Part shown: positions 1-64,000 of the stretch, one piece after another
Layout: each line of letters begins with the position of its first letter
Numbering within the stretch: position 1 is the first letter of the stretch
NCBI RefSeq assembly: GCF_000026545.1
Contig: NC_011601.1
Length of the DNA stretch: 64,000 bases
Reading direction: 5' to 3' (one strand)
Source: Escherichia coli O127:H6 str. E2348/69
Lineage (GTDB): Bacteria > Pseudomonadota > Gammaproteobacteria > Enterobacterales > Enterobacteriaceae
The notes under the pieces: generated by a model
What the model saw: only the letters and a program-made list of their open reading frames with translations
What the model was told of the DNA's origin: nothing
The model's database searches: none
Made by a program: the position numbers and the translations under genes

Positions 1-60
1 TTAAGCGAAGTCATCCACGAAGCAGCAATGGCCTTGAATAATAAAGCATTACACGGATAA
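1..60 (+). CDS. Possible 3' end of an upstream gene truncated by the window edge (frame 1 ends ...LSEVIHEAAMALNNKALHG, stop at 58-60)
   Basis: Open frame from position 1 to TAA at 58-60, 21 nt before the RBS/ATG of the next gene; too short to identify; a different frame also ends at 39-41. Confidence 0.25.
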   Translation, partial: LSEVIHEAAMALNNKALHG

Positions 61-81
61 CACATACCACTGAGGGAATAT

Positions 82-1251
82 ATGAATTTACATGAGTATC
101 AGGCCAAATCGTTACTGGCTGGCATGGGGATGCCGTGTCCAAAAGAGATAGCCATCCAACAGATTTCGCAACTGGCAGATGCCTGGCAACATATTGCTTG
201 CCCGAGTAAAGGCGCGGTACTTAAAGCGCAGGTACATGCTGGTGGGCGCGGTAAAGCTGGCGGCGTAAAAGTGCTTAAGCAGCTGCCGGAAGCACAGGCT
301 TTTGTACAGCAAATGTTGGGATCGCAACTGGTGACTTATCAGACCGGGCCAGAAGGACAGTATGTCAGCAGTATTTTACTGTGCGAAAACATTTATCCGG
401 TACGCCAGGAACTCTATTTTGGCATGGTGGTGGATCGTGAAAGCCAGCGGGTCACGTTTATTGTCAGCCCGGAAGGTGGTGTGGAAATTGAAAAAGTCGC
501 CCATGAGACACCGGAGAAAATCAGCAGTGTCAGCATTGATCCACTGACAGGCGTGCAGCCTTGCCATATCCGAGAAATGTTTGCTGTTCTGCAACTGGAA
601 CACGGACTATTTGCTGCCTTTAGTCGCCTGGTTAATCAGGCGTGGAAAGCCTTTAACGAACTGGATTTTGCCCTGCTGGAAATTAACCCTCTGGTGTTGC
701 GGGAAACGGGCGAATTTATGTGTGCAGACGCGAAAGTATCGCTGGATGATAACGCGCTGTATCGTCACCCGGAACTCCAGGTGCTACGTGATGAAACCCA
801 GGAAGATCCACGCGAAAGCCAGGCAGCGAAGCTTGATCTTAATTATGTCTCGCTGGACGGAAATATCGGCTGCATGGTCAATGGTGCAGGGCTGGCTATG
901 GCAACCATGGACATCATCAAGCTATACGGTGAACAACCCGCAAACTTCCTGGATGTTGGCGGTGGCGCAACCCAGGAGCGCGTCAGTGAAGCCTTTCGGC
1001 TGATTGTTTCCGACGGCAAAGTGAAAGCCATTCTGGTTAATATTTTTGGTGGGATTGTCCGTTGCGACATGATCGCCAGAGCCATTATTCATGCTCTGAA
1101 TGAGGCCCGTATCACCCTGCCTGTCGTGGTGCGTCTCTCCGGTAATAACGCTGCCGAAGGGCAGCGGTTACTGGCAGAAAGTGGCCTGACGGTGGAAGCC
1201 GTCAATTCTCTGGATGATGCCGCTAAACGCATCATTGCGTTACTGAATTAA
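82..1251 (+). CDS. Succinyl-CoA synthetase beta subunit paralogue (ADP-forming, SucC-like), accessory island
   Basis: 389 aa; N-terminus MNLHEYQAKSLLAGMGMP is the classic SucC start; ATP-grasp-like sequence throughout; GAGGGAA RBS upstream; immediately followed by a SucD-like gene. Confidence 0.9.
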   Translation: MNLHEYQAKSLLAGMGMPCPKEIAIQQISQLADAWQHIACPSKGAVLKAQVHAGGRGKAGGVKVLKQLPEAQAFVQQMLGSQLVTYQTGPEGQYVSSILLCENIYPVRQELYFGMVVDRESQRVTFIVSPEGGVEIEKVAHETPEKISSVSIDPLTGVQPCHIREMFAVLQLEHGLFAAFSRLVNQAWKAFNELDFALLEINPLVLRETGEFMCADAKVSLDDNALYRHPELQVLRDETQEDPRESQAAKLDLNYVSLDGNIGCMVNGAGLAMATMDIIKLYGEQPANFLDVGGGATQERVSEAFRLIVSDGKVKAILVNIFGGIVRCDMIARAIIHALNEARITLPVVVRLSGNNAAEGQRLLAESGLTVEAVNSLDDAAKRIIALLN

Positions 1252-1263
1252 CAGGAGGTTAAG

Positions 1264-2136
1264 ATGAGCGTTTTGATCAACAAACACACGCGGGTACTGG
1301 TGCAGGGCATTACCGGCAAAAACGGCACATTTCATACAGAGCAGGCTATTGCGTATGGCACGCAGATTGTGGGTGGAGTGACGCCAGGTAAGGGCGGGCA
1401 ACGGCATCTGGATCGCCCGGTTTTTGATTCAATGAAAGAAGCGATGCGACAAACTGAGGCTGATGCCAGCGTGATTTATGTGCCTGCACCGTTTGTGCTG
1501 GATTCTGTTGTTGAGGCTATTGAAGCTGGCGTCAAATTGGTTGTGGTGATCACTGAAGGTGTACCGACACTGGATATGGTGAAAGTTCGTCGGCTGCTTG
1601 ACTGCCACCCGGATGTGCGGCTGATTGGGCCAAACTGCCCAGGAGTTATCACGCCGGGTGAGTGCAAAATCGGGATTATGCCTGGTGAAATCCACCGCCC
1701 AGGGCGTATTGGGATTGTTTCCCGCTCCGGTACATTAACCTACGAAGCTGTAGCGCAAACCACGGCGCTGGGACTTGGGCAATCCACCTGTATTGGTATT
1801 GGCGGCGATCCGGTTCCGGGGACTAACTTTATTGATGCGCTGCGTTTATTCGAAAATGATCCGCAAACAGACGCGGTAATTATGATCGGTGAAATTGGTG
1901 GTAATGCGGAAGAACGGGCCGCGGAATTTATTCGTCATGAAATGAATAAACCGGTCGTAGGTTATATTGCCGGTGTTACTGCACCAAAAGGAAAACGCAT
2001 GGGACACGCCGGAGCCATTATTTCTGGCGGTAGCGGCAGTGCGGAGGATAAATTCCGGGCGTTCGATAAAGCAGGCATGGCATGGACACGAAATCCAGCA
2101 TTACTTGGCGAAACGTTATGGAATGTTATTAAGTAA
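1264..2136 (+). CDS. Succinyl-CoA synthetase alpha subunit paralogue (SucD-like)
   Basis: 290 aa; CoA-binding N-terminus ([15 protein letters not shown]) and phospho-histidine loop GHAGAII; AGGAGG RBS at 1254-1259; 12 nt after the beta subunit stop. Confidence 0.9.
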
Positions 2137-2153
2137 TCCATAAATGAATATCA

Positions 2154-2179
2154 AGGGAGCATATCGCTCCCTTTTTTTA
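2154..2179 (+). terminator. Rho-independent terminator after the sucCD-like pair
   Basis: GC hairpin (GGGAGC...GCTCCC) followed by a run of seven T. Confidence 0.55.
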
Positions 2180-2212
2180 TCTGTGTGGTAAGGGAATCAT
2201 CTTTTAATAACT

Positions 2213-2230
2213 GTGCGGAAAACCGCGCAT
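2213..2230. promoter_or_regulatory. Palindrome TGTGCGGAAAACCGCGCA, candidate enhancer (UAS) for a sigma-54 activator
   Basis: Near-perfect inverted repeat about 65 bp upstream of the sigma-54 -24 element at 2292; sigma-54 activator sites are typically palindromic and upstream. Confidence 0.3.
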
Positions 2231-2291
2231 AAAATAAAAAGGATAAATAGCTAACTCATTAAATAACAAAGCGTTATTAAAAAATTAAAGA

Positions 2292-2307
2292 TGGCATAGC
2301 TCCTGCA
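2292..2307 (+). promoter_or_regulatory. Sigma-54 (RpoN) -24/-12 promoter, TGGCAT-N5-CTGCA, for the transporter/dehydrogenase genes
   Basis: GG at 2293-2294 and GC at 2305-2306 with exact 10-nt spacing; about 40 bp upstream of the transporter start; a sigma-54 activator is encoded nearby (4921-6279). Confidence 0.55.
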
Positions 2308-2347
2308 ATAGCCAGGCAGGTTTTTTATTTTTCACAATGAGGTGAAT

Positions 2348-3847
2348 ATGTCATCAATATCCCATGGCGCACCACAAAAGCGTCGAATTATCCCTAATCC
2401 CGGCCTGTGGTTGGCGATCATTGCCGGAATTATTATTACCCTTCTGCCACTGGGCGATACCTTGCCCGTCGCCGGACAAAATATGATCGCCATTCTGGTG
2501 TTTGCCATTATTGTCTGGATCAGCGAAGCGATGGATTACACCGCCAGTGCAATTGTTATTTCCGCACTGATTATCTTTATGGTTGGTTTTGCCCCGGATA
2601 TGAATCACCCGGACACGATCCTTGGCACCGCGAAAGCGCTGAAAATGACTCTGTCGGGTTTTTCTAATTCTGCTCTGGCGCTGGTGGCAGCAGCAATGTT
2701 TATCGCGGCGGCAATGACCATTACCGGGCTGGATAAACGCATTGCGCTGTTTACTATGTCGAAAATAGGTGCCAGCAGCCGCAGCATTATTATCGGTGCC
2801 ATTGTGGTGACCATCGTCCTGAGCCTGGTCGTACCCAGTGCCACTGCCCGTACGGCTTGCGTGGTGCCGATTATGATGGGGGTCATTGCGGCATTTAAGG
2901 TGGATAAACATTCACGTTTAGCGGCGTCAATGATGATTGTTATCGCCCAGGCGACCAGTATCTGGAAAGTTGGTATTCAAACTTCGGCGGCGCAAAACCT
3001 GCTTTCTATCGGTTTTATCAATAAAACTTTCGGCGCCGGGCATTCTGTCAGCTGGCTTGACTGGCTGTTAGCGGGCGCGCCCTGGAGCCTCACCATGTCG
3101 GTGATCCTCTATTTCCTCGCACGTAAATTGTTGCCGCCAGAAACGGAAGCTGTTGAAGGGGGGAGCGAGGCCATTAAAAAAGCACTCGCAGAGTTAGGGC
3201 CAACCACCGGTAAAGAAAAACGCTTGATCGGTATTTCGCTGTTGTTACTGCTCTTTTGGTCTACTGGCGGAAAATTGCACAGTATTGATACCACCTCTGT
3301 CACCCTTGCCGGACTGGCGATTATGTTGCTGCCAGGCATCGGTGTAATGAGCTGGAAAGAGGTCGAAAAACGTGTGCAGTGGGGCACGTTGCTTATGTTT
3401 GGTATTGGTATCAGCCTGGGGTCCACGTTGCTTGATACACAGGCAGCTTCATGGATGGCGAACTATGTGGTGAAAGGTTTTGGTCTCGATGGCTTGCCAT
3501 CATTAGCCATCTTCGCGATTCTCGCCGCTTTCTTGATAATCATTCACCTGGGGTTTGCCAGTGCCACTGCGCTAACTGCCGCATTGCTGCCCATCCTGAT
3601 TAGCCTGTTAAGCAGTCTGCCGCCAGAACTCGGCGTTAACCCGGTCGGCATGACCATTCTGCTCGCCTTCAGTGTCAGTTTTGGCTTCATCCTGCCGATT
3701 AACGCGCCACAAAATATGGTGTGTATGGGTACGGATACCTTCACGCCACGCCAGTTTACCCGTGTGGGACTGTACCTGACGGTGATCGGCTACCTGTTGT
3801 TGCTACTGTTTGCCGCCACCTGGTGGAAAATTTTAGGTCTAATGTGA
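2348..3847 (+). CDS. Anion transporter, probably divalent anion:Na+ symporter (DASS/CitT-like) family; candidate alpha-ketoglutarate/dicarboxylate importer
   Basis: About 499 aa, highly hydrophobic with many predicted TM helices; ATG at 2348 preferred over in-frame GTG at 2342 (AGG RBS at 2340-2342); family assignment from overall resemblance, not a search. Confidence 0.75.
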   Translation: MSSISHGAPQKRRIIPNPGLWLAIIAGIIITLLPLGDTLPVAGQNMIAILVFAIIVWISEAMDYTASAIVISALIIFMVGFAPDMNHPDTILGTAKALKMTLSGFSNSALALVAAAMFIAAAMTITGLDKRIALFTMSKIGASSRSIIIGAIVVTIVLSLVVPSATARTACVVPIMMGVIAAFKVDKHSRLAASMMIVIAQATSIWKVGIQTSAAQNLLSIGFINKTFGAGHSVSWLDWLLAGAPWSLTMSVILYFLARKLLPPETEAVEGGSEAIKKALAELGPTTGKEKRLIGISLLLLLFWSTGGKLHSIDTTSVTLAGLAIMLLPGIGVMSWKEVEKRVQWGTLLMFGIGISLGSTLLDTQAASWMANYVVKGFGLDGLPSLAIFAILAAFLIIIHLGFASATALTAALLPILISLLSSLPPELGVNPVGMTILLAFSVSFGFILPINAPQNMVCMGTDTFTPRQFTRVGLYLTVIGYLLLLLFAATWWKILGLM

Positions 3848-3858
3848 GGAAACCAACG

Positions 3859-4932
3859 ATGTCATTACAAATTGCTGTTGAAAAAGTGCGTTGGTTAGCT
3901 GCCGGGCTGCTGGAACTTAATGGCTGTGATGCCGATATCGCTCAGGATGTGGCGGAACATATGATTGAAGCGGAACGTTATGGTTTTGCCAGCCACGGCG
4001 TCACGCTGCTACCGAAATATCTGGAAAATATCGCTCGTGGCGATGTAACCGCGAATGCCCGCCCGGAATGCTTAACAAGTGAAGGTAATTTACAACGTTT
4101 TCATGCCCACAATGGCTTTGGTCAACACGCCGGAAAAGTGGCGGTAAATGCTGCCATCGAACAAACAAAACACCGCGGTTTTTGCCTGTTAACGTTGTGC
4201 CATGCGCATCATTTAGGGCGTATGGGGCATTACGGGCAAATGGTTGCTGATCAAGGCCTGGCGATGCTGGCCATGAGTAACGTCACCGGGCGTCCGGCAC
4301 TGGTCGCCCCGTGGGGCGGTGCGGAACCGCGTATGACCACTAACCCTTTCTGCTTTGCCTGGCCGTTCAGTGATGGGCGTCCGCCGATTCTGGTTGATTT
4401 TGCCACCAGTAGCATGGCGCTAAATAAAGCACGGGTAATGTCGTCCACCGGGAAGCAGGCCGCGCCGGGACAATTGATCGATGCACAGGGGAATCCAAGC
4501 AATGATCCTGGGGTGTTATTCAGCAATCCTCCAGGGGCGTTACTGCCATTTGGTGAGCATAAAGGATTTGGCCTGGCACTGATGATTGAAATGATGGCGG
4601 GGATCTTATCTGGTGGTGACACGATCGCCGAAGATCATCAGACGGATGGATCTGCGCATAATCATCTTTTTGCGTTGATTATCGATCCTGATCAATTCAC
4701 CGATCTGGCAGGGGAGAAAGGGCAGTTCTTTGCGGATTATCTGTTAGCTACGCAGCCTCAACCTGGCGGCAATCCGGTGATTTACCCCGGTATGCCAGAA
4801 GCTGCCAACCGGGAACGCAATGCGAAGATGATTACGATCCCGGTATCATTCTGGTCCTGGGTAGTTGAACATTACGCCCGCAAAGGTATCGATTTGGGGT
4901 TACATCCTCAGGAATCAGCATTAGCTGGATGA
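3859..4932 (+). CDS. Ldh2-family (malate/L-lactate/ureidoglycolate dehydrogenase-like) NAD(P)-dependent oxidoreductase
   Basis: 357 aa from ATG 3859, with GAGGAA RBS 9 nt upstream and 11 nt after the transporter stop; the track ORF 3721-4932 has an N-terminal extension overlapping the transporter and is rejected; conserved HGxxxxPKY-type region (FASHGVTLLPKY). Confidence 0.75.
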   Translation: MSLQIAVEKVRWLAAGLLELNGCDADIAQDVAEHMIEAERYGFASHGVTLLPKYLENIARGDVTANARPECLTSEGNLQRFHAHNGFGQHAGKVAVNAAIEQTKHRGFCLLTLCHAHHLGRMGHYGQMVADQGLAMLAMSNVTGRPALVAPWGGAEPRMTTNPFCFAWPFSDGRPPILVDFATSSMALNKARVMSSTGKQAAPGQLIDAQGNPSNDPGVLFSNPPGALLPFGEHKGFGLALMIEMMAGILSGGDTIAEDHQTDGSAHNHLFALIIDPDQFTDLAGEKGQFFADYLLATQPQPGGNPVIYPGMPEAANRERNAKMITIPVSFWSWVVEHYARKGIDLGLHPQESALAG

Positions 4933-6279
4933 TTCTGGTCGATAAACTTGCGGTTGAATCTGATGTTTGTTGAGTTTGTCATATAAAGTCTTGCGCGGCA
5001 GCTGTAATAGCCGCGCTGTCAAACTGACCTGGCCTTCCGTTTGTCGCAGCATATCTTCGATTAACTTTTTCTCGAAAGCATCAATGCAGGCGGTAAGGCC
5101 ACTCTCTTCTTGCTGAGTCATTGGTACTGGCTGGTGGTGGGTCAGTAAACCGAGAACAAAACGCTCTGCATTGTGTTTAAGTTCACGTACATTGCCAGGC
5201 CAACTTTGTGACTGCAACCAGGCCAGTAACATGGGAGAAATATCAGGCAGAGGACGATTATATTTTTGTGCCGCCTGACTGGCGAACCAGTAAAACAGTT
5301 CAGGGATATCTTCTCGTCGTTGGCGTAGAGGTGGAATATTCAGGCTAACCACATTCAGACGATAATAGAGATCGAGACGAAACAGATGTTCTTCGCTGCG
5401 ACGCAGTAAATCTTCCTTGGTCGCTGCAATAACACGGCAATTCACCGGAATTAATTGATTGGCACCTAATCGTTCAATGGTTCTTTCCTGCAATACACGT
5501 AGCAGTTTTACCTGCATTCCTGATGGCATTCCCTCTATTTCATCGAGAAATAACGTACCACCATTTGCATGTTCAATTTTTCCAATACGCTTTTTAACCG
5601 CACCGGTAAATGCGCCCGCCTCATGACCAAATATTTCGCTTTCAAACAACGTTTCTGGTAAGCCTGCACAGTTTAAGGCAACAAACTGCCCCTGACGGCG
5701 GGTACTCCAGTGATGCAGCATTCTGGCGACGACTTCTTTACCACAACCTGTTTCACCATAAATAAGGACATCGGCACCGGTATCTGCGACATTAAGGATC
5801 ATTTTACGCAGTTGTTGCATCTGCGGACTACGACCAATCAGCACCGGGCCATTTTCCTGTTGCAGATTCGCCAGTAATTGCTGATTTTCTAAAACCAATC
5901 GCCGTTTTTCTACCGCTCTGGCAATAATACTCAATAATTTATCTGAGCTACTTGGTTTCTCAATGAAATCGAATGCACCATTACGCATGGCATCCACCGC
6001 CATTTCCACGTCACCGTGTCCGGTAATTAAAATAACCGGAATTTTGCTATCCATTTCGTTGATGTAACTGAGGAGCTCTAGTCCTGATATTCCAGGTAAC
6101 CTGACATCGGTCAGTATAATAATGTTGGCCTGACTTTGAATAAGGGGAATACTGTGTTCTGCATCGCAACAGGAAATAACACGATAACCAGCCAGCGTGA
6201 GCGTTTGTTCACAGGCAAAACGTACATCGTCACTATCCTCAATATAAACTATAGTAATTTCACTGGATTTATTATTCAT
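4921..6279 (-). CDS. kguR: Sigma-54-dependent response regulator (NtrC family: receiver + AAA+ sigma-54 activator + HTH); consistent with KguR
   Basis: 452 aa; receiver domain with conserved D (IIILTDVRLPG); Walker A GETGCGKE; GAFTGA sigma-54 contact motif; C-terminal HTH; stop overlaps the 3' end of the convergent dehydrogenase gene. Confidence 0.8.
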   Translation of the reverse strand: MNNKSSEITIVYIEDSDDVRFACEQTLTLAGYRVISCCDAEHSIPLIQSQANIIILTDVRLPGISGLELLSYINEMDSKIPVILITGHGDVEMAVDAMRNGAFDFIEKPSSSDKLLSIIARAVEKRRLVLENQQLLANLQQENGPVLIGRSPQMQQLRKMILNVADTGADVLIYGETGCGKEVVARMLHHWSTRRQGQFVALNCAGLPETLFESEIFGHEAGAFTGAVKKRIGKIEHANGGTLFLDEIEGMPSGMQVKLLRVLQERTIERLGANQLIPVNCRVIAATKEDLLRRSEEHLFRLDLYYRLNVVSLNIPPLRQRREDIPELFYWFASQAAQKYNRPLPDISPMLLAWLQSQSWPGNVRELKHNAERFVLGLLTHHQPVPMTQQEESGLTACIDAFEKKLIEDMLRQTEGQVSLTARLLQLPRKTLYDKLNKHQIQPQVYRPESSS

Positions 6280-8092
6280 GTTCTTCTCCCCATTCAGGCC
6301 AGGTTAATGTCATTACTGCGCCGCCTTCAGGATGATTACTGGCGTGGAGTGCGCCGTTCGAATTTCGGACAATTTCGCTGACTATTGCCAGTCCCAACCC
6401 CATTCCTCTACGTTTAGTGGTAAAAAATGGTTCAAATATGCGATCGACAACTTCAGGTGCAAAACCGCCACCGCTGTCTTTAATGGTAATAATAACTTTG
6501 TTATTTGCCTGGCGAATGGCGATATCCAGTCGTTTGTAAGAGCTACCTTCCATAGAATCTAAGGCGTTGCTAATTAAATTACTGAATATCTGTTCAAGAC
6601 CGAGCTCATCGCAATTGACAAATAACGGCATGGATGGGGCTTTTATTCGTCGCTCAATATTATTTTTCTCCATGCTGTGATTAAGTAACGCCACGGCGCT
6701 ATACATCACTTTGATGACATCGGCAGAACCTTTAGGTACGCGATGGCGCGAGGCAAATGCTTTAAGTTCGGAAATGAGCTGCGTCATCCGCTCAATCACT
6801 GAAATAATGTGTTTCAGATTCTGTTCAACCTGCGGATACATCTCTTTTTTTAGCATAGTACGCGCGTTATCAGTAAGTGCGTGAATGGCGGCTAACGGTT
6901 GATTTTGTTCATGGGCAATTTCGGTTGCCATCTGTCCAAGCGCCGCCAGTTTGCTGGACTCTGCCAGTTCACTACGCGTAATTTGTAATACTTGTTCAGC
7001 CTGACTGCGCTCTTTTATCTCCTGTATTAATTTTTGATTGATCAATTCCAGGGCAGATGTACGCTCTTTAACCTGTTTCTCTAATGTTTCATTCGCCAGT
7101 GTTAATAATTGTTGTGCATGAGATCGCATTCTCCAGTATTTAATAAATAACAAAAACAGCAGGTAAATAATTAGCGTAATGACTAACGAAATAGCCCATG
7201 ACCAGTACAGGTTATCTAAGGGGACCATAATTGTCATTTTCCAGTTAAATTCTGGAATGGCTATTTGTTGCGTATAATATTGCGGGAATAAACAGAGTTG
7301 TTCTTTTTTATCTTTCAGGAAAGTAAAATTGCTCACGGTATAACAGGGATAATAATCCGCCGGTAAAAGATTGTCGAGACTATATTGGCGGGTAGATTGT
7401 AGTTTTTGTTTTGCCTGAACAGGTAACGGTTGCAGTGTTCGCATTCGCCATGGCGATTTTGAACTTAAAAATATAATCCCATGTTCATCATTCACGATAA
7501 TATTTTCAGGACCTTCGGCCCATGCTTTTTCAATTTCATTAAGACTTATTTTTACTACTACAACACCGACAATTTTTCCTTTATCTTTTATACTTGTAGA
7601 GAGGAAGAATCCCGGTGTATTCGTAGTGCTACCAATACCGTAAAAGCGTCCATTTAAGCCAGACATGGCGTGTTTATAATAGGGGCGATAGCTATAATTT
7701 TGCCCTACATAGCTGCCGGGGTCCTGCCAGTTGCTAGAAGCGATGGCCTTACCTTGGGTATCCAGAATAAATATTGCTGCGGTTTTGAGTTGAGTATTGA
7801 AATGTGCAATTCGTTGATTGAGTTCGCTGGACATCATATCGTCAGGCGTAATTACCGCCTGACGGATGATATGGTCTGTTGAGAGCATATAGGGTAAAAC
7901 ATAAAATTGCTCGATGGTGGAATATAATGTGGACTTATACATTTCAAGCCGCATTTTATCGGTACCGGACAAGGTATTAAAACGCAAGTGCAAAAAAGCG
8001 ATTGAAACCGCGAGCATGATAAGAAAAAGTGAAATGCTTGTAATGTGAAATCGCCATTTGTTCTTAAATATATAATTCCACGATATTTTCAT
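6272..8092 (-). CDS. kguS: Membrane sensor histidine kinase with periplasmic sensing domain; consistent with KguS
   Basis: 606 aa; two TM segments flanking a roughly 260-aa periplasmic region; H-box (ATEIAHEQNQPL) and HATPase_c motifs; 8-nt overlap with the downstream regulator gene. Confidence 0.8.
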   Translation of the reverse strand: MKISWNYIFKNKWRFHITSISLFLIMLAVSIAFLHLRFNTLSGTDKMRLEMYKSTLYSTIEQFYVLPYMLSTDHIIRQAVITPDDMMSSELNQRIAHFNTQLKTAAIFILDTQGKAIASSNWQDPGSYVGQNYSYRPYYKHAMSGLNGRFYGIGSTTNTPGFFLSTSIKDKGKIVGVVVVKISLNEIEKAWAEGPENIIVNDEHGIIFLSSKSPWRMRTLQPLPVQAKQKLQSTRQYSLDNLLPADYYPCYTVSNFTFLKDKKEQLCLFPQYYTQQIAIPEFNWKMTIMVPLDNLYWSWAISLVITLIIYLLFLLFIKYWRMRSHAQQLLTLANETLEKQVKERTSALELINQKLIQEIKERSQAEQVLQITRSELAESSKLAALGQMATEIAHEQNQPLAAIHALTDNARTMLKKEMYPQVEQNLKHIISVIERMTQLISELKAFASRHRVPKGSADVIKVMYSAVALLNHSMEKNNIERRIKAPSMPLFVNCDELGLEQIFSNLISNALDSMEGSSYKRLDIAIRQANNKVIITIKDSGGGFAPEVVDRIFEPFFTTKRRGMGLGLAIVSEIVRNSNGALHASNHPEGGAVMTLTWPEWGEEHE

Positions 8093-8272
8093 TCATCATC
8101 CATTGAATGCATTTATATTTATCATCAGTATATTCCCTGAACAATGTTTGCGAGAACCAAAAGAGTGCCATTGTGTGAATGTGTAAGCAGAATAACCGTG
8201 GCAATGTGTGGTTTATCGCACAGGTATTCCAAATGTGATCATGCTCTTTTTATGTGACAAATCCGCAGATAA

Positions 8273-9082
<810 letters not shown>

Positions 9083-9087
9083 CAGAG

Positions 9088-9124
9088 CGGGAGAGCGTAA
9101 TACTCTCCCGAATGCTGTTTTTTT
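9088..9124 (+). terminator. Rho-independent terminator after aphA
   Basis: Hairpin CGGGAGAG...CTCTCCCG followed by a T-run. Confidence 0.6.
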
Positions 9125-9192
9125 AATCACACCTTTATCCTTTCGCTGTCTTGCTGCAAACTGATTAAGAGAGTTTTATCAAGGAGCAGCAC

Positions 9193-9609
9193 ATGTGGTA
9201 TCAAAAGACGCTCACGCTTAGCGCCAAATCTCGTGGGTTTCATCTGGTAACGGATGAAATTCTGAATCAGCTGGCTGATATGCCGCGCGTTAACATCGGC
9301 TTACTGCATCTGTTGCTGCAACATACCTCCGCCTCTCTGACACTTAATGAGAACTGCGATCCCACCGTACGCCACGACATGGAGCGTTTTTTCCTCCGCG
9401 CCGTTCCCGATAACGGAAATTATGAGCATGACTATGAGGGAGCAGACGATATGCCTTCTCATATCAAATCCTCAATGCTGGGAACATCGCTTGTATTGCC
9501 GGTGCATAAAGGGCGTATTCAGACCGGCACCTGGCAAGGCATCTGGCTGGGGGAACATCGCATCCACGGCGGATCGCGTCGCATCATCGCGACACTACAA
9601 GGGGAGTGA
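9193..9609 (+). CDS. yjbQ: UPF0047 family protein YjbQ
   Basis: 138 aa, recognised sequence and K-12 position. Confidence 0.85.
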
Positions 9610-9612
9610 AAA

Positions 9613-9969
9613 ATGACCATTTCGGAGTTGCTACAATATTGCATGGCAAAACCAGGCGCAGGACAGAGCGTGCATAACGACTGGAAAGCGACGCAGATCA
9701 AAGTGGAAGATGTGCTGTTTGCGATGGTGAAAGAAGTAGAAAATCGCCCAGCTGTTTCGCTGAAAACCAGCCCGGAGCTGGCGGAGCTGCTACGTCAGCA
9801 GCACAGCGATGTGCGTCCAAGCCGCCATCTGAATAAAGCGCACTGGAGCACCGTGTATCTCGACGGTTCGCTGCCGGATTCGCAAATCTATTATCTGGTG
9901 GATGCGTCTTATCAGCAGGCGGTGAATTTGCTGCCGGAAGAAAAACGTAAATTGCTGGTGCAACTCTGA
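9613..9969 (+). CDS. yjbR: Conserved protein YjbR (MmcQ/YjbR family)
   Basis: 118 aa, 4 nt after yjbQ; K-12 position. Confidence 0.85.
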   Translation: MTISELLQYCMAKPGAGQSVHNDWKATQIKVEDVLFAMVKEVENRPAVSLKTSPELAELLRQQHSDVRPSRHLNKAHWSTVYLDGSLPDSQIYYLVDASYQQAVNLLPEEKRKLLVQL

Positions 9970-9975
9970 AAGAAG

Positions 9976-9998
9976 AAGGCCGCTCTGAAAGCGGCCTT
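9976..9998. terminator. Bidirectional terminator hairpin between convergent yjbR and uvrA
   Basis: Perfect hairpin AAGGCCGCT-CTGAA-AGCGGCCTT. Confidence 0.55.
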
Positions 9999-10003
9999 AA
10001 CGA

Positions 10004-12826
10004 TTACAGCATCGGCTTGAGGAAGCGCGCCGTATGCGAAGCTTCGCACTCTGCGACGGTTTCTGGCGTACCGGAGACGAGGATTTCGCCGCCCCCACTG
10101 CCGCCTTCCGGTCCCAGGTCGACAATCCAGTCAGCGGTTTTGATCACGTCGAGATTGTGCTCAATTACCACAATGGTATTGCCCTGATCGCGCAGTTTAT
10201 GCAGTACGTCGAGCAGTTGCTGAATATCGGCGAAGTGCAGACCGGTGGTCGGCTCGTCGAGAATATACAGCGTCTGCCCGGTGCCGCGTTTTGACAGCTC
10301 ACGCGCCAGCTTCACGCGCTGGGCTTCACCACCAGAAAGTGTGGTTGCGGACTGCCCGAGGCGAATGTACGTCAGGCCAACATCCATCAGCGTTTGCAGC
10401 TTACGCGCCAGAGCTGGCACCGCATCAAAGAACTCACGCGCCTCTTCGATGGTCATATCCAGCACTTCGTGGATGGTTTTGCCTTTGTACTTAATCTCCA
10501 GCGTTTCACGGTTATAGCGTTTGCCTTTGCACTGGTCGCACGGTACGTAAATGTCCGGCAGGAAGTGCATCTCCACTTTGATCACGCCGTCGCCCTGACA
10601 GGCCTCGCAGCGTCCGCCACGGACGTTAAAGCTGAAACGTCCTGGCGTATAGCCGCGCGCACGGGATTCCGGTACGCCCGCAAACAGTTCGCGCACAGGT
10701 GTAAACACGCCGGTATAGGTCGCCGGGTTAGAACGAGGAGTACGACCAATTGGGCTTTGGTCGATATCGATCACTTTATCGAAATGCTCCAGTCCCTGAA
10801 TATCGCGATACGGTGCCGGTTCGGCGATGGTCGCACCATTCAACTGGCGTTGGGCAATCGGGAACAGTGTGTCGTTAATCAGCGTGGATTTACCGGAACC
10901 CGAAACCCCAGTAATACAGGTAAACAGACCAACTGGCAGCGTTAGCGTCACATCTTTCAGGTTGTTGCCGCGTGCGCCCGTCAGTTTCAGCACTTTTTCC
11001 GGATTTGCCGGAACGCGTTTCTTCGGCACTTCAATCTTGCGTTTACCGCTCATGTACTGCCCGGTCAACGACTCAGGCACCGCCATAATTGCTTCCAGTG
11101 GACCTTCCGCGACCACTTCACCGCCGTGAACACCCGCACCCGGACCGATATCGATCACATGATCAGCGGCGCGAATCGCGTCTTCGTCGTGCTCCACCAC
11201 AATCACGGTATTACCGAGATCGCGCAGATGGATAAGCGTACCCAACAGGCGCTCGTTATCGCGCTGGTGCAGGCCGATAGACGGCTCATCCAGCACGTAC
11301 ATCACGCCAACCAGGCCTGCACCAATCTGGCTCGCCAGACGAATACGCTGGGCTTCACCGCCGGAAAGTGTCTCTGCCGAGCGGGAAAGTGTCAGGTAAT
11401 TCAGGCCGACGTTAACGAGGAATTTCAGACGATCGCCGATCTCTTTAAGGATTTTTTCTGCAATCTTCGCCCGCTGACCTGCGAGTTTGAGATTGTTGAA
11501 GAATTCCATCGCATGACCGATGCTCATGTCGGAGATGGCGGGCAGCGGCGTATTCTCGACATACACGTGGCGTGCTTCCCGACGCAGACGGGTTCCTTCG
11601 CAGCTGGCGCACGGACGATTGCTGATAAACTTGGCTAATTCTTCACGTACCGCACTGGATTCCGTCTCTTTATAACGGCGCTCCATATTGTGCAGCACGC
11701 CTTCGAACGGATGACGACGAATGGAGGTATCGCCACGATCGTTCATGTATTTGAATTCAATATTTTCTTTGCCAGAACCGTACAACACCACTTTATGCAC
11801 GTTCGCGCTCAGGCTGCCCCACGGCGCTTCGACGTCGAACTTATAGTGATCTGCCAGCGATTTCAGCATCTGGAAATAATAGAAGTTGCGGCGATCCCAG
11901 CCACGGATCGCACCGCCAGCCAGCGACAATTCCGGATTCTGGATCACGCGGTCAGGATCGAAATATTGCTGTACGCCAAGACCGTCACAGGTCGGGCAGG
12001 CTCCCGCCGGGTTGTTAAATGAAAACAGGCGAGGTTCCAGCTCGCGCATACTGTAACCGCAAATCGGGCAGGCAAAGTTGGCGGAGAACAGCAGCTCTTC
12101 CGCTTTCGGGTCGTCCATATCCGCCACTACCGCGGTACCACCGGAAAGCTCCAGCGCGGTTTCAAACGACTCGGCAAGACGTTGGGTAAGATCGTCACGC
12201 ACTTTGAAGCGATCAACCACCACTTCAATGGTATGTTTCTTTTGCAGTTCCAGTTTCGGCGGATCGGAAAGATCGCAGACTTCGCCATCAATACGAGCAC
12301 GGATGTAACCCTGGCTTGCCAGGTTCTCCAGCGTTTTGGTGTGTTCGCCTTTGCGCTCTTTAATGATTGGCGCGAGCAGCATCAGACGCTTGCCTTCCGG
12401 CTGGGACAACACGTTATCCACCATCTGACTGACGGTTTGCGCCGCCAGCGGTACATCGTGGTCCGGGCAGCGTGGCTCACCAACGCGAGCGTACAGCAGA
12501 CGCAAATAGTCGTGGATTTCGGTGATTGTCCCCACCGTAGAGCGCGGGTTATGAGACGTCGATTTCTGCTCAATTGAGATGGCAGGAGAAAGCCCTTCAA
12601 TATGGTCGACGTCCGGCTTCTCCATCAGTGACAGAAACTGCCGCGCGTAGGCGGAAAGGGATTCAACGTAACGGCGCTGCCCTTCGGCATATAAGGTGTC
12701 GAAAGCGAGCGAGGATTTGCCAGAACCCGAAAGCCCGGTCACGACAATAAGCTTGTCGCGGGGGATAACGAGGTTGATGTTTTTGAGATTATGGGTGCGG
12801 GCGCCCCGAACTTCGATCTTATCCAT
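10004..12826 (-). CDS. uvrA: Excinuclease ABC subunit A (UvrA)
   Basis: 940 aa; N-terminus [19 protein letters not shown]; two ABC ATPase modules and zinc-finger cysteines. Confidence 0.97.
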
Positions 12827-12909
12827 TCACCTTTCCCGGATTAAACGCTTTTTTGCCCGGTGGCATGGTGCTACCGGCGATCACAAACGGTTAATTATGA
12901 CACAAATTG

Positions 12910-12929
12910 ACCTGAATGAATATACAGTA
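12910..12929. promoter_or_regulatory. LexA (SOS) box shared by divergent uvrA and ssb promoters
   Basis: ACCTGAATGAATATACAGTA, i.e. CTG-N10-CAG with AT-rich centre; lies in the uvrA-ssb divergent intergenic region. Confidence 0.75.
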
Positions 12930-13080
12930 TTGGAATGCATTACCCGGAGTGTTGTGTAACAATGTCTGGCCAGGTTTGTTTCCCGGAACCGAGGTCACAA
13001 CATAGTAAAAGCGCTATTGGTAATGGTACAATCGCGCGTTTACACTTATTCAGAACGATTTTTTTTCAGGAGACACGAAC

Positions 13081-13617
13081 ATGGCCAGCAGAGGCGTAAA
13101 CAAGGTTATTCTCGTTGGTAATCTGGGTCAGGACCCGGAAGTACGCTACATGCCAAATGGTGGCGCAGTTGCCAACATTACGCTGGCTACTTCCGAATCC
13201 TGGCGTGATAAAGCGACCGGCGAGATGAAAGAGCAGACTGAATGGCACCGCGTTGTGCTGTTCGGCAAACTGGCAGAAGTGGCCAGCGAATATCTGCGTA
13301 AAGGTTCTCAGGTTTATATCGAAGGCCAGCTGCGTACCCGCAAATGGACCGATCAATCCGGTCAGGATCGCTACACCACAGAAGTCGTGGTGAACGTTGG
13401 CGGCACCATGCAGATGTTGGGTGGTCGTCAGGGTGGTGGCGCTCCTGCAGGTGGCAATATCGGTGGTGGTCAGCCGCAGGGCGGTTGGGGTCAGCCTCAG
13501 CAGCCGCAGGGTGGCAATCAGTTCAGCGGCGGCGCGCAGTCTCGCCCGCAGCAGTCCGCTCCGGCAGCGCCGTCTAACGAGCCGCCGATGGACTTTGATG
13601 ACGATATTCCGTTCTGA
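13081..13617 (+). CDS. ssb: Single-stranded DNA-binding protein SSB
   Basis: 178 aa; [28 protein letters not shown]... with Gly/Gln-rich tail and C-terminal DFDDDIPF. Confidence 0.97.
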
Positions 13618-13680
13618 TTTGTCATTAAAACAATAGGTTATATTGTTTTAAGGTGGATGATTAAAGCATCTGCCAGCCAT

Positions 13681-13712
13681 AAAAAAGAAGCCTCCGTTAT
13701 GGAGGCTTCTAC
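13681..13712. terminator. Terminator hairpin between convergent ssb and yjcB
   Basis: Hairpin GAAGCCTCC-GTTAT-GGAGGCTTC flanked by A-run. Confidence 0.5.
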
Positions 13713-13715
13713 ATA

Positions 13716-13997
13716 TCAAGTCAAAATCATTGGCCATTGTGGCGGTGTCTGATTCATCTCTTCTACCATCACCGACTCGATGTTGTGCCAGATGGCGGTG
13801 ATATCCGCCATTGTGATGCCAAGCAACCCCATTGCGAACCAGCAGGCGGAAACTACGCCTAGACCGCTGCTGATCACTGCAAGCCCGACATAATCAGCCC
13901 GACGAAAACGGATGTTGAGCGTGCTAGCCAGAAACATCATTACGGCACTAAGAAGTTGCCAGCGAAGAAGAACCACGCCAGTGGTGAGGGTAGCCAT
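13716..13997 (-). CDS. yjcB: Small inner-membrane protein YjcB
   Basis: 93 aa from MATLTTGVVLLRW; hydrophobic; K-12 position; longer track ORF rejected. Confidence 0.7.
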   Translation of the reverse strand: MATLTTGVVLLRWQLLSAVMMFLASTLNIRFRRADYVGLAVISSGLGVVSACWFAMGLLGITMADITAIWHNIESVMVEEMNQTPPQWPMILT

Positions 13998-14425
13998 CAA
14001 ACAATTCCTCGGAAAAGAGCTGATGCCCTGGACAGCGCGGCGTTGTTCACGGGAGGCGTGATACACTCTGGCTATCGCGGGGCTTGCAGAACACAAAAAT
14101 GAAACACTCTGTTTGTTTCATGAATTTTGTGAACTATATCACAATTGGTTGTTTGTTAGCCAGATTAGGCCGTGACTTTTATTGCCGTACAGATTATGTG
14201 TTTTTTCAGCGGCATTAAGGGTATATCTTTCCGCCGCCTCTGCATTCCTGAAGGTGATTAATTTTTAAGATCAATGAATTATCGTCATCCTGGTGACGAT
14301 TAAAAAGGTCTCAATTTTATATCAGGCAAAAGTGCTATTTATACCGTAAGATTTATCTAAAGACGTCGGTAGCCAGGGTTTCACCTTGCAATAACCGGGT
14401 ATAAACAGGCAGGGAATTGATAGCA

Positions 14426-15979
14426 ATGAGTCATCGTGCACGACACCAATTACTGGCGTTTCCGGGCATTATCTTTTTAGTTCTCTTTCCCATCATTCTG
14501 TCGCTATGGATTGCCTTCTTTTGGGCAAAATCAGAAGTGAATAATCAGCTCCGAATCTTTGCTCAGCTGGCGTTGGATAAATCTGAGCTGGTCATTCGTC
14601 AGGCAGATTTAGTGAGCGATGCAGCTGAACGCTATCAGGGGCAAGTTTGCACTCCAGCCCATCAAAAGCGAATGTTGAATATTATTCGTGGCTATCTTTA
14701 TATTAATGAATTGATTTATGCTCGTGATAACCATTTTTTATGCTCATCGCTGATAGCGTCTGTAAATGGCTATACGATTGCACCGGCCGATTATAAGCGC
14801 GAACCTAACGTTTCTATCTATTATTACCGTGATACGCCTTTTTTCTCTGGCTATAAAATGACCTACATGCAGCGGGGAAATTATGTGGCGGTTATCAACC
14901 CTCTCTTCTGGAGTGAAGTGATGTCTGATGATCCGACATTGCAATGGGGTGTGTATGATACGGTGACGAAAACCTTTTTCTCGTTAAGCAACGAGGCCTC
15001 GGCAGCAACGTTTTCTCCGCTGATTCATTTGAATGATTTAACCGTACAACGAAATGGCTATTTATATGCGACAGTTTATTCGACAAAACGCCCAATTGCA
15101 GCCATTGTTGCGACTTCATATCAACGTCTTATAACTCATTTTTATAATCATCTTATTTTTGCGTTGCCCGCCGGTATTTTGGGGAGTCTTGTTCTGCTAT
15201 TACTCTGGCTACGTATTCGACAAAACTATTTGTCTCCCAAACGCAAATTGCAACGCGCCCTCGAAAAACATCAACTTTGCCTTTATTACCAGCCAATAAT
15301 CGATATCAAAACAGAAAAATGTATCGGCGCTGAAGCGTTGTTACGTTGGCCTGGTGAGCAGGGGCAAGTAATGAATCCGGCAGAGTTTATTCCGCTGGCA
15401 GAAAAGGAGGGGATGATCGAACAGGTAACTGATTATGTTATTGATAATGTCTTCCGTGATTTGGGCGCGTATCTGGCAACACATACCGATCGCTATGTTT
15501 CTATTAACCTGTCAGCCTCCGATTTTCATACCTCACGGTTGATAGCGCGAACCAATCAGAAAACAGAGCAACATGCGGTGCGCCCGCAGCAAATTAAATT
15601 TGAAGTGACTGAACATGCATTTCTTGATGTCGACAAAATGACGCCGATTATTCTGGCTTTCCGCAAGGCCGGTTACGAAGTGGCAATTGATGATTTTGGT
15701 ATTGGCTACTCTAACTTGCATAACCTTAAATCATTGAATGTCGATATTTTGAAAATCGATAAATCGTTTGTTGAGACGCTGACCACCCACAAAACCAGTC
15801 ATTTGATTGCGGAACACATCATCGAGCTGGCGCACAGCCTGGGATTAAAAACGATCGCTGAAGGTGTCGAAACTGAGGCGCAGGTTAACTGGCTGCGCAA
15901 ACACGGCGTGCGCTATTGCCAGGGATGGTTTTTTGCGAAGGCGATGCCGCCGCAGGTGTTTATGCAATGGATGGGGTAA
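14426..15979 (+). CDS. pdeC: Cyclic-di-GMP phosphodiesterase PdeC (CSS sensory domain + EAL)
   Basis: About 517 aa from ATG 14426 (track start 14417 is a TTG); N-terminal TM, periplasmic CSS region, second TM, C-terminal EAL domain; exact C-terminus not verified against K-12. Confidence 0.85.
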
Positions 15980-15981
15980 TT

Positions 15982-16005
15982 ACCCGCGCGGGAGTTAACG
16001 CGCGG
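15982..16005. terminator. Bidirectional terminator hairpin between convergent pdeC and soxS
   Basis: Hairpin CCCGCGCG-GGAGTTAA-CGCGCGGG. Confidence 0.55.
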
Positions 16006-16014
16006 GCAATAAAA

Positions 16015-16338
16015 CTACAGGCGGTGGCGATAATCGCTGGGAGTGCGATCAAACTGCCGACGGAAAACGCGGGAGAAGGTCTGCTGAGAGACATAACCCA
16101 GGTCCATTGCGATATCAAAAATCGGACGCTCGGTGGTGCGCAACTCAACGGCGGCCAGTAACAGACGGCGCTGGCGAATGTAATCGCCAAGCGTCTGATG
16201 CGTCACCGTGCGGAACATCCGTTGCAAGTACCACTTTGAATAGCCAGATTTTTTTGCGACGACATCAATGTTAAGCGGCTGGTCAATATGCTCGTCAATC
16301 CATGCGATAAGATCCTGAATAATTTTCTGATGGGACAT
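16015..16338 (-). CDS. soxS: Superoxide-response transcriptional activator SoxS (AraC family)
   Basis: 107 aa; MSHQKIIQDLIAWIDEHIDQPLNIDVVAKKSGYSKWYLQRMF... Confidence 0.97.
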   Translation of the reverse strand: MSHQKIIQDLIAWIDEHIDQPLNIDVVAKKSGYSKWYLQRMFRTVTHQTLGDYIRQRRLLLAAVELRTTERPIFDIAMDLGYVSQQTFSRVFRRQFDRTPSDYRHRL

Positions 16339-16394
16339 AAATCTGCCTCTTTTCAGTGTTCAGTTCGTTAATTCATCTGTTGGGGAGTATAATT

Positions 16395-16412
16395 CCTCAA
16401 GTTAACTTGAGG
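16395..16412. promoter_or_regulatory. SoxR operator in the soxS promoter spacer
   Basis: Perfect 18-bp palindrome CCTCAAGTTAACTTGAGG in the soxS-soxR divergent intergenic region. Confidence 0.85.
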
Positions 16413-16423
16413 TAAAGCGATTT

Positions 16424-16888
16424 ATGGAAAAGAAATTACCCCGCATTAAAGCGCTGCTAACCCCCGGCGAAGTGGCGAAACGCAGCGGTGTGGCGGTATC
16501 GGCGCTGCATTTCTATGAAAGCAAAGGGTTGATTACCAGTATCCGTAATAGCGGCAATCAGCGGCGATATAAACGTGATGTGTTGCGATATGTCGCAATT
16601 ATCAAAATTGCTCAGCGTATTGGCATTCCGCTCGCAACCATTCGTGAAGCGTTTGGCGTGTTGCCAGAAGGGCATACGTTAAGTGCGAAAGAGTGGAAAC
16701 AGCTTTCGTCCCAATGGCGAGAAGAGTTGGATCGGCGCATTCATACCTTAGTGGCGCTGCGTGACGAACTGGATGGATGTATTGGTTGTGGCTGCCTTTC
16801 GCGCAGTGATTGCCCGTTGCGTAACCCGGGCGACCGATTAGGAGAAGAAGGTACCGGCGCACGCTTACTGGAAGATGAACAAAACTAA
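16424..16888 (+). CDS. soxR: Redox-sensing [2Fe-2S] MerR-family regulator SoxR
   Basis: 154 aa; MerR HTH N-terminus and C-terminal [12 protein letters not shown] cluster-binding motif. Confidence 0.97.
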
Positions 16889-17021
16889 AGCGCCACAAGG
16901 GCGCTTTAGTTTGTTTTCCGGTCTTTGTCTTTCTCTCTATCCCGCTGGTACACAGGAGGGTTTCCCCCGACGTCAACACACCTCATTCGAGCACGTGGTG
17001 GAGGTTCCGGTTGGTGTTGAT
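16882..17021 (-). ncRNA. ryjA: Candidate small RNA RyjA/SraL, antisense to and overlapping the soxR 3' end
   Basis: K-12 has an sRNA of about 140 nt here from memory; a TACAAT -10-like hexamer on the minus strand at 17033-17028; hairpin + T-run at 16887-16917 serves as a shared terminator; boundaries approximate. Confidence 0.4.
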
Positions 17022-17161
17022 GCTTTAATTGTATGTTACCGGCGTTTCTTCGCCAGTGTAAAAGTACACTTTTTAGCCGCAATATTTTTGTCATCTCAGA
17101 CGATTTTTTATCGCAATCCTGAACGGTATACGGCTCGATAACGCTGCAATCTTGCGCATCG

Positions 17162-17177
17162 ACGATAACGTTTGCGC
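17162..17177. promoter_or_regulatory. PurR-box-like palindrome upstream of ghxP
   Basis: ACGATAACGTTTGCGC matches ACGCAAACGTTTGCGT at 13 of 16 positions; weaker copies near 17304-17319 and 17264-17279. Confidence 0.35.
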
Positions 17178-17434
17178 ATCAATTGCCTGGTTTTTCATCG
17201 TCAAGACAATAAAAGAGAAAAAAGCAGCAAACTTCGGTTGAAAAAGCCGCTATGATCGCCGGATAATCGTTTGCTTTTTTTACCACCCGTTTTGTATGCG
17301 CGGAGCTAAACGTTTGCTTTTTTTGCGACGCAGCAAATTGTCGCAAACCTGGAGCAGGAAGATAACGTTTCGCTGGCAGGGGATTGTCCGCCACGCATCT
17401 TGACGAAAATTAAACTCTCAGGGGATGTTTTCTT

Positions 17435-18784
17435 ATGTCTACGCCATCAGCGCGTACCGGCGGTTCACTCGACGCCTGGTTTAAAATTTCACAACGTGGA
17501 AGCACTGTCCGTCAGGAAGTGGTTGCCGGGTTAACAACGTTTCTGGCGATGGTCTACTCGGTTATCGTCGTTCCAGGCATGCTGGGTAAAGCGGGCTTCC
17601 CGCCTGCGGCAGTTTTCGTTGCAACCTGTCTGGTTGCCGGACTCGGTTCTATCGTGATGGGTCTGTGGGCTAATCTGCCGTTGGCGATTGGTTGCGCCAT
17701 CTCTCTGACGGCGTTTACCGCATTCAGTCTGGTGCTGGGGCAACATATTAGCGTACCTGTCGCGCTGGGTGCCGTGTTCCTGATGGGTGTGCTGTTTACG
17801 GTAATTTCTGCCACGGGTATCCGTAGCTGGATTTTGCGCAACTTGCCGCACGGTGTGGCGCACGGCACGGGGATTGGTATCGGTCTGTTCCTGCTGCTGA
17901 TTGCTGCTAATGGTGTCGGTCTGGTGATTAAAAACCCACTTGATGGTCTGCCCGTCGCGCTGGGGGATTTCACGACCTTTCCGGTGATGATGTCGTTGGT
18001 GGGGCTGGCAGTGATTATCGGCCTGGAAAAACTGAAAGTCCCTGGTGGCATTCTGCTGACCATTATCGGTATCTCAATTGTCGGTTTGATCTTCGATCCT
18101 AACGTCCATTTCTCCGGCGTTTTTGCCATGCCTTCATTGAGCGATGAAAACGGCAATTCACTGATTGGCAGCCTGGATATTATGGGCGCGCTGAATCCTG
18201 TAGTCCTGCCAAGCGTTCTGGCGCTGGTGATGACGGCAGTATTTGATGCCACCGGCACTATCCGCGCCGTCGCCGGTCAGGCGAACCTGCTGGATAAAGA
18301 CGGGCAGATCATCGACGGCGGGAAAGCACTGACCACTGACTCCATGAGCAGCGTTTTCTCTGGCCTGGTGGGTGCAGCTCCGGCAGCGGTATACATCGAG
18401 TCTGCGGCGGGTACGGCGGCGGGCGGTAAAACCGGGTTGACGGCTATCACCGTTGGCGTGCTGTTCCTGCTGATTCTGTTCCTCTCTCCGCTCTCTTACC
18501 TCGTTCCGGGGTACGCAACGGCTCCGGCGCTGATGTACGTTGGCCTGCTGATGCTGAGCAACGTGGCGAAAATCGACTTTGCTGATTTTGTTGATGCGAT
18601 GGTGGGTCTGGTTACGGCGGTATTCATCGTGCTGACCTGTAACATCGTAACAGGCATCATGATCGGCTTCGCGACTCTGGTGATTGGTCGTCTGGTTTCC
18701 GGCGAATGGCGCAAGTTGAACATCGGTACGGTCGTTATTGCCGTGGCGCTGGTGACCTTCTATGCGGGTGGCTGGGCTATCTAA
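17435..18784 (+). CDS. ghxP: Guanine/hypoxanthine permease GhxP (NCS2/AzgA family)
   Basis: 449 aa; polytopic membrane protein; K-12 yjcD position. Confidence 0.9.
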
Positions 18785-18802
18785 TCTTACATAGGATTCT
18801 GA

Positions 18803-18834
18803 AAACGGGTGGCAATGGCTGCCCGTTTTTATTT
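18803..18834 (+). terminator. Rho-independent terminator after ghxP
   Basis: Hairpin AACGGG...CCCGTT followed by TTTTTATTTT. Confidence 0.55.
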
Positions 18835-18934
18835 TCTCCGCACATTGTGTGAGCTTTTGCGATATTCTGAAAAAATGAGAATTCAGGCATAACGCCTTTC
18901 TCAGATCATAAAAAACATCGCAAACAGGGAACGC

Positions 18935-20584
18935 ATGGAAATCTTCTTCACCATACTGATAATGACCCTCGTGGTCTCGCTGTCCGGGGTGGTCACTCGT
19001 GTCATGCCCTTTCAGATCCCGCTTCCGCTTATGCAAATCGCCATCGGTGCGCTACTGGCGTGGCCGACGTTTGGTTTGCATGTGGAGTTTGATCCTGAAC
19101 TCTTTTTAGTCTTGTTTATCCCGCCGTTGCTGTTCGCTGATGGCTGGAAAACGCCGACCCGTGAATTTCTCGAACATGGGCGAGAGATTTTCGGCCTCGC
19201 GCTGGCGCTGGTGGTGGTCACCGTGGTCGGCATTGGCTTCCTTATTTACTGGGTGGTGCCGGGCATTCCGCTGATCCCCGCCTTTGCGCTGGCTGCGGTG
19301 CTTTCTCCGACCGATGCTGTAGCGCTCTCCGGGATTGTTGGCGAGGGGCGCATCCCGAAAAAAATCATGGGCATTTTGCAGGGCGAAGCGTTGATGAATG
19401 ACGCCTCCGGCCTGGTGTCGTTGAAGTTTGCCGTGGCAGTGGCGATGGGGACAATGATCTTCACCGTCGGCGGTGCGACGGTCGAATTTATGAAAGTGGC
19501 AATAGGCGGTATTCTCGCCGGTTTTGTGGTGAGCTGGCTGTATGGTCGCTCGCTGCGATTCCTCAGCCGCTGGGGCGGTGATGAACCCGCGACGCAGATC
19601 GTTCTGCTGTTCTTGCTGCCATTCGCTTCTTATCTGATTGCGGAACATATTGGCGTTTCCGGCATCCTCGCTGCGGTTGCCGCCGGGATGACCATCACCC
19701 GCTCCGGTGTGATGCGCCGTGCGCCGCTGGCAATGCGCCTGCGCGCAAACAGCACCTGGGCGATGCTGGAATTTGTCTTTAACGGCATGGTGTTCCTGCT
19801 GTTAGGTCTGCAGTTGCCGGGGATTCTGGAGACGTCGCTGATGGCGGCAGAAATCGACCCTAACGTCGAAATCTGGATGCTGTTTACCGATATTATTCTG
19901 ATATATGCGGCGCTGATGCTGGTCCGTTTCGGCTGGCTGTGGACGATGAAAAAGTTCAGCAACCGCTTCCTGAAGAAGAAGCCGATGGAGTTTGGTTCGT
20001 GGACTACACGAGAAATCCTGATCGCGTCTTTCGCCGGGGTGCGTGGGGCGATCACTCTGGCCGGTGTGCTCTCTATCCCGCTTCTCTTGCCGGATGGTAA
20101 CGTCTTCCCTGCGCGCTATGAGTTGGTGTTCCTGGCGGCTGGCGTCATTCTCTTCTCGTTGTTTGTCGGCGTGGTGATGTTGCCTATTCTGCTACAACAC
20201 ATAGAAGTCGCGGACCATTCGCAACAATTGAAAGAGGAACGTATTGCACGAGCGGCAACGGCAGAAGTGGCAATTGTGGCGATCCAGAAAATGGAGGAGC
20301 GTTTGGCGGCGGATACCGAAGAGAATATCGATAACCAGCTGCTCACAGAGGTTAGTTCTCGCGTCATTGGTAACCTGCGTCGTCGCGCCGATGGACGTAA
20401 TGATGTAGAAAGTTCAATCCTGGAAGAGAACCTGGAGCGTCGCTTCCGTCTGGCGGCATTGCGTTCTGAACGTGCTGAACTGTACCATCTGCGCGCCACG
20501 CGGGAGATCAGTAACGAAACGCTGCAAAAATTACTGCACGATCTCGATTTGCTTGAAGCGTTGCTGATTGAAGAGAACCAATAA
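18935..20584 (+). CDS. yjcE: Na+/H+ exchanger family protein YjcE (CPA1)
   Basis: 549 aa; polytopic membrane N-terminal domain and soluble C-terminal domain; K-12 position. Confidence 0.9.
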   Translation: MEIFFTILIMTLVVSLSGVVTRVMPFQIPLPLMQIAIGALLAWPTFGLHVEFDPELFLVLFIPPLLFADGWKTPTREFLEHGREIFGLALALVVVTVVGIGFLIYWVVPGIPLIPAFALAAVLSPTDAVALSGIVGEGRIPKKIMGILQGEALMNDASGLVSLKFAVAVAMGTMIFTVGGATVEFMKVAIGGILAGFVVSWLYGRSLRFLSRWGGDEPATQIVLLFLLPFASYLIAEHIGVSGILAAVAAGMTITRSGVMRRAPLAMRLRANSTWAMLEFVFNGMVFLLLGLQLPGILETSLMAAEIDPNVEIWMLFTDIILIYAALMLVRFGWLWTMKKFSNRFLKKKPMEFGSWTTREILIASFAGVRGAITLAGVLSIPLLLPDGNVFPARYELVFLAAGVILFSLFVGVVMLPILLQHIEVADHSQQLKEERIARAATAEVAIVAIQKMEERLAADTEENIDNQLLTEVSSRVIGNLRRRADGRNDVESSILEENLERRFRLAALRSERAELYHLRATREISNETLQKLLHDLDLLEALLIEENQ

Positions 20585-20602
20585 CGCTTTGGCGGTGTAA
20601 TC

Positions 20603-20636
20603 GGTAAAAAGGTGCAGTACATCGCACCTTTTTACC
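20603..20636. terminator. Bidirectional terminator between convergent yjcE and actP
   Basis: 13-bp stem GGTAAAAAGGTGC...GCACCTTTTTACC. Confidence 0.6.
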
Positions 20637-20666
20637 GTTGGTCAGGTGAGCAGAGGCTAGCGGAGA

Positions 20667-22630
<1,964 letters not shown>

Positions 22631-22708
22631 AGATTCTCCAGAGGTAATGTAGGGATTGTTTTAATTCCCGCTCCCTTATGGGAGAAGGTTAACGCTTGGG
22701 TAACCCTT

Positions 22709-22918
22709 GCCGAATGTAGGCCGGATAAGGCGTTATACGCCGCATCCGGCAATCAATGCCGGATGCGACGCTGTCGCGTCTTATCAGGCCTACAGCCGTT
22801 GCCGAATGTAGGCCGGATAAGGCGTTCACGCCGCATCCGGCAACCAGCGCCTGATGCGCCGCTGTCGCGTCTTATCAGGCCTACAAACCGTTACCGACTC
22901 GCATCCGGCAATTGTGGG
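22709..22918. repeat. REP/BIME cluster: two tandem units of about 92 bp plus a partial third
   Basis: Repeated GCCGAATGTAGGCCGGATAAGGCGTT...CGCATCCGGCAA...CTTATCAGGCCTAC palindromic units between yjcH and acs. Confidence 0.9.
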
Positions 22919-24877
22919 TTACGATGGCATCGCGATGGCCTGCTTCTCTTCAAGCAGCTTCTCGACTACGCCAGGATCGGCAAGCGTCGAGGTATCGCCC
23001 AGGTTGCTGGTATCGCCCGCCGCAATTTTGCGCAGAATACGGCGCATAATTTTGCCGGAGCGGGTTTTAGGCAGGGAGTCGGTCCAGTGCAGCACGTCTG
23101 GCGTCGCCAGCGGGCCAATCTCTTTACGCACCCAGTTGCGGACTTCTGCGTACAGTTCTGGTGACGGTTCCTCCCCGTGATTAAGCGTGACGTAGGCGTA
23201 GATCGCCTGACCTTTAATATTGTGCGGAATACCGACCACAGCGGCTTCGGCAATTTTCGGATGCGCCACCAGCGCCGACTCAATCTCTGCCGTCCCCAGG
23301 CGGTGACCGGAGACGTTCAGCACGTCGTCAACGCGCCCGGTGATCCAGTAATAGCCATCTTCATCGCGACGCGCGCCGTCGCCGCTGAAATACATATTTT
23401 TGAAGGTGGAGAAGTAGGTCTGCTCAAAACGTTCGTGATCGCCAAACAGCGTACGCGCCTGACCCGGCCAGGAGTCGGTGATCACCAGACTGCCTTCGGT
23501 GGCCCCCTCCAGCGGGTTACCTTCGTTATCGACCAGCGCTGGTTGCACGCCGAAGAACGGACGTGTTGCCGAACCGGCTTTCAGCTCGGTAGCGCCAGGC
23601 AGTGGCGTGATCATGAAACCGCCAGTTTCGGTCTGCCACCAGGTGTCGACCACCGGGCATTTCTCGTTGCCGATCTTCTTCCAGTACCACTCCCACGCTT
23701 CCGGGTTAATTGGCTCGCCCACGGAACCGAGAATGCGCAGCGACGAACGGTCGGTGCCTTCGATCGCTTTATCGCCTTCCGCCATCAGCGCGCGAATCGC
23801 CGTGGGCGCGGTATAGAGAATATTGACCTGATGCTTGTCCACCACTTGCGCCATACGGGCAGGCGTCGGCCAGTTCGGTACGCCTTCAAACATCAGCGTG
23901 GTCGCGCCGCAGGCCAGCGGGCCATACAGCAAATAACTGTGTCCGGTAACCCAGCCCACATCGGCGGTGCACCAGTAGATGTCGCCCGGATGATAATCAA
24001 AGACATATTTAAAGGTCAGCGCCGCGTACACCAGATAACCGCCGGTAGTGTGCAGCACGCCTTTTGGCTTACCGGTAGAACCGGAGGTATAGAGAATAAA
24101 CAGCGGGTCTTCGGCGTTCATCTCTTCCGCCTGGTGCTGATCGCTCGCTTGCTCAACCAGGTCGTGCCACCACAGGTCGCGCCCTTCCTGCCAGTCAATT
24201 TTCCCGCCAGTACGCTTCAGTACCACCACATGCTCTACGCTGGTGACGTTCGGGTTTTTTAGTGCGTCATCGACGTTTTTCTTCAGTGGAATGCTGCGCC
24301 CGGCACGCACACCTTCGTCGGAAGTGATCACCAACCGTGAGTTGGAATCGATAATGCGTCCGGCAACGGCTTCCGGCGAGAAGCCGCCGAAAATTACCGA
24401 ATGCACCGCGCCAATGCGGGCGCAGGCCAGCATCGCGACCGCGGCTTCCGGCACCATCGGCATATAAATCGCCACCACATCACCTTTTTTAATGCCCAGC
24501 TCGAGCAGGGTATTGGCGAAGCGGCAGACGTCGCGGTGCAGCTCTTTATAGCTGATATGTTTGCTCTGGCTGGCGTCGTCGCCTTCCCAGATGATGGCGG
24601 TACGATCGCCGTTTTCTTGCAGATGGCGGTCAAGGCAGTTTGCCGCCAGATTCAGCGTGCCGTCCTCGTACCATTTAATGGACACATTACCGGGGGCAAA
24701 GGAGGTGTTTTTCACCTTCTGGTACGGTGTGATCCAGTCGAGAATTTTTCCCTGTTCGCCCCAGAAGGTATCTGGTGCGTTAATAGATTGTTGATACATC
24801 GCCTCGTACTGCTGAGGGTTTATCAGGCAACGGTCTGCGATGTTGGCAGGAATGGTGTGTTTGTGAATTTGACTCAT
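22919..24877 (-). CDS. acs: Acetyl-CoA synthetase Acs
   Basis: 652 aa; [31 protein letters not shown]...; AMP-binding motifs. Confidence 0.97.
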
Positions 24878-25128
24878 GCTTTTGTTCTCCTTGTAGGATG
24901 TTAATAATATGTGGCATAAGCGTTAAATGTAGGGGTATTGGCAGTTTTGTTTAGTATTTGGGCGACAGATCACGCAAAAGTAGAATTGTGCAAATAAACG
25001 GCAGGGTAATTTTTGAAGGTCAGCAACAAAAGTTGATTAATTCTTTGAAGAACATGCAGTTATGCATGCTGTTGAAAAAGAGGAAGATACTGACTAACTC
25101 TAAAGTGGTATTTTACATGCACTTACAA

Positions 25129-25143
25129 TTGATTAAAGACAAC
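25129..25143. promoter_or_regulatory. FNR-like half-palindrome TTGATTAAAGACAAC in the nrfA promoter region
   Basis: Partial match to TTGAT-N4-ATCAA about 125 bp upstream of the nrfA start; exact boundaries uncertain. Confidence 0.3.
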
Positions 25144-25262
25144 ATTCACAGTGTGGTTATTTGTTACACATAGGGGCGAGCAATGTCATGACAGTGTAGG
25201 TGCGGTTACTGTCGTGAAAAACAATAAAAACCGCCATTGCAACAATGGCGCAATTCGGATGA

Positions 25263-26705
<1,443 letters not shown>

Positions 26706-26749
26706 CCCCGTTCCGCCTCGCAAGGGGCGGAAAACACAATGGAGTGAAT

Positions 26750-27316
26750 ATGAGCGTATTACGTTCGTTATTAACTGCCGGGGTGCTGGCGTCGGGCCTG
26801 TTGTGGAGCCTGAACGGAATTACCGCTACCCCTGCGGCGCAGGCATCTGATGATCGCTACGAAGTTACCCAGCAGCGTAACCCGGATGCCGCCTGTCTGG
26901 ACTGTCATAAGCCAGATACCGAAGGTATGCATGGCAAACATGCTTCTGTTATCAACCCGAATAACAAACTGCCGGTCACCTGCACCAACTGCCACGGTCA
27001 GCCATCACCGCAACACCGCGAAGGGGTGAAAGATGTGATGCGCTTTAACGAGCCGATGTACAAGGTTGGAGAGCAGAACAGCGTCTGTATGTCCTGCCAT
27101 CTGCCGGAACAGTTGCAAAAAGCGTTCTGGCCGCACGATGTCCACGTAACCAAAGTGGCGTGCGCCAGCTGCCATTCCCTGCATCCACAGCAAGATACGA
27201 TGCAGACGTTAAGTGACAAAGGACGGATTAAGATTTGCGTCGATTGCCACAGCGATCAGCGCACCAATCCGAACTTTAACCCGGCGTCTGTTCCGTTGCT
27301 TAAGGAGCAGCCATGA
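26750..27316 (+). CDS. nrfB: Pentahaem cytochrome c NrfB
   Basis: 188 aa from ATG 26750; five CxxCH motifs. Confidence 0.95.
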
Positions 27317-27984
27317 CCTGGTCTCGTCGCCAGTTTCTCACCGGCGTCGGCGTGCTGGCAGCCGTCAGCGGCACCGCAGGACGCGTGGTGGCGAAAACGT
27401 TGAATATCAATGGGGTGCGTTACGGCATGGTGCATGACGAGTCGTTATGCATCGGCTGTACCGCCTGTATGGATGCTTGTCGGGAAGTGAACAAGGTGCC
27501 GGAAGGCGTCTCGCGCCTGACGATTATTCGTAGCGAGCCGCAGGGCGAATTTCCTGATGTGAAATATCGCTTCTTCCGTAAGTCTTGCCAGCACTGCGAT
27601 CATGCGCCCTGCGTTGACGTCTGCCCGACCGGTGCGTCTTTTCGCGACGCTGCCAGTGGGATTGTCGATGTTAATCCGGATCTCTGCGTCGGTTGTCAGT
27701 ACTGCATCGCCGCCTGTCCGTACCGCGTGCGCTTTATCCATCCGGTCACGAAGACGGCGGACAAATGCGATTTCTGCCGTAAGACCCATTTGCAGGCCGG
27801 TAAGCTGCCCGCGTGCGTCGAGGCTTGCCCGACGAAGGCGCTGACGTTTGGCAATCTGGACGATCCCAGCAGTGAGATTTCGCAACTGCTGCGCCAGAAG
27901 CCCACTTACCGCTACAAGCTGGCGCTGGGAACCAAACCGAAGCTGTACCGCGTACCGTTTAAATACGGGGAGGTGAGCCAATGA
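27313..27984 (+). CDS. nrfC: 4Fe-4S ferredoxin-type subunit NrfC
   Basis: 223 aa; Tat-like RRQFL signal; multiple CxxCxxCxxxCP motifs; 4-nt overlap with nrfB. Confidence 0.95.
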
Positions 27985-28937
27985 CGCAGACTTCCGCATT
28001 TCATTTTGAATCGCTGGTGTGGGACTGGCCGATTGCCATCTACCTGTTTTTGATTGGTATTTCTGCCGGTCTGGTGACGCTGGCCGTGCTGTTACGTCGT
28101 GTCTACCCGCAGGCGGGCGGTGCAGACAGTACGTTGTTGCGCACCACGCTGATTGTCGGGCCTGGCGCGGTGATCCTCGGTCTGTTGATCCTCGTCTTCC
28201 ACCTGACAAGACCGTGGACCTTCTGGAAGCTGATGTTCCACTACAGTTTTACCTCGGTGATGTCGATGGGGGTGATGCTGTTTCAGCTTTACATGGTGGT
28301 GCTGGTGCTGTGGCTGGCGAAAATCTTTGAACATGATTTGCTTGCCCTGCAACAACGCTGGTTGCCGAAGCTGGGGATCGTGCAAAAGGTCTTGAGCCTG
28401 CTGACGCCCGTTCATCGCGGACTGGAAACATTGATGCTGGTGCTGGCGGTGTTGCTGGGGGCTTATACCGGCTTTCTGCTGTCGGCGCTGAAATCGTATC
28501 CGTTCCTCAATAACCCGATCCTGCCGGTGCTGTTCCTCTTCTCCGGCATCTCGTCTGGTGCGGCGGTGGCGCTGATCGCCATGGCGATACGCCAACGCAG
28601 TAACCCGCATTCCACGGAAGCGCACTTTGTACACCGTATGGAAATCCCCGTGGTATGGGGTGAAATCTTCTTGCTGGTGGCGTTTTTTGTCGGTCTGGCG
28701 CTGGGCGATGACGGTAAAGTGCGTGCGCTGGTGGCGGCATTGGGCGGCGGTTTCTGGACGTGGTGGTTCTGGCTTGGTGTCGCCGGGCTGGGGCTGATTG
28801 TGCCAATGTTGCTCAAACCGTGGGTCAATCGCAGTTCCGGCATTCCTGCCGTGCTGGCTGCGTGTGGGGCCAGCCTGGTCGGCGTGTTGATGCTGCGCTT
28901 TTTCATTCTCTACGCCGGGCAGTTAACGGTGGCGTAA
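27981..28937 (+). CDS. nrfD: Membrane quinol dehydrogenase subunit NrfD
   Basis: 318 aa polytopic membrane protein; 4-nt overlap with nrfC. Confidence 0.95.
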   Translation: MTQTSAFHFESLVWDWPIAIYLFLIGISAGLVTLAVLLRRVYPQAGGADSTLLRTTLIVGPGAVILGLLILVFHLTRPWTFWKLMFHYSFTSVMSMGVMLFQLYMVVLVLWLAKIFEHDLLALQQRWLPKLGIVQKVLSLLTPVHRGLETLMLVLAVLLGAYTGFLLSALKSYPFLNNPILPVLFLFSGISSGAAVALIAMAIRQRSNPHSTEAHFVHRMEIPVVWGEIFLLVAFFVGLALGDDGKVRALVAALGGGFWTWWFWLGVAGLGLIVPMLLKPWVNRSSGIPAVLAACGASLVGVLMLRFFILYAGQLTVA

Positions 28938-29016
28938 GCCAGAACAGAGGTGGTTTCTGGACGTATTCCTTCCTGAAGTCGGTTTTCTGGCGTTGTTGTT
29001 AAGTCTCGGGGTCAAC

Positions 29017-30675
29017 GTGTTGACCCCGTTGACGGCCTTCGCGGGAGTGCGGTTGCGCTGGCCTGCCATGATGCGACTCACTTGCATCGGCATTCTGGCG
29101 CAGTTCGCGCTCCTGCTGCTCGCCTTTGGCGTACTGACGTATTGTTTTCTCATCAGCGATTTCTCGGTCATTTATGTCGCCCAACATAGCTATAGCCTGC
29201 TGTCGTGGGAACTCAAACTGGCGGCGGTGTGGGGCGGTCATGAAGGTTCGCTGCTGCTTTGGGTGCTGCTGCTTTCCGCCTGGAGCGCGCTGTTTGCCTG
29301 GCATTATCGACAGCAAACCGATCCGCTATTTCCGCTGACGCTAGCCGTTTTATCTCTCATGCTCGCCGCACTGCTACTGTTTGTGGTGCTGTGGTCCGAT
29401 CCCTTCGTACGGATATTTCCGCCAGCAATCGAAGGCCGCGATCTCAATCCGATGCTGCAACATCCCGGTCTTATCTTTCATCCACCGCTGCTTTATCTCG
29501 GCTACGGCGGTTTGATGGTGGCGGCGAGCGTGGCGCTGGCGAGTTTACTGCGCGGCGAGTTTGATGGTACCTGCGCCCGAATTTGCTGGCGTTGGGCACT
29601 ACCTGGCTGGAGCGCATTAACAGCGGGGATCATCCTCGGTTCCTGGTGGGCCTATTGCGAACTGGGCTGGGGCGGCTGGTGGTTCTGGGATCCGGTGGAA
29701 AACGCCTCTTTACTACCCTGGCTTTCTGCCACAGCGCTGCTGCACAGTTTATCCCTGACACGCCAGCGGGGGATTTTCCGCCACTGGTCGCTGTTGCTGG
29801 CGATAGTTACTCTGATGCTGTCGCTGCTGGGCACGTTGATTGTCCGTTCTGGCATTCTGGTTTCGGTTCATGCGTTCGCGCTGGATAACGTCCGCGCCGT
29901 GCCGTTGTTCGGCCTGTTTGCACTGATTAGCCTTGCGTCTCTGGCTCTGTATGGCTGGCGAGCGCGGGACGGTGGCCCGGCGGTGCGTTTTTCGGGGTTA
30001 TCGCGGGAAATGTTAATCCTCGCTACGCTGTTGCTGTTTTGCACAGTGCTACTGATCGTGCTGGTGGGAACGCTTTATCCGATGATTTACGGCCTGCTGG
30101 GCTGGGGACGCCTCTCCGTTGGCGCACCGTATTTTAACCGCGCGACGTTACCGTTTGGTATGTTGATGCTGGTGGTGATTGTGCTGGCGACGTTTGTCTC
30201 TGGCAAACGCGCGCAGCTTCCGGCGCTGCTGGCGCATGCGGGCGTGCTGTTATTTGCCGCGGGGATCGTGGTTTCCAGCGTCAGCCGTCAGGAGATCAGC
30301 CTGAATTTACAGCCGGGTCAGCAGGTGATGCTGGCAGGATACACCTTCCGTTTTGGGCGCCTCGATCTGCAAGCCAAAGGCAATTACACCAGCGAAAAAG
30401 CGATAGTGGCGCTGTTTGACCATCAGCAACGCATTGGTGAATTAACGCCGGAGCGGCGTTTTTACGAAGCACGTCGTCAGCAAATGATGGAACCGTCAAT
30501 TCGCTGGAATGGCATCCATGACTGGTATGCGGTCATGGGCGAGAAAACCGGAGCGGATCGTTACGCTTTTCGTTTGTATGTACAAAGCGGTGTGCGCTGG
30601 ATCTGGGGGGGAGGATTGTTGATGATTTCGGGCGCATTGTTAAGCGGATGGCGGGGAAGGAAGCGCGATGAATAA
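29017..30675 (+). CDS. nrfE: Haem lyase NrfE (CcmF-like)
   Basis: About 552 aa from GTG 29017; the track ORF begins at a TTG at 28993, start uncertain; WGGWWFWDPVEN haem-handling motif. Confidence 0.9.
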   Translation: MLTPLTAFAGVRLRWPAMMRLTCIGILAQFALLLLAFGVLTYCFLISDFSVIYVAQHSYSLLSWELKLAAVWGGHEGSLLLWVLLLSAWSALFAWHYRQQTDPLFPLTLAVLSLMLAALLLFVVLWSDPFVRIFPPAIEGRDLNPMLQHPGLIFHPPLLYLGYGGLMVAASVALASLLRGEFDGTCARICWRWALPGWSALTAGIILGSWWAYCELGWGGWWFWDPVENASLLPWLSATALLHSLSLTRQRGIFRHWSLLLAIVTLMLSLLGTLIVRSGILVSVHAFALDNVRAVPLFGLFALISLASLALYGWRARDGGPAVRFSGLSREMLILATLLLFCTVLLIVLVGTLYPMIYGLLGWGRLSVGAPYFNRATLPFGMLMLVVIVLATFVSGKRAQLPALLAHAGVLLFAAGIVVSSVSRQEISLNLQPGQQVMLAGYTFRFGRLDLQAKGNYTSEKAIVALFDHQQRIGELTPERRFYEARRQQMMEPSIRWNGIHDWYAVMGEKTGADRYAFRLYVQSGVRWIWGGGLLMISGALLSGWRGRKRDE

Positions 30676-31051
30676 AGGGCTTCTCACGCTACTGCTGTTA
30701 TTTACCTGTTTTGCGCGCGCTCAGGTTGTAGACACCTGGCAATTCGCCAATCCGCAACAACAGGAACAGGCGTTAAATATTGCCAGCCAGTTACGTTGTC
30801 CGCAGTGCCAGAATCAGAACTTACTGGAATCCAATGCGCCGGTGGCAGTCAGTATGCGCCATCAGGTTTACACCATGGTGGAAGAGGGGAAAAGTGAAGT
30901 CGAAATCATTGACTGGATGACCGAACGCTACGGAGATTTTGTTCGCTATAACCCACCGTTAACGGGTCAGACGCTGGTGTTGTGGGCGCTGCCAGTAGTG
31001 TTGTTACTGCTGATGGCACTGATCCTCTGGCGAGTGAGGGCGAAGCGATGA
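30668..31051 (+). CDS. nrfF: NrfF (CcmH-like thiol-disulfide protein)
   Basis: 127 aa; signal peptide; LRCPQC motif; overlaps nrfE end. Confidence 0.95.
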
Positions 31052-31644
31052 AACAGCCCAAAATACCGGTGAAAATGCTGACAACACTCACGATTTTGAT
31101 GGTATTTCTCTGTGTCGGCAGTTATCTGTTAAGTCCAAAATGGCAGGCGGTACGTGCGGAGTATCAGCGTCAGCGCGATCCGCTGCATCAGTTTGCCAGC
31201 CAGCAAACCCCGGAAGCGCAGCTTCAGGCATTGCAGGATAAAATCCGTGCTAATCCACAAAACAGCGAACAGTGGGCGTTACTGGGCGAGTATTATCTGT
31301 GGCAAAACGATTACAGCAATTCGCTGCTGGCGTACCGTCAGGCGTTGCAACTACGTGGTGAGAACGCTGAACTGTATGCGGCGCTGGCGACGGTGCTTTA
31401 TTACCAGGCCAGCCAACATATGACCGTCCAGACTCGCGCAATGATCGACAAAGCCCTCGCGCTGGACTCTAACGAAATCACCGCTCTGATGCTGCTGGCT
31501 TCCGATGCGTTTATGCAGGCGAATTACGCGCAAGCCATCGAACTATGGCAAAAAGTGATGGATCTCAACTCACCCCGGATCAACCGGACACAGCTGGTCG
31601 AGTCGATTAATATGGCGAAATTGTTGCAGCGGAGATCAGATTAA
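31048..31644 (+). CDS. nrfG: NrfG (TPR-repeat haem lyase accessory protein)
   Basis: 198 aa from ATG 31048 (ATGA overlap with the nrfF stop); track start 30982 rejected. Confidence 0.9.
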
Positions 31645-31986
31645 TCATCTGGTGATGAAGATTATGTTATTGAGCTGAATAAAAAATAATCGAACGAACA
31701 TATAATTAAAAATAATCACTAATCAGTATTATTGCAGATTAAATAAATAAAAATCCTTCTATAACAAATGGTTATTCATTAATCCTGCCATAAACTCGCG
31801 TTATTATGCATTAATGCAGCGAAAAGCTCTGTTGTTAAAGGGTTGCGCAACATACCGCGCAAATGATACTGATCATAAGCGTTAAAAAAATCTACAAACC
31901 AACGCAACACAATTCATGCCCTGGCAGTATGTCACGTTCTCGCGTTTCTGAACGGGGAACGGCGCTCCATTGAGGAAGTTATTCTG

Positions 31987-33300
31987 ATGAAAAATATAAA
32001 ATTCAGCCTGGCCTGGCAGATTCTGTTTGCTATGGTGCTGGGCATTCTCCTGGGAAGCTACCTGCACTACCATAGCGACAGCCGCGACTGGCTGGTCGTC
32101 AATTTGCTCTCTCCGGCGGGTGATATCTTCATCCATCTGATCAAAATGATTGTTGTGCCGATTGTGATCTCCACGCTGGTGGTGGGTATCGCGGGTGTTG
32201 GTGATGCCAAACAGCTCGGGCGTATTGGTGCGAAAACCATTATCTACTTCGAGGTGATCACCACCGTCGCCATCATTTTGGGGATCACTCTGGCGAACGT
32301 CTTCCAGCCTGGTGCCGGGGTGGATATGTCGCAGCTGGCGACCGTCGATATCTCGAAATATCAGAGCACTACGGAAGCGGTACAAAGCAGTTCCCACGGC
32401 ATTATGGGCACGATTTTGTCGCTGGTGCCGACGAACATCGTGGCGTCGATGGCGAAAGGCGAAATGCTGCCGATCATCTTCTTCTCGGTGCTGTTTGGTC
32501 TGGGGCTTTCATCCCTGCCCGCGACGCATCGTGAACCGCTGGTGACCGTTTTCCGCTCCATCTCTGAAACCATGTTTAAAGTGACTCACATGGTGATGCG
32601 TTATGCGCCGGTGGGTGTGTTTGCGCTGATTGCGGTGACGGTGGCTAACTTTGGTTTCTCTTCTCTGTGGCCACTGGCGAAACTGGTGCTGTTGGTGCAT
32701 TTCGCCATTCTGTTCTTCGCGCTGGTAGTGCTGGGAATTGTGGCGCGCCTGTGCGGGTTAAGTGTCTGGATCCTGATTCGTATTCTGAAAGATGAGCTGA
32801 TTCTGGCGTACTCCACTGCCAGCTCTGAAAGCGTGCTGCCGCGAATTATTGAGAAGATGGAAGCCTACGGAGCACCGGCGTCGATCACCAGTTTCGTGGT
32901 GCCGACCGGTTACTCTTTTAACCTTGATGGTTCGACGCTGTATCAAAGTATTGCCGCTATTTTCATCGCGCAGTTGTATGGCATTGACCTGTCCATCTGG
33001 CAGGAAATCATTCTGGTGCTGACGCTGATGGTGACCTCGAAAGGGATTGCTGGCGTGCCGGGCGTGTCGTTTGTGGTGTTGCTGGCAACGCTGGGCAGCG
33101 TAGGGATCCCGCTGGAAGGTCTGGCGTTTATTGCCGGTGTTGACCGTATCCTCGACATGGCGCGTACTGCGCTGAACGTGGTGGGTAATGCGCTGGCGGT
33201 GCTGGTGATTGCCAAGTGGGAACACAAATTTGACCGTAAGAAAGCGCTGGCTTATGAGCGTGAAGTGCTGGGCAAATTTGATAAAACTGCGGATCAGTAA
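31987..33300 (+). CDS. gltP: Glutamate/aspartate:proton symporter GltP
   Basis: 437 aa; MKNIKFSLAWQILFAMVLGILLGSYLHYH...; preceded by an AT-rich promoter region. Confidence 0.97.
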   Translation: MKNIKFSLAWQILFAMVLGILLGSYLHYHSDSRDWLVVNLLSPAGDIFIHLIKMIVVPIVISTLVVGIAGVGDAKQLGRIGAKTIIYFEVITTVAIILGITLANVFQPGAGVDMSQLATVDISKYQSTTEAVQSSSHGIMGTILSLVPTNIVASMAKGEMLPIIFFSVLFGLGLSSLPATHREPLVTVFRSISETMFKVTHMVMRYAPVGVFALIAVTVANFGFSSLWPLAKLVLLVHFAILFFALVVLGIVARLCGLSVWILIRILKDELILAYSTASSESVLPRIIEKMEAYGAPASITSFVVPTGYSFNLDGSTLYQSIAAIFIAQLYGIDLSIWQEIILVLTLMVTSKGIAGVPGVSFVVLLATLGSVGIPLEGLAFIAGVDRILDMARTALNVVGNALAVLVIAKWEHKFDRKKALAYEREVLGKFDKTADQ

Positions 33301-33309
33301 CTGAAGATT

Positions 33310-33377
33310 GCCGGGGTTATCCCCCGGCAATGTGTTGATGCCTGATGCGACGCTTGCCGCGTTTTATCAGGCCTACC
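33310..33377. repeat. gltP terminator hairpin followed by a REP element
   Basis: Hairpin GCCGGGGTTATCCCCCGGC, then GCCTGATGCGACGCTTGCCGCGTTTTATCAGGCCTAC. Confidence 0.8.
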
Positions 33378-34067
33378 TTAACCGTTAGTTAATTTTTCAA
33401 ACTCTTCACACCCGGTATCAAACCCTTCCATACAGCTCAGATTCAACCAGTGCAGCGCCTTTTGTTTGTTCTTCTCGATAAAACCCTCTTCACCGTTTAA
33501 GAACATCATTCCCGCCCAGTATTCGGAATAACCGGTTCGGGAAATCGCGGAGCTACGTTTGAAATACCAGGTTGCTTTGTCATCGTCGGCCTTAATGCCC
33601 ACGCCGTTGGCGTAAATCAAACCAAGCAGCATTTGGGCATCGACGGCAGAGTCGTTCTCCAGATCTTCCGAGGCGTTTTCTAACAGCGAAATCGCCTTTG
33701 GATAATCCGGTTTACCCGCTTGCGTATTTACCAGAATATGCGCCAGCGTTACTTCACCTTCTTTACTGCCCGCTTGCGCTGCTTTCTCGGCAAGCACTTT
33801 TGCTTGTGGATAGTCCAGACTGACCGGATTGGTGATTTTGATCTGCGCCAACAGCGCGCAGGCATCGGCATCACCGCTGTCGGCGGCTTTCTGTGCCCAA
33901 TATTCGGCTTTGCTCAAATCGCCGGAGCTAAACCAGCTGTCGGCAAGAAAATATTGTGCGCGTCGGTCTCCGGCCTCTGCTGCCTTTAAATACTGGCTGC
34001 CAGGCTCGGAGTCGTTCGCGTGGGCAAAGAATGTCAAAAATAACATCAAAGTGATAATTTTTTTCAT
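33378..34067 (-). CDS. yjcO: Sel1-repeat (TPR-like) secreted protein YjcO
   Basis: 229 aa from MKKIITLMLFLTFFAHA signal peptide; repeated Sel1-type motifs. Confidence 0.85.
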   Translation of the reverse strand: MKKIITLMLFLTFFAHANDSEPGSQYLKAAEAGDRRAQYFLADSWFSSGDLSKAEYWAQKAADSGDADACALLAQIKITNPVSLDYPQAKVLAEKAAQAGSKEGEVTLAHILVNTQAGKPDYPKAISLLENASEDLENDSAVDAQMLLGLIYANGVGIKADDDKATWYFKRSSAISRTGYSEYWAGMMFLNGEEGFIEKNKQKALHWLNLSCMEGFDTGCEEFEKLTNG

Positions 34068-34177
34068 TTTGATAATGAAGTTTGGTAGGGGAGAGACAGT
34101 ATAAAGTGTTCGGGTGGACAAAAAAACAACTGTAAAAAGACCTGAAAGCAGAATGAATTAATGCAATGTCAGGTTTT

Positions 34178-34882
34178 TTAATCCATCCGATGTTCCCCCT
34201 TTTCCATGGCGTCGCGATCAAAAAATCGCTGAATTTTTCCCTCGGACATCAATGCCGCTCGATCAGACATATGCGCGATGACATCGGCATCGTGACTGAC
34301 CAGCAGATATGTCATTTGGTGTTCCAGCTTAAGTTGATTCAACAAATTAAGGATTTCCGCTTGTACCGACATATCCAACGCCGAGGTGGGTTCATCCAGC
34401 AGAAGAAGTTGTGGTCGTAACAACAGGGCGCGAGCAATAACCACACGTTGCCGTTGACCACCGGAAAGCTGGTGTGGGTAGCGACGAGCGGCGTCGAAAG
34501 GCAAGCCAACCTGTTCCAGTGCAGTCTGGACGCGTTTTTCTATTTCTCTTTCGCCACGAATTTTGAGTGGTTCAGCCAGCGTTCGCCACAGAGTATGATT
34601 GGGATGCAACGAGGCATAGGGATCCTGAAACACCATTTGCACATTGCGGCGGAGATCGCCCTGAAAACGCATTCCTGGTTTGATGGTGTGCCCAAACAGT
34701 GACACCTGACCGTGCCAGTCGCGCTGTAATCCAGCAATTACGCGCAAAATCGTGGATTTTCCGCAGCCTGATTCGCCAATTAAACTAAATGTCTCTCCGG
34801 CATTAACCGAAAAACTGGCGGCAGAAACTGCGGTTTTCTCAGCAAAAGTCACCTGTAAGTGATTAATTTCAACAATCGTCAT
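34178..34882 (-). CDS. ABC transporter ATP-binding protein (DppF/OppF-like), accessory operon
   Basis: 234 aa; Walker A GESGCGKST, signature LSGGQRQR, Walker B LLLLDEPTSALD. Confidence 0.85.
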   Translation of the reverse strand: MTIVEINHLQVTFAEKTAVSAASFSVNAGETFSLIGESGCGKSTILRVIAGLQRDWHGQVSLFGHTIKPGMRFQGDLRRNVQMVFQDPYASLHPNHTLWRTLAEPLKIRGEREIEKRVQTALEQVGLPFDAARRYPHQLSGGQRQRVVIARALLLRPQLLLLDEPTSALDMSVQAEILNLLNQLKLEHQMTYLLVSHDADVIAHMSDRAALMSEGKIQRFFDRDAMEKGEHRMD

Positions 34883-35705
34883 GGTATTTCTCCGGCGTCA
34901 TTGCCGTCCTGTCCAGCGTCGGCAGCATCTGCCCGTAAGTTTGTGCATTTGGGCGGCAAGTCCACAGTGTGCGCGTGTAAGGATGCGTTGCTGTAGGTAG
35001 CGCAGCAGCGTGCATTTCATCCACCTTATTTCCCTGATACATCACCAGCACCCGATGGCAAAATTGGGCAACTAATGGCAGGTCGTGACTGATCAGCAAC
35101 ATTGCCATCTGACGTTGTTCACACTGGGTAACCAGCAGTTCCAGAATCTGATTACGCAGGCGCACATCCAGTGCTGATGTTGGCTCATCGGCAATCAATA
35201 CCCGGGGATCGTTGATGAGCGCAATTGCAATCATCACTCGCTGCCCCATGCCGCCAGAAAGTTCACGAGGATAGCTTTGCAGTACTCGCGTATTGAGGCC
35301 GACAGCCTGAATTGCGGTGTTTATTTTCTCTTCTTTCTCGCGGCGGTTCAGACGTTGATGGAGCGTAAGCGCCTCTTCCAGTTGCGCTTTTACTGTCTTT
35401 ACTGGATTAAGCGCGTAACGCGGATCTTGCAATACCATCGCGATATCGTTACCGCGCAACTGTTGCCATCCACGCGCGTTAAGGGTGAGTGCATCACGCC
35501 CCAGAATGTTAAGTGTGTCCGCGGTTACTACACCCGGTTTACGCACCAGCCCCATCAGGGCGCGGGCGGTCATGGACTTACCTGAACCCGACTCACCGAC
35601 CAGCGCCAGACGTTCATTGCCTAATGTAAAACTGACATTGTTGACGACCCGGGACTCCGGATAATCGACGCAGAGATTGTTGATACTAAGACGTGAGTCA
35701 GTCAT
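34869..35705 (-). CDS. ABC transporter ATP-binding protein (DppD/OppD-like), accessory operon
   Basis: About 278 aa from ATG 35705 (MTDSRLSINNL); Walker A GESGSGKS, signature LSGGMGQR; track start 35765 would overlap the upstream permease. Confidence 0.8.
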   Translation of the reverse strand: MTDSRLSINNLCVDYPESRVVNNVSFTLGNERLALVGESGSGKSMTARALMGLVRKPGVVTADTLNILGRDALTLNARGWQQLRGNDIAMVLQDPRYALNPVKTVKAQLEEALTLHQRLNRREKEEKINTAIQAVGLNTRVLQSYPRELSGGMGQRVMIAIALINDPRVLIADEPTSALDVRLRNQILELLVTQCEQRQMAMLLISHDLPLVAQFCHRVLVMYQGNKVDEMHAAALPTATHPYTRTLWTCRPNAQTYGQMLPTLDRTAMTPEKYHDDC

Positions 35706-36531
35706 GTTGAGGCTCCAGAACATCGCGCAAGCCATCACCCAGCAGATTAAAGGCCAGACTGGCAATTAAGATAATTGCGCCGGGAGCGGCGGCAATCCAC
35801 CATTGATCAAAAATGACCTGCATACCGTCGGCGATCATGGCTCCCCATTCCGCCATTGGCGGGCGAGCACCAAGCCCAAGAAAACCCAGGCCAGCAGCCG
35901 CCAGAATGATACCCGCTAAATCCAGCGCCAGACGGACAATGGCAGATGGCAGGCACAATGGCAAAATATGACCAGCCAGCAGACGCCTGCCGCGGATGCC
36001 CATCATTTCTGCGGCGGCAAGATAATCACTGTGTCGCAGACGTTGGATCTCACTCCGTGCCTGACGCGCATAAGCAGGCCAGGTGGTTAATGCCAGCGCC
36101 AGTGCGCCGTTAACCAGCCCCGGCCCCAGCATGGCAACAAAAGCAAAAGCCAGAATTAAACGCGGCATTGACATTACTACGTCAGTAAAACGCATCAGCA
36201 CGCGTTCCAGCCAGCCGCCGTAGTACCCGGCTAAAATGCCAATCAGCAGACCGACCGGGAGTGTAATGATTGTCACCAATGCCACCAGCCCCAGTGCCGG
36301 GCGGCTGCCGTAGATTAAACGTGAAAGTAGGTCTCGCCCGTAACTGTCAGTGCCGAGCCAGTGCTGACGACTCGGTGCTTGTAACCGCGCCGCCGCATCC
36401 TGCCAGTTAGGATCGTGAGGTGCCAGCCACGGCGCGAAGAGCGCAATTAGCATCAATAACAGGATAATTATCAACCCGCAAAACGCGGCGGGTGAATGGC
36501 GTAAACGGCGTAAAAAGAGAAACATCGGCAT
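35698..36531 (-). CDS. ABC transporter permease (DppC/OppC-like)
   Basis: 277 aa; six predicted TM helices; ends 2 nt after the next gene's start codon. Confidence 0.85.
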   Translation of the reverse strand: MPMFLFLRRLRHSPAAFCGLIIILLLMLIALFAPWLAPHDPNWQDAAARLQAPSRQHWLGTDSYGRDLLSRLIYGSRPALGLVALVTIITLPVGLLIGILAGYYGGWLERVLMRFTDVVMSMPRLILAFAFVAMLGPGLVNGALALALTTWPAYARQARSEIQRLRHSDYLAAAEMMGIRGRRLLAGHILPLCLPSAIVRLALDLAGIILAAAGLGFLGLGARPPMAEWGAMIADGMQVIFDQWWIAAAPGAIILIASLAFNLLGDGLRDVLEPQHD

Positions 36532-37580
36532 CAGCGTAACCTCGGATCGGTCAGCCGGACCAGCAGGTCGGTTAAGTTATTTATCAACACAAAGCAGACG
36601 CCAATCAGCAGCGTTCCTCCCATGATTGCTGTGGTATCACCCGCGAAGAGCGCTGTAGTGAGGTAGCGCCCAATACCTGGCCATGAAAAGACGGTTTCTG
36701 TCAGTACCGCGCCTTCCAGCATTGATGTATAGGCGAGGGCGATAACGGTGAGTAAGGTGCCGCGAATGTTGGGTAAAACATGACGTAGCAAAATTGTCAT
36801 CTCGCTGGCCCCTTTGGCGCGCGCCAGCAGAATATATTCTTTATTCATTTCGCCAAGACAGACGGAACGAGTCAGGCGCGTAATACTGGCGAGCGAGAAG
36901 TACGCCAGTAATAAAACCGGAAGTATCAAATGGTTGATTGCATTGGTAAATGCCTCGCGATCGCCAGAAAGCCACGTATCAATCAGCGCAAATCCGCTGC
37001 GGGGTTCTATGGTGAATTGATAAATATCATCCAGCCTGCCCGGCCCGGCACTCCATTGCAGTCTGGCGTAGAACAGCGCCAGCATCAGCAGACCAAGCCA
37101 AAAAACAGGGACGGAATTTCCCAGTAGAGTTAATGTTCGCACGGTGAAATCCAGCGGAGAACCGACATAACGGGCGCAAAGTACACCCGCAATGACGCCG
37201 ACAACAGCACCGACAATAAGCGCCAACGTTGCCAGTTCAATGGTCGCCGGGAATGCTGATAGCAAGTCCTGGAGTACCGGTTGCCCGGTGGAGCTGGCGA
37301 TGCCCAGATCGCCGTGTGCCAGATTCATCAGGTAATGCCAGAACTGGACGGCTAACGGTTGATCCAATCCTAACTGGTGGCGTACCTGATCATAGGTGGA
37401 CTGGCTGGCGTGATCGCCAACGATTTGTAGTACGCGATCGACCGGTGAGAGAGCCGAAAGCGCAAAGGTAATCAGCAGCAGGCCGAGTAGCGTCAGAGCA
37501 ACGGTAAACAGCCCTTGCAACAGCGCGAGCAGAGGGCGTTTGCCTCGCCATCTCGCGCGAGTGGAAAAAACGACAGACAT
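36531..37580 (-). CDS. ABC transporter permease (DppB/OppB-like)
   Basis: About 349 aa from ATG 37580 (GGAAAG RBS); in-frame ATG at 37673 would add 31 aa and lacks an RBS; start uncertain. Confidence 0.75.
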   Translation of the reverse strand: MSVVFSTRARWRGKRPLLALLQGLFTVALTLLGLLLITFALSALSPVDRVLQIVGDHASQSTYDQVRHQLGLDQPLAVQFWHYLMNLAHGDLGIASSTGQPVLQDLLSAFPATIELATLALIVGAVVGVIAGVLCARYVGSPLDFTVRTLTLLGNSVPVFWLGLLMLALFYARLQWSAGPGRLDDIYQFTIEPRSGFALIDTWLSGDREAFTNAINHLILPVLLLAYFSLASITRLTRSVCLGEMNKEYILLARAKGASEMTILLRHVLPNIRGTLLTVIALAYTSMLEGAVLTETVFSWPGIGRYLTTALFAGDTTAIMGGTLLIGVCFVLINNLTDLLVRLTDPRLR

Positions 37581-37679
37581 GATCTTTCCATACAGTGATA
37601 AATCAGCGGCTGGCCTGCAATACAGGCCAGCCCTGGTACCGCGCCCGGTAATATGGCTGGACGCGAGTTGCATACAGGG

Positions 37680-39248
37680 TTATTTGGTTACCTGATCAAA
37701 CCAGACCATATCGGCATTCAACCCTTGTTGATACCCCTGCACATTATCACGCATGACAATTTGCGTTTTGCCTTGATCAATAAAGACATACGGGGAACTA
37801 CGTTGTAGTTCTTGTTGCATTTTCTTATACAAATCAAGACGTTTAGCGCTATCAGGTTCAGCGATGGCCGCCAGCGTTTCTTTGTTCAGTTCCGGGATTT
37901 TCCAGCCGTTTAACCCGGCAACGGTGCTGGATTTGCCATCGTTATAGGCGAAAGAGCTGGCGTTGGAATGTGCGTCAAAATAATCAGGCAACCACATACG
38001 AATGGCCCCCTGATGCTGGTGGGCGCGAACGCGAGAGTAGACCTGACTCCCTGCGGCTGGCAGCAAATCAACTTTTACACCGCCCTGAGCAAAGCTGGCC
38101 TGAATTGACTGCGCGATGGTAATAAATGGCGGTTTATTTTCGACATCAAGCGTGAAGTGCGGGTCTTTGATTCCGGCTTTAGCGAGGATCTCTTTTGCTT
38201 TGGCTGGATTAAAGGTAAACGGTGTTTCTTCCAGTGCTCCAGGAAAGCCCACGGGCAGGAAACTTTGATGGGTAAAATATTGTCCTTTTAAGAGATTTTT
38301 GGTGATGCCGTCGTAATCGACCAACCAGCGAGCGGCCTCCCAGAACGCAGGATTACTCATCAGCGGGTTATCCTTGTTACCGGTATTGAAGGCCAGGTAG
38401 TTCTGTTCGGCGGAGGCAATGCTCATCACTTTTACGCCAGGTTTACCCTGTAATGCATCGATTTGATCGGCTCCCAGATCACGAGCCATATCAGCATCAC
38501 CTTGTTGGATCAGCAGGCGACGCGTTGCCGGATCGGGAACATTTTTGATGATGACGTTTTTCAGTTTCGGGGCGCCGGTTGGTGAGCTGGCGTTGGCTTC
38601 CATCACGATGGCCTGATGCGGTTGGTAAGTACGCATTTTAAACGCGCCGCTGCCAGCGGAATGCATCTTCAGCCATTCATTACCAAAGTCGTTATTTTTG
38701 GCGTTTGGCGCAACCAGCTTCTCGTCAACAATTGAGGCGATTGGTGTGGAGAGAATATTCAGTGCCAGCGCCGGGCTGACGTCGGCACTCCATTGCACCT
38801 GGACGGTATGGTCATCGATTTTCTTCAACTGGCTGGCGATATTTTCCGGCTGCCATCCCAGCACATTGAGAATAAACGCACCGGATTTATTCAGTGTGAC
38901 AGCCCGGACATAAGAGTAAATCACATCTTCCGGGCGTACCGGATTACCAGAGGCAAATTTCGCATCGCTTTTCAGTTTTATGGTTAGCGTTTTGGCTGCT
39001 GGGTCAGCCTGCCAACTTTCCGCCAGAATCGGAGTGATTTTCGTCGGATCATTACGGTCCGGTTGTACTACGCGTTGATACAGACTTGGTACAGTCTGAA
39101 TACTTGAGAGTTCATTAGCTTCTGCCGGGTCCAGACTCACAATATCATCCAGTCCCTGGGCTACAACCAACGTATTAGGCGGTGTAGCGGCAACGGTTGT
39201 GGCGGAAATTGTGCTTAAAACCAGTAAAGGTAATAGTTTTTTAATCAT
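37680..39248 (-). CDS. Periplasmic substrate-binding protein, family 5 (peptide/nickel/opine type)
   Basis: 522 aa; signal peptide MIKKLLPLLVLSTISATTVAA; size and composition typical of DppA/OppA-like proteins; clearly not NikA-like at the N-terminus. Confidence 0.8.
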   Translation of the reverse strand: MIKKLLPLLVLSTISATTVAATPPNTLVVAQGLDDIVSLDPAEANELSSIQTVPSLYQRVVQPDRNDPTKITPILAESWQADPAAKTLTIKLKSDAKFASGNPVRPEDVIYSYVRAVTLNKSGAFILNVLGWQPENIASQLKKIDDHTVQVQWSADVSPALALNILSTPIASIVDEKLVAPNAKNNDFGNEWLKMHSAGSGAFKMRTYQPHQAIVMEANASSPTGAPKLKNVIIKNVPDPATRRLLIQQGDADMARDLGADQIDALQGKPGVKVMSIASAEQNYLAFNTGNKDNPLMSNPAFWEAARWLVDYDGITKNLLKGQYFTHQSFLPVGFPGALEETPFTFNPAKAKEILAKAGIKDPHFTLDVENKPPFITIAQSIQASFAQGGVKVDLLPAAGSQVYSRVRAHQHQGAIRMWLPDYFDAHSNASSFAYNDGKSSTVAGLNGWKIPELNKETLAAIAEPDSAKRLDLYKKMQQELQRSSPYVFIDQGKTQIVMRDNVQGYQQGLNADMVWFDQVTK

Positions 39249-39533
39249 ATGCTTCCCAATCCCTAAAATTACTTTGAGGTTATTAATATGCTATCAGACG
39301 GGGGTTCGCTGCATTAATCGCGCCAGAATATCCCGTTAATAGAACGAGTTAAACGGTCGATGATTTCTCACCTTACCGAAATTTTGTTTATCAAATGTAA
39401 AGTATTATTACGTTAGGCCGCGATGAGAATTGAGTAAAGATAATTCTCATTTGCAATCGTGACAGGAATAGAAGAACAACCGAGAAGACGTCGCTAATAA
39501 CCAGAATGGGCTGGTTTGACTGCGCAGGTATGT

Positions 39534-39569
39534 ATAAAAAAATCCGGAAACAGAGAGTCGTTTCCGGAT
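39534..39569 (-). terminator. Rho-independent terminator of fdhF
   Basis: Hairpin ATCCGGAAAC-AGAGAGTC-GTTTCCGGAT followed on the minus strand by a U-run. Confidence 0.65.
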
Positions 39570-39622
39570 TGATACAAAGGCGTTGGGTAATATCGCCGCT
39601 TTTAACGTGAGTTTACGCGGTA

Positions 39623-41770
39623 TTACGCCAGTGCCGCTTCGCGCAGGCGAGTTTTCAACTTGTTGTACTCGTCAATCACGTACTGCTCGGCGGCGCGCTG
39701 ATCGGCGATCGGCTCGACGCGCACGGCGCAGTATTTGTATTCCGGCGTTTTCGTAATCGGGCTTAAGTTTTCGGTAACCAGCTCGTTACAGGCACCAATC
39801 CACCACTGGTAGGTCATGTAAATCGCCCCTTTGTTCGGACGATCGCTGACCTGCGCACGGGTGATAATTTTGCCTTTACGCGAGTGCACCCAAACCAATG
39901 CCTCATCTTCAATACCCAGACGTTTGGCGTCTTCGGTATTGATTTGTGCGTAGCCAGGTTCATCAGCCAGCGCCGCCAGTGCCGCACAGTTACCGGTCAT
40001 CGAACGGCAAGAGTAGTGACCAACTTCACGCACCGTTGACAGTACCATCGGGTACTCGTCGGTGAGTTTGTCGATTGGCGCGACCCAGTCGCAGGTGAAG
40101 AACTGCGCCAGACCGTTCGGGGTATCAAACTTCTCTTTAAACAGATAAGAAGTCCCCTGATCGGCATCTGAAGTATCCCGGCAAGGCCACTGAATGAAGC
40201 CCAGTTCGCCCATTTTTTCGTAAGTCGCACCGTAGAAATCCGGGCACAGATGACGCAACTCATCCCAGATCTCCTGGGTGTTGTTGTAGTGCATCGGATA
40301 ACCCATACGGGTGGCGATTTCACTGATAATCTGCCAGTCCGTTTTCAGATCCCATTTCGGTTCAACCGCTTTGAAGAAACGCTGGAAGCCACGGTCAGCC
40401 GCAGTAAACACGCCTTCATGCTCGCCCCACGACGTTGACGGTAAAATAACATCCGCCGCCGACGCGGTTTTGGTCATAAAGATGTCCTGAACGATGACCA
40501 GTTCCAGATCTTCAAAGGCTTTACGTACTGCCGACAGCTCCGCGTCAGTTTGCAGCGGATCTTCGCCCATAATGTACGCGGCACGCACTTCGCCATGCGC
40601 TGCGCGGTGCGGCAGCTCGCTGATGCGATAGCCGGTATGAGCAGGCAGGCTTTCCACGCCCCAGGCTTTGGCGAATTTCTCGCGGTTAGCCGGATCTTTC
40701 ACGTACTGGTATCCCGGATACGTATCCGGCAGCGCGCCCATATCGCAGGCACCCTGCACGTTGTTCTGACCACGAACCGGGTTTACACCCGCATGCGGCT
40801 TACCGAGGTTACCAGTCAGCATCGCGAGGCTGGTCAGAGAACGCACGGTTTCCACGCCCTGGTAGAACTGGGTTACACCCATGCCCCACAGGATGGCGGC
40901 GCTTTTCGCCTGGGCATACATCCGCGCCGCCTGACGAATCTCACTGGCGCTGACGCCGGTGATATCTTCAACCGACTCCGGCGTGTAGCCTTCAACGATT
41001 TTACGATACTCTTCAAAGCCTTCTGTACGGGAAGCGACGAAAGCTTTGTCGTACAGGTTTTCTTCAATAATGACATGGCCCATCGCATTCAACAGCGCGA
41101 TGTTCGAGCCGTTTTTCAGTGCAATGTGCATGTCAGCAATGCGCGCGGTTTCAATTTTGCGCGGATCGCAGACGATAATTTTCGCCCCGTTACGTTTAGC
41201 GTTAATTACGTGATTCGCCACGATTGGGTGGGAATCCGCCGGGTTGTACCCGAAAACGAACACTAAATCGGTATTATCAATTTCGTTAATAGCATTGCTC
41301 ATTGCGCCATTACCGACCGATTGGTGCAGACCTGCAACCGATGGGCCGTGTCAGACACGAGCGCAGCAGTCAACGTTATTGGTACCAATAACGGCGCGCG
41401 CAAATTTTTGCATTACATAGTTGGTTTCGTTACCCGTACCACGCGAGGAGCCGGTCGTCTGGATGGCATCCGGACCGTACTTCTCTTTGATGGCGCTCAG
41501 GCGCTCGGCAACGTAATTCAGTGCCTCATCCCAGGAAACAGGTTCGAGTTTGCCGCCACGCTGGCGACGGATCATGGGGGTTTTCAGGCGCGGGGTCAGG
41601 ATCTGGGTATCGTTAATGAAATCCCAGCCATAATAACCCTTCAGACACAGGGTACCCTGGTTGGTTTTCCCCTGCGCTGCCTCCGCCCGGACGATTTTGC
41701 CGTTATCGACGACCAGGTTGATTTTGCAACCTGATGCGCAATAGGGGCAAACCGTGACGACTTTTTTCAT
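39623..41770 (-). CDS. fdhF: Formate dehydrogenase H (FdhF), selenocysteine-containing molybdoenzyme
   Basis: 715 codons with in-frame TGA at 41351-41353 (codon 140, selenocysteine); the two track ORFs 41351-41770 and 39623-41302 are one gene; N-terminal Fe-S cysteines CPYCASGC. Confidence 0.95.
41305..41350 (-). other. SECIS mRNA hairpin directing selenocysteine insertion at the fdhF UGA
   Basis: Minus-strand sequence immediately 3' of the UGA reads CACGGCCCATCGGTTGCAGGTCTGCACCAATCGGTCGG, a stem-loop matching the fdhF SECIS as I remember it. Confidence 0.8.
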
Positions 41771-41821
41771 CGGTCTCGCTCCAGTTAATCAAATCACGCA
41801 TACGCGCTCTCGACTACAGTA

Positions 41822-41837
41822 TGCATCTTTTATGCCA
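41822..41837 (-). promoter_or_regulatory. Sigma-54 promoter of fdhF (minus strand TGGCAT-N5-ATGCA)
   Basis: Reverse complement of 41822-41837 is TGGCATAAAAGATGCA with GG-N10-GC spacing, about 55 bp upstream of the fdhF ATG. Confidence 0.75.
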
Positions 41838-41967
41838 CATTTTATTTGGGGTCATTCCCTGATATTACGGGCACTATTTATTCAAAACTCTGACGAAAAA
41901 CAGGCTGTCGTCAGTTTTGACGTGACGAAACGAAATACCGCGTGACAGCCATCACGCGGCAGACATT

Positions 41968-43434
41968 TTATTTTTTCTCGACGACGGGAGCCGCCTGATA
42001 CCCGCCGCCCAGCGATTTCATCAACTGAATGCTTTGGATCACCCGGCGGCTGTCCAGCATCAGTAATGACATCTCTTCGGCAAGTACTGGCAACCGGGCT
42101 TCAGTGGCCTGTAAGCGGCTGGTTAAGCCGCGTTGATAGGCGGCCTCGGCAGCGCGCTGGGTGAAGCGCGTTGCTTCCACGCGTTCAGCCTGCATCTCTC
42201 GCTCGTCGTTGAGCGTTTGCAGACGCGTGCCGTTGACGGCAACGTCGCGCACCGCATTCAGCACTGACTGGTTGTAACGTTCAATCATCATGTTGCTGGC
42301 GGCGCGAATGCCTTCGAGATTGGCATTCAACCGTCCACCGTCAAACAGCGGCAATTTCAGACCCGGGATAAAGTTGAACTGGCGACTGGTTTTTTTGAAT
42401 AAGGTATCCAGGTGGATAGAATCCAGGCCGAAAAACGCTTTGATATCAAAGCTCGGGTAGAACAACGCCCGCGCGGAATCCACCTGATCTAATGACGCCT
42501 GAACATACCAGCGCATCGCTTGCAGATCCGGGCGTCTGGCGAGCAACTCATAAGAGAGTGTCGCCGGAATACCGGTCTGGACTCGTGGTAATGCCACCGG
42601 TTTGATCTCCGGCATATCGCTGGCTCCCGCGCCAATCAATGCGCGCAGAGATTCCCGCGTTTCAGTGATTTGCCCTTTGACGGCAGCAATTTGTTTATCG
42701 ACCGCCAGAATCTGTGCCCGCGCGCCGTGGAAAGGCACTTGCGCTTCCAGACCGTGCGCCACTTTACTCTGGTGCGCTTTCACCGCGTAATCAATCACAT
42801 CGCGAGTTTGTTCTAACAGATCGAGCATCTGATAGCTGGCCTGCATACTGTAATAAAGCTGCGCTACGCCCGTGGTCAGCGATAGCTCTACTGCTGCGGT
42901 TTCTGCCAGCGCGGCATTATGCGCGCCAATGGCGGCAGCAACCGCTGAGCGATGCACACCCCACAAATCGAGATCCAGTCCGGCAAACAAACCGACTGTG
43001 GCTTCCGTATAGTACGGCCCGTCCATCCCCAGTGCGGGCGCATCCATCGCATAAGGGCTTAAAAAGCCGTTCGCCGAGACACGTTGGCGGTTGAGCATCC
43101 CTAACGCTGCGACCTGTAATTGTGAACCGGCATCTAACAAATCGGCCTGCGACTGCGCTTTTTCTTCCCGCAGTTTCGCTTCGGCGAGGGTGTGTGAACC
43201 ACTTAGCGTCTGTTGGACCAGTGCATCCAACTGCGGGTCATTGAGTTGTTTCCACCACTGCGCCTGCGGCCAACCGGAGCTGGCAAGATGAATATCATCG
43301 GCCAGTTTGATTTGTTCCGGTTTGAGCTGTTGATGAGGCGCAGAATCCTTACGTACCAGGGCACAGCCGGAAATCAGCGTCGTGCTGCCGAGAATGCTGC
43401 ACAACAGCAGGCGTGAAAGTTGACGATTGATCAT
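41968..43434 (-). CDS. mdtP: Outer-membrane efflux channel MdtP (TolC/OprM family lipoprotein)
   Basis: 488 aa; lipoprotein signal LISGCAL; K-12 operon position. Confidence 0.9.
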   Translation of the reverse strand: MINRQLSRLLLCSILGSTTLISGCALVRKDSAPHQQLKPEQIKLADDIHLASSGWPQAQWWKQLNDPQLDALVQQTLSGSHTLAEAKLREEKAQSQADLLDAGSQLQVAALGMLNRQRVSANGFLSPYAMDAPALGMDGPYYTEATVGLFAGLDLDLWGVHRSAVAAAIGAHNAALAETAAVELSLTTGVAQLYYSMQASYQMLDLLEQTRDVIDYAVKAHQSKVAHGLEAQVPFHGARAQILAVDKQIAAVKGQITETRESLRALIGAGASDMPEIKPVALPRVQTGIPATLSYELLARRPDLQAMRWYVQASLDQVDSARALFYPSFDIKAFFGLDSIHLDTLFKKTSRQFNFIPGLKLPLFDGGRLNANLEGIRAASNMMIERYNQSVLNAVRDVAVNGTRLQTLNDEREMQAERVEATRFTQRAAEAAYQRGLTSRLQATEARLPVLAEEMSLLMLDSRRVIQSIQLMKSLGGGYQAAPVVEKK

Positions 43435-45482
43435 TGCGTGGCTCCTTGTACCTGTTCCGTGGCGGGCGTTAATGCCGGGGCTGTCCAGTCTGGCAAGCGG
43501 GCGAAAAGCTGGCAGACGTGTTGCTCCTGTTTTAATAAGGTCGGCAGGATGGCCTGCGAGGCGGGTGTTTCTTCAAGCGTTATTTGAGGAGAACGGCTGA
43601 GTGCAGTTGCCAGACCGGCGGCGTATTTCTCCAGTGCGTCGGCAAACTGACCTGCTCTGTCCGGCTGTAGTGCGTTATCCAGAGCCTGCGCCGAGTTCCA
43701 GGTTGCATCCCAAGCGTGAAGAATATCGCGGCCCTGACGAATAACCGTTTGCGAACGTTCAATCAGTAAAGCGCGTTCTTCGCTGTCCAGTTGACGCTCC
43801 AGCGCCACGCGTTGGCACATCTCTTCACAGGCATTAAACGCCGCATGCAGACCTATGCGAATTTGCAGATAAGTGCGCAGAGCCGTGACTTCCTGCTGGC
43901 GTGGGATCCGCATTACTTTACTCAACATACCCAGCGCGCCAGCCAGTTTTTGCGGCAGCGTGCGCGCTTCACTTTCAGGCCAGACAAAGGTGTAAATCAC
44001 CGCGGACACCACGGTACCAATGATGATACCCAGGGCGCGATCGCGAATTTCCACCAGGTCGTACACCGGGCCAAAAACGTTTTCGAGCGTGGCGAGCGCG
44101 AAGGTGACCACCATCTGTGTGCCGATATAAGAAGAGCGTTCAGAGCTGGTGGCAATCCATGCGCCCAACAGGAAAATCGGTGCCAGCACAAACAGCAATT
44201 CGACAATATTGTCCAGCCAGGGCATGACCAGCAGCGTGAATAACAGCGCCAGAATTGCACCGCAGAAGGCACCGCCAAAACGCAGCGCCATTTTCTGATA
44301 CGACGAACCAACATTCGGGTTAGCGACGATCACGCAGGTCAGCATACAGGTGTGAATGCCTTCCCAGTCCACGCCGCTGTAGAAGGTGTAACAGATCAAA
44401 CAGGCGAGCAGCGTTTTTACCGCGTAGCGCATATAGTCTGGATTGGTAAAAGCGTCGGCGACCATTGATGGCGGTTTGGCGGCGGGCGTTGGCGGCGTAT
44501 TCGGGTCCATCTGACCCAGTTGCAATAACGTCTGGCAGATATTCTCCAGGTTACATTCCCGTGCCGCCATCGCTTCACTTTCACTGATCCGCCAGTCGCT
44601 TTGCCAGCACTGACCTTCGGTAATGGAATGCTGCAGCTTGTTGATTTCTGAAGCTAATTTTTGTCGGAATTCAATAATTGCCTGAGAATCAGCAAAAGAG
44701 GTGGGATCGTAGCGATTCAGCGTCGAGTAAATGTAGGTTACCGTTGTCACGCAGCTTTGCCACCATGCGCTCTGGGTTCGCCAGTTGGCATCGTCCGCGA
44801 GGCAAAAGACATTGAGTTTTTGCAGCGCCAGCGCCTCTCTTTCAATCCGCGTTTCGGGTAGCGGTGCGAGGCTGTCCGTCAGGTGGCTAATGGCATCATC
44901 AAGCCGATCATTAAGCGCCTGATGCATCTGCGTAATGGCACGACTGGGAAACCACAGCACGCCGATTAACGTCATCAGCAAGGTTGGATAGAGGCCAACA
45001 ACGATACACCAGAGCGTTAAGCGCACGACCACTTCCGGATAGTCGAGCATGGCGGGGAAGGTTTGCCCGTAAATAGCGACAATGGCGACGGCGAAAAAGA
45101 CCAGCCCCAACCGATGGGTGCGCATCAAAAACATACCGCCCATCAGGATCGGTCCGGCGATGATCAATCGGATCAACGGTTCGCCGTATGACCATTTGTA
45201 GATCAAAAACAGGCTGCCGATCTCCAGCATCGTGGCGACCACAAACAAGATCGCCACAAATTTGGTGTAAAACGCGTTGGACTGAATACCGTAAAACAGC
45301 ACTGCCAGCGATAACGCCACAAAAGGGATCTCAAAAGTCATCGAGATCAGAATCACCAGCAGGCAGCCTACCCAGAGTTGCATAGTCTGCGGCACGCGGC
45401 CTGGTCGCCGCTCGCTTAACTCTTCATGAAAGAACGCCAGCAGCCTGACCACCGGTAATGGCAGGGAGTTGAGCGCGCTCAT
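43431..45482 (-). CDS. mdtO: Efflux pump membrane protein MdtO (FUSC/AaeB-like)
   Basis: 683 aa; 4-nt overlap with mdtP. Confidence 0.9.
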   Translation of the reverse strand: MSALNSLPLPVVRLLAFFHEELSERRPGRVPQTMQLWVGCLLVILISMTFEIPFVALSLAVLFYGIQSNAFYTKFVAILFVVATMLEIGSLFLIYKWSYGEPLIRLIIAGPILMGGMFLMRTHRLGLVFFAVAIVAIYGQTFPAMLDYPEVVVRLTLWCIVVGLYPTLLMTLIGVLWFPSRAITQMHQALNDRLDDAISHLTDSLAPLPETRIEREALALQKLNVFCLADDANWRTQSAWWQSCVTTVTYIYSTLNRYDPTSFADSQAIIEFRQKLASEINKLQHSITEGQCWQSDWRISESEAMAARECNLENICQTLLQLGQMDPNTPPTPAAKPPSMVADAFTNPDYMRYAVKTLLACLICYTFYSGVDWEGIHTCMLTCVIVANPNVGSSYQKMALRFGGAFCGAILALLFTLLVMPWLDNIVELLFVLAPIFLLGAWIATSSERSSYIGTQMVVTFALATLENVFGPVYDLVEIRDRALGIIIGTVVSAVIYTFVWPESEARTLPQKLAGALGMLSKVMRIPRQQEVTALRTYLQIRIGLHAAFNACEEMCQRVALERQLDSEERALLIERSQTVIRQGRDILHAWDATWNSAQALDNALQPDRAGQFADALEKYAAGLATALSRSPQITLEETPASQAILPTLLKQEQHVCQLFARLPDWTAPALTPATEQVQGATQ

Positions 45483-46513
45483 TATTGCGGCTCAAGATTA
45501 GCGACTGCCGAAGCGCCGATGCGGAACATTTCCGGGTCAGGTTTTTCAACCATGATTTTGACCGGAAAACGCTGGGCAACGCGGACCCAGTTAATAGAAC
45601 GAGACACTTTCGGCAGGCCGCCCAGCACCAGGCCGCCGTCATCCGGTAGCACGCCGTAGCCAATCGAATCCACTTTACCCTCGAAGGTTTTGCCGCTGTT
45701 GCTCATCAGGCGAATCGTTGCGGGTGTACCTGAGCGAATATTTTTCAGTTCGGTTTCGCGGAAGTTGGCAATCACGTACCAGTGACGAGTGTCGATTAGG
45801 GTGAAAATAGGGCGCATCGCAGATGCAAACTGCCCGACGGAGGTTTTGAGGGAAATGACCCGGCCATCAAACGGCGCGCGAACGGTCGCCATTTCCAGAT
45901 GCAGTTTGGTCAGGGCAATATCTGCTTCCACTGCCGCACGCTGGGCAACTAATGCATCCACGCCGCTAACGGCGCTGGCGGCTGACTGCGCTTGTAACAA
46001 TACGGCATTAAGGTCCGCTTCTGCCGCACGCTGTGCGGTTCTTGCACGGTCAACCTCTTCCGCAGAAACAAAACCTTCTCGCAGTAGCGGTTCGGTACGG
46101 CGTAACGTATCGCTGGCTTGTTTAGCGGCGGCACGGGCTTTTTCTACCGTGGCATTAACCGAGTCGGCACCAAACTGTTGTGCGTCAACGCTACGCTGGG
46201 TGAGCATAATTTGCTTATCCAGCGCTGCGAGGGAGGCTTCAGCTTTCGCCAGATTGGCTTCGTACGGGCGCGGATCAATGCGGAACAGCAAATCGCCCTG
46301 TTTCACCGCCTGGTTGTCGGTGACCGCCAGTTCTACAATGCGACCGCTGACTTCCGGCACCACATCAATGGTATCTGCTGACGCGTAAGCGTCATTAGTT
46401 GATGGCGCACTGTCTACGCGCCAGATAACGAAAACAAGGGCAACCAGCGCCAACGCAACCACTAACAGAGCAGGGAATTTACTGCGAGGAGCTTTTTTCG
46501 GCGTACTTTCCAT
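45482..46513 (-). CDS. mdtN: Membrane fusion protein MdtN (HlyD/EmrA-like)
   Basis: 343 aa; single N-terminal TM then coiled-coil periplasmic domain. Confidence 0.9.
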   Translation of the reverse strand: MESTPKKAPRSKFPALLVVALALVALVFVIWRVDSAPSTNDAYASADTIDVVPEVSGRIVELAVTDNQAVKQGDLLFRIDPRPYEANLAKAEASLAALDKQIMLTQRSVDAQQFGADSVNATVEKARAAAKQASDTLRRTEPLLREGFVSAEEVDRARTAQRAAEADLNAVLLQAQSAASAVSGVDALVAQRAAVEADIALTKLHLEMATVRAPFDGRVISLKTSVGQFASAMRPIFTLIDTRHWYVIANFRETELKNIRSGTPATIRLMSNSGKTFEGKVDSIGYGVLPDDGGLVLGGLPKVSRSINWVRVAQRFPVKIMVEKPDPEMFRIGASAVANLEPQ

Positions 46514-46531
46514 GAGCGCGTCTCAAATAGA

Positions 46532-46807
46532 TTAGAAAAATACCAGCCAGAACAGCATGGCGTAGAGAGCAAAAAGGGCGGTATAAATAATTCCGACAAA
46601 TGCCAGATTGATATTTGTCCGCTGAATAATTCGCCTCGTGATGAGCGTCAAAATAAGGCTGGCAATGGCGCAGAAAAACCAGCCGGGATAATAAGCGCCG
46701 ATCACCGGGATTGCCGGAGATAATGAGCATCCCGAAACCATGAAGACGGGAATTATCCAGGCTGTTTTTTTGAGTTGCATCGCCATGCGAGAGAGAACTG
46801 TTGGCAT
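46532..46807 (-). CDS. ytcA: Small lipoprotein YtcA
   Basis: About 91 aa from MPTVLSRMAMQLKKTAWIIPVFMVSGC (lipobox); first gene of the mdtNOP operon. Confidence 0.75.
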   Translation of the reverse strand: MPTVLSRMAMQLKKTAWIIPVFMVSGCSLSPAIPVIGAYYPGWFFCAIASLILTLITRRIIQRTNINLAFVGIIYTALFALYAMLFWLVFF

Positions 46808-47015
46808 ATTAAATACATCCTGTCTGCTGCGAACAATATCTGTAGTGAATATCAATATCCATTGAAGGCGTCAGTATGGCTATTTTCTCGATGAATAAAA
46901 ATAGCTTTATTCAGCCACCACATTCATAACTTATATATTTTATGTATTAATTTGCTGTATATATTTTTAAAATAAATGTTTTTGGGGGCTTCAGCGCCCC
47001 CAAAAGCGAGTGACA

Positions 47016-49001
47016 TTAATTTGGGGTTACGATATTCACCCACAAATCGAAATTATCCAGACAGGCGATAATTTCTTCCAGTTTCGCGCCATTGCCAATA
47101 ATTTTGGCTTTCTTCGCTTTCACCAGATCGGCCATTTTTGCCTGTCCGGTCAGCACGGCGTGCAGATCTTCACGGCTGATGTAGAAAGAGGCGTCAGCTT
47201 GCGGTTGCAGTGTTTTACGGTAGTTAAGCACGCTATTGTTGAGTGAGAGGTTCAGGTTATCGTTGTCAGAGAGATTGAAGTTCAGGCTGATGGATTTGCC
47301 CGCGGCTTTCTCACTGTCCAGACGAACAGCCATGTAATCAAACAGCATCTCGACAGTCATACTCTTGATAGTGTCAGGAGAGGCGGTGCTGGCGTGTTCG
47401 ATTTTCTTCACGCCCTCACGAAGTTCTTTCGCTCCCGTCAGGTAGAAGCCGCGCCAGGTCGCTGATTCGGCCTGATAACCCAGTTGTTCGAAGGTATCGG
47501 CCTGTAGGTTTTTCGCCACCTGGTCTCCCGGATTGGCAGCAATCACCTGTTTCAGCAGTTCAGAGGCCCAGCGGTAGTCGCCCTGGTTATAGGCTTCACG
47601 CGCCAGATTGATAGCATGTGCGGAACCTCCCAGCGCTTTGACATAACGTTTACCCATATCGACCTGGCCATACGGATTCAGGTTTGCTGGGTTACCGTCG
47701 TAGTAGCCGAGGTAAAAGTTATATACCGCGCGAGCGTTATGACTGACGGAGCCATAATAGCCATGGCTGGCCCAGTTTTTATCCAGCGTTTCCGGCAGAT
47801 GAATCATGTTGCCGATTTCATTCATGGTGTAACCCTGGTTCGCCAGGTGCAGGGTTTGGTCGTGAATATACCTGATGGTGTCGCGATATTTTCCAATATA
47901 ATCATTGATATGCTGATTACCCCAGACCGGCCAGGTGTGCGGCATAAACAGTACTTCTGCTTGTGATCCCCACTTATCCAGCGTTTCGTTTAGGTAATTG
48001 GTCCACTTCGCGGTATCGCGGGTTTTCGCGCCACGCAGGGTGTAGAAGTTATGCAGGGTATGGGTGCTGTTTTCCGCTGTGCACAGGGCTTTCAACGCCG
48101 GAATATAGAGGTGCATTTCAGACGGCGCTTCGCTGCCTGGAGCCATCAGGAATTCGAAATCCAGCCCGTCGATATTGAGTTTCTCACCTGTCTTGGTGAT
48201 AGATCGCGTCGGCGCGATAATTGTCGGGTCGCCGGTAGTAAGCGTAACACCCAGCCCGTTGCCGATATCTCCCTGTGCATTATGCGGGAGTAGCAGGCCG
48301 TAAGAGTAAAATGCACGGCGACTCATGATATTACCCGCCAGCACGTTTTCACTGATGGCTTCGTCCATAAAGCCTGCCGGGGCGATGATCTGCACTTTGC
48401 CTGCTTTTACATCGGCTTCTGAGATAATACCTTTTACGCCGCCATAGTGGTCAGTGTGGCTGTGGGTGTAGATAACGGCCACAATCGGTTTTTGTGGGCG
48501 GTGTTTGAAATAGAGATTAAGGCTGGCTTTTGCTGCATTTGGCGTCACCAGCGGGTCAATGACGATGATGCCCGTATCACCTTCAATGAAGGTGATGTTC
48601 GAGATATCCTGGCTGCGCACCTGATACATGCGGTCGGTGACTTTAAACAGACCGGAGATGCCGTTTATCTGCGACTGACGCCACAGGCTGGGGTTTACGG
48701 TTTCCGGCGCAGCGGCATTAATATCAAATTTGTAATCGTCCGCGCGGTAGTAAACTTTACCGTTCGCATCACGCAGAATACCTTCATCCAGCAGCGGAGC
48801 GATAAATCCACGCTGCGCATCGTCAAAATCCTGACGATCGCTAAACGGTAATGATTTGGCGTAATTCTGATTAACCTGTTGGGTATATTGAGTGGCGGCT
48901 TTCGCTTCATCTGTTGCGTAAGCGGTATTTATCATCATGCCGCTGGCGGCAGTGAACGCAATAACAATCCTGCTCAAACGGAATAACCGAGAGTTATTCA
49001 T
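47016..49001 (-). CDS. yjcS: Metallo-beta-lactamase-fold alkyl/aryl sulfatase YjcS
   Basis: About 661 aa; signal peptide; HSHTDHYGG metal-binding motif. Confidence 0.9.
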
Positions 49002-49273
49002 ATAAATCTCCATTTATCATTTATGTCGTAAATATGTAATCCATGCAAAATACGTCATTTAAAGCTGGCGTTATCATAATTGGGAATTTGCGAATTTAAT
49101 AAGTGGAAGTGTGAGCGGAACGATCCATTTCATTAGGTATTTGTGCTGAAGAGGGAAAATTGCAGTAGAACTATCATTTCTGGGAATAATATGGGCTGTT
49201 TTATGTAACTATTATATATATTGTACCTGTCGTTGGCACCGCGAGACATTGCGCTACTGTGCCAACGCTTTAC

Positions 49274-50882
<1,609 letters not shown>

Positions 50883-50892
50883 GTTCAATTCC

Positions 50893-51873
50893 TTACTTAC
50901 TGATAAGACGGTCAAGGGCGACAGCCGCGATAATTAATCCGCCCATCACCACCAGTTGGTAATAGGTTTGTACCTGCAAAATATTCAGACCGTTGTTGAT
51001 GGTGCCGATGATCAACCCGCCAATCACCACAGAGAAAATGCGCCCCTTGCCGCCGAAGAAACTGGTGCCGCCAATGATGGCGCTGGCAATGGCATAGGTT
51101 TCAAAACCCATACCGGCAAGCGGTTCTGCGGCACCGAGTCGTGCAGTTGAGACGACGCCTGCCAGACCTGCACAAACACCGGAGATGATAAACACCACCA
51201 GAATGTGGAATTTCACGTCAATCCCGGAATAGAACGCCGAGTTTTTGTTGCCGCCCAGTGCGTAGATGTTGCGCCCGAGCCGCATACGCGTTGTCAGAAA
51301 CCAAAGGATGAGCGCGACAATTAGCGAGAAGATAACGGGGACAGGTATCCCAATTACGCTGGCGGCAAAGAAGTTCACGAAGTCAAATGAGAAGCCGTAT
51401 ACCGAGTTGGCATCGGAGATCACCAGCGTGATCCCACGGAAAATGGCGTTGGTACCAAGGGTGATAATAAATGGGTGTAGCCCCGTCCAGTTGACCAGGC
51501 AGCCGTTGATCGCCCCCAGTGCGCCGCCAACCAGTACACCGCCAATCAGCGCCGCGAGAAACGGGTCAACACCTGCCAACATCAGTTTGGCGGTCACCAT
51601 ACCGGAAAGCGCCAGAATCGCGCCAACCGAGAGGTCGATACCAGCGACCAGGATAGCGAAAAACTCGCCCATGCCGATCAATACCGTCACGGAGCTTTGC
51701 ACAAAAATCTGGGTAATATTATTGGTGGTCAGAAAATATTCTGGCGACAGCGAACCAAAAATGGCGACGATGATCGCCAGGATAAAAAAGGTGCCGTATT
51801 TATCCCAGAACAGCGCAAAGTTGAACGGTTTCTTCTCGCTCGCTTCGCTTTTTACTCGTGTGGTAAAGCCCAT
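50893..51873 (-). CDS. alsC: D-allose ABC transporter permease AlsC
   Basis: 326 aa polytopic membrane protein. Confidence 0.92.
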   Translation of the reverse strand: MGFTTRVKSEASEKKPFNFALFWDKYGTFFILAIIVAIFGSLSPEYFLTTNNITQIFVQSSVTVLIGMGEFFAILVAGIDLSVGAILALSGMVTAKLMLAGVDPFLAALIGGVLVGGALGAINGCLVNWTGLHPFIITLGTNAIFRGITLVISDANSVYGFSFDFVNFFAASVIGIPVPVIFSLIVALILWFLTTRMRLGRNIYALGGNKNSAFYSGIDVKFHILVVFIISGVCAGLAGVVSTARLGAAEPLAGMGFETYAIASAIIGGTSFFGGKGRIFSVVIGGLIIGTINNGLNILQVQTYYQLVVMGGLIIAAVALDRLISK

Positions 51874-53384
51874 GCCATAATCTCCTCTTCGCTCATGTCA
51901 TCGCGATTGGTCAGGATTTGCGTCAGTCGTCCTTCGCAGAACACGGCGATGCGGTCGCAGACGGTGATAATTTCAGGTAGTTCAGATGACACCATCAGGA
52001 TGACTTTTCCGTCGTCCGCCAGTTGGCGCATCACTTTGTAAATTTCGGCTTTCGCGCCAACGTCGATGCCACGGGTAGGTTCATCGAAAATGATCACTTC
52101 CGGGTGACAGCACAGCCATTTGGAGATCAGGACTTTCTGCTGATTCCCCCCGGAGAGTTCGGTGATATTCTGGTTTATCGAATGACATTTCAGCGCCAGC
52201 AGTTCGCGTTGATTTTCAGCGGTACGTTGCTCGTCAACTTCATGAAACAAGCCCATCGCGCCTTTATAGCCGCCGTCTTTCAGACTGCGGCTGATCGCCA
52301 TGTTCTGAGCGATGGAAAAGTTGGGGAAAAAACCGTTATCCCGGCGGCTTTCAGTGATGTAAGCCATCCCTTTTTTCACGGCATCCAGGGGTGAGCGTGG
52401 AGAGATATCTTTGTCATTAAGACGGATTTCTCCGCCAGCGCGTTTATCAACGCCAAACAGGCAGTTCATCAGTTCAGTACGTCCGGAACCGACCAGTCCG
52501 GCAAAGCCTAATATTTCTCCCCGGCAGACGCTAAATGAGATATCCCGGACCTTTTTTCTGTCACGGCTGGTGACGTTGCGCACCTCAAAAACCGTATCGT
52601 GCGCAAGGTTGCTGACATTCTCCTTCATCGCGTTAAAACGGTTTTGCAGTTCGCGGCCTACCATCAGACGGACGATATCGTCATTTGACACATCGCTCAC
52701 CATGCCGCTGCAAACGCTGCTGCCGTCTTTCATCACCGTATAGCGGTCGCAAATACGGCGAATTTCCGCCAACTTATGCGAGATATAGACGATGGCCGTA
52801 CCCTCTTTACGCAACTGATTCATGATCAGAAACAGATAGTCCACCTCTTTATTGGTGAGTGAGGAGGTGGGTTCATCCATGATGATGACTTTGGCGTCGA
52901 GCATCAGCGTTTTGGCAATTTCCAGCATCTGCTTGTGGCTGATAGATAAGTTCGCCACTTTCTCATCTAAATCAACTTTCAAGCCCACGCGTAATAACAT
53001 CATGGCGGCGCGGACACGCATTTCTCGCCAGTCGATAATATTGACGCCACAGATTTTTTTCGTCAGATGACGACCAATATATAAATTTTCCAGTACGGTT
53101 AATTCATCAATAACGCTGAGTTCCTGATAAATGATCCCGATACCGAGTTGTGTCGCTAATTTATGATCCAGCTTGTTATAGTTAATGTTATTAATGGTAA
53201 TGGTGCCTTTGGTTGGCTCATGTATTCCGGATAACACTTTCATTAGCGTGGATTTACCCGCGCCATTTTCTCCTAGTAATGCATGTATTTCACCAGGATA
53301 AACCGTTAAATTAACCGACTTTAATGCGTGAACCGGACCAAAGGACTTGCCGATCCCCGCCATCGATATATATGGCGTGGCCAT
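51852..53384 (-). CDS. alsA: D-allose ABC transporter ATP-binding protein AlsA (duplicated ABC ATPase)
   Basis: 510 aa with two Walker A motifs (GENGAGKST, GLVGSGRTE). Confidence 0.92.
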   Translation of the reverse strand: MATPYISMAGIGKSFGPVHALKSVNLTVYPGEIHALLGENGAGKSTLMKVLSGIHEPTKGTITINNINYNKLDHKLATQLGIGIIYQELSVIDELTVLENLYIGRHLTKKICGVNIIDWREMRVRAAMMLLRVGLKVDLDEKVANLSISHKQMLEIAKTLMLDAKVIIMDEPTSSLTNKEVDYLFLIMNQLRKEGTAIVYISHKLAEIRRICDRYTVMKDGSSVCSGMVSDVSNDDIVRLMVGRELQNRFNAMKENVSNLAHDTVFEVRNVTSRDRKKVRDISFSVCRGEILGFAGLVGSGRTELMNCLFGVDKRAGGEIRLNDKDISPRSPLDAVKKGMAYITESRRDNGFFPNFSIAQNMAISRSLKDGGYKGAMGLFHEVDEQRTAENQRELLALKCHSINQNITELSGGNQQKVLISKWLCCHPEVIIFDEPTRGIDVGAKAEIYKVMRQLADDGKVILMVSSELPEIITVCDRIAVFCEGRLTQILTNRDDMSEEEIMAWALPHE

Positions 53385-53416
53385 AAATAACCTCTCTGCA
53401 CGAAATATCGTATTAT

Positions 53417-53505
53417 TGCCTGATGGGCTACACTTATCAGGTCTACGTTCAGGTTATTTTGTTGGCCGGATAAGACACTTCATTAGCATCACTATCCGGC
53501 ATCAT
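53417..53505. repeat. REP-like palindromic elements between alsA and alsB
   Basis: GCCTGATGGGCTACACTTATCAGGTCTAC and GGCCGGATAAGACACTT...TCCGGCATCA motifs. Confidence 0.65.
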
Positions 53506-53511
53506 TCAGTT

Positions 53512-54447
53512 TTATTGAGTGACCAGGATTGAATCGACCAGTTTAAATTCCGGTGCTTTATCCAGCGGGATAACCTTGCCGGATTTCTCAGCGTCAACCA
53601 TCAGCTTCAGACCCGTTGCACCGATATCCGCCGGGTTCTGGGCAACCGTCGCGGTCATTTGTCCGGCTTCCACCATTTTGCGGGCTTCCGGAATTCCATC
53701 TGTACCGACGACCAACACTTTGCCCGTTTTTCCAGCGTTTGCGACTGCCTGAGCAACACCCATTGCCATCGTGTCATTCGCGCAATAGATCGCTTTAATA
53801 TTCGGATTACGTTGCAACACGTTAGTGGCGACATCCAGTGCTTTAATGCGGTCCCAGTCGGCAGGCTGGCTGGCGACAAGCTTGATCTGGCTTGCTTTTT
53901 TGAAGGCTTCGGTGGCACCATTACGACGCGCTTCACCGGAGGCGTTACCGGCTTTACCCTCAATGATTGCGACTTCACCCCCTTCGGCACCCAGCTTGTC
54001 AATAATCAATGACGCGCCTTTCGCCCCGACGGCAACATTATCGGTGGTGACAAAACCTTCCACATTACCGCCTGCTTTTTTCAGATTATCCATGTCGATT
54101 TTTTCATCGAGATTGACCAGATAAATGCCTTTTTTCCATGCGCGGGCAACAGGCATGACCAGGTTCACTGAGGATAATGGTGCGAAGGCGATACCTTTGT
54201 AATTTTTATTACTGAGATCTTCAAATAACTGCAATTGAGATTGAAAATCGCCTTCTGAAGGAGAGGCAAAAATATCAACGCTGACGCCCAGCGTTTTTGC
54301 TTCATCTTCAATGCCTTTTTTCATATCTACCCAAAATGGATTGGAGAGTGTTTTCAATACGACGGCATATTCGGCGGCAGCAAAAGCGCTGGTTGACAAC
54401 ATTAAGCCCACGAGTGTGCCGCTGAAATATTTCAGATATTTATTCAT
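53512..54447 (-). CDS. alsB: D-allose periplasmic binding protein AlsB
   Basis: 311 aa from MNKYLKYFSGTLVGLMLSTSAFA. Confidence 0.92.
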   Translation of the reverse strand: MNKYLKYFSGTLVGLMLSTSAFAAAEYAVVLKTLSNPFWVDMKKGIEDEAKTLGVSVDIFASPSEGDFQSQLQLFEDLSNKNYKGIAFAPLSSVNLVMPVARAWKKGIYLVNLDEKIDMDNLKKAGGNVEGFVTTDNVAVGAKGASLIIDKLGAEGGEVAIIEGKAGNASGEARRNGATEAFKKASQIKLVASQPADWDRIKALDVATNVLQRNPNIKAIYCANDTMAMGVAQAVANAGKTGKVLVVGTDGIPEARKMVEAGQMTATVAQNPADIGATGLKLMVDAEKSGKVIPLDKAPEFKLVDSILVTQ

Positions 54448-54505
54448 AATCATGTTCTCACGGTAAGGGGAGAGGTAACTCCGCGATGGCGGAATTACCT
54501 TTTTC

Positions 54506-55396
54506 TTATTTCAGCGCGCCTGGTGAGAAGAAATCAACAATTGCGCCGGTTTTTTGCATATTAATATTAGCTTGTTCAATGTTGAGCTGGGCGACAGAGA
54601 CAAAAAACGCGTCCAGCAAAGTCAGTTGTAATATTCTTGCCGAGGCATTACGACCTAATAACGGTGTTTCCGGGGCCGGTGAGCAAATAATATAATCGGC
54701 CAGCTTCGCTATTGGTGAATGATAGCTATGCGTTATACAAATAATCTTTGCCCCGTTCTTTTTTGCCAGTTCTACAGCCGCTTTTACATCACTGGTTCGC
54801 CCGGAATGGGTCACCACCAGCACCACATCTCCTTCCTGTAACAACGAAGCAGACATCATCATGATGTGAGCGTCCGGATAGGCCTGGCAGCGTACGCCAA
54901 TGCGCAAAAACTTGTGCTGTACATCAGCACAGATAGCATTTGATCCTCCGGCACCGTACAAATCCCGCTGTCTGGCCTGATAGAAAAAGCGGGCGGCACG
55001 GTGGATCTCATCAACGTTGACGATCGACTGACCTTCCATAATGGTGCGTAAAGTGATGTTAAATACCTTATTCACCACATCCTGCGGCGCTTCATCAAAA
55101 GCCAACTCGGAAGGCAATACTTGTTCTGACTGAGAAAAATAATCTTCCAGCGCACTGCGTAAGTTACGAAAGCCGCTAAACCCCAGCAGCTTTGATACCT
55201 TAACGATCATCGCTTCAGATACCGCCAGAGCTTCTGCGACATCTTTAATTGCGGGTGCACAACTCAGGTTACCGGGTTTGAGTAACCACTCCACGATGCG
55301 GCTTTCGTTTTCTGTCATTCCTTCCTGCTTCATTCGCAGGTAAGGCGCTAACCCGATACCGTTCGGAAGCGCTGAATCAAACTCTGACTGGCTCAT
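54506..55396 (-). CDS. rpiR: RpiR/AlsR transcriptional repressor (HTH + SIS domain)
   Basis: About 296 aa from MSQSEFDSALPNGIGLAPYL; track start 55429 is an extension. Confidence 0.88.
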   Translation of the reverse strand: MSQSEFDSALPNGIGLAPYLRMKQEGMTENESRIVEWLLKPGNLSCAPAIKDVAEALAVSEAMIVKVSKLLGFSGFRNLRSALEDYFSQSEQVLPSELAFDEAPQDVVNKVFNITLRTIMEGQSIVNVDEIHRAARFFYQARQRDLYGAGGSNAICADVQHKFLRIGVRCQAYPDAHIMMMSASLLQEGDVVLVVTHSGRTSDVKAAVELAKKNGAKIICITHSYHSPIAKLADYIICSPAPETPLLGRNASARILQLTLLDAFFVSVAQLNIEQANINMQKTGAIVDFFSPGALK

Positions 55397-55749
55397 CACG
55401 TTCTCTTGTCCTTGAATTGAAGACGCCACTATATCACCACAGCAAGAACAGAAAAGATGCTGGCAACTTCACAAAAAAATAAAATTTATAAAGTTTGTTT
55501 TGTTGTGAATAATGGAGAGTGGCTTAAAATTTCATTTAATCACTTTAAAAACATGATGTTATTTGTTTTTCTGGTTTATTGGATGATAGATGTTGCTGGA
55601 TAGTGAGTGTCTTTAACGCTATTGCGCTGCCAGATGTAACTCTGTAAAACAGATCAGGAAGGCGGATTTCATCGATTTTGGGTGTTTTTAATTCATTTAC
55701 ATCACAAATGTTTTTTTATTGTGAAGTTTTGCGCGGGCGGGGAAGATGA

Positions 55750-56199
55750 ATGAAAAAGATTGCATTTGGCTGTGATCATGTCGGTTTCATTTTAAAACAT
55801 GAAATAGTGGCACATTTAGTTGAGCGTGGCGTTGAAGTGATTGATAAAGGAACCTGGTCGTCAGAGCGTACTGATTATCCGCATTACGCCAGTCAAGTCG
55901 CACTGGCCGTTGCTGGCGGAGAGGCTGATGGCGGGATTTTGATTTGTGGCACTGGCGTCGGTATTTCGATAGCGGCGAACAAGTTTGCCGGAATTCGCGC
56001 GGTCGTTTGTAGCGAACCTTATTCCGCGCAACTTTCGCGGCAGCATAACGACACCAACGTGCTGGCTTTTGGTTCAAGAGTGGTTGGCCTCGAACTGGCA
56101 AAAATGATTGTCGATGCGTGGCTGGGCGCACAGTACGAAGGCGGTCGTCATCAACAACGCGTGGAGGCGATTACGGCAATAGAGCAGCGGAGAAATTGA
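55750..56199 (+). CDS. rpiB: Ribose-5-phosphate isomerase B / allose-6-phosphate isomerase RpiB
   Basis: 149 aa; MKKIAFGCDHVGFILKHEIVAHL... Confidence 0.95.
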   Translation: MKKIAFGCDHVGFILKHEIVAHLVERGVEVIDKGTWSSERTDYPHYASQVALAVAGGEADGGILICGTGVGISIAANKFAGIRAVVCSEPYSAQLSRQHNDTNVLAFGSRVVGLELAKMIVDAWLGAQYEGGRHQQRVEAITAIEQRRN

Positions 56200-56267
56200 G
56201 ATTCATCCACTACTTGCATGGATGAGTAATGACTAATGTGGATAGAGTTTCTTTTTGAGGTTGGCTA

Positions 56268-56597
56268 ATGAAACGCTTTCCGCTATTTCTTTTATTCACC
56301 CTGTTCACGCTGTCCACCGTTCCGGCCCAGGCCGATATTATCGATGACACCATTGGCAATATTCAGCAGGCGATTAACGACGCTTATAACCCTGACCGTG
56401 GGCGAGACTATGAAGATTCGCACGACGACGGCTGGCAGCGTGAAGTGAGCGACGATCGGCGCAGACAATATGACGACCGCCGCCGCCAGTTTGAAGATCG
56501 CCGCAGGCAGCTGGACGATCGCCAGCGCCAGCTGGATCAGGAGCGTCGGCAGCTAGAAGATGAAGAGCGGAGAATGGAAGATGAGTATGGGCGGTGA
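56268..56597 (+). CDS. yjdP: Small secreted low-complexity protein YjdP
   Basis: 109 aa; signal peptide then charged D/E-RRRQ heptad-like repeats. Confidence 0.75.
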   Translation: MKRFPLFLLFTLFTLSTVPAQADIIDDTIGNIQQAINDAYNPDRGRDYEDSHDDGWQREVSDDRRRQYDDRRRQFEDRRRQLDDRQRQLDQERRQLEDEERRMEDEYGR

Positions 56598-56631
56598 TGT
56601 TGAGTTTAGAGCAGGCATCGCCCCTCACCCA

Positions 56632-57390
56632 TCACGCCACCCCAATCTCCATCCCATCAAACCCCGCCTCAAACCCCGACGGCAGTGCGTTTTCCATCAG
56701 CCACGCATCAAACTGGTGGTTGATATGGGTCAGAATCACCCGTGGCGAGCGGATAACCTGATTCAGCGCAAGCACGGTATTTAAATCACAGTGATTACGC
56801 GGTGCATCCTCGCGCGGCGGGTGGCTGCAATCAATCACCATTACCTGCGGCTGATTATTGCGTAAAAATTTCAGCGTTTTTTCCGGCAAGCCAGCGGTGT
56901 CAGACAGCCACGCCACCCGGCTGTGTGCCGTTTCCAGCAGATAACCGAAGGTCAGTTTTGAGTGGTTGAGCGGCAGGGGCGTGACCTGTAACCCCTGTAA
57001 ATCAAACACCACAAACGGTTCCATCGTGTGGCTGAAATCAAGCAGGCCCGGATGTTTAAACAGATCGTCGCAGCCCTGTTCATCCGGCGGGCCGTAGACC
57101 GGGATCTGATCGCCCACGCCCCAGCGCAGCGGAAACAGCCCCTGGACGTGATCCATATGATAATGCGTCAGCAAAAACTGCTGGAACGATCCGGGAGACC
57201 AGCGATCGGCGAGATCGTGCAGCCCGGCGTCGATCAGGGTGATCGCCCCGTTAAACTTCACTACGCCGCTGCACGGCTGGCGGCGATACTGCGGTGAGCG
57301 CAGCGCTCTGACGCAGGCTACGCACTCGCAGCCCCATGCCGGAACGCCCTGTGCGCCGCTGGTGCCGGTGAGCGTGAGGGTCAGGCTCAT
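56632..57390 (-). CDS. phnP: Phosphoribosyl 1,2-cyclic phosphate phosphodiesterase PhnP (metallo-beta-lactamase fold)
   Basis: 252 aa from [23 protein letters not shown]; HYHMDH motif. Confidence 0.92.
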
Positions 57391-57391
57391 A

Positions 57392-57826
57392 TTACAGCGC
57401 CTTGGTGAAGCGGAAGTGGCTCTGCTCGTAGCCTTCACGCAGGTAAAAACGGTGCGCGTCGTGGCGCTTGACGTTGGTGGAAAGCTCGGTCATTTCGGCC
57501 CCAGCCTGGCGGGCTTCTTCTTCTGCCCATGCCAGTAATTTACTGCCGACGTTCAGACCGCGTGCCTGCGGCATCACCACCAGTTCCTGAATTTCGCCGA
57601 TCCAGTTGACATGATGCAGATGAAACTGCAAATGCAGGCCGATCATGCCGACAACCTCGCCATCCAACAGCGCCAGATGGTAGCGCATATTCGGGTCACG
57701 CAGGTTGGCGTTAAAGCCCACGCGAAACGCCTGGTGGTCAAACTCCGCTTGTTTTAGCTCACAAATCAGCGCGTAAACCGCGTCGGTGTCGTACTGCGTT
57801 GCCGGGCGAAGCTCACAAGCAGGCAT
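57392..57826 (-). CDS. phnO: Aminoalkylphosphonate N-acetyltransferase PhnO (GNAT)
   Basis: 144 aa. Confidence 0.92.
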
Positions 57827-58370
57827 GGTGTTTCTCCTTCTGATGAATCAGCGTCAGCAGCGTGTCGACCGACTGGCGCAGGCTGCCGTCATTATTGAGC
57901 GTAAGACAATCCTGAGGAGTATAGCGGGCAGCGCGCGCCAGCCGGGCGTTAATTTCACTGGCATTTTCACGACCACGGTTTTCCAGGCGCTGGCGCAGGA
58001 TCTCTGGCGAAACCTGTAAACAAACGGGCAGCAGCGCCGATTGATAGCGCGCCCGCGCCTGCGGCAGATGGGCGCGTGAGCCGTTGACCACCACGTCAAA
58101 TCCAGCGTGCAGCCAGAGGTCAATCTCGACGCCGACGCCATAATACAGACCGTTAGCGTGCCAGCTTAAGGCCAGAAGGTTCTGCCCCGCGCGGGTAAAA
58201 AACTCCTGCTCGCTCAGGGCGATATGGTTTTCACTTCCGGCGCTGGCGGCGCGCGTGATGTAGCGATGCGCTACCAGTAGCTGAGTTTGTTCCCGCTGGC
58301 GGAGTTCCGTCAACAGACTGTCTTTTCCGGAGCCAGAGGCCCCCATTAACCAAATCAGTTTTCCCGTCAT
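57813..58370 (-). CDS. phnN: Ribose 1,5-bisphosphate phosphokinase PhnN
   Basis: 185 aa; P-loop GASGSGKDS. Confidence 0.92.
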
Positions 58371-59506
58371 CAGAACACCCTTTTACCCTGACGCCAAACG
58401 TGGTCGATATGAATGTGGTTGCCCTTGCGATGCGCCAGCACCAGGTCGGCGCGTTTGCCCTCGCCAATCACCCCACGATCCTGGAGATTCAGTGCCTGGG
58501 CCGGGTTTTTGGTCACCAGCCTCACCGCCTGCGGCAGCGTAAAGCGGTTGCTCTGGTCATCGGCCACGCGAAACGCCGCATCCAGCAGGCTGGCGGGGTA
58601 GTAGTCGGAAGAGAGGATATCCAGCAGGCCAAGCTGCGCCAGTTCACTGGCCGCCACGTTGCCGGAGTGCGAACCGCCGCGCACGATATTCGGCGCGCCC
58701 ATCAGTACGTTCATGCCGTGCTTGCGCGAGGCTTCTGCCGCTTCGAATGTGGTAGGAAATTCGGCGATCACGCTGCCAAGCTGATGGGATTGGGCTACGT
58801 GGGCGTGCGTGGCGTCATCGTGGCTGGCGAGCGCAATGTGTCGCGCGCGGCACATTGCGGCGATGGATTCGCGATTCGGCTGTGACCAGCGTGCGGCGAG
58901 CGCCAGTTGCTCCTCTTCGTACTGTTGCATCTGCGCATCGGTGAGCGAGTATTTGCCCTGATAATATTCACGATATTTTTCGCGGTTGGCGAACTGGCGC
59001 TGGCCCGGTGAGTGATCCATCAGCGACACCAGCGTTACCGGTTCGCGCTGTACCAGTTTTTCAAACAGCGGCAGCGTGGTGTGATGCGGCAGTTCGCAGC
59101 GCAGGTGCAGACGGTGCTCGGCACGGTTGACGCCGCGTTTCTGCGTCTCTTCGATGGCGTTGATCATCTTCTCCAGATTCTCCAGCCGATCGCCGCCGTC
59201 GCGTACATCACCAATCGCCACGGCGTCCAGCACGGTGGTGATGCCGCTCGCCACCATCAGCGCGTCGTGGCTGCTCATCGCCGAGTGGGCAGGCCAGTCA
59301 ACTTTCGGGCGCGGGGTGAAGAATTTATCCAGATTATCGGTATGCAGCTCAATCAGCCCCGGTAGCAGCCAGCCGCCTTCGCCGTCCATTGCTTCTGACA
59401 GGTGACTCTGGCTTTCGGCAAAGGCGCGGATTTCGCCGTCCTGCATCTCCAGAGAACCGTGTACCACCTCGTTTTCCAGCACCAGTTTGACGTTATTGAT
59501 AATCAT
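58370..59506 (-). CDS. phnM: RPnTP diphosphatase PhnM (amidohydrolase fold)
   Basis: 378 aa. Confidence 0.92.
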
Positions 59507-60183
59507 GAAGAGACTCCCATTGGGTGCAGGCGGTCGGCGACTTGCTCGCGTACGGCTTCGTCATGGAAGATACCGACGATGGCCGCGCCGCGGGCTTTGG
59601 CTTTGCGGATCAGTTCCACTACGGCGGCGCTGTTTTTAGCGTCCAGCGAGGCGGTAGGTTCGTCGAGCAGCAGAATGGGGTAGTCGACGATAAAGCCGCG
59701 GGCGATGTTGACACGCTGTTGTTCGCCGCCGGAGAAGGTCGATGGTGCCAGGTGCCACAGACGTTCCGGCACGTTCAGGCGCGTGAGCAGACGCGCGGCT
59801 TTAGCGGCACAGGCTTCACGCGGTACGCCGGTATCGAGCAGCGGCTGCATCACCACTTCCAGTGCCGAAATACGCGGGATGACGCGCAGAAACTGGCTTA
59901 CCCAGCCGACAGTGGTTTTGCGGATCTCCACCACTTTGCGTGCTGGCGCGGTGACCAGGTCGACCCATTCATCACCGTGTTTGATCTGGATTTGCCCTTC
60001 GTCGGGTAGATAGTTGGCATACAGCGAGCGTAGCAAAGTTGATTTTCCACTGCCGGAATGGCCGTGGAGTACCACGCATTCGCCGGCGTTGACGGTGAGT
60101 GAGGCGCCTTGTAATACAGGCAGGCGCACGCCGTTTTGCTGGTGCAGGATAAAGGTTTTACTGACGTTTTGTACGTTAATCAT
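59503..60183 (-). CDS. phnL: C-P lyase system ATPase PhnL
   Basis: 226 aa from [11 protein letters not shown]; Walker [10 protein letters not shown]; track ORF extends upstream through a REP and is rejected. Confidence 0.92.
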
Positions 60184-60200
60184 TTTTCGCCTCGTGGTTC

Positions 60201-60290
60201 GGGTGTCGGATGCGACGCTGATGCGTCTTATCCGACCTACGGGGAGCGCATTTGTAGGCCGGATAAGGTGTTTACGCCGCATCCGGCACC
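60201..60290. repeat. REP element between phnK and phnL
   Basis: GGATGCGACGCTGATGCGTCTTATCCGACCTAC ... TGTAGGCCGGATAAGG ... CGCATCCGGCA. Confidence 0.85.
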
Positions 60291-60293
60291 GGC

Positions 60294-61052
60294 TCAATTC
60301 TGCAAAACCGATGACACCAGCAACTGGGTATACGGATGGTGTGGGTCGTCGAGCACGCGGTCAGTTAACCCACTCTCCACCACTTTCCCTTGCTTCATTA
60401 CCAGCAAACGGTCCGCCAGCAGACGGGCGACGCCTAAATCGTGGGTGACAATCACTACCGCCAGGTTAAGCTCCATCACCAGACCGCGGAGCAGGTCCAG
60501 CAGGCGCGCCTGTACCGACACATCCAGCCCGCCAGTGGGTTCATCCATAAACACCAGCTTCGGATGCGTCACCAGGTTGCGGGCAATCTGCAAACGTTGC
60601 TGCATGCCGCCGGAAAAGGTGGTCGGCAGGTCGTCGATACGGTTAGCGGGAATCTCCACCTCTTCCAGCCACTTCTGCGCGGTGGCGCGAATATCGCCGT
60701 AATGACGCGCTCCGGTTGCCATCAACCGTTCGCCGATATTGCCGCCTGCCGACACCTGGCGGCGCAGGCCGTCAAGCGGATGCTGATGTACCACACCCCA
60801 TTCGGTGCGCAGCAGGCGACGGCGGTCGGCCTCGCTCATCGCATACAGCGAACGGTTCTCGTAGCGAATTTCCCCTTGCTGTGGCGTCAGGCGGGCGGAA
60901 ATTGATTTCAGTAGCGTGGTCTTCCCGGAACCGGACTCCCCAACAATGCCCAGAACTTCTCCCGGCCATAAATCAAAAGAGACATCGCTGAAACCTTTGC
61001 CCGGGGCATAAAGGTGGGTCAGGTTATTGACCGAAAGTAACGGTTGATTCAT
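60294..61052 (-). CDS. phnK: C-P lyase system ATPase PhnK
   Basis: 252 aa from [15 protein letters not shown]; Walker [10 protein letters not shown]. Confidence 0.92.
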
Positions 61053-61894
61053 TGGCTTTTGGCCTCGCTCTGTTGGCGGCAATAATCGGTATCGGAGCAG
61101 ACAAACATGCGGTTTCCGGCGTCATCCAGCACCACTTCATCAAGATAGCTGTGGGTCGATCCGCAGATGGCGCATGGTTCATCCCACTGCTGGACGGTGA
61201 ACGGATGATCATCGAAATCGAGGCTTTCCACGCGGGTAAACGGTGGCACGGCATAGATGCGCTTCTCGCGCCCCGCGCCAAACAGTTGCAGGGCGGGCAT
61301 CATGTCCATTTTCGGGTTATCGAATTTCGGGATCGGCGACGGGTCCATTACGTAGCGCCCGTTCACCTTCACCGGATAGGCGTAGGTGGTGGCGATATGA
61401 CCGAAGCGGGCGATATCTTCATACAGTTTCACCTGCATCACGCCGTACTCCTCCAGCGCGTGCATGGTGCGCGTTTCCGTCTCTCGCGGCTCAATAAAGC
61501 GCAGCGGTTCGGGGATCGGCACCTGGAAGATAACTATCTGATCTTCGGTCAGCGGCGTTTCGGGTATGCGGTGACGCGTCTGGATAAGTGTCGCATCGTC
61601 CGTGCGCTCGGTGGTGTTCACCCCGGTCACGCGCTTAAAGAAGTTACGAATCGACACGGCGTTGGTGGTGTCGTCTGCGCCCTGGTCAATCACCTTCAAC
61701 ACGTCGCTTTCGCCAATCACGCTGGCGGTGAGCTGAATGCCGCCGGTTCCCCAGCCGTAGGGCATCGGCATCTCGCGTCCGCCAAACGGCACCTGATAAC
61801 CGGGGATTGCCACCGCTTTTAAGATAGCGCGGCGGATCATGCGTTTGGTCTGCTCGTCGAGGTAAGCAAAGTTGTAGCCGCTCAGATTAGCCAT
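61049..61894 (-). CDS. phnJ: C-P lyase catalytic subunit PhnJ
   Basis: 281 aa from MANLSGYNFAYLDEQTKRMIRRAILKAV; four-Cys cluster near the C-terminus; track ORF start rejected. Confidence 0.92.
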   Translation of the reverse strand: MANLSGYNFAYLDEQTKRMIRRAILKAVAIPGYQVPFGGREMPMPYGWGTGGIQLTASVIGESDVLKVIDQGADDTTNAVSIRNFFKRVTGVNTTERTDDATLIQTRHRIPETPLTEDQIVIFQVPIPEPLRFIEPRETETRTMHALEEYGVMQVKLYEDIARFGHIATTYAYPVKVNGRYVMDPSPIPKFDNPKMDMMPALQLFGAGREKRIYAVPPFTRVESLDFDDHPFTVQQWDEPCAICGSTHSYLDEVVLDDAGNRMFVCSDTDYCRQQSEAKSQ

Positions 61895-62951
61895 GGTTCT
61901 GCTCCTGTTGCAGACGTTTGAGTAGCTCCAGTTCGGCCTGGAAATCGACGTAGTGCGGGAGTTTGAGATGCGAAACAAAGCCTGCGGCTTCGACGTTGTC
62001 GGCATGGGCCAGCACGAACTCTTCATCCTGTGCCGGACCTGTTGCGTACTCGCCGTATTCCGGTGCCTGCAACGCACGGTCAACCAGCGCCATCGCCATT
62101 GCTTTGCGCTCGCTCATGCCGAACACCAGCCCATAGCCGCGTGTAAAATGCGGTGGTTCATCCGGCGGGTCGATAAAACCGTTGACCATTTCACACTCGG
62201 TCATCAACAATTCGCCGACGTTCACCGCAAATCCCAGCTCTTCCGGCACAATAAATATATCGATATAGCCACTGCGAATTTCGCCTGCGAACGGGTGATT
62301 GCGCCCGTAACCGCGTTGGGTGGAGTAGGCCAGCGCCAACAAATAGCCTTCGTCACCGCGCATTAATTGTTGTAGACGGGAAGAACGCGAACAGGGATAA
62401 ACCGGCGGCGTGCGGGTGATGTCGTCCGGTTGTGCGCCGCTATCTTCTTCAAACTTCGCCAGCCCCTGACGCGCCAGCAGGCTGAAGACGTGTGGCGACG
62501 GTTGCTGTTCGCTGTCAGCGGTGGTCAGCGTTGGCGTTTCGCCGTTTGCCAGCAGGGTGAAATCGAGCAGGCGATGGGTGTAGTCGTAGGTGGGGCCAAG
62601 CAGTTGGCCGCCGGGAATGTCTTTATAAATTGCTGAAATACGCCGTTCTAGACGCATCCCGGTGGTGTCGAGCGGCTCACTGACCGCCAGCTTCGCCAGC
62701 GTGGTGCGGTAGGCGCGCAACAGGAAAATCGCTTCGACGTTATCGCCGCTGGCCTGTTTCAGCGCCAGCGCGGCCAGCTCGCGGTCGGCAATACCGCCTT
62801 CGGTCATCACGCGATCTACCGCGAGGTTAAGCTGCTGTTCAATCTGGGCGACGCTCAGTTCAGGCAAATCAGTATCGCCCCGGCGTCGGCTCTCTTGCAG
62901 GGCGTGGGCGGCGTCGATCGCCTTTTCGCCCCCTTTCACGGCAACGTACAT
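61887..62951 (-). CDS. phnI: C-P lyase core subunit PhnI
   Basis: About 354 aa from [12 protein letters not shown]; 1-nt TGATG overlap with phnH. Confidence 0.92.
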   Translation of the reverse strand: MYVAVKGGEKAIDAAHALQESRRRGDTDLPELSVAQIEQQLNLAVDRVMTEGGIADRELAALALKQASGDNVEAIFLLRAYRTTLAKLAVSEPLDTTGMRLERRISAIYKDIPGGQLLGPTYDYTHRLLDFTLLANGETPTLTTADSEQQPSPHVFSLLARQGLAKFEEDSGAQPDDITRTPPVYPCSRSSRLQQLMRGDEGYLLALAYSTQRGYGRNHPFAGEIRSGYIDIFIVPEELGFAVNVGELLMTECEMVNGFIDPPDEPPHFTRGYGLVFGMSERKAMAMALVDRALQAPEYGEYATGPAQDEEFVLAHADNVEAAGFVSHLKLPHYVDFQAELELLKRLQQEQNHG

Positions 62952-63535
62952 CAGCACACCTCCACATGAGTGGTTCGCGGAATAGCCAGCAGGCGCTCGC
63001 CGCAGGTCAGGATCAGGTCGATGCCGAGCGGGAACGGGTGCGGGCGCTCGGTAAGTTCATGAAGAATGCACTTTGGCAGTTGCGGGGCGATCATCCGTTC
63101 TTCGGCAATACCTGCGCCGGTGAGGCGCAACATACGCCCACCGCTCAGGCTGGTGACCTGTAAAATCAGCGTTGCGCCCGCTTCTGGTGCAACGGCAGTG
63201 CCGGTGGAAAGGGCGTTGAGCTGCTCGCTGGAGATCGCCTCATCTGTTACCGCGAAGGTCGCCTGTTTCGGCTGATTAACCAGCGGCGCGTTGGTATGAA
63301 AACGCAGGCTCTGATTGACGATATCGTTGCTCAATGGTGCGGCAAGCCACACCGGCGTGTCGTTATCGGCCAGCGTCAGCAGCACGCTGGTGGTGGCGAT
63401 ATTCAGCGGCTGCCAGCCGCGCTTGAGCTGATGCAGGGCGACAATCACGCCCGGCTCGCTCATGGCCTTTAACAGGCGACGAAAACTGTGCTGGGCATCC
63501 TGCACGGGAAGCATAAAAGCGGTTTCCAGGGTCAT
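62951..63535 (-). CDS. phnH: C-P lyase core subunit PhnH
   Basis: 194 aa; ATGA overlap with phnG. Confidence 0.92.
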
Positions 63536-63984
63536 GCGTTGTCTCCGCGAACCATCGTAAAGAAGTCGACCCGGCTGGCGTTCACTTCGGCCTGACGCGC
63601 GGCAATGCGTGCCATACGGTTAGCGTCCAGCGGGGCAATAAGGGTTTCTGATAAGTTTTGAAAATGGCGGGTTTGCTGCATCAGCGCGTCAATCAGCGCG
63701 CAGCGTTCGGCGTGCTGTTTGTCGCGCCCCAGTACCCAGCTATAGCCGAGTGTGCCGTCAGTCAGACGCACGGCGGCGCGGGTGAGCGTGGCGTCGCCAG
63801 CAAAAAAGCGTTCGCCGGTGCCGCCCATTCGCGCCTGAATCTGCACCAGGCCAGTTTCAGCGGCGCGGATCACCTCATAATCGGCGTTGATGTTCAGCGC
63901 CTTCAGGCGGGCTGCCAGTTCAGCCGGTTGGCTGTGCGCCAGCACGGACATCCAGTGCTGGCGGGTCGCGGTATCTGCGTGCAT
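63532..63984 (-). CDS. phnG: C-P lyase core subunit PhnG
   Basis: 150 aa; start at 63984, 16 nt from the window end. Confidence 0.9.
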
Positions 63985-64000
63985 TCAGTGCTCCATAGTG

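Follow-up and report, generated by a model that had tools for sequence, protein, structure and literature searches.

The question raised by this locus is whether a short perfect palindrome, located in the spacer between the divergent genes yjcB and pdeC of Escherichia coli O127:H6 str. E2348/69 (an EPEC strain of E. coli phylogroup B2), is a regulator site or a product of chance, both possibilities having been left standing by the initial annotation. The window (the whole stretch of DNA that was analysed) is 64,000 nucleotides long, and its genes near the palindrome, taken from the list of open reading frames together with the K-12 annotation and, for yjcB and pdeC, from RefSeq annotation on identical DNA (100% match over 13700-14700), are the following:

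10004-12826, minus strand, uvrA
13081-13617, plus strand, ssb
13716-13997, minus strand, yjcB
14426-14428, plus strand, ATG start codon of pdeC
16015-16338, minus strand, soxS
from 16424, plus strand, soxR

The palindrome is flanked by yjcB and pdeC, whose divergent spacer measures 428 bp, and pdeC has been reported to be sigma-S dependent (PMC5897775). On the other side of yjcB, the ssb-yjcB junction (13617-13716) is a reported integration hotspot with an 18-kb defence island (PMC11728103); in E2348/69 this gap is only 98 bp long and consists of the convergent terminator region alone, with weak sub-threshold Rfam matches.

The palindrome itself occupies 14281-14300 and reads ATCGTCATCCTGGTGACGAT, i.e. 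ATCGTCA-TCCTGG-TGACGAT, with two arms of 7 nt that are 100% complementary and 6 nt between them:

14281-14287, left arm ATCGTCA, in which the CG at 14283-14284 are B2-specific derived bases
14288-14293, palindrome spacer TCCTGG, including CCTGG at 14289-14293
14294-14300, right arm TGACGAT, general in E. coli

If one T/G mismatch is permitted, the arms lengthen inward to 9 bp and 2 nt remain between them. Both the sequence and a repeat search bear out the 7-bp arms originally described, and the placement about 125 bp upstream of the pdeC start in the yjcB-pdeC divergent region was also correct (125 nt lie between the palindrome and the ATG). Such a structure is nevertheless statistically unremarkable, because about a quarter of random spacers of this length and composition contain one: 24.8% of randomised 428-bp spacers had one or more perfect 7-bp inverted repeats (spacer 0-10). 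Across the 64-kb window, distinct repeats of this kind number 68, compared with about 41 in first-order Markov random sequences.

The reading that best accounts for this locus, and that is considered likely, is that the B2 lineage perfected an old quasi-palindrome lying in an unconstrained AT-rich stretch, and that the result is probably non-functional. One rival to it is a B2-lineage operator: a dimeric helix-turn-helix regulator would bind the palindrome and, in B2 strains alone, alter transcription of pdeC or yjcB, control of the c-di-GMP phosphodiesterase pdeC having been rewired in this lineage. The perfect dyad symmetry, with its 7-bp arms and 6-bp spacer, does have the size of a dimer-bound operator, but the chance expectation for such a repeat is high, and given this and the evidence below an operator is judged unlikely.

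Conservation, which the initial annotation had proposed as a check, speaks against a regulator site, since the perfect palindrome is degraded in K-12 and absent from other Escherichia species. Specifically, a 40-base query centred on the palindrome was searched against 5424 E. coli records, and the exact 40-mer was present in 1039 of them (19%), the remainder comprising one record with one mismatch, 92 at 90-95% identity and 4292 at 80-90%. Records that do not hold the exact 40-mer are K-12-like or more degraded; the K-12 version is ATTTTCATCCAGGTGACGAT (ATTTTCA...TGACGAT), with 5/7 arm pairs, and most strains share these arms; further strains carry ATTTTTATTCAGGTGACGAT or ATTTTTATTCAGGTGACCAT. 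Besides the B2 and K-12 types, a third haplotype occurs in isolate 23S01245-7. Over the 106 bases round the palindrome the B2-type haplotype is just 88.7% identical to that of most E. coli, and among 5425 records there was no haplotype at 90-95% identity over these bases. The identity across the 1039 records says nothing for or against function, because shared descent explains it. The 40- and 106-base queries each matched a median of one place per genome, and not the many copies of a dispersed intergenic repeat (REP/BIME, ERIC etc.), which is accordingly rejected.

The comparison was widened by a genome scan with PdeC, which gave 35 loci. At the corresponding 20 bases, E. albertii, E. whittamii, Escherichia sp. 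E1V33 and SCPM-O-B-8794 have ATTTTTATTAAAACAACGAT or close variants of it, which form no palindrome, the right arm in these other Escherichia species being CAACGAT, CAACAAT or CAATAAT. Column counts within the genus, based on six Escherichia sequences, are as follows:

14281-14300, palindrome, 8 of 20 columns invariant
whole yjcB-pdeC spacer, 66% of columns invariant
14304-14360, block directly downstream of the palindrome, 52 of 57 columns invariant
14124-14160, CRP-type site and yjcB promoter, 33 of 37 columns invariant

The palindrome belongs to the AT-rich part of the spacer that varies most (30% GC over 14260-14339), and its two half-sites are not both conserved in orthologous regulatory regions. 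A site conserved in one lineage only fits poorly with the operator described above.

A few of the loci deserve comment in their own right. SCPM-O-B-8794 (NZ_JAATUR010000012.1) is labelled E. coli, but for its PdeC the identity is 87%, and the spacer clusters with those of E. whittamii and Escherichia sp. E1V33, so that, judging from the sequence, it is probably a member of a cryptic Escherichia clade. An assembly named 'Flavobacterium paronense CECT 8460' includes a 9.5-kb contig (NZ_JAUFQN010000013.1) with a K-12-like E. coli ssb-yjcB-pdeC arrangement, in which PdeC has 98% identity and the spacer equals that of K-12 save for a 1-nt deletion; this contig is almost certainly E. coli contamination. 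Three loci of Citrobacter spp. carry insertions of 150-260 bp, rich in inverted repeats (e.g. GGGACATTCATGTCCC), between an upstream box (discussed below) and the pdeC start, and these insertions look like small mobile or REP-like elements.

Beyond the genus, alignment to Citrobacter, Salmonella, Enterobacter and Silvania is gap-rich at the palindrome, and pairwise alignments against the same genera place the right arm in an Escherichia-specific insertion. Deep homology can therefore be claimed for the left half at most, and for the palindrome as such there is none. This leads to a second rival, which confines function to the left half: in Escherichia, ATTATCGTCATCC would be what is left of an older upstream box still present in Citrobacter, Enterobacter and Silvania, and the palindrome that it forms with the right arm would be incidental. 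The older box may serve pdeC as a site for a metal regulator (Fur-like) or for some other factor. Indeed, pairwise alignments lay ATTATCGTCATCC onto ATTATCACCATCCTG in C. amalonaticus, TATCATCATCC in Citrobacter sp. FP75 and ATTATCGTCAT in Enterobacter, and a box ATTATC(R)NCAT(CC) is found at about -146 to -155 from the pdeC ATG in all three genera. In Citrobacter the box agrees with the Fur consensus at 14-15 of the 19 positions, a score of at least 14 being reached in only 1.9% of shuffles of the E2348/69 spacer, and because the C at arm position 3 is constant in the Citrobacter/Enterobacter/Silvania box, the B2 change recreates an ancestral-looking state, a point against the non-functional reading. 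However, the MAFFT and pairwise alignments disagree in this gap-rich region, and in the E. coli spacer no Fur match exceeds 11/19, the median score of shuffles and thus chance level, so a Fur box in E. coli is rejected. Moreover, the C(G/A) core has been lost from most E. coli strains and from all other Escherichia species, which means that the box has not been maintained in Escherichia. A role for the left half alone is thus held to be improbable, to about the same degree as an operator.

Searches for functional signatures at the palindrome point the same way. No match at E<=1 was obtained with the covariance models of Rfam 15 over 14000-14430, weak sub-threshold matches being confined to 13632-13731; consensus scans for terminators and sigma-70 promoters made no call at the palindrome; and no ORF of at least 20 aa runs across it. 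Compared by eye, the arms do not fit the CRP, FNR or marbox consensus, and scoring against Fur and IHF consensus sequences likewise gave no fit, which weighs against an operator for these regulators. An IHF core, ATCAANNNNTTR, does abut the left arm at 14270-14281, but such cores are not distinctive here (9 matches in the window against 5.4 expected), and it was set aside.

A third possibility is that the palindrome acts as an RNA hairpin, carried either by an extended pdeC leader or by a yjcB-side transcript (antisense or upstream), and so affects stability or translation. The predicted fold reaches -8.6 kcal/mol for the plus strand and -7.8 kcal/mol for the minus strand. In Klebsiella pneumoniae, the activity of a yjcC reporter depended on DNA some 400 bp ahead of the start codon (PMC3720812), a hint that a promoter may lie far upstream. 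On the other hand, the z-scores are just -1.8 (plus) and -1.6 (minus), the hairpin is lost in the K-12 version (-2.2 kcal/mol, z +1.1), other Escherichia species do not have it, and no Rfam family was matched. As an intrinsic terminator it can be rejected: the stem has just three G-C pairs, the bases that follow (TAAAAAGG on the plus strand and AATTCATT on the minus strand) form a T-run on neither strand, so that the hairpin would have no U-tract, and the terminator scan made no call. Altogether, an RNA role is regarded as very unlikely, the least probable of the readings weighed here.

Promoter mapping was the other check that had been proposed, and it bears on the yjcB side, where the sole mapped start in the spacer lies. 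The primary yjcB TSS is at K-12 position 4275169 on the minus strand (PMC12987492), which corresponds to 14125 in the window, and the predicted yjcB promoter (Shimada et al., PMC3946193) has its -10 element, TATAGT, at 14138-14133 and its -35 element, CTAACA, at 14159-14154. The centre of the palindrome (14290.5) is 165 bp upstream of this TSS. The spacer is already known to bind MarA, SoxS and H-NS, a point in favour of an operator; yjcB has also been reported as a SoxS ChIP-exo target. The MarA ChIP-seq site, gcaataaaagtcacg (PMC5684230), is found as its reverse complement at 14171-14185, its centre being 53 bp upstream of the yjcB TSS; the palindrome is outside it, some 100 bp beyond. Across Escherichia, 8 of the 15 columns of the MarA site are invariant. 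With the exact form in 19% of E. coli records and outside the mapped yjcB start, the chance half of the original alternative, 'regulator site or chance', gains support, and the regulator half is left with no positive support, though for B2 strains it keeps a small probability.

On the pdeC side, the predicted promoter TTTTCA-16-TATAAA (PMC3946193) appears in E2348/69 as GTTTCA at 14378-14383 and TATAAA at 14400-14405, which puts the palindrome near -121. A pdeC TSS was sought in the supplements of PMC3415461, PMC3923258, PMC12987492 and PMC5684230, and these had no entry for yjcC, yjcB or pdeC. The conserved block at 14304-14360 could hold another, putative promoter; were this at about 14333-14345, the palindrome would lie near -55, a normal activator position, and this would count against the view that it has no function. 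The block deserves attention independently of the palindrome, just downstream of which it lies. It is 57 bp long and reads AAAGGTATCAATTTCAAATCAGGCAAAAGTGCTATTTATACCGTAAGATTTATCTAA in K-12; its AAAAGT..GCTA..GATT.AT pattern is recognisable in Citrobacter, Salmonella and Enterobacter, and in Salmonella it reads TTGACC-16-TAATAT with a TG extension. From these resemblances the block may be the real pdeC promoter region, for which it is a candidate.

Other elements of the spacer are observations separate from the palindrome. A perfect CRP-type site, TGTGAACTATATCACA, is present at 14128-14143, centred at -10.5 of the mapped yjcB TSS and overlapping the -10 element, and it is invariant in 21 enterobacterial spacers, bar one spacer base in Salmonella. 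It had been predicted as a CRP site by PhyloScan (PMC1794230) and was named an 'Fnr box' in the K. pneumoniae yjcC paper (PMC3720812). A further palindrome, ATGAAACA-N7-TGTTTCAT, occupies 14099-14121, which are bases +5 to +27 of the yjcB leader. Across 18 sequences (five genera) its arms are nearly invariant and its loop is variable, and in Citrobacter and Enterobacter it becomes ATGAAACAtTGTTTCt. The latter resembles KdgR-type half-sites. As a candidate operator or hairpin, this leader palindrome is far better than the one at 14281-14300. The yjcB leader as a whole (13998-14125, minus strand, 128 nt) is highly conserved from Escherichia to Silvania and is deleted in Enterobacter; covariation within it was uninformative (2 of 19 pairs compensatory, covariation term -0.39). 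In addition, the reading frame is open upstream of the annotated yjcB ATG, up to 14096.

A numerical argument for function comes from elsewhere in the window. A second ATCGTCA-N6-TGACGAT, identical in its arms and spacing, is found at 48819-48838, 34.5 kb from the pdeC palindrome, and the 64-kb window contains 106 arm-and-spacer classes, of which this is the sole class with two copies. From 7-mer counts about 0.001 pairs would be expected at N6 spacing, a figure that counts against the non-functional reading; the second copy is also a point for an operator. The second copy, however, is coding sequence: it lies inside yjcS (alkyl sulfatase; minus strand, 47016-49013), where it codes for DRQDFDD. 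It is common to most E. coli, and in some strains its arms become GTCGTCA or TGGCGAT through changes at synonymous positions that are not compensated in the other arm; it is therefore unlikely to point to a regulon. Each arm is a codon word of the Asp-Asp type (GACGAT), and the window shows an about three-fold enrichment of sites that have three mismatches to ATCGTCA-N6-TGACGAT. The second copy is thus read here as a coincidence helped by codon composition, although an unusual one.

The origin of the perfect form was approached through a comparison of haplotypes. Positions 14283-14284 are TT in K-12, in the other E. coli haplotypes and in all four other Escherichia, and CG in the B2 type only; C14283 and G14284 pair exactly with G14298 and C14297 of the right arm. 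The ancestral repeat was imperfect and the derived bases are the complement of the other arm, as is characteristic of quasi-palindrome correction. For none of the four conceivable single-step intermediates (ATTGTCA or ATCTTCA, in a B2 or K-12 setting) did the 5424 records contain an exact 40-mer, which agrees with the template-switch pattern; a long unsampled branch would equally produce this outcome. We infer the following course. The ancestral E. coli state would have been the quasi-palindrome ATTTTCA-N6-TGACGAT, with 5/7 pairs, which most strains retain; in the B2-type lineage the adjacent TT would have changed to CG together, as the exact complement of the opposite arm, yielding a perfect repeat; and the most likely source would be template-switch correction of the quasi-palindrome during replication, or else plain drift in a segment with a dozen substitutions. 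Two independent point mutations on a long branch could also have turned TT into CG. It has been reported that E. coli quasi-palindromes mutate towards perfect repeats via template switching (PMC7202029), and perfect short inverted repeats in proteobacteria have been proposed to be maintained by the same process (PMC5941160).

The change did not occur in isolation, and two features of its surroundings are relevant:

14251-14320, fast-evolving AT-rich segment holding the palindrome (about 30% GC), with 12 differences between E2348/69 and K-12 in 70 bp
14262-14268 and 14300-14306, second B2-specific 7-bp inverted repeat, TTTTTAA/TTAAAAA, perfect in B2 and 5/7 in K-12

At least nine of the 12 differences look derived on the B2 side, three of them (14310, 14318 and 14320) falling inside the otherwise genus-invariant block; the interval 14156-14355 has 18 differences between E2348/69 and K-12, the background divergence across 4.5 kb being 2.8%. 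The cluster may reflect import, clustered mutation or selection, and it can be taken in favour of an operator. In a broader form, it would mean that B2 E. coli rewired the pdeC/yjcB control region through a burst of at least nine derived substitutions in 70 bp, with the palindrome as a new binding site or hairpin, a scenario that seems improbable, slightly more so than an operator considered by itself. Were it true, the new site would alter expression of a redox-controlled c-di-GMP phosphodiesterase in B2, a group that includes many extra-intestinal pathogens as well as EPEC E2348/69, and c-di-GMP turnover (biofilm versus motility) would be subject to lineage-specific regulation in B2 pathogens.

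The second inverted repeat, which abuts the right arm of the palindrome, offers a way of asking how readily such repeats are perfected. When 13 random substitutions were placed on the K-12 background, about 18% of trials yielded one or more perfect 7-bp repeats and 1.5% yielded two or more; B2 has two (this being a post hoc test). A probability of about 0.015 points to a non-random process, which template switching fits as well as selection does, and the two perfect repeats in B2 fit a mutational bias towards perfecting repeats. A direct repeat (14246-14261 versus 14288-14303, 42 bp apart) was also considered and rejected, the B2 gain in similarity being not significant (P about 0.16).

The palindrome spacer also contains a Dcm-type CCWGG site. 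At 14289-14293 it is CCTGG in B2 and CCAGG in K-12, and it is absent in other Escherichia; further CCWGG sites are present in the yjcB-pdeC spacer. In a dcm mutant, yjcB was listed as weakly up (PMC11741368), and Dcm-DNA crosslinks are reported to stimulate template switching (PMC6357072). A link between the Dcm-type site in the palindrome spacer and template switching is speculative.

In practical terms, the palindrome matters little as it stands, and annotating it as a regulator site is not warranted. It exemplifies how a short perfect palindrome within a promoter region can fail a conservation test, and it is a small natural illustration of the passage from a quasi-palindrome to a perfect repeat. 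The same comparative alignment marks the parts of the spacer that are constrained, namely the CRP-type site, the palindrome of the yjcB leader and the 57-bp block at 14304-14360.

Three classes of known systems come closest to the pdeC palindrome. Like Rho-independent terminators it is a short inverted repeat able to form a stem-loop, but unlike them it sits between two divergent gene starts. Palindromic dimer operators, such as that of CRP (TGTGA-N6-TCACA), have the same format of 7-bp arms and 6-bp spacer over some 20 bp in a divergent promoter region; here, however, the half-site is CGTCA instead of TGTGA, FNR, Fur and MarA are also unmatched, and, unlike the CRP-type site 150 bp away (14128-14143), the palindrome is not conserved in orthologous spacers. 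The third class is that of quasi-palindrome template-switch mutations (the Ripley model, with the E. coli thyA hotspot and the lacZ reporters of the Lovett laboratory). The pdeC case differs from the latter systems in being deduced from natural variation and not observed as a mutational event, and a single template-switch event leaves unexplained ten further substitutions within these 70 bp. It nevertheless shares with this class an imperfect ancestral inverted repeat and, as in the Ripley model, a multi-base change that is limited to the mismatched positions and complements the other arm (PMC7202029).

Follow-up and report, generated by a model that had tools for sequence, protein, structure and literature searches.

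The SoxR operator of the soxS promoter in Escherichia coli O127:H6 str. E2348/69

The soxRS locus

The window, that is, the whole 64-kb stretch of DNA analyzed in this study, contains the divergently transcribed genes soxS (16015-16338, minus strand) and soxR (16424-16888, plus strand), separated by an intergenic gap of 85 bp (16339-16423). The regulated target SoxS is a 107-aa protein of the AraC/XylS family identical to its K-12 counterpart (228 bits on NF007584, cut-off 174), and the operator-binding protein SoxR is a 154-aa member of the MerR family (248 bits on TIGR01950, cut-off 116.9). Both genes score above the curated NCBIfam cut-offs, which bears out the location in a divergent soxS/soxR intergenic region that a preliminary description of this DNA had proposed for the palindrome considered below. 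The models of CueR, ZntR, and MerR score far under their cut-offs on this SoxR, in which the CX2CXCX5C motif (residues 119-130) with the [2Fe-2S] ligands C119, C122, C124, and C130 is intact. SoxR is identical to the protein of PDB entries 2ZHG and 2ZHH at 153 of 154 residues, the sole difference being G74R. The crystal structure 2ZHG was reportedly determined by Watanabe et al. in 2008.

The gene neighborhood pdeC-soxS-soxR-ryjA-ghxP agrees with the K-12 annotation. A 981-bp query across the soxRS locus matches 5425 of 5426 complete E. coli genomes, with the target annotated as soxS in 5425 of the 5426, and is 100% identical in Nissle 1917 and ATCC 11775-type strains. Of the 5426 matches to the soxRS locus in complete E. 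coli assemblies, three are on records labelled as plasmids; possible explanations are a mis-assigned replicon or a plasmid carrying a large piece of the chromosome.

Several minor features of the locus are as follows. The start-codon context GATTTATG is common to soxS and soxR and is mirrored at both ends of the intergenic region, forming an 8-nt inverted repeat CATAAATC / GATTTATG at 16336-16343 and 16419-16426. The stop codon of soxS is TAG, not TAA. The convergent neighbor pdeC ends with a TAA stop (15977-15979) at the position where K-12 has CAA, leaving the C-terminus of PdeC 11 aa shorter, and the hairpin CCCGCGCG...CGCGCGGG (15983-16006, 8-bp stem), which is coding in K-12, here lies between the convergent pdeC and soxS genes. 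On the other side, the small RNA gene sraL/ryjA (16881-17021, minus strand), identified by Rfam RF01408 at 153 bits (gathering score 39), runs toward soxR, the two genes having the last 8 nt of soxR in common; they appear to use one hairpin of 13 pairs (16882-16912) as a shared bidirectional terminator.

An 18-bp palindrome identical to the published SoxR box

A repeat search confirmed the 18-bp perfect inverted repeat claimed earlier. The sequence CCTCAAGTTAACTTGAGG at 16395-16412 is made up of two arms of 9 nt each, 16395-16403 and 16404-16412; they are complementary at 100% of positions, have no intervening nucleotide, and meet in a TTAA center; the dyad symmetry ends at 9+9 and extends no further outward. 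The palindrome is 11 bp away from the soxR ATG.

Palindromic symmetry by itself is weak evidence and statistically not unusual. The window contains two perfect palindromes of at least 18 bp, and at least one perfect 18-bp palindrome was present in 33.5% of 200 dinucleotide-preserving shuffles (mean 0.4 per shuffled window), therefore the case rests on sequence identity and conservation. The expected count of the exact 18-mer is about 8e-7 per window; allowing up to three mismatches, 0.04 matches are expected in the 64-kb window against one observed, at 16395-16412, and no further SoxR-box-like site was found at this threshold.

The other long perfect palindrome of the window, CGTTATTGGTACCAATAACG (20 bp, 41374-41393), lies within fdhF (39623-41770, minus strand), in a stretch encoding ..VIGTNNV..; the in-frame selenocysteine UGA (41351-41353) follows about 20 nt downstream. 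Rfam SECIS_2 confirmed the SECIS element of fdhF at 41304-41358, with 87 bits where the gathering score is 70. The palindrome itself has no evident regulatory function and may be of chance origin.

Alignment with K-12 MG1655 (NC_000913.3) gave 100% identity over 121 bp (16320-16440). The locus is the same as that of K-12 in every base of the 85-bp intergenic region, the gene order, the 19-bp spacer and hexamers of the soxS promoter, and the SoxS protein; it differs only in the SoxR G74R substitution and in synonymous changes confined to the flanking genes, with the operator and promoter free of differences. The K-12 soxS promoter and its SoxR box are said to have been described by Hidalgo and Demple in 1994 and 1997 and by Hidalgo et al. 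in 1998. The E. coli SoxR box is quoted in the literature as 5'-CCTCAAGTTAACTTGAGG (PMC4411124), to which the palindrome of the window corresponds at 18 of 18 positions.

The soxS promoter and the probable soxR promoter

A custom scan that allowed spacers of 15-21 bp identified, on the minus strand, a soxS -35 hexamer TTTACC (16416-16411) and a -10 hexamer TATACT (16391-16386), separated by an over-long spacer of 19 bp (16410-16392). The standard promoter scan reported no soxS promoter, because it is limited to spacers of 16-18 bp. The SoxR box fills 16 of the 19 spacer positions, and the trinucleotide AAT separates it from the -10 hexamer. The first two bases of the operator, CC, are at the same time the last two of the -35 hexamer, so that the palindrome does not lie strictly within the spacer. 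Thus the two hexamers do flank the palindrome on the soxS strand, as the preliminary description held, with the refinement that 2 bp of it belong to the -35 hexamer. This TTTACC-19 bp-TATACT arrangement, together with the identity to K-12 and to the published box, supports the identification of the palindrome as the SoxR operator in an over-long soxS promoter spacer. The same geometry is known from the literature: a dyad flanked by the soxS -35 and -10 elements is bound by the SoxR dimer, and the imperfect 19-bp spacer is corrected once oxidized SoxR distorts the DNA (PMC4411124). The SoxR-DNA crystal structure 2ZHG has been described, as has the kink at the dyad center that MerR-family activators acting on 19-bp spacers typically have (PMC9909328). 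Two further papers, PMC7228920 and PMC8063818, contain nothing specific on SoxR operator geometry.

On the plus strand, the custom scan found a perfect TATAAT (16388-16393), which is likely the -10 hexamer of soxR. It shares positions with the soxS -10 hexamer on the other strand, and its end lies 1 bp short of the operator. A weak candidate -35 hexamer, TTCGTT (16364-16369, plus strand, two of six matches to TTGACA), precedes it with an 18-bp spacer, and the TTCGT core of this candidate is partly conserved in the enteric alignment described below. The right operator arm contains the tetranucleotide GAGG (16409-16412, plus strand), which lies 11 nt upstream of the ATG and is a possible Shine-Dalgarno sequence of soxR. 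We infer the exact start sites of soxS and soxR, the assignment of the soxR hexamers, and the role of GAGG as a ribosome-binding site from these positions.

A TATAAT adjoining the SoxR site fits the published autorepression of SoxR. The site has been placed both downstream of the soxR promoter -10 element and between the -35 element of soxS and its -10 element, and SoxR binds it whether oxidized or reduced and in either form keeps its own gene repressed (PMC6612552). The native PsoxR/PsoxS element has also been described as bidirectional, with overlapping parts (PMC9067924). Hence the earlier assignment of the palindrome to soxS holds and is to be extended, since the same site also serves the autorepression of soxR (PMC6612552).

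Conservation in E. coli and other Enterobacterales

The intergenic region was aligned as a footprint across 13 Enterobacterales from the genera Escherichia, Citrobacter, Enterobacter, Superficieibacter, Klebsiella, Pantoea, and Rosenbergiella, among which SoxR identity falls to about 67%. The sole long invariant block is the 32-bp sequence CTTTACCTCAAGTTAACTTGAGGAATTATACT (16417-16386), comprising the soxS -35 hexamer, the spacer with the operator, and the -10 hexamer; the flanks diverge. These data indicate that the operator and both hexamers are under evolutionary constraint beyond that of the flanks. Altogether, such constraint has three independent lines of support: this footprint, the E. 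coli population, and the comparison across phyla.

Within E. coli, 5401 of 5426 complete genomes carry the 32-bp core, each of them a single time. Identity over the 85-bp intergenic region amounts to at least 99% in 5380 of 5420 genomes; for the 981-bp stretch that includes coding sequence, this level of identity is reached in only 1040 of 5425.

SoxR boxes in other phyla

A search with the pattern CCTCAAGNNNNCTTGAGG, using one genome per species, yielded at least 120 loci, 119 of them usable; this set is a sample, not a census. The pattern fixes the arms, so that arm variation is not measurable from it, and the matches listed are a mixture of true SoxR boxes, chance matches, and terminator hairpins.

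Among the matches listed, TTGACC or TTTACC occurs in the same register as in the window at 81 of 119 boxes, and in 71 of these 81 a -10-like hexamer (A2 and T6) follows exactly 19 bp downstream; at distances of 16-18 or 20-22 bp, such a hexamer was seen in 0-12 of the 81 in-register boxes listed. A SoxR homolog is encoded within 500 bp of 28 of the boxes listed. Nearly all of these listed soxR-adjacent boxes lie 2-44 bp upstream of the soxR start, and in 27 of the 28 the in-register promoter is divergent from soxR. The central 4 bp are TTAA in all 12 enteric soxR-adjacent boxes among the matches listed, and the 16 non-enteric ones have 15 different centers.

The remaining matches listed comprise eight terminator-like hairpins with runs of A and T and 30 unclassified sites (of 119); they are the chance background expected of a 14-base pattern in about 300 Gb. 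In the eight hairpin cases, found in Bacteroidota and other genomes, the CCTCAAG/CTTGAGG arms form terminator-like stems with no SoxR homolog nearby. Such stems are a case of convergence by chance, and they warn against naming a SoxR box on the strength of its arms only.

Several Streptomyces genomes carry two or three separate boxes, each with a TTGACC promoter and a -10 hexamer at a 19-bp spacing, and with no soxR nearby; among the matches listed, the centers of the Streptomyces boxes are often CATG or CGCG. This pattern fits a multi-gene regulon under direct SoxR control, as opposed to the single soxS target in enterics.

The non-enteric boxes, for instance those of Streptomyces, Pseudomonas, and the mfsA-soxR region of Stenotrophomonas maltophilia (PMC4411124), share with the enteric operator the CCTCAA- arm, the overlap of the box with the -35 element, and the 19-bp spacer. 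As in the window, their targets are divergent from soxR and the box covers the region of the soxR start. In contrast to the enteric promoter with its TTTACC, they usually have TTGACC as the -35 hexamer and a variable central 4 bp. Further, non-enteric SoxR drives effector genes such as efflux pumps and oxidoreductases directly, whereas enteric SoxR drives a second regulator, soxS. A dyad operator within a 19-20-bp spacer is also common to the MerR/merT, CueR/copA, ZntR/zntA, and BmrR/bmr systems (PMC9909328), and these MerR-family relatives, like SoxR, are bound in both states and activate by kinking and untwisting the spacer (PMC9909328). They differ from SoxR in the recognition sequence and in the signal, which is a metal or a drug rather than oxidation of a [2Fe-2S] cluster.

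The operator as a switch, and alternative explanations

Taken as a whole, the site at 16395-16412 is almost certainly the SoxR operator of the soxS promoter, working as a MerR-type switch by 'activation by DNA distortion'. No observation made here speaks against this reading. It is a textbook element that has already been fully described. Binding, redox switching, DNA distortion, and autorepression are expected here from the literature on the identical K-12 sequence. The SoxR homodimer would occupy the 18-bp dyad in either redox state. The 19-bp spacer, 2 bp over the 17-bp optimum, would hold the soxS hexamers out of phase for sigma-70, so that basal transcription should be low. Redox-cycling compounds would oxidize the [2Fe-2S] clusters of SoxR, and the bound protein would then kink and untwist the DNA at the central TTAA; the untwisting would restore the register of the hexamers and turn on soxS, whose product would in turn activate its regulon. 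The same dimer, situated immediately downstream of the opposite-strand TATAAT, would cover the soxR start site predicted from the promoter geometry, and soxR should for this reason be repressed in either redox state.

One alternative is that the palindrome works at the RNA level, folding into a hairpin that serves as a terminator, an attenuator, or a stability element of a transcript running through the intergenic region. Either strand, if fully transcribed, could form a 7-bp stem with a 4-nt loop (-9.2 to -9.5 kcal/mol, z from -2.8 to -4.1), and the same arms do occur in the eight terminator-like hairpins among the 119 cross-species matches listed. However, the soxS mRNA is predicted from the promoter geometry to start downstream of 16386 and the soxR mRNA near 16400, so that neither should contain both arms, and RNA from 16400 onward has no structure (z = +0.57). 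Further, from Actinomycetota to Enterobacterales the matches listed preserve the arm sequence itself, not only its pairing, in a fixed register relative to the -35 element, and no U/T run follows the stem on either strand. We thus consider a function as an RNA hairpin highly improbable. An intrinsic terminator at 16395-16412 in particular was rejected: there is no U run, the terminator scan reported nothing at these positions, and the stem needs both arms to be transcribed.

Still less probable is a chance palindrome, or the operator of another regulator, adjacent to soxR by coincidence: the shuffling results above and the second palindrome in fdhF without an evident regulatory role would allow it, but a chance palindrome is excluded by the exact identity of the 18-mer to the published SoxR box and to K-12 and by the footprint, in which the 18-mer is invariant across 13 Enterobacterales with divergent flanks, and the alternative as a whole is further opposed by the published ChIP or footprinting of SoxR on the identical K-12 sequence (PMC6612552), by the lack of a second copy in the window even with three mismatches, and by the divergent soxR at 27 of 28 soxR-adjacent boxes and the 19-bp-spaced promoter across phyla among the matches listed.

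On the SoxR operator reading, the SoxR-soxS switch of this strain is canonical and intact, free of operator or promoter mutations that would suggest constitutive or defective soxS expression. The soxRS system controls the response to superoxide and redox-cycling drugs and adds to multidrug resistance via AcrAB-TolC and micF, and electrogenetic and NADPH biosensor circuits use the soxS promoter as a standard part. For the window, the value of the assignment lies in correct annotation only and not in new biology.

Variants of SoxR and of the soxS promoter

The G74R substitution, at soxR codon 74 (16643-16645), is defined relative to K-12 and PDB 2ZHG; T38S, often reported together with it, is absent. 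A 30-mer specific for the G74R allele is present in 1132 of 5426 complete E. coli genomes (21%), compared with 3592 for the K-12 allele. Since G74R (with T38S) has been reported not only in levofloxacin-resistant isolates but also in one that was fully susceptible (PMC4317672), it resembles a lineage polymorphism more than a constitutive mutation.

All 32 bp of the core are frozen in Enterobacterales, including the central TTAA and the AAT trinucleotide, both of which vary freely in other phyla. A speculative explanation, to which we give little credence, is that several functions are stacked on this stretch, namely, the SoxR operator, the face-to-face overlapping -10 elements of PsoxS (TATACT) and PsoxR (TATAAT), the soxR start, and possibly the GAGG Shine-Dalgarno sequence, and that on such an unchanged operator SoxR G74R might move the set-point of soxS, basal or induced.

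Finally, one of the 5426 genomes, that of E. coli E138 (NZ_AP022351.1, locus 519-1303), has its soxS promoter interrupted by IS1X4, an IS1-family element of about 767 bp; the 9 bp duplicated at the target, TAATTCCTC, correspond to positions 16390-16398 of the window. The soxS gene of E138 retains only the -10 hexamer and 4 bp of the operator, and the intact SoxR box with the -35 hexamer remains on the soxR side, about 0.8 kb off. SoxR-dependent induction of soxS should be lost in this strain, unless the IS1 element provides a promoter.

Follow-up and report, generated by a model that had tools for sequence, protein, structure and literature searches.

The minus-strand interval 17021..16881 of the window, by which we mean the whole 64,000-nucleotide stretch of Escherichia coli O127:H6 str. 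E2348/69 DNA analyzed here (contig NC_011601.1), is, judging by its sequence, the already described E. coli sraL (ryjA) gene, an ordinary and not a novel locus. The small RNA (sRNA) it encodes has been known since 2001 and is part of the K-12 annotation; it has its own Rfam family and two characterized targets. Taking gene identity and the mechanism derived from Salmonella together as one explanation, we consider it highly probable (roughly 0.93) that sraL specifies a 141-nt, trans-acting, base-pairing sRNA.

The gene is located between soxR (16424-16888, plus strand) and ghxP (17435-18784, plus strand), with soxS (16015-16338, minus strand) beyond soxR; these three reading frames were taken from the list of open reading frames (ORFs) and were named after RefSeq E. 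coli records that are 100% identical. The gap between soxR and ghxP, 16889-17434, measures 546 bp, exactly as described in an earlier, sequence-only reading of this DNA, and the characterization of the gap there as noncoding holds for the portion occupied by the sRNA. When the whole window was searched against Rfam, the gap yielded a single match, to the sraL family (RF01408), at 17021..16881 on the minus strand. With a score of 153.3 bits (gathering score, 39; E = 1.1e-34), this match is well beyond what chance would produce, and it spans model positions 1 to 142 of 142 without truncation. The K-12 MG1655 record lists an ncRNA, ryjA (b4459, “small RNA RyjA”), of 141 nt at 4277926-4278066, on the strand opposite soxR and covering the last 8 nt of that gene; the same 8-nt overlap is present in the window. 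The sequence-only reading had proposed such an sRNA of about 140 nt, the RyjA/SraL of K-12, and had named an alignment to the K-12 sequence as a check. In this alignment, run with flanking sequence included, the window sRNA and b4459 are identical at 141/141 positions and have the same ends as annotated in K-12 (4277926-4278066), so that, together with the full-length RF01408 match, the proposal is borne out. The interval originally given for the sRNA, 16882-17021, had the 5′ end exactly right, at the A at 17021, and stopped 1 base short of the 3′ end, which is the end of a U-run at 16881. K-12 RyjA/SraL and the window sRNA thus share the position and strand between soxR and ghxP, the −10 hexamer, and the terminator. 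Outside the RNA, the two strains differ at four sites within the 60 nt upstream of the sraL start (−56, −47, −22, and −17), all of which fall outside the −10 hexamer, its TAA extension, and the −35-like hexamer, and at one site downstream of the sRNA.

The comparison extends to Salmonella. The SraL of Salmonella enterica Typhimurium (PMC3753932) is orthologous, is likewise located downstream of and convergent with soxR, and has the same promoter core, helices, and terminator; its upstream neighbor is STM4267, whereas in the window it is ghxP. The orthologue from S. enterica subsp. diarizonae aligns throughout with the window sRNA but is separated from the soxR stop by a 31-nt gap in place of the 8-nt overlap, and its pairing segment reads GUGCUCA where the window has GUGCUCG.

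The rest of the soxR-ghxP gap, about 410 bp, is the upstream region of ghxP. It contains a match to the PurR operator consensus with 3 mismatches, ACGATAACGTTTGCGC, and several AACGTTTGC-type direct and inverted repeats; the PurR-like match and repeat sites are located at 17162-17177, 17264-17286, 17307-17329, and 17358-17374, all outside the sRNA. We take ghxP to be a purine transporter gene of the PurR regulon, and these sites are probably its operators. Elsewhere in the window, the Rfam scan identified a full-length selenocysteine insertion element (SECIS_2, 87.1 bits) at 41304-41358 on the minus strand, presumably inside a selenoprotein gene such as fdhF, and two adjacent naRNA4 (CssrE) matches on the plus strand at 22719-22790 and 22811-22881 (70.7 and 73.8 bits), which are REP-type palindromic repeats.

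The sequence immediately upstream of the RNA has features of a sigma-S-type promoter. On the minus strand, the region ahead of the start reads ...CTGGCGAAGAAACGCCGGTAACATACAATTAAAGC-A(+1), with the hexamer TACAAT at 17033-17028 (positions −12 to −7), 6 nt upstream of the start A at 17021. The earlier proposal of TACAAT as a −10-like element that would place the 5′ end near 17021 agrees with both the sequence and the 5′ end given in the annotation. The −10 hexamer is followed immediately by a TAA extension (17025..17027, minus strand, positions −6 to −4), and a degenerate −35-like hexamer, CTGGCG (17051..17056, minus strand, positions −35 to −30), is located 17 bp upstream of TACAAT. These elements are conserved among the 54 promoters that result when the window is aligned with 53 other species. 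Within the −10 hexamer, A at −11, A at −9, and T at −7 are each present in 54/54 sequences, and T at −12 is present in 48/54; in the extension, T at −6, A at −5, and A at −4 are found in 52/54, 53/54, and 41/54, respectively. The −35-like element, with the consensus cTGGCa, is conserved as well (T at −34 in 48/54, G at −33 in 52/54, G at −32 in 54/54, and C at −31 in 46/54). In the window it fits TTGACA at only 3/6 positions, and its position and conservation suggest that CTGGCG serves as the −35 element. An A/T-rich stretch after the −10 hexamer is typical of sigma-S promoters. Thus, sigma-S-type features, namely, the −10 hexamer, the TAA extension, and a degenerate −35, are present in the sequence and conserved at E. 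coli sraL. In the same vein, the conserved −10 has been reported to fit the RpoS consensus, with an extended −10 motif TAA and an RpoS-type −35 at the sraL promoter (PMC3753932). In Salmonella, RpoS binds this promoter in vivo, with a ChIP enrichment of more than 100-fold, and lacZ fusions in combination with an rpoS mutant showed that the promoter is rpoS dependent in stationary phase and upon osmotic upshift (PMC3753932).

A generic sigma-70 scan picked a different pair of hexamers, TAACAT/TTTACA (17062-17033), which was dropped: it is less conserved than TACAAT, and the annotated 5′ end favors TACAAT. Farther upstream, an A/T-rich block at 17070..17090 (minus strand, about −69 to −49; consensus CGAAAAAATTTCGGCTAAAAA) is partly palindromic, reads ACAAAAATATTGCGGCTAAAAAG in the window, and is conserved in about 50 enterobacterial species, with variable adjoining columns. 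It may serve the sraL promoter as an UP-element-like sequence or as a binding site for a regulator.

To describe the conservation of the RNA itself, orthologues were collected in one scan of a species-representative genome collection, using a pattern composed of two sRNA motifs. The scan returned 53 contigs, all enterobacterial by content, with genera including Escherichia, Salmonella, Citrobacter, Enterobacter, Klebsiella, Raoultella, Leclercia, Lelliottia, Cedecea, Trabulsiella, Atlantibacter, and others; these contigs contain 48 distinct sraL sequences of 139 to 148 nt. The pattern fixed nt 11-22 and nt 53-64, and the set favors closer relatives. The invariance of these two segments in the alignment is therefore uninformative; the Rfam sraL consensus shows both as conserved. 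Two of the contigs carry unexpected labels: a 2.9-kb contig of a metagenome-assembled genome (MAG) named “Bacillota bacterium” (JAEWQV010000038.1) contains a K-12-like soxR-sraL-ghxP segment, and a contig labeled “Chryseobacterium sp. 18061” (CACSKA010000007.1) carries an enterobacterial soxR-sraL-ghxP segment. Both are probably cases of contamination or mislabeling in public assemblies.

The orthologues support a folded RNA with three maintained helices. When the Rfam consensus structure is laid over the alignment, 96.1% of the cells are standard pairs, compared with 40 to 54% when the 3′ partners are slid by 1 to 3 columns, and eight pairs have changed on both sides, a number reached by 0/500 shuffles. 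The 5′ domain (16973..17020, minus strand) is closed by a helix of nt 2-8/43-49, which is paired in 97% of the cells, with 4/7 pairs changed on both sides; it holds the ACCGGAACCUCC motif (nt 11-22) and the tig-pairing segment discussed below. The central hairpin (16940..16957, minus strand; nt 65-70/77-82) is paired in 98.3% of the cells, with 3/6 pairs changed on both sides, and the terminator stem (nt 110-122/128-140) is paired in 97% of the cells across species. The compensatory changes indicate that these three helices are maintained. The short inner helices, by contrast, are invariant or weakly paired (80%). In the Rfam structure, the inner helix CUCG:UGAG is 80% paired and shows no double changes; CCUC (nt 18-21) and GAGG (nt 38-41), which could form another inner helix in its place, do not vary across the set. 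The minimum free energy (MFE) fold of the single sequence barely beats shuffled sequences (z = −1.94), so the support for the structure comes from covariation.

Between the central hairpin and the terminator lies a purine-rich segment (16913..16939, minus strand; nt 83-109, GAUAGAGAGAAAGACAAAGACCGGAAAACA...) that is mostly single stranded: outside nt 93-95, neither the Rfam structure nor the MFE fold pairs any of it. Its first part, nt 83-104 (GAUAGAGnGAAAGACAAAGACCGG), is almost invariant, independently of the search pattern, with invariant columns at G81-A84, A90-C95, and A98-G104. The segment nt 83-109 is a candidate Hfq-contact region or an additional candidate seed region. Rfam describes RF01408 as an “Hfq binding RNA.” The minus-strand U-tail is short (UUUU, followed by G) and weaker than in typical Hfq-dependent sRNAs.

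Two targets of SraL have been characterized in Salmonella, and counterparts of both interactions were sought in E. coli with a windowed duplex scan that includes opening energies, in which the window sRNA was compared with the tig and rho leaders of E. coli K-12. In all complete E. coli genomes in which these leader segments occur (5,424 of 5,426 for tig and 5,379 of 5,426 for rho), they match the segments used here with an identity of at least 99%, which makes K-12 a fair proxy for strain E2348/69. In Salmonella, SraL lowers the level of the tig mRNA, which encodes trigger factor, and compensatory mutations in the chromosome validated an SraL-tig interaction of 7 and 3 bp (PMC3753932). A duplex with the same 7 + 3 bp geometry is predicted for the E. 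coli tig leader. The top predicted match joins SraL nt 25-34 (16988..16997, minus strand; CACGUGCUCG), which is complementary to the tig 5′ UTR, with tig positions −29..−23 and −21..−19, and the predicted duplex ends 7 nt upstream of the Shine-Dalgarno sequence (SD; GAGG). Its hybridization energy is −16.4 kcal/mol and its total energy −10.3 kcal/mol, and 2/80 dinucleotide-shuffled sRNAs perform as well. The 7-mer match alone is weak evidence, given that a 141-nt RNA would have a chance of about 0.3, by rough estimate, of matching 7 nt in a 40-nt region near the SD; what argues for the predicted SraL-tig pairing in E. coli is the geometry that it shares with the validated Salmonella duplex.

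For rho, pairing by Salmonella SraL is reportedly the subject of a study by Silva et al. that appeared in PNAS in 2019. By pairing with the rho leader, SraL is reported to block Rho-dependent premature termination in Salmonella (PMC6582626, PMC12360218, bioRxiv 2024.02.02.578684), and reviews among these sources describe the protection of the leader as possibly due to occlusion of a rut site. The best predicted E. coli site pairs SraL nt 35-47 with rho leader positions −243..−231 through 13 bp, including two G-U pairs. The predicted total energy is −9.3 kcal/mol, and 4/80 shuffles reach a comparable score. The choice of method matters for both targets. Unrestricted RNAduplex, applied to the whole sRNA and the tig or rho leader, produced end-to-end pairing at −74 and −62 kcal/mol and was set aside as uninformative, with 16% (tig) and 94% (rho) of the shuffled sRNAs doing as well. 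Hybridization energy without accessibility did not separate SraL from shuffles either (43/80 for tig and 23/80 for rho). Only the accessibility-corrected totals set SraL apart from the shuffled sRNAs, and they do so modestly.

These comparisons leave some room for a real sRNA whose main targets in E. coli are neither tig nor rho and are recognized through seeds at nt 11-22 or nt 83-104. Such a reading draws on the contrast between these two segments, which are invariant or nearly so across genera, and the tig-pairing segment nt 25-34, which is moderately conserved, differs in Klebsiella and Raoultella, and falls short of the purine-rich 3′ segment in conservation, so that tig may not be the main conserved target. 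It also draws on the fact that regulation of tig and rho has been demonstrated, and the function of the RNA defined, in Salmonella only. However, nothing in the present analysis speaks positively for other targets, and the invariance of the purine tract is equally well explained by Hfq binding. We therefore regard other main targets as unlikely, although this is the alternative that survives best, and retain the tig and rho interactions as the predicted activities of the E. coli RNA.

The relationship between sraL and soxR is that of two convergent genes that meet at a common hairpin. This hairpin consists of a perfect 13-bp stem with a 5-nt loop (16882-16894/16900-16912, both strands). It is the strong intrinsic terminator of sraL and doubles as the hairpin at the soxR stop codon. 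Read on the plus strand, its first arm overlaps the final soxR codons, and GTTTTCC (GUUUUCC in RNA) comes after the second; on the minus strand, the sequence past the hairpin reads TGTTCATCTT, with the U at 16881 followed by GUUCAUCUU. The inverted repeat is perfect, so the hairpin can form on both strands, and in combination with the strand-specific tails this makes “bidirectional” a reasonable description of the terminator. The sequence-only reading had placed such a bidirectional terminator at 16887-16917; that interval covers the GC core of the shared hairpin and the plus-strand T-run, but the left arm begins 5 nt earlier, the stem being at 16882-16912. That reading had also presented the sRNA as antisense to the soxR 3′ end. 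The strand is indeed opposite, but the overlap is limited to the shared hairpin and 8 coding nucleotides (16881..16888, plus strand), which are the last 8 nt of soxR including the TAA stop and the only part of the soxR ORF covered, and the published functions of SraL are trans-acting.

The arrangement is widespread. A convergent soxR is found beside sraL in 52/53 other species, which indicates that the linkage is old and strong. The spacing between the soxR stop and the 3′ end of the sRNA, however, is variable. The two overlap by 8 nt in 10/52 species and by 2 nt in 2/52; they are 0 to 10 nt apart in 23/52, 11 to 40 nt apart in 10/52, and 48 to 511 nt apart in 7/52. The soxR stop overlaps or is within 10 nt of the sRNA 3′ end in 35/52 species, and the overlap with soxR coding sequence is small and varies among lineages. 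The largest distance, 511 nt, was observed for a single contig in the set (L047, sRNA at 5805-5948), and in Citrobacter sedlakii NBRC 105722 (L031, sRNA at 1602-1742), sraL is present, with nothing matching SoxR over 1.6 kb on its downstream side.

This tail-to-tail organization invites the idea that sraL acts mainly in cis, with a 3′-end duplex or transcriptional interference coupling a stationary-phase signal to the termination or stability of the soxR mRNA. The conserved convergence, the close or overlapping ends in 35/52 species, and, in Escherichia, the 8-nt coding overlap with a fully shared hairpin would all fit. Against this, complementarity between the two transcripts comes down essentially to the terminator hairpin, whose arms pair with each other within each RNA, and the sRNA is conserved despite the 48- to 511-nt spacing in seven species and the lack of an adjacent soxR in C. 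sedlakii. Moreover, none of the papers found describes an effect on soxR, the demonstrated targets being in trans (PMC3753932; PMC6582626), and the sharing of a terminator by convergent genes is common and needs no regulatory account. A mainly cis-acting sraL is accordingly highly improbable, and the 8-nt overlap is best seen as convergent genes with one terminator rather than as a regulatory target. We also give little credence to a broader conjecture, according to which soxR mRNA termination or stability would be tuned in stationary phase through RpoS-driven transcription into the common hairpin or 3′-end pairing, or nt 83-104 would act as a second seed for uncharacterized targets in E. coli.

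Finally, the notion that the transcript encodes a small protein has next to no probability: although the window contains an in-frame ATG...TAA (AUG at nt 36-38, 26 codons, and a UAA inside the terminator stem) that forms the tail of a 62-amino-acid minus-strand ORF at 16906-17094, most species have CUG or ACG in place of this AUG, the frame changes from one species to another through single-base indels at CCGG(A)AAA and AAGAC(A)AAAG, no Shine-Dalgarno sequence precedes the AUG at nt 36 in the window, and the substitutions track base pairing and not codon positions. This reading was rejected on the grounds that neither the start codon nor the frame is conserved.

Within E. coli, the sRNA gene is nearly universal. 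The 141 nt of sraL are present in 5,420/5,426 complete genomes, at an identity of at least 99% in 5,400/5,420. By comparison, the 751-bp region around sraL reaches an identity of at least 99% in only 1,056 complete E. coli genomes and 95 to 99% in 4,353, indicating that the RNA is more tightly constrained than its flanks. A match covering at least 80% of sraL is missing in about 12 E. coli genomes. In E. coli strain 405 (NZ_CM132948.1, approximately 4659632-4659743), the sRNA match is split into two pieces, the better of which covers 79%, and sraL may have undergone an insertion or rearrangement in this strain. Despite this conservation, RefSeq records annotated with PGAP list soxR and ghxP and have no ncRNA at this location; one of these is the record of ATCC 11775 (NZ_CP033092.2, 4460661-4464411), which is 100% identical. 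Thus, a well-conserved regulator is missed by automated annotation. As a discovery, sraL matters little; the practical value of the present analysis is this annotation point.

For strain E2348/69, transcription, RpoS dependence, Hfq binding, and target regulation are assumed by analogy with the literature, in which the target work was done in Salmonella. As to expression in E. coli, PMC3753932 cites Argaman 2001 and Wassarman 2001 for a stationary-phase SraL transcript from the K-12 gene, whose sequence is identical, and RNA-seq showed that full-length RyjA is polyadenylated and is among the most upregulated RNAs in an E. coli pcnB mutant (PMC5389530). The following mechanism can be proposed. 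RNA polymerase containing RpoS would read the sraL promoter, so that the RNA builds up in stationary phase and under osmotic stress. The exposed segment nt 25-34 in the 5′ domain would pair with the tig leader at a short distance ahead of the SD, resulting in less trigger-factor mRNA. In parallel, SraL would pair with the long rho leader and shield it from Rho-dependent premature termination, resulting in more rho mRNA. Turnover of SraL would follow polyadenylation by poly(A) polymerase I.

As proposed here, SraL resembles other RpoS-dependent, Hfq-associated sRNAs, as well as sRNAs that counter Rho-dependent termination in long leaders, such as DsrA, ArcZ, and RprA on rpoS, in its stationary-phase induction and in pairing within a long 5′ UTR so that Rho does not terminate prematurely. 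Those sRNAs are unrelated to SraL in sequence, and the target of SraL is rho itself. Acting on both tig and rho, SraL would tie the RpoS stress response to protein folding, through trigger factor, and to the level of Rho; for the tig interaction, E. coli appears to possess both the RNA and the tig site that are needed.

Follow-up and report, generated by a model that had tools for sequence, protein, structure and literature searches.

The gene ghxP (yjcD) encodes a guanine/hypoxanthine transporter, and the question raised by its upstream region is whether, and through which arrangement of binding sites, it is controlled by PurR. A preliminary description of the 64-kb stretch of DNA analysed here (the window) pointed to PurR-box-like palindromes in front of this gene, but hesitated over the strong box because of its distance of about 270 bp from the start codon. 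The stretch is from Escherichia coli, with the gene order soxS-soxR-sraL-ghxP, and sraL and ghxP are separated by a 413-bp gap that holds the boxes. A 581-base segment around them has matches in 5,420 of the 5,426 complete E. coli genomes, located between soxR and ghxP. The sRNA gene sraL is an opposite-strand neighbor that falls outside the ghxP control region. The features are listed in Table 1.

Table 1. Coordinates in the window of the genes, PurR boxes, predicted promoter elements and RNA elements around the sraL-ghxP gap.
Feature	Coordinates	Strand	Remarks
soxS	16015-16338	-	
soxR	16424-16888	+	
sraL (ryjA), sRNA gene	16881-17021	-	Rfam RF01408, 153 bits; annotated as ryjA in MG1655
TTGCGCAT, orphan element like the right half of a PurR box	17152-17159	+	direct repeat D4
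Box 1 (O1), PurR operator ACGATAACGTTTGCGC	17162-17177	none	identical to the ChIP-chip motif of Cho 2011; PWM 18.4 bits
Predicted -35 hexamer TTGAAA	17238-17243	+	sole promoter-like site on the + strand, 10/12 match
Box 2 (O2), weak PurR-like box GGATAATCGTTTGCTT	17261-17276	none	PWM 11.1 bits; overlaps the predicted -10 and +1
Predicted -10 hexamer GATAAT	17262-17267	+	18-bp spacer; start predicted at ~17273-17275
Structured leader RNA, conserved	17290-17405	+	covariation; no Rfam match
Helix P1	17294-17300/17394-17400	+	compensatory changes in 6/7 pairs
Box 3 (O3), strong PurR box AGCTAAACGTTTGCTT	17304-17319	none	PWM 18.9 bits, top of the window
Helix P2	17305-17313/17365-17373	+	5' part of box 3 with box 4; one covarying pair
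Hairpin P2a	17322-17329/17340-17347	+	compensatory changes in 6/6 pairs
'Box 4' AAGATAACGTTTCGCT	17359-17374	+	PWM 8.2 bits; inverted repeat I1 with box 3
Helix P3	17379-17383/17387-17391	+	weakly supported
Shine-Dalgarno region CAGGGGAT	17419-17426	+	duplicated at 17377-17384 inside P3 (direct repeat D6)
ghxP (yjcD), guanine/hypoxanthine transporter gene, 449 aa	17435-18784	+	from the list of open reading frames; 99% identical to annotated GhxP

The suggestion that PurR controls this transporter gene is correct and already documented in literature. In a ChIP-chip study, a PurR-bound region labeled 'ryjA/yjcD' was reported with the motif ACGATAACGTTTGCGC at 4,276,230-4,276,245 (Cho 2011, PMC3159470, Table 1), a position that maps exactly onto box 1. 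This region shows a log2 enrichment of 2.08 with adenine, while no peak is listed without adenine (Cho 2011, PMC3159470). The peak covers positions 16787-17417 of the window, a resolution of ~630 bp that does not separate the individual boxes. The newly found PurR-bound genes with differential expression that are named in the same paper do not include yjcD (PMC3159470). Expression data place ghxP in the PurR-1 iModulon, in which it co-varies with the pur genes, with a motif at 4278206 that is again box 1 (Sastry 2019, PMC6892915), and this placement is repeated by Rodionova et al. (2021). PurR-dependent repression of yjcD by adenine is cited in a study in which yjcD itself is down 4-fold with HAP (Kozmin 2013, PMC3809563), and the gene is already part of the RegPrecise PurR regulon (PMC4576408). 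Altogether, ghxP is an established PurR target with box 1 as the published in vivo site, so that the PurR part of the present analysis was known beforehand. The motif lists of Cho 2011 and Sastry 2019 give box 1 only.

To score the boxes, a PurR position weight matrix (PWM) was trained on the ChIP-chip motifs of Cho 2011 (Table 1 of PMC3159470) without box 1, i.e., on 27 sites. These training sites score between 12.2 and 24.9 bits, the median being 20.3. When both strands of the 64 kb are scanned, box 3 ranks first and box 1 second, and the best score elsewhere in the window is 13.1 bits. According to the exact score distribution, matches of at least 18.3 bits are expected 0.0003 times in the 413-bp intergenic region, where two are observed. 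Boxes 1 and 3 are both 16-bp palindromes with a central CG, and score like validated PurR operators. Box 1 is present exactly as first described, agreeing with the consensus ACGCAAACGTTTGCGT at 13 of 16 positions, with mismatches at positions 4, 5, and 16. The two further copies were both called weaker in the preliminary description, which holds for one of them. The copy drawn at 17264-17279 is better placed at 17261-17276 and is truly weak (box 2, rank 9 in the window), as its score lies below the 12.2 bits of the weakest training site. The copy at 17304-17319 (box 3), on the contrary, is not weaker than box 1. Box 4 only reaches rank 18.

The position of these boxes relative to transcription follows from a predicted promoter, TTGAAA-18-GATAAT. 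In Salmonella and Klebsiella, too, the + strand has no other promoter-like site. Both hexamers and the length of the 18-bp spacer are found in 81 of 81 species, while the spacer sequence drifts. With this promoter, ghxP transcription would start near 17273-17275 and the mRNA would carry a leader of ~160 nt. Box 2 would then overlap the -10 and +1 region and box 3 would span ~+31 to +47, whereas the center of box 1 would be at ~-104, which is atypical. The distance of 270 bp between box 1 and the start codon is thus real, but it no longer is a problem on the predicted promoter, as it would result from the long leader combined with an auxiliary site located upstream. A promoter further upstream, overlapping box 1, was considered but finds no support, as there is no acceptable -10 hexamer and a TTGCCA-type -35 hexamer occurs only outside Escherichia.

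To assess conservation, 80 GhxP orthologue loci were taken, one per species, resulting in a comparison of 81 upstream regions from ~25 genera, including Escherichia, Salmonella, Citrobacter, Enterobacter, Klebsiella, Raoultella, Kosakonia, Buttiauxella, Cedecea, Atlantibacter, and others. Boxes 1, 2, and 3 are present upstream of ghxP in 81 of 81 species. The conserved forms of the latter two are rGATAATCGTTTGCyT for box 2 and AGyTAAACGTTTGCTT for box 3. Substitutions within the boxes are confined to the positions that are variable in PurR sites (1, 3-5, 7, 10, and 15-16), leaving the CG core and the GC flanks untouched. In 24 species box 2 scores 14.1 bits with the PWM. The conservation of box 2 could partly reflect the -10 and start region, and that of box 3 could partly act at the RNA level, since this box lies inside a conserved helix.

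The spacing between the boxes is conserved in a selective way. Boxes 1 and 2 are 99 bp apart in 80 of 81 species, although the 60 bp that separate box 1 from the -35 hexamer are poorly conserved. The other spacings vary, from 42 to 156 bp between boxes 2 and 3 and from 113 to 190 bp between box 3 and the ATG. The sole species with 100 bp between boxes 1 and 2 is that of Mangrovibacter, in which the right half of box 2 is lost as well. The reduced-genome relative L085 has boxes 1 and 2 (the latter at 13.4 bits) at 99 bp, but has neither sraL, box 3 nor the leader structure. In Erwinia, by contrast, boxes 2 and 3 are kept without box 1. These exceptions indicate that the modules of the control region are separable.

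Taken as a whole, these data favor a reading to which we assign a probability of roughly 85%, i.e., that PurR loaded with hypoxanthine or guanine binds the ghxP control region and shuts the gene off. As a consequence, import of the molecules that activate the repressor would stop, which would constitute a direct negative feedback. The three boxes may contribute in different ways. Occupancy of box 2 at the -10 and +1 region would block binding of RNA polymerase, while PurR bound to box 3 would block early elongation in a roadblock-type manner, as in purR and purB. Box 1 would serve as an auxiliary site of high affinity, and probably raises the occupancy of the weak box 2. The fixed distance of 99 bp suggests that some distance-dependent cooperation of PurR could be involved here. 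On top of this, the conserved fold of the leader suggests a second, post-transcriptional layer of control.

Conservation is unusually high from box 3 up to the start codon, and an alignment of 73 distinct leaders, analysed with RNAalifold and with pair counts, supports a common fold. Helix P1 occurs in several compensated variants, e.g., GUAUGCG/CGCAUAC, GUAAGCG/CGCUUAC, UUACACG/GUGUAA, and GUCUGCG/CGCAGAC. In P2, the single covarying pair (32:107) is UA in 31 leaders, CG in 25 and UG in 12, the remainder of this helix being invariant. The partners proposed here are able to pair in 92.8% of the cells, compared to 29-50% when the partners are slid, and 15 pairs show double changes, compared to 6-9; none of 500 shuffles reaches the observed values. 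In an unbiased scan of all 18,721 column pairs by an APC-corrected G-test, the proposed pairs rank 1, 3, 10, 17, and 24. G-U pairs outnumber A-C combinations in the helices (126 versus 25), which indicates that the folded strand is the + strand. Both P2 and P2a appear when the E. coli leader is folded to minimum free energy, but the single-sequence folding energy of this leader is no better than that of shuffled sequences (z = 0.04), so that the case for the structure is made by covariation. A covariance model built on this fold has one match in the window, 17290-17405, at 103.8 bits. Held-out species score 48-121 bits and Erwinia weakly, 17-20 bits, while nothing is found in L085, at a Serratia paralogue locus or in two divergent species.

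The leader appears to be undescribed. A search of 15500-19500 against Rfam 15 (E<=1) matched sraL and no family for the leader, the purine riboswitch included, and the related loci, searched at gathering score, matched only sraL and a tRNA. No description of a ghxP/yjcD leader, riboswitch or CsrA link was found in literature. As a conserved fold with covariation 5' of a gene, the leader has the generic structural features of a riboswitch, with ligand binding as a candidate property. The new fold also bears on box 4, for which a role as a further PurR site at -76 has been proposed (PMC4576408). This element scores below 8 bits in most species, is not conserved as a PurR box and covaries with box 3. 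It is therefore better explained as the likely 3' strand of P2, pairing with box 3, than as an extra PurR site.

Several other readings of the leader were considered and rejected. Helix P3 and a pairing of the CCCC loop with the Shine-Dalgarno region both show no convincing covariation, and the CCCC loop is absent from E. coli. On its + strand, the segment 16850-17500 contains no terminator-like site that would point to an intrinsic terminator or attenuator. The T-runs do not provide one either, as the conserved U-run at 17318-17324 precedes hairpin P2a and the T-run of box 2 is conserved in three genera only. A leader peptide could be read from an ORF of 35 codons (17296-17403), but Enterobacter and others no longer have its ATG (GTAAGCG, GTCTGCG), and in K-12 the frame is shifted by one T fewer in the T-run.

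The leader may act as a translational switch, as a metabolite sensor or as a target of CsrA. It contains three conserved GGA motifs similar to CsrA sites, one on the Shine-Dalgarno region (17419-17426), one at 17377-17384 and one near 17352-17363. The segment UCUCAGGGGAUGUUUUCU, in the Shine-Dalgarno region, is nearly invariant in the leader alignment. The exact copy of CAGGGGAT inside P3 lies 42 nt upstream of the Shine-Dalgarno copy. A strand with UCCGCC or UCCACC could pair with either CAGGGGAT copy. A more far-reaching proposal, which we consider conceivable but put forward tentatively, holds that the 115-nt leader (17290-17405) is a hitherto undescribed cis-regulatory RNA of Enterobacteriaceae that senses a metabolite or a protein, with CsrA as a candidate, and sets the translation of the importer. 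It would be layered on a complex of PurR with three operators governed by the 99-bp rule, with one helix of the RNA being built from the PurR operator sequence of box 3.

Several rival explanations have to be weighed against the reading in which PurR represses ghxP through these boxes. One of them holds that only box 1 is a PurR operator, that box 2 is kept as the -10 and start region and box 3 as an RNA strand, and that their likeness to PurR boxes is incidental. It gains some credit from the published motif lists, which contain box 1 alone, from the low score of box 2, and from the pairing of box 3 with 17365-17373 in both the minimum-free-energy fold and the covariation model. It does not account for the score of box 3, as an 18.9-bit match is expected only 0.0002 times by chance in the intergenic region, nor for the CGTTTGC that follows the -10 hexamer within box 2 in 80 of 81 species, beyond what a promoter needs. 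Moreover, the variation in box 3 follows the tolerance of PurR: a change of A7 to T in seven species breaks an RNA pair and is uncompensated, while the unpaired TTTGC of this box is invariant. In Erwinia, box 3 scores 17-19.6 bits even though the leader has diverged to 17-20 bits in the RNA model. This restriction to box 1 is therefore unlikely. We argue instead, because of the uncompensated change, the invariant TTTGC and the box retained in Erwinia, that PurR binding is a real constraint on box 3, which would thus serve at two levels, as an operator in the DNA and as a strand of P2 in the RNA.

It could also be supposed that the target of box 1 is not the ghxP promoter, and that the box instead serves the divergent sraL or blocks read-through from an upstream gene encoding a GST-like protein. 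The peak label 'ryjA/yjcD' (Cho 2011, PMC3159470) fits the former, and the latter is suggested by the co-oriented GST-like gene that most genera carry upstream, which in Salmonella and Klebsiella ends ~75 bp before box 1 with no terminator-like site between them. Yet, box 1 is located 141-156 bp upstream of the sraL start, and in other genera sraL lies more than 1 kb away while box 1 is still 99 bp from box 2. Both E. coli and L085 have no GST gene, L085 has no sraL, and both keep box 1 at 99 bp, whereas Erwinia does have the GST gene, without box 1. These combinations make a function of box 1 elsewhere decidedly improbable. The chance that another repressor of the LacI/GalR family, e.g., RbsR or GalR, uses the boxes instead of or besides PurR is very small. 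Members of this family share AACGTTT cores, and the right half of the E. coli box 4 may resemble the rbs operator half-site; box 4 is not rbs-like outside Escherichia, however. At purR, GalR is reported to bind sites that overlap PurR operators. On the other hand, the PurR ChIP-chip enrichment depends on adenine (PMC3159470), expression of ghxP varies together with that of the pur genes in the PurR-1 iModulon, and the GCAAACGTTTGC-type flanks fit the PurR matrix. The idea that an AT-rich intergenic region would carry such palindromes and repeats by chance can be regarded as refuted. It is true that AACGTTT by itself shows no enrichment in the window (17 copies versus 10.5 expected, with 17 reached in 9 of 100 shuffles), but the full 16-mers are far beyond chance, are kept in 81 species and lie in a region bound in vivo. 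Repression of ghxP by PurR through its own boxes thus remains the preferred reading.

Besides the boxes, the preliminary description drew attention to T-runs and short direct repeats. The T-run repeat CGTTTGCTTTTTTT is indeed present at both of the boxes that it called weaker, in exact copies at 17268-17281 and 17311-17324. These copies belong to a 23-nt direct repeat (17264 and 17307, 43 bp apart, 87% identical), which results from the TAAnCGTTTGC and the ensuing T-run that boxes 2 and 3 have in common. The tandem CGATAACG...TGCGCATC repeat exists as well, but starts at 17136 instead of 17148. TTGCGCATC is found at 17152 and 17172, and CGATAACG at 17136 and 17163. The short direct repeats result from the CGTTTGC half-site that is common to the boxes and from the additional, half-site-like TTGCGCAT. 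T-runs and short direct repeats are therefore not separate regulatory repeats, but mostly by-products. Conservation of the T-run 3' of box 2 is limited to Escherichia, Salmonella, and Citrobacter, for which reason UTP-sensitive reiterative transcription at GCTTTTTTT is rejected as a general mechanism. The upstream copy of CGATAACG is specific to E. coli. K-12 differs by TTGCGCACC at the first copy and by T6 in place of T7 after box 3. The TTGCGCAT element at 17152 is situated 20 bp, or two helical turns, upstream of identical letters within box 1, and is kept in at least 97.5% of the 81 species and in every genus. Salmonella has an additional ATTGCGCA copy further upstream. The element looks like an orphan right half-site for PurR, with a putative function. 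In some genera, an inverted repeat GGyGA...TCrCC is present between box 1 and the -35 hexamer; it is absent in E. coli and too weak to call.

In comparison with the operators of the pur regulon (purF, purMN, purHD, purC, and others), ghxP has the same 16-bp imperfect palindrome with a central CG, the same corepressor-dependent binding and a target gene in purine supply. The purHD site, ACGAAAACGTTTGCGC, is one base from box 1. In general, PurR sites are located between -35 and -10 (14 of 32 regions; PMC3159470). The ghxP region differs in that its strongest published box is ~104 bp upstream of the predicted start and in that three boxes extend over ~160 bp. Operators downstream of the promoter have a precedent in purR autoregulation, for which two are reported (Rolfes & Zalkin 1990), and in purB, with an operator inside the coding region (PMC3159470). 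Like these genes, ghxP has more than one operator and, with box 3, a PurR site past the start that would be able to block elongation. Unlike purR and purB, it combines downstream, promoter-overlapping and far-upstream sites, and its box 3 is much closer to +1.

A second group of related systems are the auxiliary operators of LacI and GalR, which belong to the same protein family and likewise have a strong site at a fixed distance of ~100 bp from the promoter site. The lac operators O1 and O3 are ~92 bp apart, and the gal operators OE and OI ~113 bp. LacI forms loops as a tetramer, while GalR needs HU. In contrast, PurR is a dimer that is not known to form tetramers or loops, so that looping at ghxP is speculation. 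One study is reported to have seen no effect of PurR on chromosome structure.

At the RNA level, two systems come closest to the leader. The guanine riboswitch of Bacillus (Rfam RF00167) controls the hypoxanthine/guanine transporter genes pbuG and pbuX. The ghxP leader is similar to it as a structured 5' leader of a hypoxanthine/guanine importer gene, with a multi-helix junction and conserved joining regions, but differs in size and helices and matches none of the Rfam families in sequence or structure. Moreover, its occurrence is limited to Enterobacteriaceae, apart from a weak match in Erwinia. The other comparison is with leaders bound by CsrA, such as those of glgC, pgaA, and cstA. Here, the ghxP leader shares the presence of several conserved GGA motifs resembling ACArGGAuGU, one of them on the Shine-Dalgarno region, which makes them putative CsrA sites; literature linking CsrA to ghxP was not found.

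The PurR finding as such is ordinary and changes little, as ghxP is a known target and its strong box a published site. What is added is the layout of three boxes with a frozen distance of 99 bp, the reassignment of box 4, and a leader supported by covariation, which is a modest new lead. With one strong box far upstream, a weak one on the -10, another strong one past the start and 99 bp frozen in ~25 genera, the layout of ghxP offers a natural test of whether a dimeric repressor of the LacI family can cooperate over ~100 bp. In E. coli, of all bacteria the best studied, a purine importer gene seems to be preceded by a conserved RNA structure that has not been described before. The published 'PurR site' at box 4 would be corrected by it. 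Should this leader sense a ligand or a protein, a post-transcriptional layer would be added to the control of purine salvage in enteric bacteria.

Compensatory changes strongly support the helices P1 and P2a of the conserved leader RNA upstream of ghxP (yjcD). This RNA has no match in Rfam, and no description of it was found in literature. The 35-codon open reading frame within the leader is not conserved and is disrupted by a frameshift in K-12.

Leader insertions of 45–113 bp directly 3′ of box 2, one of the three PurR boxes upstream of ghxP, are found in Klebsiella, Raoultella, Kluyvera and Pseudocitrobacter, among others, and in Buttiauxella there are insertions within the structured part. 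The P2a loop reads GCAGCAAAT in E. coli, while E. albertii and most genera have a CCCC within it. Compared to K-12 (MG1655), E2348/69 differs at two points of the ghxP control region, in the T-run 3′ of box 3 (17318-17324; T7 vs. T6) and in the sequence next to box 1 (17159; TTGCGCAT vs. TTGCGCAC).

Coordinates of features in the ghxP region and in comparison loci (L numbers)
Feature	Position or loci	Strand	Remarks
Structured leader RNA, conserved, upstream of ghxP	17290-17405	+	helices P1, P2, P2a, P3
ORF, 35 codons, MRGAKRLLFLRRSKLSQTWSRKITFRWQGIVRHAS	17296-17403	+	covers precisely the leader's P1 domain
Leader insertions past the equivalent of 17281	L029, L035, L041, L042, L047, L049, L052, L056, L058-L060, L067, L075, L078		
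GGyGA...TCrCC inverted repeat	equivalent of 17186-17203		e.g., L014, L037, L048, L057
Three GGA motifs, conserved	17352-17363, 17377-17384, 17419-17426		CsrA-site-like by sequence resemblance
sraL terminator hairpin	16912-16882	-	simple scan
Promoter-like site, sraL region	17062-17033	-	simple scan
GST-like gene	L005 487-1155; L049 420-1112; L083 268-930; L084 142-804		

The sequence AAGATAACGTTTCGCT at 17359-17374 (box 4) has been described as a novel PurR site of yjcD at position -76 (PMC4576408). Box 4 and box 3 covary as the two strands of an RNA helix, and the fit of box 4 to PurR sites is poor in most species. In E. coli, the right half of box 4 presumably resembles a half-site of the rbs operator.

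Between box 1 and the predicted -35 hexamer of the ghxP promoter, many loci outside Escherichia carry an inverted repeat, GGyGA-N7-8-TCrCC, which is degenerate in E. coli. Its two arms change from GGTGA/TCACC to GGCGA/TCGCC, and the repeat could represent either a protein site or a hairpin. Further upstream, the 3′ end of soxR is overlapped by the sRNA gene sraL (minus strand; the region including the promoter-like site spans 16881-17062). In Salmonella, Klebsiella and Erwinia, a GST-like gene with the same orientation as ghxP is located between sraL/soxR and ghxP; E. coli lacks this gene (absent at 17022-17150). In Salmonella and Klebsiella, the gene ends approximately 75 bp upstream of box 1, and no terminator-like site was detected in the interval.

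Two Serratia fonticola loci (L081 and L082) encode a protein with 86% identity to GhxP, downstream of an amidohydrolase gene. The leader RNA model has no match in either locus, and a scan of L081, the one locus of the two that it covered, gave no PurR box scoring at least 8 bits within 500 bp. These loci probably represent the context of a GhxQ-type paralog. Separately, a contig labeled as a Bacillota metagenome-assembled genome (L001) contains a locus that is 99% identical to E. coli ghxP, including all three boxes, which is probably due to contamination or mis-binning.

Lastly, an exact second copy of the Shine–Dalgarno sequence of ghxP, CAGGGGAT (17419-17426), lies in hairpin P3, 42 nt further upstream. 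This duplication may constitute a decoy or an anti-Shine–Dalgarno arrangement.

Follow-up and report, generated by a model that had tools for sequence, protein, structure and literature searches.

In Escherichia coli K-12 and O157:H7, the convergent genes yjcE and actP are separated by yjcF, now annotated in RefSeq as espX5, a "T3SS effector pentapeptide repeat protein" (b4066). The K-12 version is a 1293-bp CDS lying on the minus strand within a 1623-bp spacer; its 430-aa product matches the Pfam pentapeptide-repeat models PF13599 and PF00805, and its GC content is 33%, against 56% in the flanks. Relatives of EspX5 are limited to E. coli-labelled proteins of at least 87% identity, below which identity drops to about 25%. 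Divergent variants of the gene (90% and 87% amino acid identity) occupy the same site with the same flanks, which indicates that it has long been evolving in place. One study counts the yjcF/actP region of K-12 among the "promoter islands" bound by H-NS (PMC3661553), which is to be expected of AT-rich DNA of foreign origin. VFDB-based surveys list espX5 for many E. coli genomes; espX1, espX4, espX5 and related genes were found in other lineages but not in B2 sequence types ST131, ST12, ST73, ST127 and ST95 (PMC8844930). That phylogroup B2 lineages lack espX5 has, hence, already been published, and it is an ordinary strain-to-strain difference.

A second arrangement, yjcE-LysR-lrgA-lrgB-actP, is seen in B2-type strains such as DSM 30083 (ATCC 11775) and 2022H047, where a 2154-bp spacer holds three genes. 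A further point of comparison is offered by the known bidirectional intrinsic terminators between convergent genes, whose stem-loop stands between an A-tract and a T-tract. Here we describe the corresponding site in a 64,000-nucleotide stretch of the chromosome of E. coli O127:H6 strain E2348/69 (below, the window). Like the K-12 and O157:H7 allele, it has the same flanking genes in convergent orientation, a palindromic putative terminator just past yjcE and homologous actP-proximal sequence, but K-12 has about 1.53 kb of extra DNA comprising espX5, its AT-rich promoter region and an intact actP terminator hairpin, CCCCGGTC..GACCGGGG. The B2-type allele has yjcE and actP genes 99.5% identical to those of the window, and thus represents its genetic background, but differs in its three-gene spacer, in having another yjcE-proximal hairpin and in its intact actP terminator.

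The yjcE-actP junction of E2348/69

The features of the junction are as follows (positions are those of the window).

18935-20584, plus strand: yjcE, Na+/H+ antiporter, intact at 549 aa (ORF list; TIGR00831, 847 bits, above cutoff; annotated as yjcE in E2348/69).
20570-20581, plus strand: final four sense codons of yjcE, GAA GAG AAC CAA, the left edge of an allele-specific haplotype (SNP table).
20585-20666, no strand: 82-bp spacer, the "empty" allele of the yjcE-actP site (contiguous in 263 to 265 genomes; spacer alignments).
20602-20637, no strand: palindrome CGGTAAAAAGGTGC-AGTACATC-GCACCTTTTTACCG, a putative bidirectional intrinsic terminator for yjcE (plus strand) and acs-yjcH-actP (minus strand) (folding; conservation).
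20640-20666, no strand: probable remainder of the ancestral actP-proximal terminator region, GGTCAGGTGAGC...GGAGA (alignments; outgroup lrgB-actP spacers).
20667-22316, minus strand: actP, cation/acetate symporter, intact at 549 aa, final gene of acs-yjcH-actP (ORF list; TIGR02711, 1143.8 bits, above cutoff; annotation).
22313-24877, minus strand: yjcH (22313-22630) and acs (22919-24877), the upstream context of actP.

The stop codon of yjcE ends at 20584 and that of actP (TTA on the plus strand) begins at 20667, as both the sequence and the ORF list confirm, leaving 82 bp between two genes that converge on the spacer; the annotated order in E2348/69 is ghxP-yjcE-actP-yjcH-acs. An 882-bp query spanning the junction matched enteropathogenic E. 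coli (EPEC) E2348/69 at 100% identity. An earlier note on this DNA, made from the letters alone, had given the K-12 order as yjcE-yjcF-actP and proposed that yjcF was missing here as a clean presence/absence difference rather than through decay in place. That order proves correct, and the gap contains neither an ORF nor a coding remnant: a tblastn search of the whole 64-kb window with K-12 EspX5 gave nothing below E = 3, and a blastn search of the same window with the 1623-bp K-12 spacer gave no match. The note had named a copy of yjcF elsewhere in the genome as what would overturn its proposal. For this, a chimeric query, consisting of the E2348/69 yjcE-actP locus and K-12 espX5 in opposite orientation, was compared by megablast (sensitive to DNA identities of at least about 85%) with all complete E. 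coli genomes. It matched a single place per record in three O127:H6/E2348/69 assemblies, with no copy of espX5, and likewise one place only in the best 60 empty-site genomes. The LysR-lrgA-lrgB cassette was also sought, and was found neither in the window by tblastn nor elsewhere in the genome at the megablast level. Within that sensitivity, E2348/69 carries neither espX5 nor LysR-lrgAB.

A palindrome between convergent genes

The arms of the palindrome (20602-20615 and 20624-20637; CGGTAAAAAGGTGC and GCACCTTTTTACCG) form 14 perfect pairs, with a GGTGC/GCACC core lying between A5 and T5, so that either strand reads as a hairpin followed by a U-run. Folding gave z-scores of -3.15 on the plus strand and -5.21 on the minus strand, with centroid energies of -22.6 and -20.4 kcal/mol, respectively. 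This is a stable stem-loop with an A-run 5' and a T-run 3', the layout looked for in such terminators, and most likely terminates transcription from both sides, i.e., from yjcE and from acs-yjcH-actP. The earlier note's "strong bidirectional terminator" is thus borne out as a structure by the pairing and the fold scores, its activity being a prediction from sequence. Unlike known bidirectional intrinsic terminators, the hairpin was missed by rule-based scanning: a consensus promoter and terminator scan of 20400-20850 returned 0 sites. In our reading, the T-run itself pairs with the A-run in the maximal stem, so that a rule demanding a T-run after the stem fails.

No Rfam family matched within the 82-bp spacer, and a mobile-element scar (IS, MITE or REP) is not supported there, the element being found at one place per genome. 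A search for paralogous copies of the palindrome or of the K-12 left flank of espX5, made to see if it moves with espX genes, likewise found that sequence to be single-copy and only in genomes with espX5. Empty alleles elsewhere in Escherichia retain the palindrome, as does the left flank of K-12 and O157 espX5. Since it corresponds to the element just downstream of espX5 in K-12, a noncoding relic of an espX5-type allele is arguably visible in the spacer; the note's statement that no gene remnant is present accordingly holds for coding sequence and is open to dispute for the palindrome.

Three alleles across E. coli

Among 5,426 complete E. coli genomes, 5421 match the flanks, and three alleles together account for 5417 of these (4114 + 1038 + 265):

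espX5 allele: 4,114 genomes.
Cassette of 2,154 bp with a LysR regulator (PF03466/PF00126), a CidA/LrgA-family gene (PF03788) and an LrgB-family gene (PF04172): 1,038 genomes.
Empty allele, contiguous junction of 81 to 82 bp: 263 to 265 genomes.

Every statement of the earlier comparison with K-12 stands, but its two-state framing was incomplete for a site with three alleles. The window conforms to the empty type: its yjcE and actP stop codons, 82 bp apart, are within the 81 to 97 bp of that type, and its AAAAAGGTGC...GCACCTTTT palindrome precedes GGTCAGG..GGAGA. The strains with flanks nearly identical to those of the window are LysR-lrgAB strains, which we take to be phylogroup B2, and not yjcF carriers. 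In DSM 30083, each of the two genes has a long SNP-free stretch relative to the window, whereas yjcE and actP of K-12 are 97.0% and 95.9% identical, respectively. The combination of an empty site with flanks at least 99.1% identical to the window is found in only 10 genomes; the remaining 255 or so empty-site genomes have flanks of 97.6 to 98.1% identity and include IAI39, CE10, an ST648 strain and APEC O78:H4, presumably of phylogroups F and G.

The empty alleles of these strains, of E. albertii NBRC 107761 and of two further loci in our set, L008 (another Escherichia species) and L009, share with the window the palindrome and the right part of the spacer, and their spacers span 81 to 97 bp. 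An empty allele with this palindrome thus occurs in E. albertii and in two other Escherichia lineages as well as in some 265 of the complete genomes of E. coli. Relative to the other empty alleles, the window has two private substitutions, at 20650 and 20661, of which the C-to-G change at 20650 disrupts a small second hairpin of its relatives, GGTCA-GG-TGACC; the L009 spacer retains a 15-nt segment missing in the window, and that of E. albertii is without 14 nt of the right part. Over the full spacer, identity to the window falls from 80/82 in 2009C-3133 and 79/82 in IAI39 to 74/82 in L008, 72/97 in L009 and 55/82 in E. albertii. The L008 spacer has diverged about as much as its flanking genes and that of E. 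albertii far more than its flanks, both of which suggest that the empty allele is old.

Outgroups and the ancestral state

A YjcE scan of the Enterobacterales, with one genome per species, yielded 80 outgroup loci. After yjcE, the complete LysR-lrgA-lrgB set is present at 59 of the 80, from Citrobacter to Erwinia and Mixta and including E. whittamii; 11 have LysR only, 3 have other inserts, 3 are uninformative and 4 are empty. The cassettes of B2 E. coli and E. whittamii are 93.6% identical, and their flanks 91.1% and 94.5% identical; this likeness indicates vertical inheritance, and LysR-lrgAB is the ancestral state of the site in Enterobacterales. espX5 was found at none of the 80 loci, nor in any representative of non-coli Escherichia. 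The empty loci are those of E. albertii NBRC 107761, "E. coli SCPM-O-B-8794" (the yjcE of which is just 92% identical to that of the window), Escherichia sp. MOD1-EC7003 and Klebsiella indica. The window palindrome is present in the three Escherichia spacers; the K. indica spacer is unrelated to them, has its own hairpin and represents an independent empty site. Across Enterobacterales (loci L010 to L085), the yjcE-actP interval is indel-prone: many species have 0.5 to 5 kb of extra DNA, located either from yjcE to LysR or from lrgB to actP, and the 11 LysR-only species have lost lrgAB but kept LysR.

Relationships among the junctions

The alleles were compared by anchored multiple alignments and by an explicit test of a modeled deletion product against shuffled sequences. 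On the left, the flank of espX5 in K-12 and O157 contains a palindrome with 27-nt arms and a AAAAAGGTGC core, and this flank aligns to the empty allele of E. albertii at 53/60 and 55/69 positions; the left flank of the LysR allele is unrelated to those of the espX5 and empty types. The long palindrome of the espX5 allele (K-12, L001 2402-2459; L090) has perfect arms in L090, and between espX5 alleles and L009 the outer arms read CCCGAG/CTCGGG and CCTGAC/GTCAGG, changes that preserve the complementarity of the arms. On the right, GAAGA.ATTCCCC and, after it, the actP terminator hairpin are common to espX5 and LysR alleles (31/37), and the hairpin is conserved as CCCCGG..CCGGGG in all outgroup lrgB-actP spacers. 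In empty alleles there is no ATTCCCC block, and the match to K-12 begins at GGTCAG, with 21 to 24 of 37 positions identical, or 25/33 for L009. The presence of GAAGA.ATTCCCC, 5' of GRTCAG, in both the espX5 and LysR alleles and its absence from the empty ones point to the empty alleles as the derived state.

Joining ...CAGGTT to GGTCAG... in K-12 removes 1527 bp and leaves a 96-nt product. This is collinear with the 97-nt L009 spacer at 66 to 67 matches (shuffles: mean, 55; maximum, 63) and with the E. albertii spacer at 67 matches (shuffles: mean, 50.6; maximum, 59). The empty spacer is therefore collinear with both flanks of K-12 espX5. Two other junction signatures were considered and set aside. 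The CCCGACTTA of the E. albertii and L009 spacers, regarded as a relic of the LysR stop codon left by a deletion at TCTG microhomology, is actually the left arm of the long palindrome; and a 7-nt GGTCAGG direct repeat or target duplication around espX5 is contradicted by the espX5 alleles, which have AGCTCGGGC or ACCTCGGGC there.

Origin of the empty allele

Together, these findings identify the 82 bp as the empty state of a site with three alleles, and we consider it probable that this allele descended from an espX5-type allele by a clean deletion and later entered this lineage by recombination. The most economical history starts from the ancestral LysR-lrgAB, proceeds through its replacement by an espX5 unit and ends with a clean deletion that gave the empty allele. 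In this scheme, LysR-lrgAB would have given way, in an Escherichia ancestor, to an espX5 unit with its downstream palindromic terminator. The loss of about 1.5 kb in one clean deletion would then have removed espX5 together with its promoter region, as well as the left stem of the actP terminator, leaving the palindrome and the 3' part of the actP terminator region, with the junction at 20639|20640. Finally, homologous recombination would have brought the old empty allele into the B2 lineage from which E2348/69 descends, displacing LysR-lrgAB.

The order from espX5 to empty rests on noncoding flanks of 80 to 100 nt and one common block of 12 to 14 nt, and the same picture could result if the right flank underwent gene conversion afterwards. 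With no espX5 seen in the non-coli Escherichia representatives, it would also require either an espX5 allele that dates back to those lineages or a transfer of empty alleles between species, and the right flank of the empty alleles, at just 21 to 24 of 37 positions identical to K-12, is a point against it. We give some weight, although less, to the converse order, in which the empty allele arose directly from LysR-lrgAB and espX5 was inserted later, in the ancestor of other phylogroups, so that the E2348/69 lineage never had yjcF. Such an insertion accords with the AT-richness of espX5 (33% GC) and its restriction to E. coli-labelled sequences, with the empty alleles of E. albertii and two other Escherichia lineages alongside 0/80 outgroup loci with espX5, and with the placing of the insert, which lies precisely where the two halves of the empty allele meet. 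It fares worse with the GAAGA.ATTCCCC block, which espX5 alleles keep by the actP hairpin just as LysR alleles do and which empty ones are without, so that the insertion must have brought the block along or been followed by an extra conversion step; moreover, the K-12 insert has neither terminal repeats nor a target duplication around it.

Events confined to the E2348/69 lineage are far less probable. The loss of the LysR-lrgAB cassette de novo, suggested by the fact that the closest flanks are those of LysR-type B2 strains, is highly improbable and contradicted by the junction: it would join the GC hairpin GGTTGGCGGGCGAGCCCGCCAACC on the left to ATTCCCCGATCAAGCGACCGGGG on the right, whereas the spacer has the AAAAAGGTGC palindrome, absent from LysR alleles, its right part has diverged, and four codons of yjcE are changed. 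A recent deletion of yjcF from a K-12-like allele is what a simple comparison with K-12 would suggest, and it is contradicted on several counts that make it more improbable still. The flanks are of the B2 type (99.5% identical to DSM 30083 versus 97.0% and 95.9% to K-12), the B2-type relatives have LysR-lrgAB and not espX5, and the spacer is strongly different from the K-12 flanks, its near-identical counterparts being empty alleles in strains unrelated to this one, with the L008 spacer at about 90% identity. As for an assembly or collapse artefact in the source genome, three independent O127:H6/E2348/69 assemblies are 100% identical across 3.4 kb of the junction and about 260 other genomes have the same arrangement, leaving it next to no probability.

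The entry of the empty allele by recombination is in keeping with the mosaic SNP pattern at this locus. The last four sense codons of yjcE show four consecutive synonymous third-position differences from the GAG GAA AAT CAG of B2 LysR-type strains and K-12; against B2 LysR-type strains, the rest of the last 330 bp of yjcE has two or three scattered single-site differences, and the first 330 bp of actP only two or three. Hence, the flanks are nearly identical to those of B2 LysR-type strains up to the last 13 bp or so of yjcE, and the spacer is of the IAI39/2009C-3133 type, a junction that a de novo deletion of LysR-lrgAB cannot make. Homologous recombination is, on these differences, the likeliest route by which the empty allele reached E2348/69.

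Implications for the locus

We found no paper describing the three-allele structure in the literature searched, and the structure can be read from public annotation. It makes K-12 the wrong reference for the B2 strain E2348/69. It also recasts espX5, a "virulence factor" that VFDB screens report for most E. coli, as a chromosomal accessory gene representing one state of a three-state site, which is missing in the prototype T3SS-positive EPEC strain and present in T3SS-negative K-12. The locus is a compact case of what is probably cassette replacement, clean deletion and allele exchange, useful as a marker if unsurprising to the specialist. A broader and rather doubtful possibility is that the site is a long-lived trans-species polymorphism of three alleles, namely, a LysR-lrgAB cassette resembling carboxylate transporters, an effector-like espX5 and a deletion derivative. 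All the alleles would then predate the diversification of E. coli, recombination over very short tracts would have reassorted them between phylogroups and between species, and they might be kept by selection on the neighbor of an acetate-uptake operon.

Other features of the window

Upstream of actP, the spacer between yjcH and acs is 288 bp long (K-12, 199 bp; SCU-115, 212 bp) and contains two tandem matches to Rfam naRNA4 (REP-type elements) at 22719-22881 on the plus strand; in IAI39, the same spacer holds IS1397 of the IS3 family. The Hfq-binding small RNA sraL (RyjA) lies between soxR and ghxP at 16881-17021 on the minus strand (Rfam, 153 bits). The pdeC gene (14426-15979, plus strand) is 11 codons short, encoding 517 rather than 528 aa, and ends in ...QWMG* (GGG TAA) here, compared with ...QWMEQLPARELTRGQ* (GAG CAA...) in IAI39 and DSM 30083. 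Finally, a gene block beside aphA (approximately 1-8100 of the window; 4512172-4521622 of the E2348/69 record) codes for a sensor kinase-like ATP-binding protein, a sigma-54-dependent regulator, an Ldh-family oxidoreductase and a DASS symporter, along with additional copies of sucD, sucC and lpdA; it appears to resemble the alpha-ketoglutarate utilization island of B2 uropathogenic strains.

Follow-up and report, generated by a model that had tools for sequence, protein, structure and literature searches.

The spacer between acs and yjcH in the window, by which we mean the whole 64-kb stretch of Escherichia coli O127:H6 str. E2348/69 analysed here, carries a canonical BIME-2 of two tandem units that lies within the acs-yjcH-actP transcription unit. 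We assign this reading a probability of about 0.9, and no evidence contradicts the identification of the array as BIME-2. The role discussed for it below is a proposal only.

The genes acs, yjcH and actP all lie on the minus strand with acs upstream, and actP and yjcH overlap by 4 nt (Table 1). The gene names acs and yjcH were taken from the RefSeq annotation of NZ_CP059840.2, which was 100% identical to an 801-nt query across the site. The three genes are reportedly co-transcribed, as Gimenez et al. are said to have described in J Bacteriol in 2003. The acs-yjcH spacer measures 291 nt from the ATG at 22627 that RefSeq uses as the yjcH start (104 aa). The gap of 288 bp given by the first-pass annotation is obtained with the GTG at 22630 of the open reading frame list (105 aa) and does not hold with the RefSeq start. 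The array occupies 211 nt, or approximately 73% of the 291-nt spacer, and is wholly extragenic, with the acs stop codon (22919) on one side and the yjcH start (22627) on the other. The statement that it fills the gap was incorrect, because the array covers 22702-22912 only and is adjoined on its yjcH side by a single-copy yjcH leader of 74 nt (22628-22701). This leader was found in one place per genome, in 5080 of 5426 genomes. The minimum-energy fold and the centroid fold both place a small hairpin, CTCCC-TTAT-GGGAG, in the leader at 22671-22684, approximately 40 nt before the start of yjcH. Its five-pair stem was constant in the leader-bearing Escherichia alleles that we read, except for CUVET19-1396 (left arm CGCCC), and its loop is GTTT in E. 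whittamii. The RefSeq copy of MG1655 has no repeat feature annotated in the acs-yjcH spacer.

Tandem Repeats Finder returned a single array at 22702-22897 with a period of 91, 2.1 copies, 88% matches and a score of 315. The repeat search gave direct repeats 91-92 nt apart with 91-97% identity, and it also recovered inverted repeats of the kind that REP palindromes should produce. In a global alignment, unit 1 (22702-22793) and unit 2 (22794-22884) were identical at 83 of 92 positions (90%). These results and the anatomy of the array bear out the tandem BIME/REP array that the first-pass annotation had placed between yjcH and acs. Its two nearly identical units of about 92 bp proved to be 91/92 bp long, the three motifs that it quoted (GCCGGATAAGGCG, CGCATCCGGCA and CTTATCAGGCCTAC) are all present, and its partial third unit is real, consisting of a linker copy followed by the head half of a Y REP.

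The head half next to acs has exactly the sequence found at the head of the first Y REP (22741-22753), and CGCATCCGGCAAT occurs as 13-nt direct repeats at 22741, 22832 (with one mismatch) and 22900. GTAG is found at 22716 and 22808, CTAC ends are found at 22793 and 22884, and the inverted repeats agree with an alternation of Y and Z2 palindromes. The first Y REP agrees almost perfectly with the Y half of the Rfam naRNA4 (REP325) consensus and has a predicted hairpin of -22 kcal/mol, and the hairpin of the first Z2 REP was predicted at -17 kcal/mol. The Z2 palindrome is 37 nt long with a GACGCTGTCGCGTC core. A scan against consensus sequences for Y, Z1 and Z2 labelled the REPs of the array Y, Z2, Y, Z2; the scan was a loose one by greedy fuzzy matching (up to 6 edits, with 6 at every hit), and its labels and their order alone were used. 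The REP tail motif CTTATCMGGCCTAC, with no more than 2 mismatches, occurred 9 times in the window against an expectation of 0.35, and none of 100 shuffles reached 9. The shorter REP elements reported elsewhere in the window, at 33340-33377, 53417-53505 and 60201-60290, were all three real, with the types and limits listed in Table 1.

Table 1. Positions of the genes, the components of the acs-yjcH array and other elements in the window.
Feature	Position	Strand	Remarks
actP, cation/acetate symporter	20667-22316	-	TIGR02711, 1144 bits
yjcH (DUF485)	22313-22627	-	ATG start as used by RefSeq
yjcH leader, single-copy	22628-22701	-	outside the repeat; with Shine-Dalgarno sequence
Left tail-side linker, AACCCTTGCCGAAT	22702-22715		12/14 identical to 22794-22807
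Y-type REP 1, GTAGGCCGGATAAGGCGTTATACGCCGCATCCGGCA	22716-22751	+	GTAG foot, AA/CG stem mismatch
Head-to-head linker, ATCAA	22752-22756		5 nt
Z2-type REP 1, inverted, TGCCGGATGCGACGCTGTCGCGTCTTATCAGGCCTAC	22757-22793	-	matches Z2 half of naRNA4 consensus
Tail-to-tail linker, AGCCGTTGCCGAAT	22794-22807		14 nt; joins units 1 and 2
Y-type REP 2	22808-22842	+	naRNA4 consensus match
Head-to-head linker, ACCAG	22843-22847		5 nt
Z2-type REP 2, inverted	22848-22884	-	naRNA4 consensus match
Third tail-side linker copy, AAACCGTTACCGACT	22885-22899
Y REP head half, CGCATCCGGCAAT	22900-22912	+	partial third unit; 6 nt from acs stop codon
acs, acetate--CoA ligase	22919-24877	-	TIGR02188, 1039 bits; stop codon 22919-22921
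Single Z2-type REP	33339-33376
Degenerate Z1-like/Y-like REP pair	53418-53505
Z2-variant/Y REP pair	60204-60288
sRNA sraL	16881-17021	-	Rfam match above gathering score, 153 bits; unrelated to array
Bacterial SECIS element	41304-41358	-	Rfam match above gathering score, 87 bits; unrelated to array

BIME-2 elements are defined by z2 and y REPs, which form inverted pairs with short linkers and are present in multiple tandem copies whose number depends on the strain (PMC3333891). All four parts of this definition were checked on the array and were found there. Since the array shows the complete set of these features and also matches the Rfam model of the REP325 unit, we identify it as BIME-2. GTAG feet and a mismatch in the Y stem have been described, both being required for the binding of TnpA-REP (PMC3333891); GTAG/CTAC feet and a two-base mismatch in the Y stem were found in the array. 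The allele of E2348/69 was present at an identity of at least 99% in 203 records of complete genomes, which indicates that the tandem structure is unlikely to be an assembly artefact.

We compared the array with the known BIME-2 arrays REP325 (yjdM-yjdN), sucC-sucB and tldD-yhdP. All of them are built from Y and Z2 palindromes in alternating, mutually inverted order (PMC3333891, PMC4550694, PMC6379681), and the acs array shares with them a tandem organization, an extragenic position in transcribed regions and a copy number that varies by strain. The acs array has two units, whereas REP325 has six, and with respect to transcription it is oriented the other way round from naRNA4. A BIME at a different locus, between nrdD and nrdG, has a Z2-linker-Y junction that is identical to 22772-22830 at 57 of 59 positions and likewise lies between two genes of the same operon. 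This BIME was found in some genomes only (e.g. O157:H7 strain 3384), and judging from their sequences the two elements share a linker subtype. The inter-unit junction 22772-22830 was also considered as a probe for multi-unit genomes and was dropped because it matches the nrdD-nrdG BIME as well. RRS elements were set aside as different elements at other loci.

Two other identities were weighed against BIME-2. The first-pass annotation had ascribed binding of gyrase/IHF to such arrays, and the latter would imply a BIME-1 or RIB/RIP element that recruits IHF. Some BIMEs do associate with IHF in general (PMC3333891, PMC1525189), which is the one point in favour of this reading, and BIME-1 and RIB/RIP elements resemble the acs array in combining a Y REP with an inverted partner REP. 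However, IHF is bound by the long L linker of BIME-1, an element that has a Z1 partner and occurs as a single copy (PMC3333891), whereas the acs array is tandem, its second palindrome is Z2 and not Z1, its linkers are 5 and 14 nt long with no long L motif, and the IHF consensus WATCAANNNNTTR had no match on either strand of the spacer. The chance that the array is a BIME-1 is negligible, and at the level of sequence this reading is already refuted. IHF binding should therefore not be ascribed to the acs-yjcH array; gyrase binding and cleavage stand as a documented property of BIME-2 (PMC6379681). In regards to Rfam, the model RF02564 (naRNA4) represents the Y-linker-Z2 unit, 77 nt long, of REP325, itself a BIME-2 array (PMC4550694). 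The two units of the acs array align over all 77 positions of the model and score 73.8 and 70.7 bits, where the gathering score is 59.5; their palindromes follow the consensus nearly base for base, and only the head-to-head linker deviates from it. The array RNA has the two-hairpin architecture that HU-dependent condensation is said to require (PMC4550694). On this reading, the two units would be genes for naRNA4-like nucleoid-associated non-coding RNAs that, like those reported for REP325, bind HU and bridge DNA cruciforms. However, the matches above the threshold are on the plus strand only, antisense to acs-yjcH-actP, and the transcript of the operon itself scored 51.3 and 47.7 bits, which is under the gathering score. 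Moreover, no promoter-like site was found on the plus strand in 22300-23200, and the 5-nt head-to-head linker is about 6 nt shorter than that of REP325. Within the 64-kb window the naRNA4 threshold was reached by these two units alone, which is consistent with no other complete Y-Z2 pair in the window having this spacing. RF02564 is in effect one Y-linker-Z2 unit, so that a match tells the type of repeat and not expression or HU binding. We consider RNA genes at this site very unlikely, and the array is to be annotated as a repeat, not as two naRNA4 sRNA genes, despite the Rfam scores above the threshold.

The mRNA strand of the spacer folded at -145 kcal/mol, compared with -99 ± 5 kcal/mol for shuffled sequences (z = -8.9), and the opposite strand gave a z of -8.0. 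Predicted single REP hairpins ranged from -17 to -22 kcal/mol, and composite Y:Z2 hairpins ranged from -45 to -53 kcal/mol. A long-range stem that closes the array on the mRNA was also predicted, in which GUAACCCACAAUUGCCGGAUG pairs with CAUUCGGCAAGGGUUAC (22698-22715 with 22900-22922).

Transcribed REPs block 3'-to-5' exonucleases, and many Rho-dependent transcripts have their steady-state 3' ends at such REPs (PMC6061677). BIME-2 is enriched in gyrase cleavage sites, and this enrichment, which is stronger in y REPs than in z2 REPs, does not depend on transcription (PMC6379681); a role as topological barriers has been proposed for BIME-2 elements (PMC10592627). By analogy, the most likely role of the acs array would be that of a stable mRNA structure that shields the acs mRNA and attenuates downstream expression, combined with a gyrase site on the DNA. 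The array hairpins on the operon mRNA would halt 3'-to-5' exonucleases and would favour premature, Rho-associated transcript ends, and the acs segment of the mRNA would as a result exceed the yjcH-actP segment in stability or abundance. At the level of the DNA, gyrase may cleave preferentially at the Y REPs, and the array may act as a local supercoiling sink or barrier. BIMEs reportedly cause Rho-dependent attenuation of transcription, a finding attributed to Espeli et al. in 2001 (cited in PMC1525189). REPs between cistrons are also said to stabilize mRNA at malE-malF and hisJ-hisQ, in work credited to Higgins in 1982 and Newbury in 1987. At those loci, as at acs-actP, REP hairpins separate a highly expressed upstream gene from the genes for membrane proteins that follow it in the operon; the parallel is one of position and predicted stability only. 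No REP element tied to yjcH or acs was found in the literature that we searched, and acs and yjcH do not appear in the searched part of the gyrase Topo-seq supplements (PMC6379681).

Two further explanations concern what the array does to acs itself. Stable GC-rich hairpins directly after acs might be the transcription terminator of this gene, with yjcH-actP as a separate unit. However, neither a T-run after any array hairpin nor a terminator-like site was found in the spacer, and the spacer gave no promoter-like site for yjcH, the only hit (22554-22527) lying inside yjcH. The co-transcription of acs, yjcH and actP that Gimenez et al. are said to have reported (see above) also speaks against a terminator, and partial Rho-associated attenuation is already contained in the preferred role of a protective and attenuating mRNA structure. 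A terminator is therefore extremely unlikely. The other explanation is that the array acts mainly on the translation of acs, in that a REP no more than 15 nt past the stop codon stalls terminating ribosomes and lowers Acs. A REP fewer than 16 nt after a stop codon is reported to down-regulate translation, according to a rule cited in PMC12306157. The half Y REP begins 6 nt after the acs stop codon and pairs with the far linker (22702-22715) in the minimum-energy and centroid folds, where the outer stem takes in the UAA stop codon. However, the first complete REP on the mRNA, the second Z2 REP, lies 34 nt past the acs stop codon, outside the range of the rule, and only the half REP is at 6 nt. 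The outer stem spans approximately 200 nt and would form only once the whole array has been transcribed, and in K-12 and E. albertii (CATCGGGCAAT) it has a C·C mismatch with no compensating change. The rule better suits the single-Y and ERIC-type alleles described below, in which an intact Y REP is approximately 8 nt from the stop codon. We regard a translational effect on acs as the less likely explanation and, taken for itself, as quite improbable.

We examined the state of the site in two systematic samples of 59 records each, evenly spaced down a ranking of approximately 5,400 records (118 of 5,426 complete E. coli genomes). The 801-nt region served as the query for one sample and the two flanks only for the other; both were drawn from the same record set and may overlap. 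Representative alleles at the site were retrieved and read directly. The spacer lengths found and their counts are summarized in Table 2. Over both samples, approximately 72% of the sites had one unit, 3% had two units and 8% had three or four units, whereas a variant REP accounted for approximately 10%, an ERIC-like element with a Y REP for approximately 6% and a single Y REP for one genome. Alleles with 1, 2, 3 and 4 units between identical flanks thus occur in complete E. coli genomes, in agreement with the earlier statement that the copy number differs among strains. Carriers of the two- to four-unit alleles include E2348/69, Nissle, NC101 and ATCC 11775, all of which belong to phylogroup B2.

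Table 2. Spacer alleles between acs and yjcH in two samples of complete E. coli genomes.
Spacer length	State of the site	Flank sample	801-nt sample
132 nt	single intact Y REP (O55:H7 USDA5905)	1/59	0/59
199/200 nt	one unit (K-12, O157:H7, O145)	39/59	41/59
209 nt	different REP subtype (GTCGGAT...ATCCGAC)	7/59	5/59
212 nt	one unit, longer remnant	2/59	3/59
225/226 nt	ERIC-like element and one intact Y REP	3/59	4/59
291 nt	two units (E2348/69 state)	2/59	2/59
382 or 393 nt	three units (AREA_504, Nissle, PBP5)	3/59	2/59
472 nt	four units (GN05505, FDAARGOS_1291)	2/59	2/59

The first-pass annotation had also described such arrays as potential hot-spots for IS insertion. That IS elements target REPs is generally documented (PMC1525189); at this site, however, none was observed. 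In 5400 of 5417 records the flanks were no more than approximately 680 bp apart, which indicates that large insertions such as IS affect at most 0.3% of the records. The ERIC-like allele was present in 336 records at an identity of at least 95%. In this allele, an imperfect palindrome of approximately 127 nt takes the place of the leader and the array and is followed by approximately 40 nt of AT-rich sequence and an intact Y REP adjoining acs. The palindrome appears to resemble ERIC/IRU; it is a dispersed element, found at a median of 7 places per genome with approximately 78% identity. The 209-nt allele has a REP with GTCGGAT...ATCCGAC arms in the Z2 position, and the same subtype is present in the window at 60204-60240. 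The existence of the ERIC-like and single-Y alleles indicates that the multi-unit array is dispensable.

An intact single Y REP next to acs was found in O55:H7 USDA5905, in E. whittamii and in a divergent Escherichia genome, with spacers of 131-132 nt. In these alleles the intact Y REP continues directly into ATTG..., a few bases short of the acs stop codon, which indicates that a lone Y REP formerly adjoined acs and that 22900-22912 of the window is what is left of it, its head half. The one-unit state was found in E. albertii and Escherichia sp. MOD1-EC7003. The cross-species comparison covers the four Escherichia genomes returned by a scan with a 20-nt pattern from the yjcH start region; the scan is not exhaustive, as it missed the E. 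coli type strain ATCC 11775, whose flanks match the window at 100% in another collection. The BIME unit at this site may be old, or it may have been moved by recombination. Changes in unit number would come about when the 91-bp direct repeats recombine or slip, or through the action of TnpA-REP, the transposase associated with REPs, and they would give rise to lineage-specific alleles with 0.5 to 4 units. The 13-nt repeats at 22741, 22832 and 22900 are plausible break points for the gain and loss of units.

REP and BIME sequences have been known since the 1980s, and published work covers the BIME-2 type, its affinity for gyrase and its copy-number polymorphism. The acs-yjcH array is an element of an already known kind that behaves as the literature describes, and finding it matters little beyond correct annotation. 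Several hundred similar REP/BIME copies are present in the genome, and the array may be present between acs and yjcH without having been selected for a role there. Lineage-specific spacer alleles could heritably tune the ratio of Acs to YjcH/ActP or the local supercoiling to different levels in different E. coli lineages, in which case the alleles with two to four units would be adaptive in their carriers; we consider this unlikely. The acs-yjcH spacer nevertheless offers a natural allelic series, comprising a single Y REP, one to four units and the ERIC-like element, in which the effect of the number of BIME units on expression within an operon could be measured.

Follow-up and report, generated by a model that had tools for sequence, protein, structure and literature searches.

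Between yjcO and fdhF, the phylogroup B2 strain Escherichia coli E2348/69 carries five minus-strand genes (34178-39248) that encode a binding protein of family 5 together with two permeases and two ATPases and that appear intact in the open reading frame listing and the RefSeq annotation. Positions here and in Table 1 refer to the window, that is the whole stretch of 64,000 nucleotides that was analysed. The account we favour, and consider probably correct, is that of a self-contained type-I ABC importer together with a single old insertion at the fdhF terminator. By its gene content the operon is a member of the PepT family (family-5 binding protein, TC 3.A.1.5), with a predicted function in uptake. 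It is an ordinary, generically annotated accessory transporter and does not represent a new kind of system. Full-text searches of the literature returned nothing on this operon; the single article rich in yjcO deals with a yjcO-lysU deletion fusion of the long-term evolution experiment, which is unrelated to the operon.

Table 1. Features of the yjcO-fdhF region in E2348/69
Feature	Position	Strand	Basis and remarks
yjcO	33378-34067		RefSeq annotation; flank of the operon
Left flank travelling with the insert	33800-34140 (33800 edge approximate)	-	Variants in common with E. albertii, not with K-12
Whole inserted segment, 5,477 bp	34141-39617		Alignments to K-12, E. albertii, Citrobacter and Salmonella
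Weak hairpin and T-rich run 3' of ATPase E	34141-34173	-	Fold -10 kcal/mol
ATPase E, 234 aa	34178-34882	-	Walker A GESGCGKS, signature LSGGQ, Walker B LLLLDE
ATPase D, 278 aa	34869-35705	-	Walker A GESGSGKS, signature LSGGM, Walker B VLIADE
Permease C (DppC/NikC-like), 277 aa	35698-36531	-	Start codon shares 1 nt with the stop codon of permease B
Permease B (DppB/NikB-like), 349 aa as annotated	36531-37580	-	Open reading frame could reach 37673
Intercistronic stem-loop GGCTGGCCTG-TAT-TGCAGGCCAGCC	37608-37632	-	Terminator-like scan; fold -26.9 kcal/mol
Periplasmic substrate-binding protein, 522 aa, SBP_bac_5	37680-39248	-	Pfam PF00496, E=1.4e-68
Promoter/operator block	39392-39457	-	Putative -35 TTTACT (39433-39438), putative -10 TAACGT (39410-39415)
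Perfect inverted repeat ATGAGAATT-N10-AATTCTCAT	39423-39450	-	Overlaps the putative -35
fdhF terminator of the insert-bearing allele, AATCCGGAAACG...GTTTCCGGATT with T7	39541-39570	-	Fold and terminator-like scan
fdhF	39623-41770		RefSeq annotation; other flank of the operon; in-frame TGA encodes selenocysteine

The first-pass annotation had described a complete binding-protein, two-permease and two-ATPase operon of Dpp/Opp/Nik architecture on the minus strand, and open reading frames, annotation and domains all agree with this description. Its further statement that the junctions are tight or overlapping holds for permease B/permease C (1 nt, TGATG), permease C/ATPase D (8 nt) and ATPase D/ATPase E (14 nt), but not for the binding-protein/permease B junction, which is a 99-nt spacer with a strong stem-loop. 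The four genes downstream of the binding-protein gene would be translationally coupled. The stem-loop, which sets the binding-protein gene apart, is likely an mRNA-stabilising or attenuating element and probably allows an excess of binding protein. In the proposed mechanism, the binding protein would capture its ligand in the periplasm and dock on a heterodimer of the two six-helix permeases, which the two separate short ATPases would energise.

The individual components can be assigned to protein families. Permease B reaches 241 bits on each of the NCBIfam models Opp2B and DppB, both times under the cut-off, and permease C scores 279 on Opp2C (cut-off 300), 278 on DdpC (cut-off 434) and 276 on NikC (cut-off 358); the E-values of the NCBIfam matches are 1e-71 and 1e-83 for B and C, respectively. 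The orthologous permeases of E. albertii (94-97% identical) contain the Pfam domains BPD_transp_1_N and BPD_transp_1 (B) or OppC_N and BPD_transp_1 (C). In both ATPases the Walker A, signature and Walker B motifs are intact and Pfam finds ABC_tran alone, without oligo_HPY, which corresponds to the short Nik-like type; the C-terminal domain of ATPase D is reduced to an HPYT remnant.

It had been considered earlier that the operon might be a displaced copy of a core operon such as ddp or gsi. This is not the case, and the same applies to nik, dpp, opp, sap and cnt: all NCBIfam equivalog models stay far below their cut-offs. DppABCDF of E. coli resembles the operon in architecture and fold, and DppA is the best sequence match among the solved structures. 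However, the identity amounts to only 23%, the DppA model yields 107.3 bits against a cut-off of 1005, and ATPases of the DppD/DppF type carry a C-terminal oligo_HPY domain, as seen in neighbouring opp-type ATPases, which the ATPases of the operon do not. GbpA and GsiB (YliB) of the GsiABCD/GbpA systems are among the top structural matches, but they are only 21-22% identical, the GsiB model gives 105 bits against a cut-off of 594, and GsiA is a fused double ATPase, whose 623-position model is matched in two halves by what are two separate genes in the operon. The likeness to DdpABCDF is confined to permease C, which scores on DdpC about as high as on the nickel permeases without attaining the cut-off; the binding protein shows no match at the level of DdpA, and no ddpX dipeptidase gene adjoins the operon. 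CntABCDF, the staphylopine-metal importer, likewise has a family-5 binding protein, and there are weak matches to the CntA, CntC, CntD and CntF models. However, the CntA model, whose cut-off is 800, gives 84 bits, and genes for metallophore synthesis are absent near the operon in every genus examined.

The binding protein starts with a hydrophobic signal peptide, read from the sequence as MIKKLLPLLVLSTISATTVAA/TPP, without a lipobox cysteine. Its AF2 model has a mean pLDDT of 95.5, with low values only over the first ~20 residues, and displays the family-5 fold (Foldseek TM-scores of 0.75-0.83 to DppA, GsiB and NikA). The best solved structures, which include binders of glutathione, dipeptides, signalling molecules, opines and nickel, are only 20-23% identical. 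Searches of the PDB sequences, of PDB and AFDB50 with Foldseek, of 1.8 billion cluster representatives and of NCBIfam returned generic family-5 relatives only: the relatives in AFDB50 are all unnamed, no NCBIfam equivalog applies, and none of the solved or annotated relatives is close enough for naming a substrate.

Some information on the ligand can nevertheless be drawn from single residues. D422 of the binding protein aligns with D408 of mature DppA, the aspartate that holds the amino terminus of the peptide, and is kept in all 11 aligned members of the subfamily, down to ~37-40% identity. In DppA this residue and R355 together clamp a dipeptide at both ends, and the deletion of the R355 loop (see below) speaks against the peptide reading. 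It is therefore tempting to speculate, at slightly less than even chances, that the substrate is a small peptide or an amino-acid-derived compound with a free amino group, usable by general cytoplasmic peptidases, and not nickel. Since the five-gene module lacks a conserved enzyme or regulator partner in the six chromosomal contexts where it stands alone, no dedicated catabolism seems to be needed.

Import of a non-peptide organic compound (an opine, Amadori product, sugar derivative or signalling molecule), as in some family-5 systems, is rather unlikely but deserves consideration. The binders of mannopinic acid (MoaA), agropinic acid (AgaA) and HEHEAA (AapF), as well as AccA, are about equally distant in structure, and the alignment places the peptide-carboxylate-binding R355 of DppA in a loop that is deleted from the binding protein. 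A gene for a RimL-like acetyltransferase, moreover, adjoins the operon in 24 loci of other genera. Against such a substrate speak the conserved aspartate for the amino terminus and the missing catabolic enzyme or dedicated regulator, which would be unusual for an opine or sugar system.

A second importer for nickel or a metal chelate beside fdhF, serving formate hydrogenlyase and hydrogenase, is an improbable explanation, even though NikABCDE of E. coli likewise consists of five genes in identical order, for a binding protein of family 5, a pair of permeases and two separate short ATPases without oligo_HPY, and the operon adjoins fdhF. NikA is also the top NCBIfam match of the binding protein (TIGR02294), and permease C reaches 279 bits on a nickel permease model with a cut-off of 300. 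However, the binding protein attains 109.6 bits on the NikA model (cut-off 393), the NikA, NikB, NikC, NikD and NikE models all remain under their cut-offs, and the identity to NikA is 23%. In the structure of mature NikA, Ni-(His)2 is held by R97, R137 and H416; the binding protein has S122, T168 and G438 at the aligned positions, which are non-basic and non-histidine in the 11 aligned subfamily members. Furthermore, no nikR gene lies nearby, sites resembling the NikR operator (GTATGA-N16-TCATAC) appear only at three mismatches and in a number expected by chance (19 found, 17.5 expected), and no Fur box occurs at up to three mismatches. The fdhF neighbourhood itself is specific to Escherichia, the module residing at unrelated sites in other genera.

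The 66-nt promoter block is invariant between B2 and E. albertii (100% identity), whereas the remaining spacer differs by ~14%. An arrangement CTTT-N20/21-TAnnnT is found 5' of the binding-protein gene in 56 of 59 loci of other genera. Transcription would start from a weak sigma-70 promoter with TAACGT as -10 and a -35 lying under the conserved inverted repeat. Because a consensus promoter scan found no promoter on the minus strand, we suppose that this promoter is weak and probably regulator-dependent, and since the conserved inverted repeat covers the -35, a regulator is expected. Sigma-54 and CRP sites in the promoter region were dismissed by eye on their spacing. An Rfam scan of the ~160-nt leader between the promoter block and the ATG of the binding-protein gene revealed no known RNA element. 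At the other end, the weak hairpin behind ATPase E marks the end of the inserted DNA and is a possible operon terminator.

As the first-pass annotation had stated, yjcO and fdhF are adjacent in K-12, where 93 bp separate them and the operon is absent. In the alignments, 27 bp of K-12 are replaced by ~5.48 kb (34129-39617 in the most conservative version), and the inserted segment comprises a new fdhF terminator, the promoter region, the five genes and the operon end. The insertion target is the fdhF terminator and not a tRNA. K-12, O157, Citrobacter and Salmonella all possess the ancestral fdhF hairpin (ACAGCCTCC...GGAGGCTG-T7); in E2348/69 its ~15-nt core is missing at 34129/34130, just left of the insert, and the terminator at 39541-39570, which belongs to the inserted DNA, stands in for it. 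The description of the operon as inserted has the correct polarity, since the outgroups Salmonella and Citrobacter show an empty site, and it can be refined in that the insertion is ancient and common to E. albertii. K-12 represents the ancestral empty site and B2 and E. albertii the derived allele.

The marks of a mobile island are all absent from the locus. The annotation around the operon is free of mobility genes such as integrase or transposase, and no direct or inverted repeat of at least 7 bp is common to both junctions, which bears out the first-pass annotation on both points; the G+C content of the insert (51.2%) resembles that of the window (52.2%). A search for donor DNA with the non-coding ends of the insert gave no match in other genera. 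Apparent remnants of the operon in empty-site strains, seen as longer matches in H12 and H19, turned out to be variation of the gltP-yjcO spacer and not of the fdhF-yjcO spacer.

B2 and E. albertii have the insert, its site, both junctions and the loss of the hairpin in common. The left flank, made up of the 68-bp spacer plus some 200-270 bp at the 5' end of yjcO, travels with the insert, and the signal fades within yjcO. Sixteen positions of the spacer unite B2 with E. albertii and a single one unites B2 with K-12; half of the 16 are shared-derived relative to Citrobacter and Salmonella. Lacking mobility machinery, the insert would have been passed on as an allele via homologous recombination through fdhF and yjcO.

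The distribution check that the first-pass annotation had proposed found the operon in 1043 of 5426 complete E. coli genomes (19%); the carriers listed, among them CFT073, Nissle 1917 and ST131, are B2 strains. Identity is at least 99% in 1042 of 1044 E. coli records. One seemingly intermediate copy (14EC007, 91.5%) is 99.6% identical to E. albertii and probably comes from a mislabelled E. albertii. Between B2 and E. albertii, the five operon genes are under purifying selection (dN/dS 0.03-0.11), with dS values of 0.25-0.44 that are similar to those of the flanking genes gltP (0.34), yjcO (0.28) and nrfF (0.32). Judged by these sequence comparisons, which within Escherichia cover E. coli and E. 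albertii, the insertion is old and common to B2 strains and E. albertii at species-level divergence. A simple recent transfer does not easily account for this; it takes an exchange long ago, a donor lineage that was lost or a polymorphism of long standing.

One might also think of the operon as the original state of this site in Escherichia, lost by deletion from K-12 and the other strains outside B2. In E. albertii, which branches deepest within Escherichia, the operon indeed occupies this site and its junctions are identical, and the divergence of its copy from that of B2 equals that of the core genes. However, the empty-site strains (K-12, O157 and others) keep a hairpin and spacer that match Citrobacter and Salmonella, while the hairpin loss and the derived spacer changes are shared by B2 and E. 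albertii. A deletion cannot rebuild hairpin and spacer, and therefore the empty allele does not descend from the insert-bearing one, which leaves this explanation with a small probability. That the operon is a recently gained genomic islet or a decaying, functionless remnant is very improbable, because its limited occurrence in E. coli and the ATPase::YjcO fusion or frameshifted ATPase of a few strains are opposed by a G+C content like the surroundings, the absence of mobility genes and repeats, a dS of ~0.3 to the E. albertii copy at low dN/dS, and coverage of at least 80% of the segment in all 1044 E. coli records.

The five-gene module also occurs at other chromosomal sites in ~75 species of Enterobacterales. 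In a neighbourhood analysis, in which ~85 loci were clustered, its neighbours were lineage-specific core genes (bet/ent/ybdK, psp/tyrR, aer/proP/patA, argI/pyrB/nrdD and opp/marC). Distant homologs at 56% and 47% identity had no informative gene context. We tentatively suggest, well short of an even chance, that the operon represents an uncharacterised orthologous importer group (72-87% identity across Enterobacterales) with a specificity new to family 5, and in Escherichia an old presence/absence allele that crosses the boundary between E. coli B2 and E. albertii.

If this holds true, the cross-species allele would imply either a polymorphism that has persisted for long or introgression from a lineage that was lost, and niche-specific selection in B2 may keep it in place. 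Phylogroup B2, to which the probiotic Nissle 1917 also belongs, provides the main extraintestinal pathogens, and its strains colonise the gut successfully. An importer of nutrients present in about one fifth of the complete E. coli genomes and missing from K-12 could contribute to the niche of B2. In addition, the locus is a clean case of an operon-sized insertion that lacks the signature of a mobile element and acts as an allele at a site of the core genome.

The ORF list and the annotation of E. coli E2348/69, a public record with 100% identity to the window, both show five genes running in one direction on the minus strand, exactly at the coordinates that the first-pass annotation had given for a five-gene family-5 ABC importer operon between yjcO and fdhF. 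The earlier observation is confirmed and its interpretation supported, with some refinements. The binding protein matches SBP_bac_5 cleanly and has a hydrophobic signal peptide, and its model has a confident family-5 fold (pLDDT 95.5). Walker A, signature and Walker B motifs are intact in ATPases D and E. ABC_tran is their sole Pfam match, whereas Dpp/Opp-type ATPases possess an additional C-terminal oligo_HPY domain. The junctions had been described as tightly coupled or overlapping. This holds for the last four genes, which are joined by overlaps of 1, 8 and 14 nt, but not for the binding-protein gene and permease B, which are separated by a 99-nt gap containing a stem-loop (37608-37632; 11-bp G+C-rich stem, -26.9 kcal/mol).

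Genes of the importer operon and its two flanking genes
Feature	Coordinates	Strand	Length	Remark	Source
Binding protein	37680-39248	-	522 aa		ORF list, E2348/69 annotation
Permease B	36531-37580	-	349 aa		ORF list, E2348/69 annotation
Permease C	35698-36531	-	277 aa		ORF list, E2348/69 annotation
ATPase D	34869-35705	-	278 aa		ORF list, E2348/69 annotation
ATPase E	34178-34882	-	234 aa		ORF list, E2348/69 annotation
yjcO	33378-34067			left flank of operon	
fdhF	39623-41770			right flank of operon; ORF broken by selenocysteine TGA	

Two other segments of the window also differ from K-12. The gltP-yjcO spacer (33301-33377) has 77 bp here and approximately 530 bp in K-12, varies in length among strains and contains a REP-like element that matches Rfam naRNA4 with 44.5 bits, less than the gathering score. 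The region 47000-48500, which corresponds to the alkyl sulfatase gene yjcS of K-12, shares no more than 82-85% identity with K-12, whereas neighbouring segments reach 95-98%; it is either an allele that has diverged strongly or a segment that has recombined.

A displaced copy of a known core operon, which the first pass had named as a finding that would refute its reading, can be rejected by comparison with the NCBI curated models. The binding protein stays far below the cut-offs of the models for NikA (110 bits, cut-off 393), DppA (107, 1005), GsiB (105, 594), SapA (92, 560), CntA (84, 800) and OppA (49, 947), and no curated model reaches its cut-off with the permeases or ATPases. The solved structures nearest to the binding protein share 20-23% identity with it and comprise binders of dipeptides, glutathione, murein peptides, opines, signalling molecules and nickel, so that no class is favoured; all relatives found in the AlphaFold database are unnamed.

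Orthologs of the binding protein beyond E. coli occur across the Enterobacterales with 72-87% identity. Among species-representative genomes, a scan recovered 80 loci, almost all with the complete five-gene module, at chromosomal sites that differ by lineage: fdhF-yjcO in Escherichia, ycjF-tyrR in Kluyvera, the bet/entD-ybdK region in Enterobacter, Klebsiella, Raoultella, Kosakonia, Lelliottia and relatives, proP-patA in Buttiauxella and Cedecea, argI-pyrB/nrdD in Yersinia and Serratia, and next to opp in Proteus and Morganella. The adjacency to fdhF looks accidental, since it is restricted to Escherichia. Across the loci compared, the module has no consistent partner among enzyme or regulator genes; only a RimL-like acetyltransferase gene recurs beside it (24 loci, one group of genera). 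When the five proteins were concatenated, a neighbour-joining tree, calculated without support values, broadly followed taxonomy and placed the Escherichia copies beside those of Kluyvera (86-87% identity).

Some loci deviate from the complete module. Several Serratia species (L004-L006, L084, L087, L090, L093) possess the binding-protein gene alone, as an orphan between argI and pyrBI, while others (L078, L079, L092) have the full operon at this site. In an Enterobacterales metagenome-assembled genome (L091, 8001-11300), two tandem binding-protein paralogs precede the permease genes. The ortholog from Y. pestis Antiqua (AFDB A0A0H2YBK1; 73% identity) is shortened to 390 aa, suggesting that the system is decaying in this species.

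The operon most likely works as a binding-protein-dependent importer, in which the periplasmic binding protein captures a small ligand and hands it to a heterodimer of permeases B and C, translocation being powered by a heterodimer of ATPases D and E. In an alignment with K-12 NikA and DppA, D422 takes the place of DppA D408, the aspartate to which the amino terminus of the peptide binds, and an equivalent aspartate is kept in all 11 aligned subfamily members, down to approximately 37-40% identity. Since this aspartate is conserved, the nickel ligands are absent and the module works in many genomes without a dedicated catabolic or regulatory partner, we tentatively favour as substrate a small peptide or an amino acid-derived compound that general peptidases can process. 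The loop carrying the peptide carboxylate-binding arginine of DppA is deleted, and another organic ligand, though rather unlikely, has to be considered as well. A metal chelate is very improbable: S122, T168 and G438 replace NikA R97, R137 and H416, the residues holding Ni-(His)2, no NikR operator was found above chance and no Fur box is present.

The pattern [ACT]CTTT-N20/21-TA[ACT][CT][GT]T precedes the binding-protein gene in 56 of 59 loci, and the T, A and final T that never vary are characteristic of a -10 hexamer; a putative weak -35 element lies 16-18 nt further upstream. Non-Escherichia Enterobacteriaceae possess a T-N11-A dyad (TTATGC-N7-GCATAA or ATA-N9-TAT) approximately 64 nt upstream of the putative transcription start and about 110-130 nt upstream of the binding-protein start (loci L021-L099). 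As the former is the classical position of a LysR-type (e.g. Nac-like) activator site, the dyad may be said to resemble this architecture; no regulator gene adjoins these loci. The Escherichia copy lacks the dyad and carries a perfect inverted repeat, ATGAGAATT-N10-AATTCTCAT (39423-39450), over the putative -35. The 66-nt block around this repeat does not differ between B2 and E. albertii (100% identity) and is followed by a leader of approximately 160 nt without an Rfam match.

The operon segment is present in 1043 of 5426 complete E. coli genomes (1044 matching records, 1042 with at least 99% identity, one with 95-99% and one with 90-95%), and the others have the 93-bp fdhF-yjcO spacer of K-12. 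Judging from the listed carriers, which include CFT073, Nissle 1917, O25b:H4-ST131 and E2348/69, the carriers are probably phylogroup B2 strains. Two of the 1044 operon sites belong to records with a plasmid label, and one genome carries the operon twice. In a few strains, a small deletion spans the operon end and the yjcO start; the protein cluster P0308 (E. coli, three member sequences; ~33900-34882) has 351 aa and joins residues 1-181 of ATPase E in frame to YjcO from about residue 59. In 'E. coli' 14EC007 (L108, NZ_CP024131.1), ATPase E is frameshifted, and the operon region shares 99.6% identity with E. albertii and 91.5% with B2; this genome probably belongs to E. albertii and bears the wrong label.

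E. albertii carries the operon at the same site, and its junction sequences are those of B2. It was the only Escherichia species detected in the species-representative scan; since the E. coli copies were missed too, this says little about the other species of the genus. The B2 and E. albertii copies share 89-94% DNA identity. Since their dS (0.25-0.44) equals that of flanking core genes (gltP 0.34, yjcO 0.28, nrfF 0.32) and dN/dS is 0.03-0.11, both copies are old and under purifying selection. On divergence alone, the operon might therefore be ancestral and lost in K-12, but the outgroups decide otherwise. Citrobacter and Salmonella have no operon between their adjacent fdhF and yjcO genes, and their fdhF terminator hairpin, ACAGCCTCC-loop-GGAGGCTG-T7, and the spacer behind it are shared with K-12 and O157. 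B2 and E. albertii have in common the insert, loss of the hairpin core (ACAG/TTG-T7) and eight derived substitutions in the 68-bp spacer, where 16 sites join B2 with E. albertii and one joins B2 with K-12. It follows that the empty allele is the ancestral one and that the operon-bearing allele is derived, which bears out the insertion that had been proposed from K-12. The derived allele arose once. As already noted in the first pass, the annotation contains no mobility genes, and the insertion event left no repeats at the junctions.

The grouping of B2 with E. albertii ends at the fdhF stop codon on one side and fades approximately 200-270 bp into yjcO on the other; further in, B2 groups with K-12 as expected. 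In B2, the operon allele is a haplotype block with its own history, and allelic exchange by homologous recombination through the conserved flanks is the most economical reading. The copies are too divergent to have passed recently from today's E. albertii lineage; the alternatives are an early exchange, a donor lineage since lost or a polymorphism of long standing. Overall, the operon adds a new, uncharacterised member to a very familiar type of transporter and already has a generic annotation in RefSeq, and the evolutionary pattern at the fdhF-yjcO site is a neat small puzzle rather than a first-order surprise.
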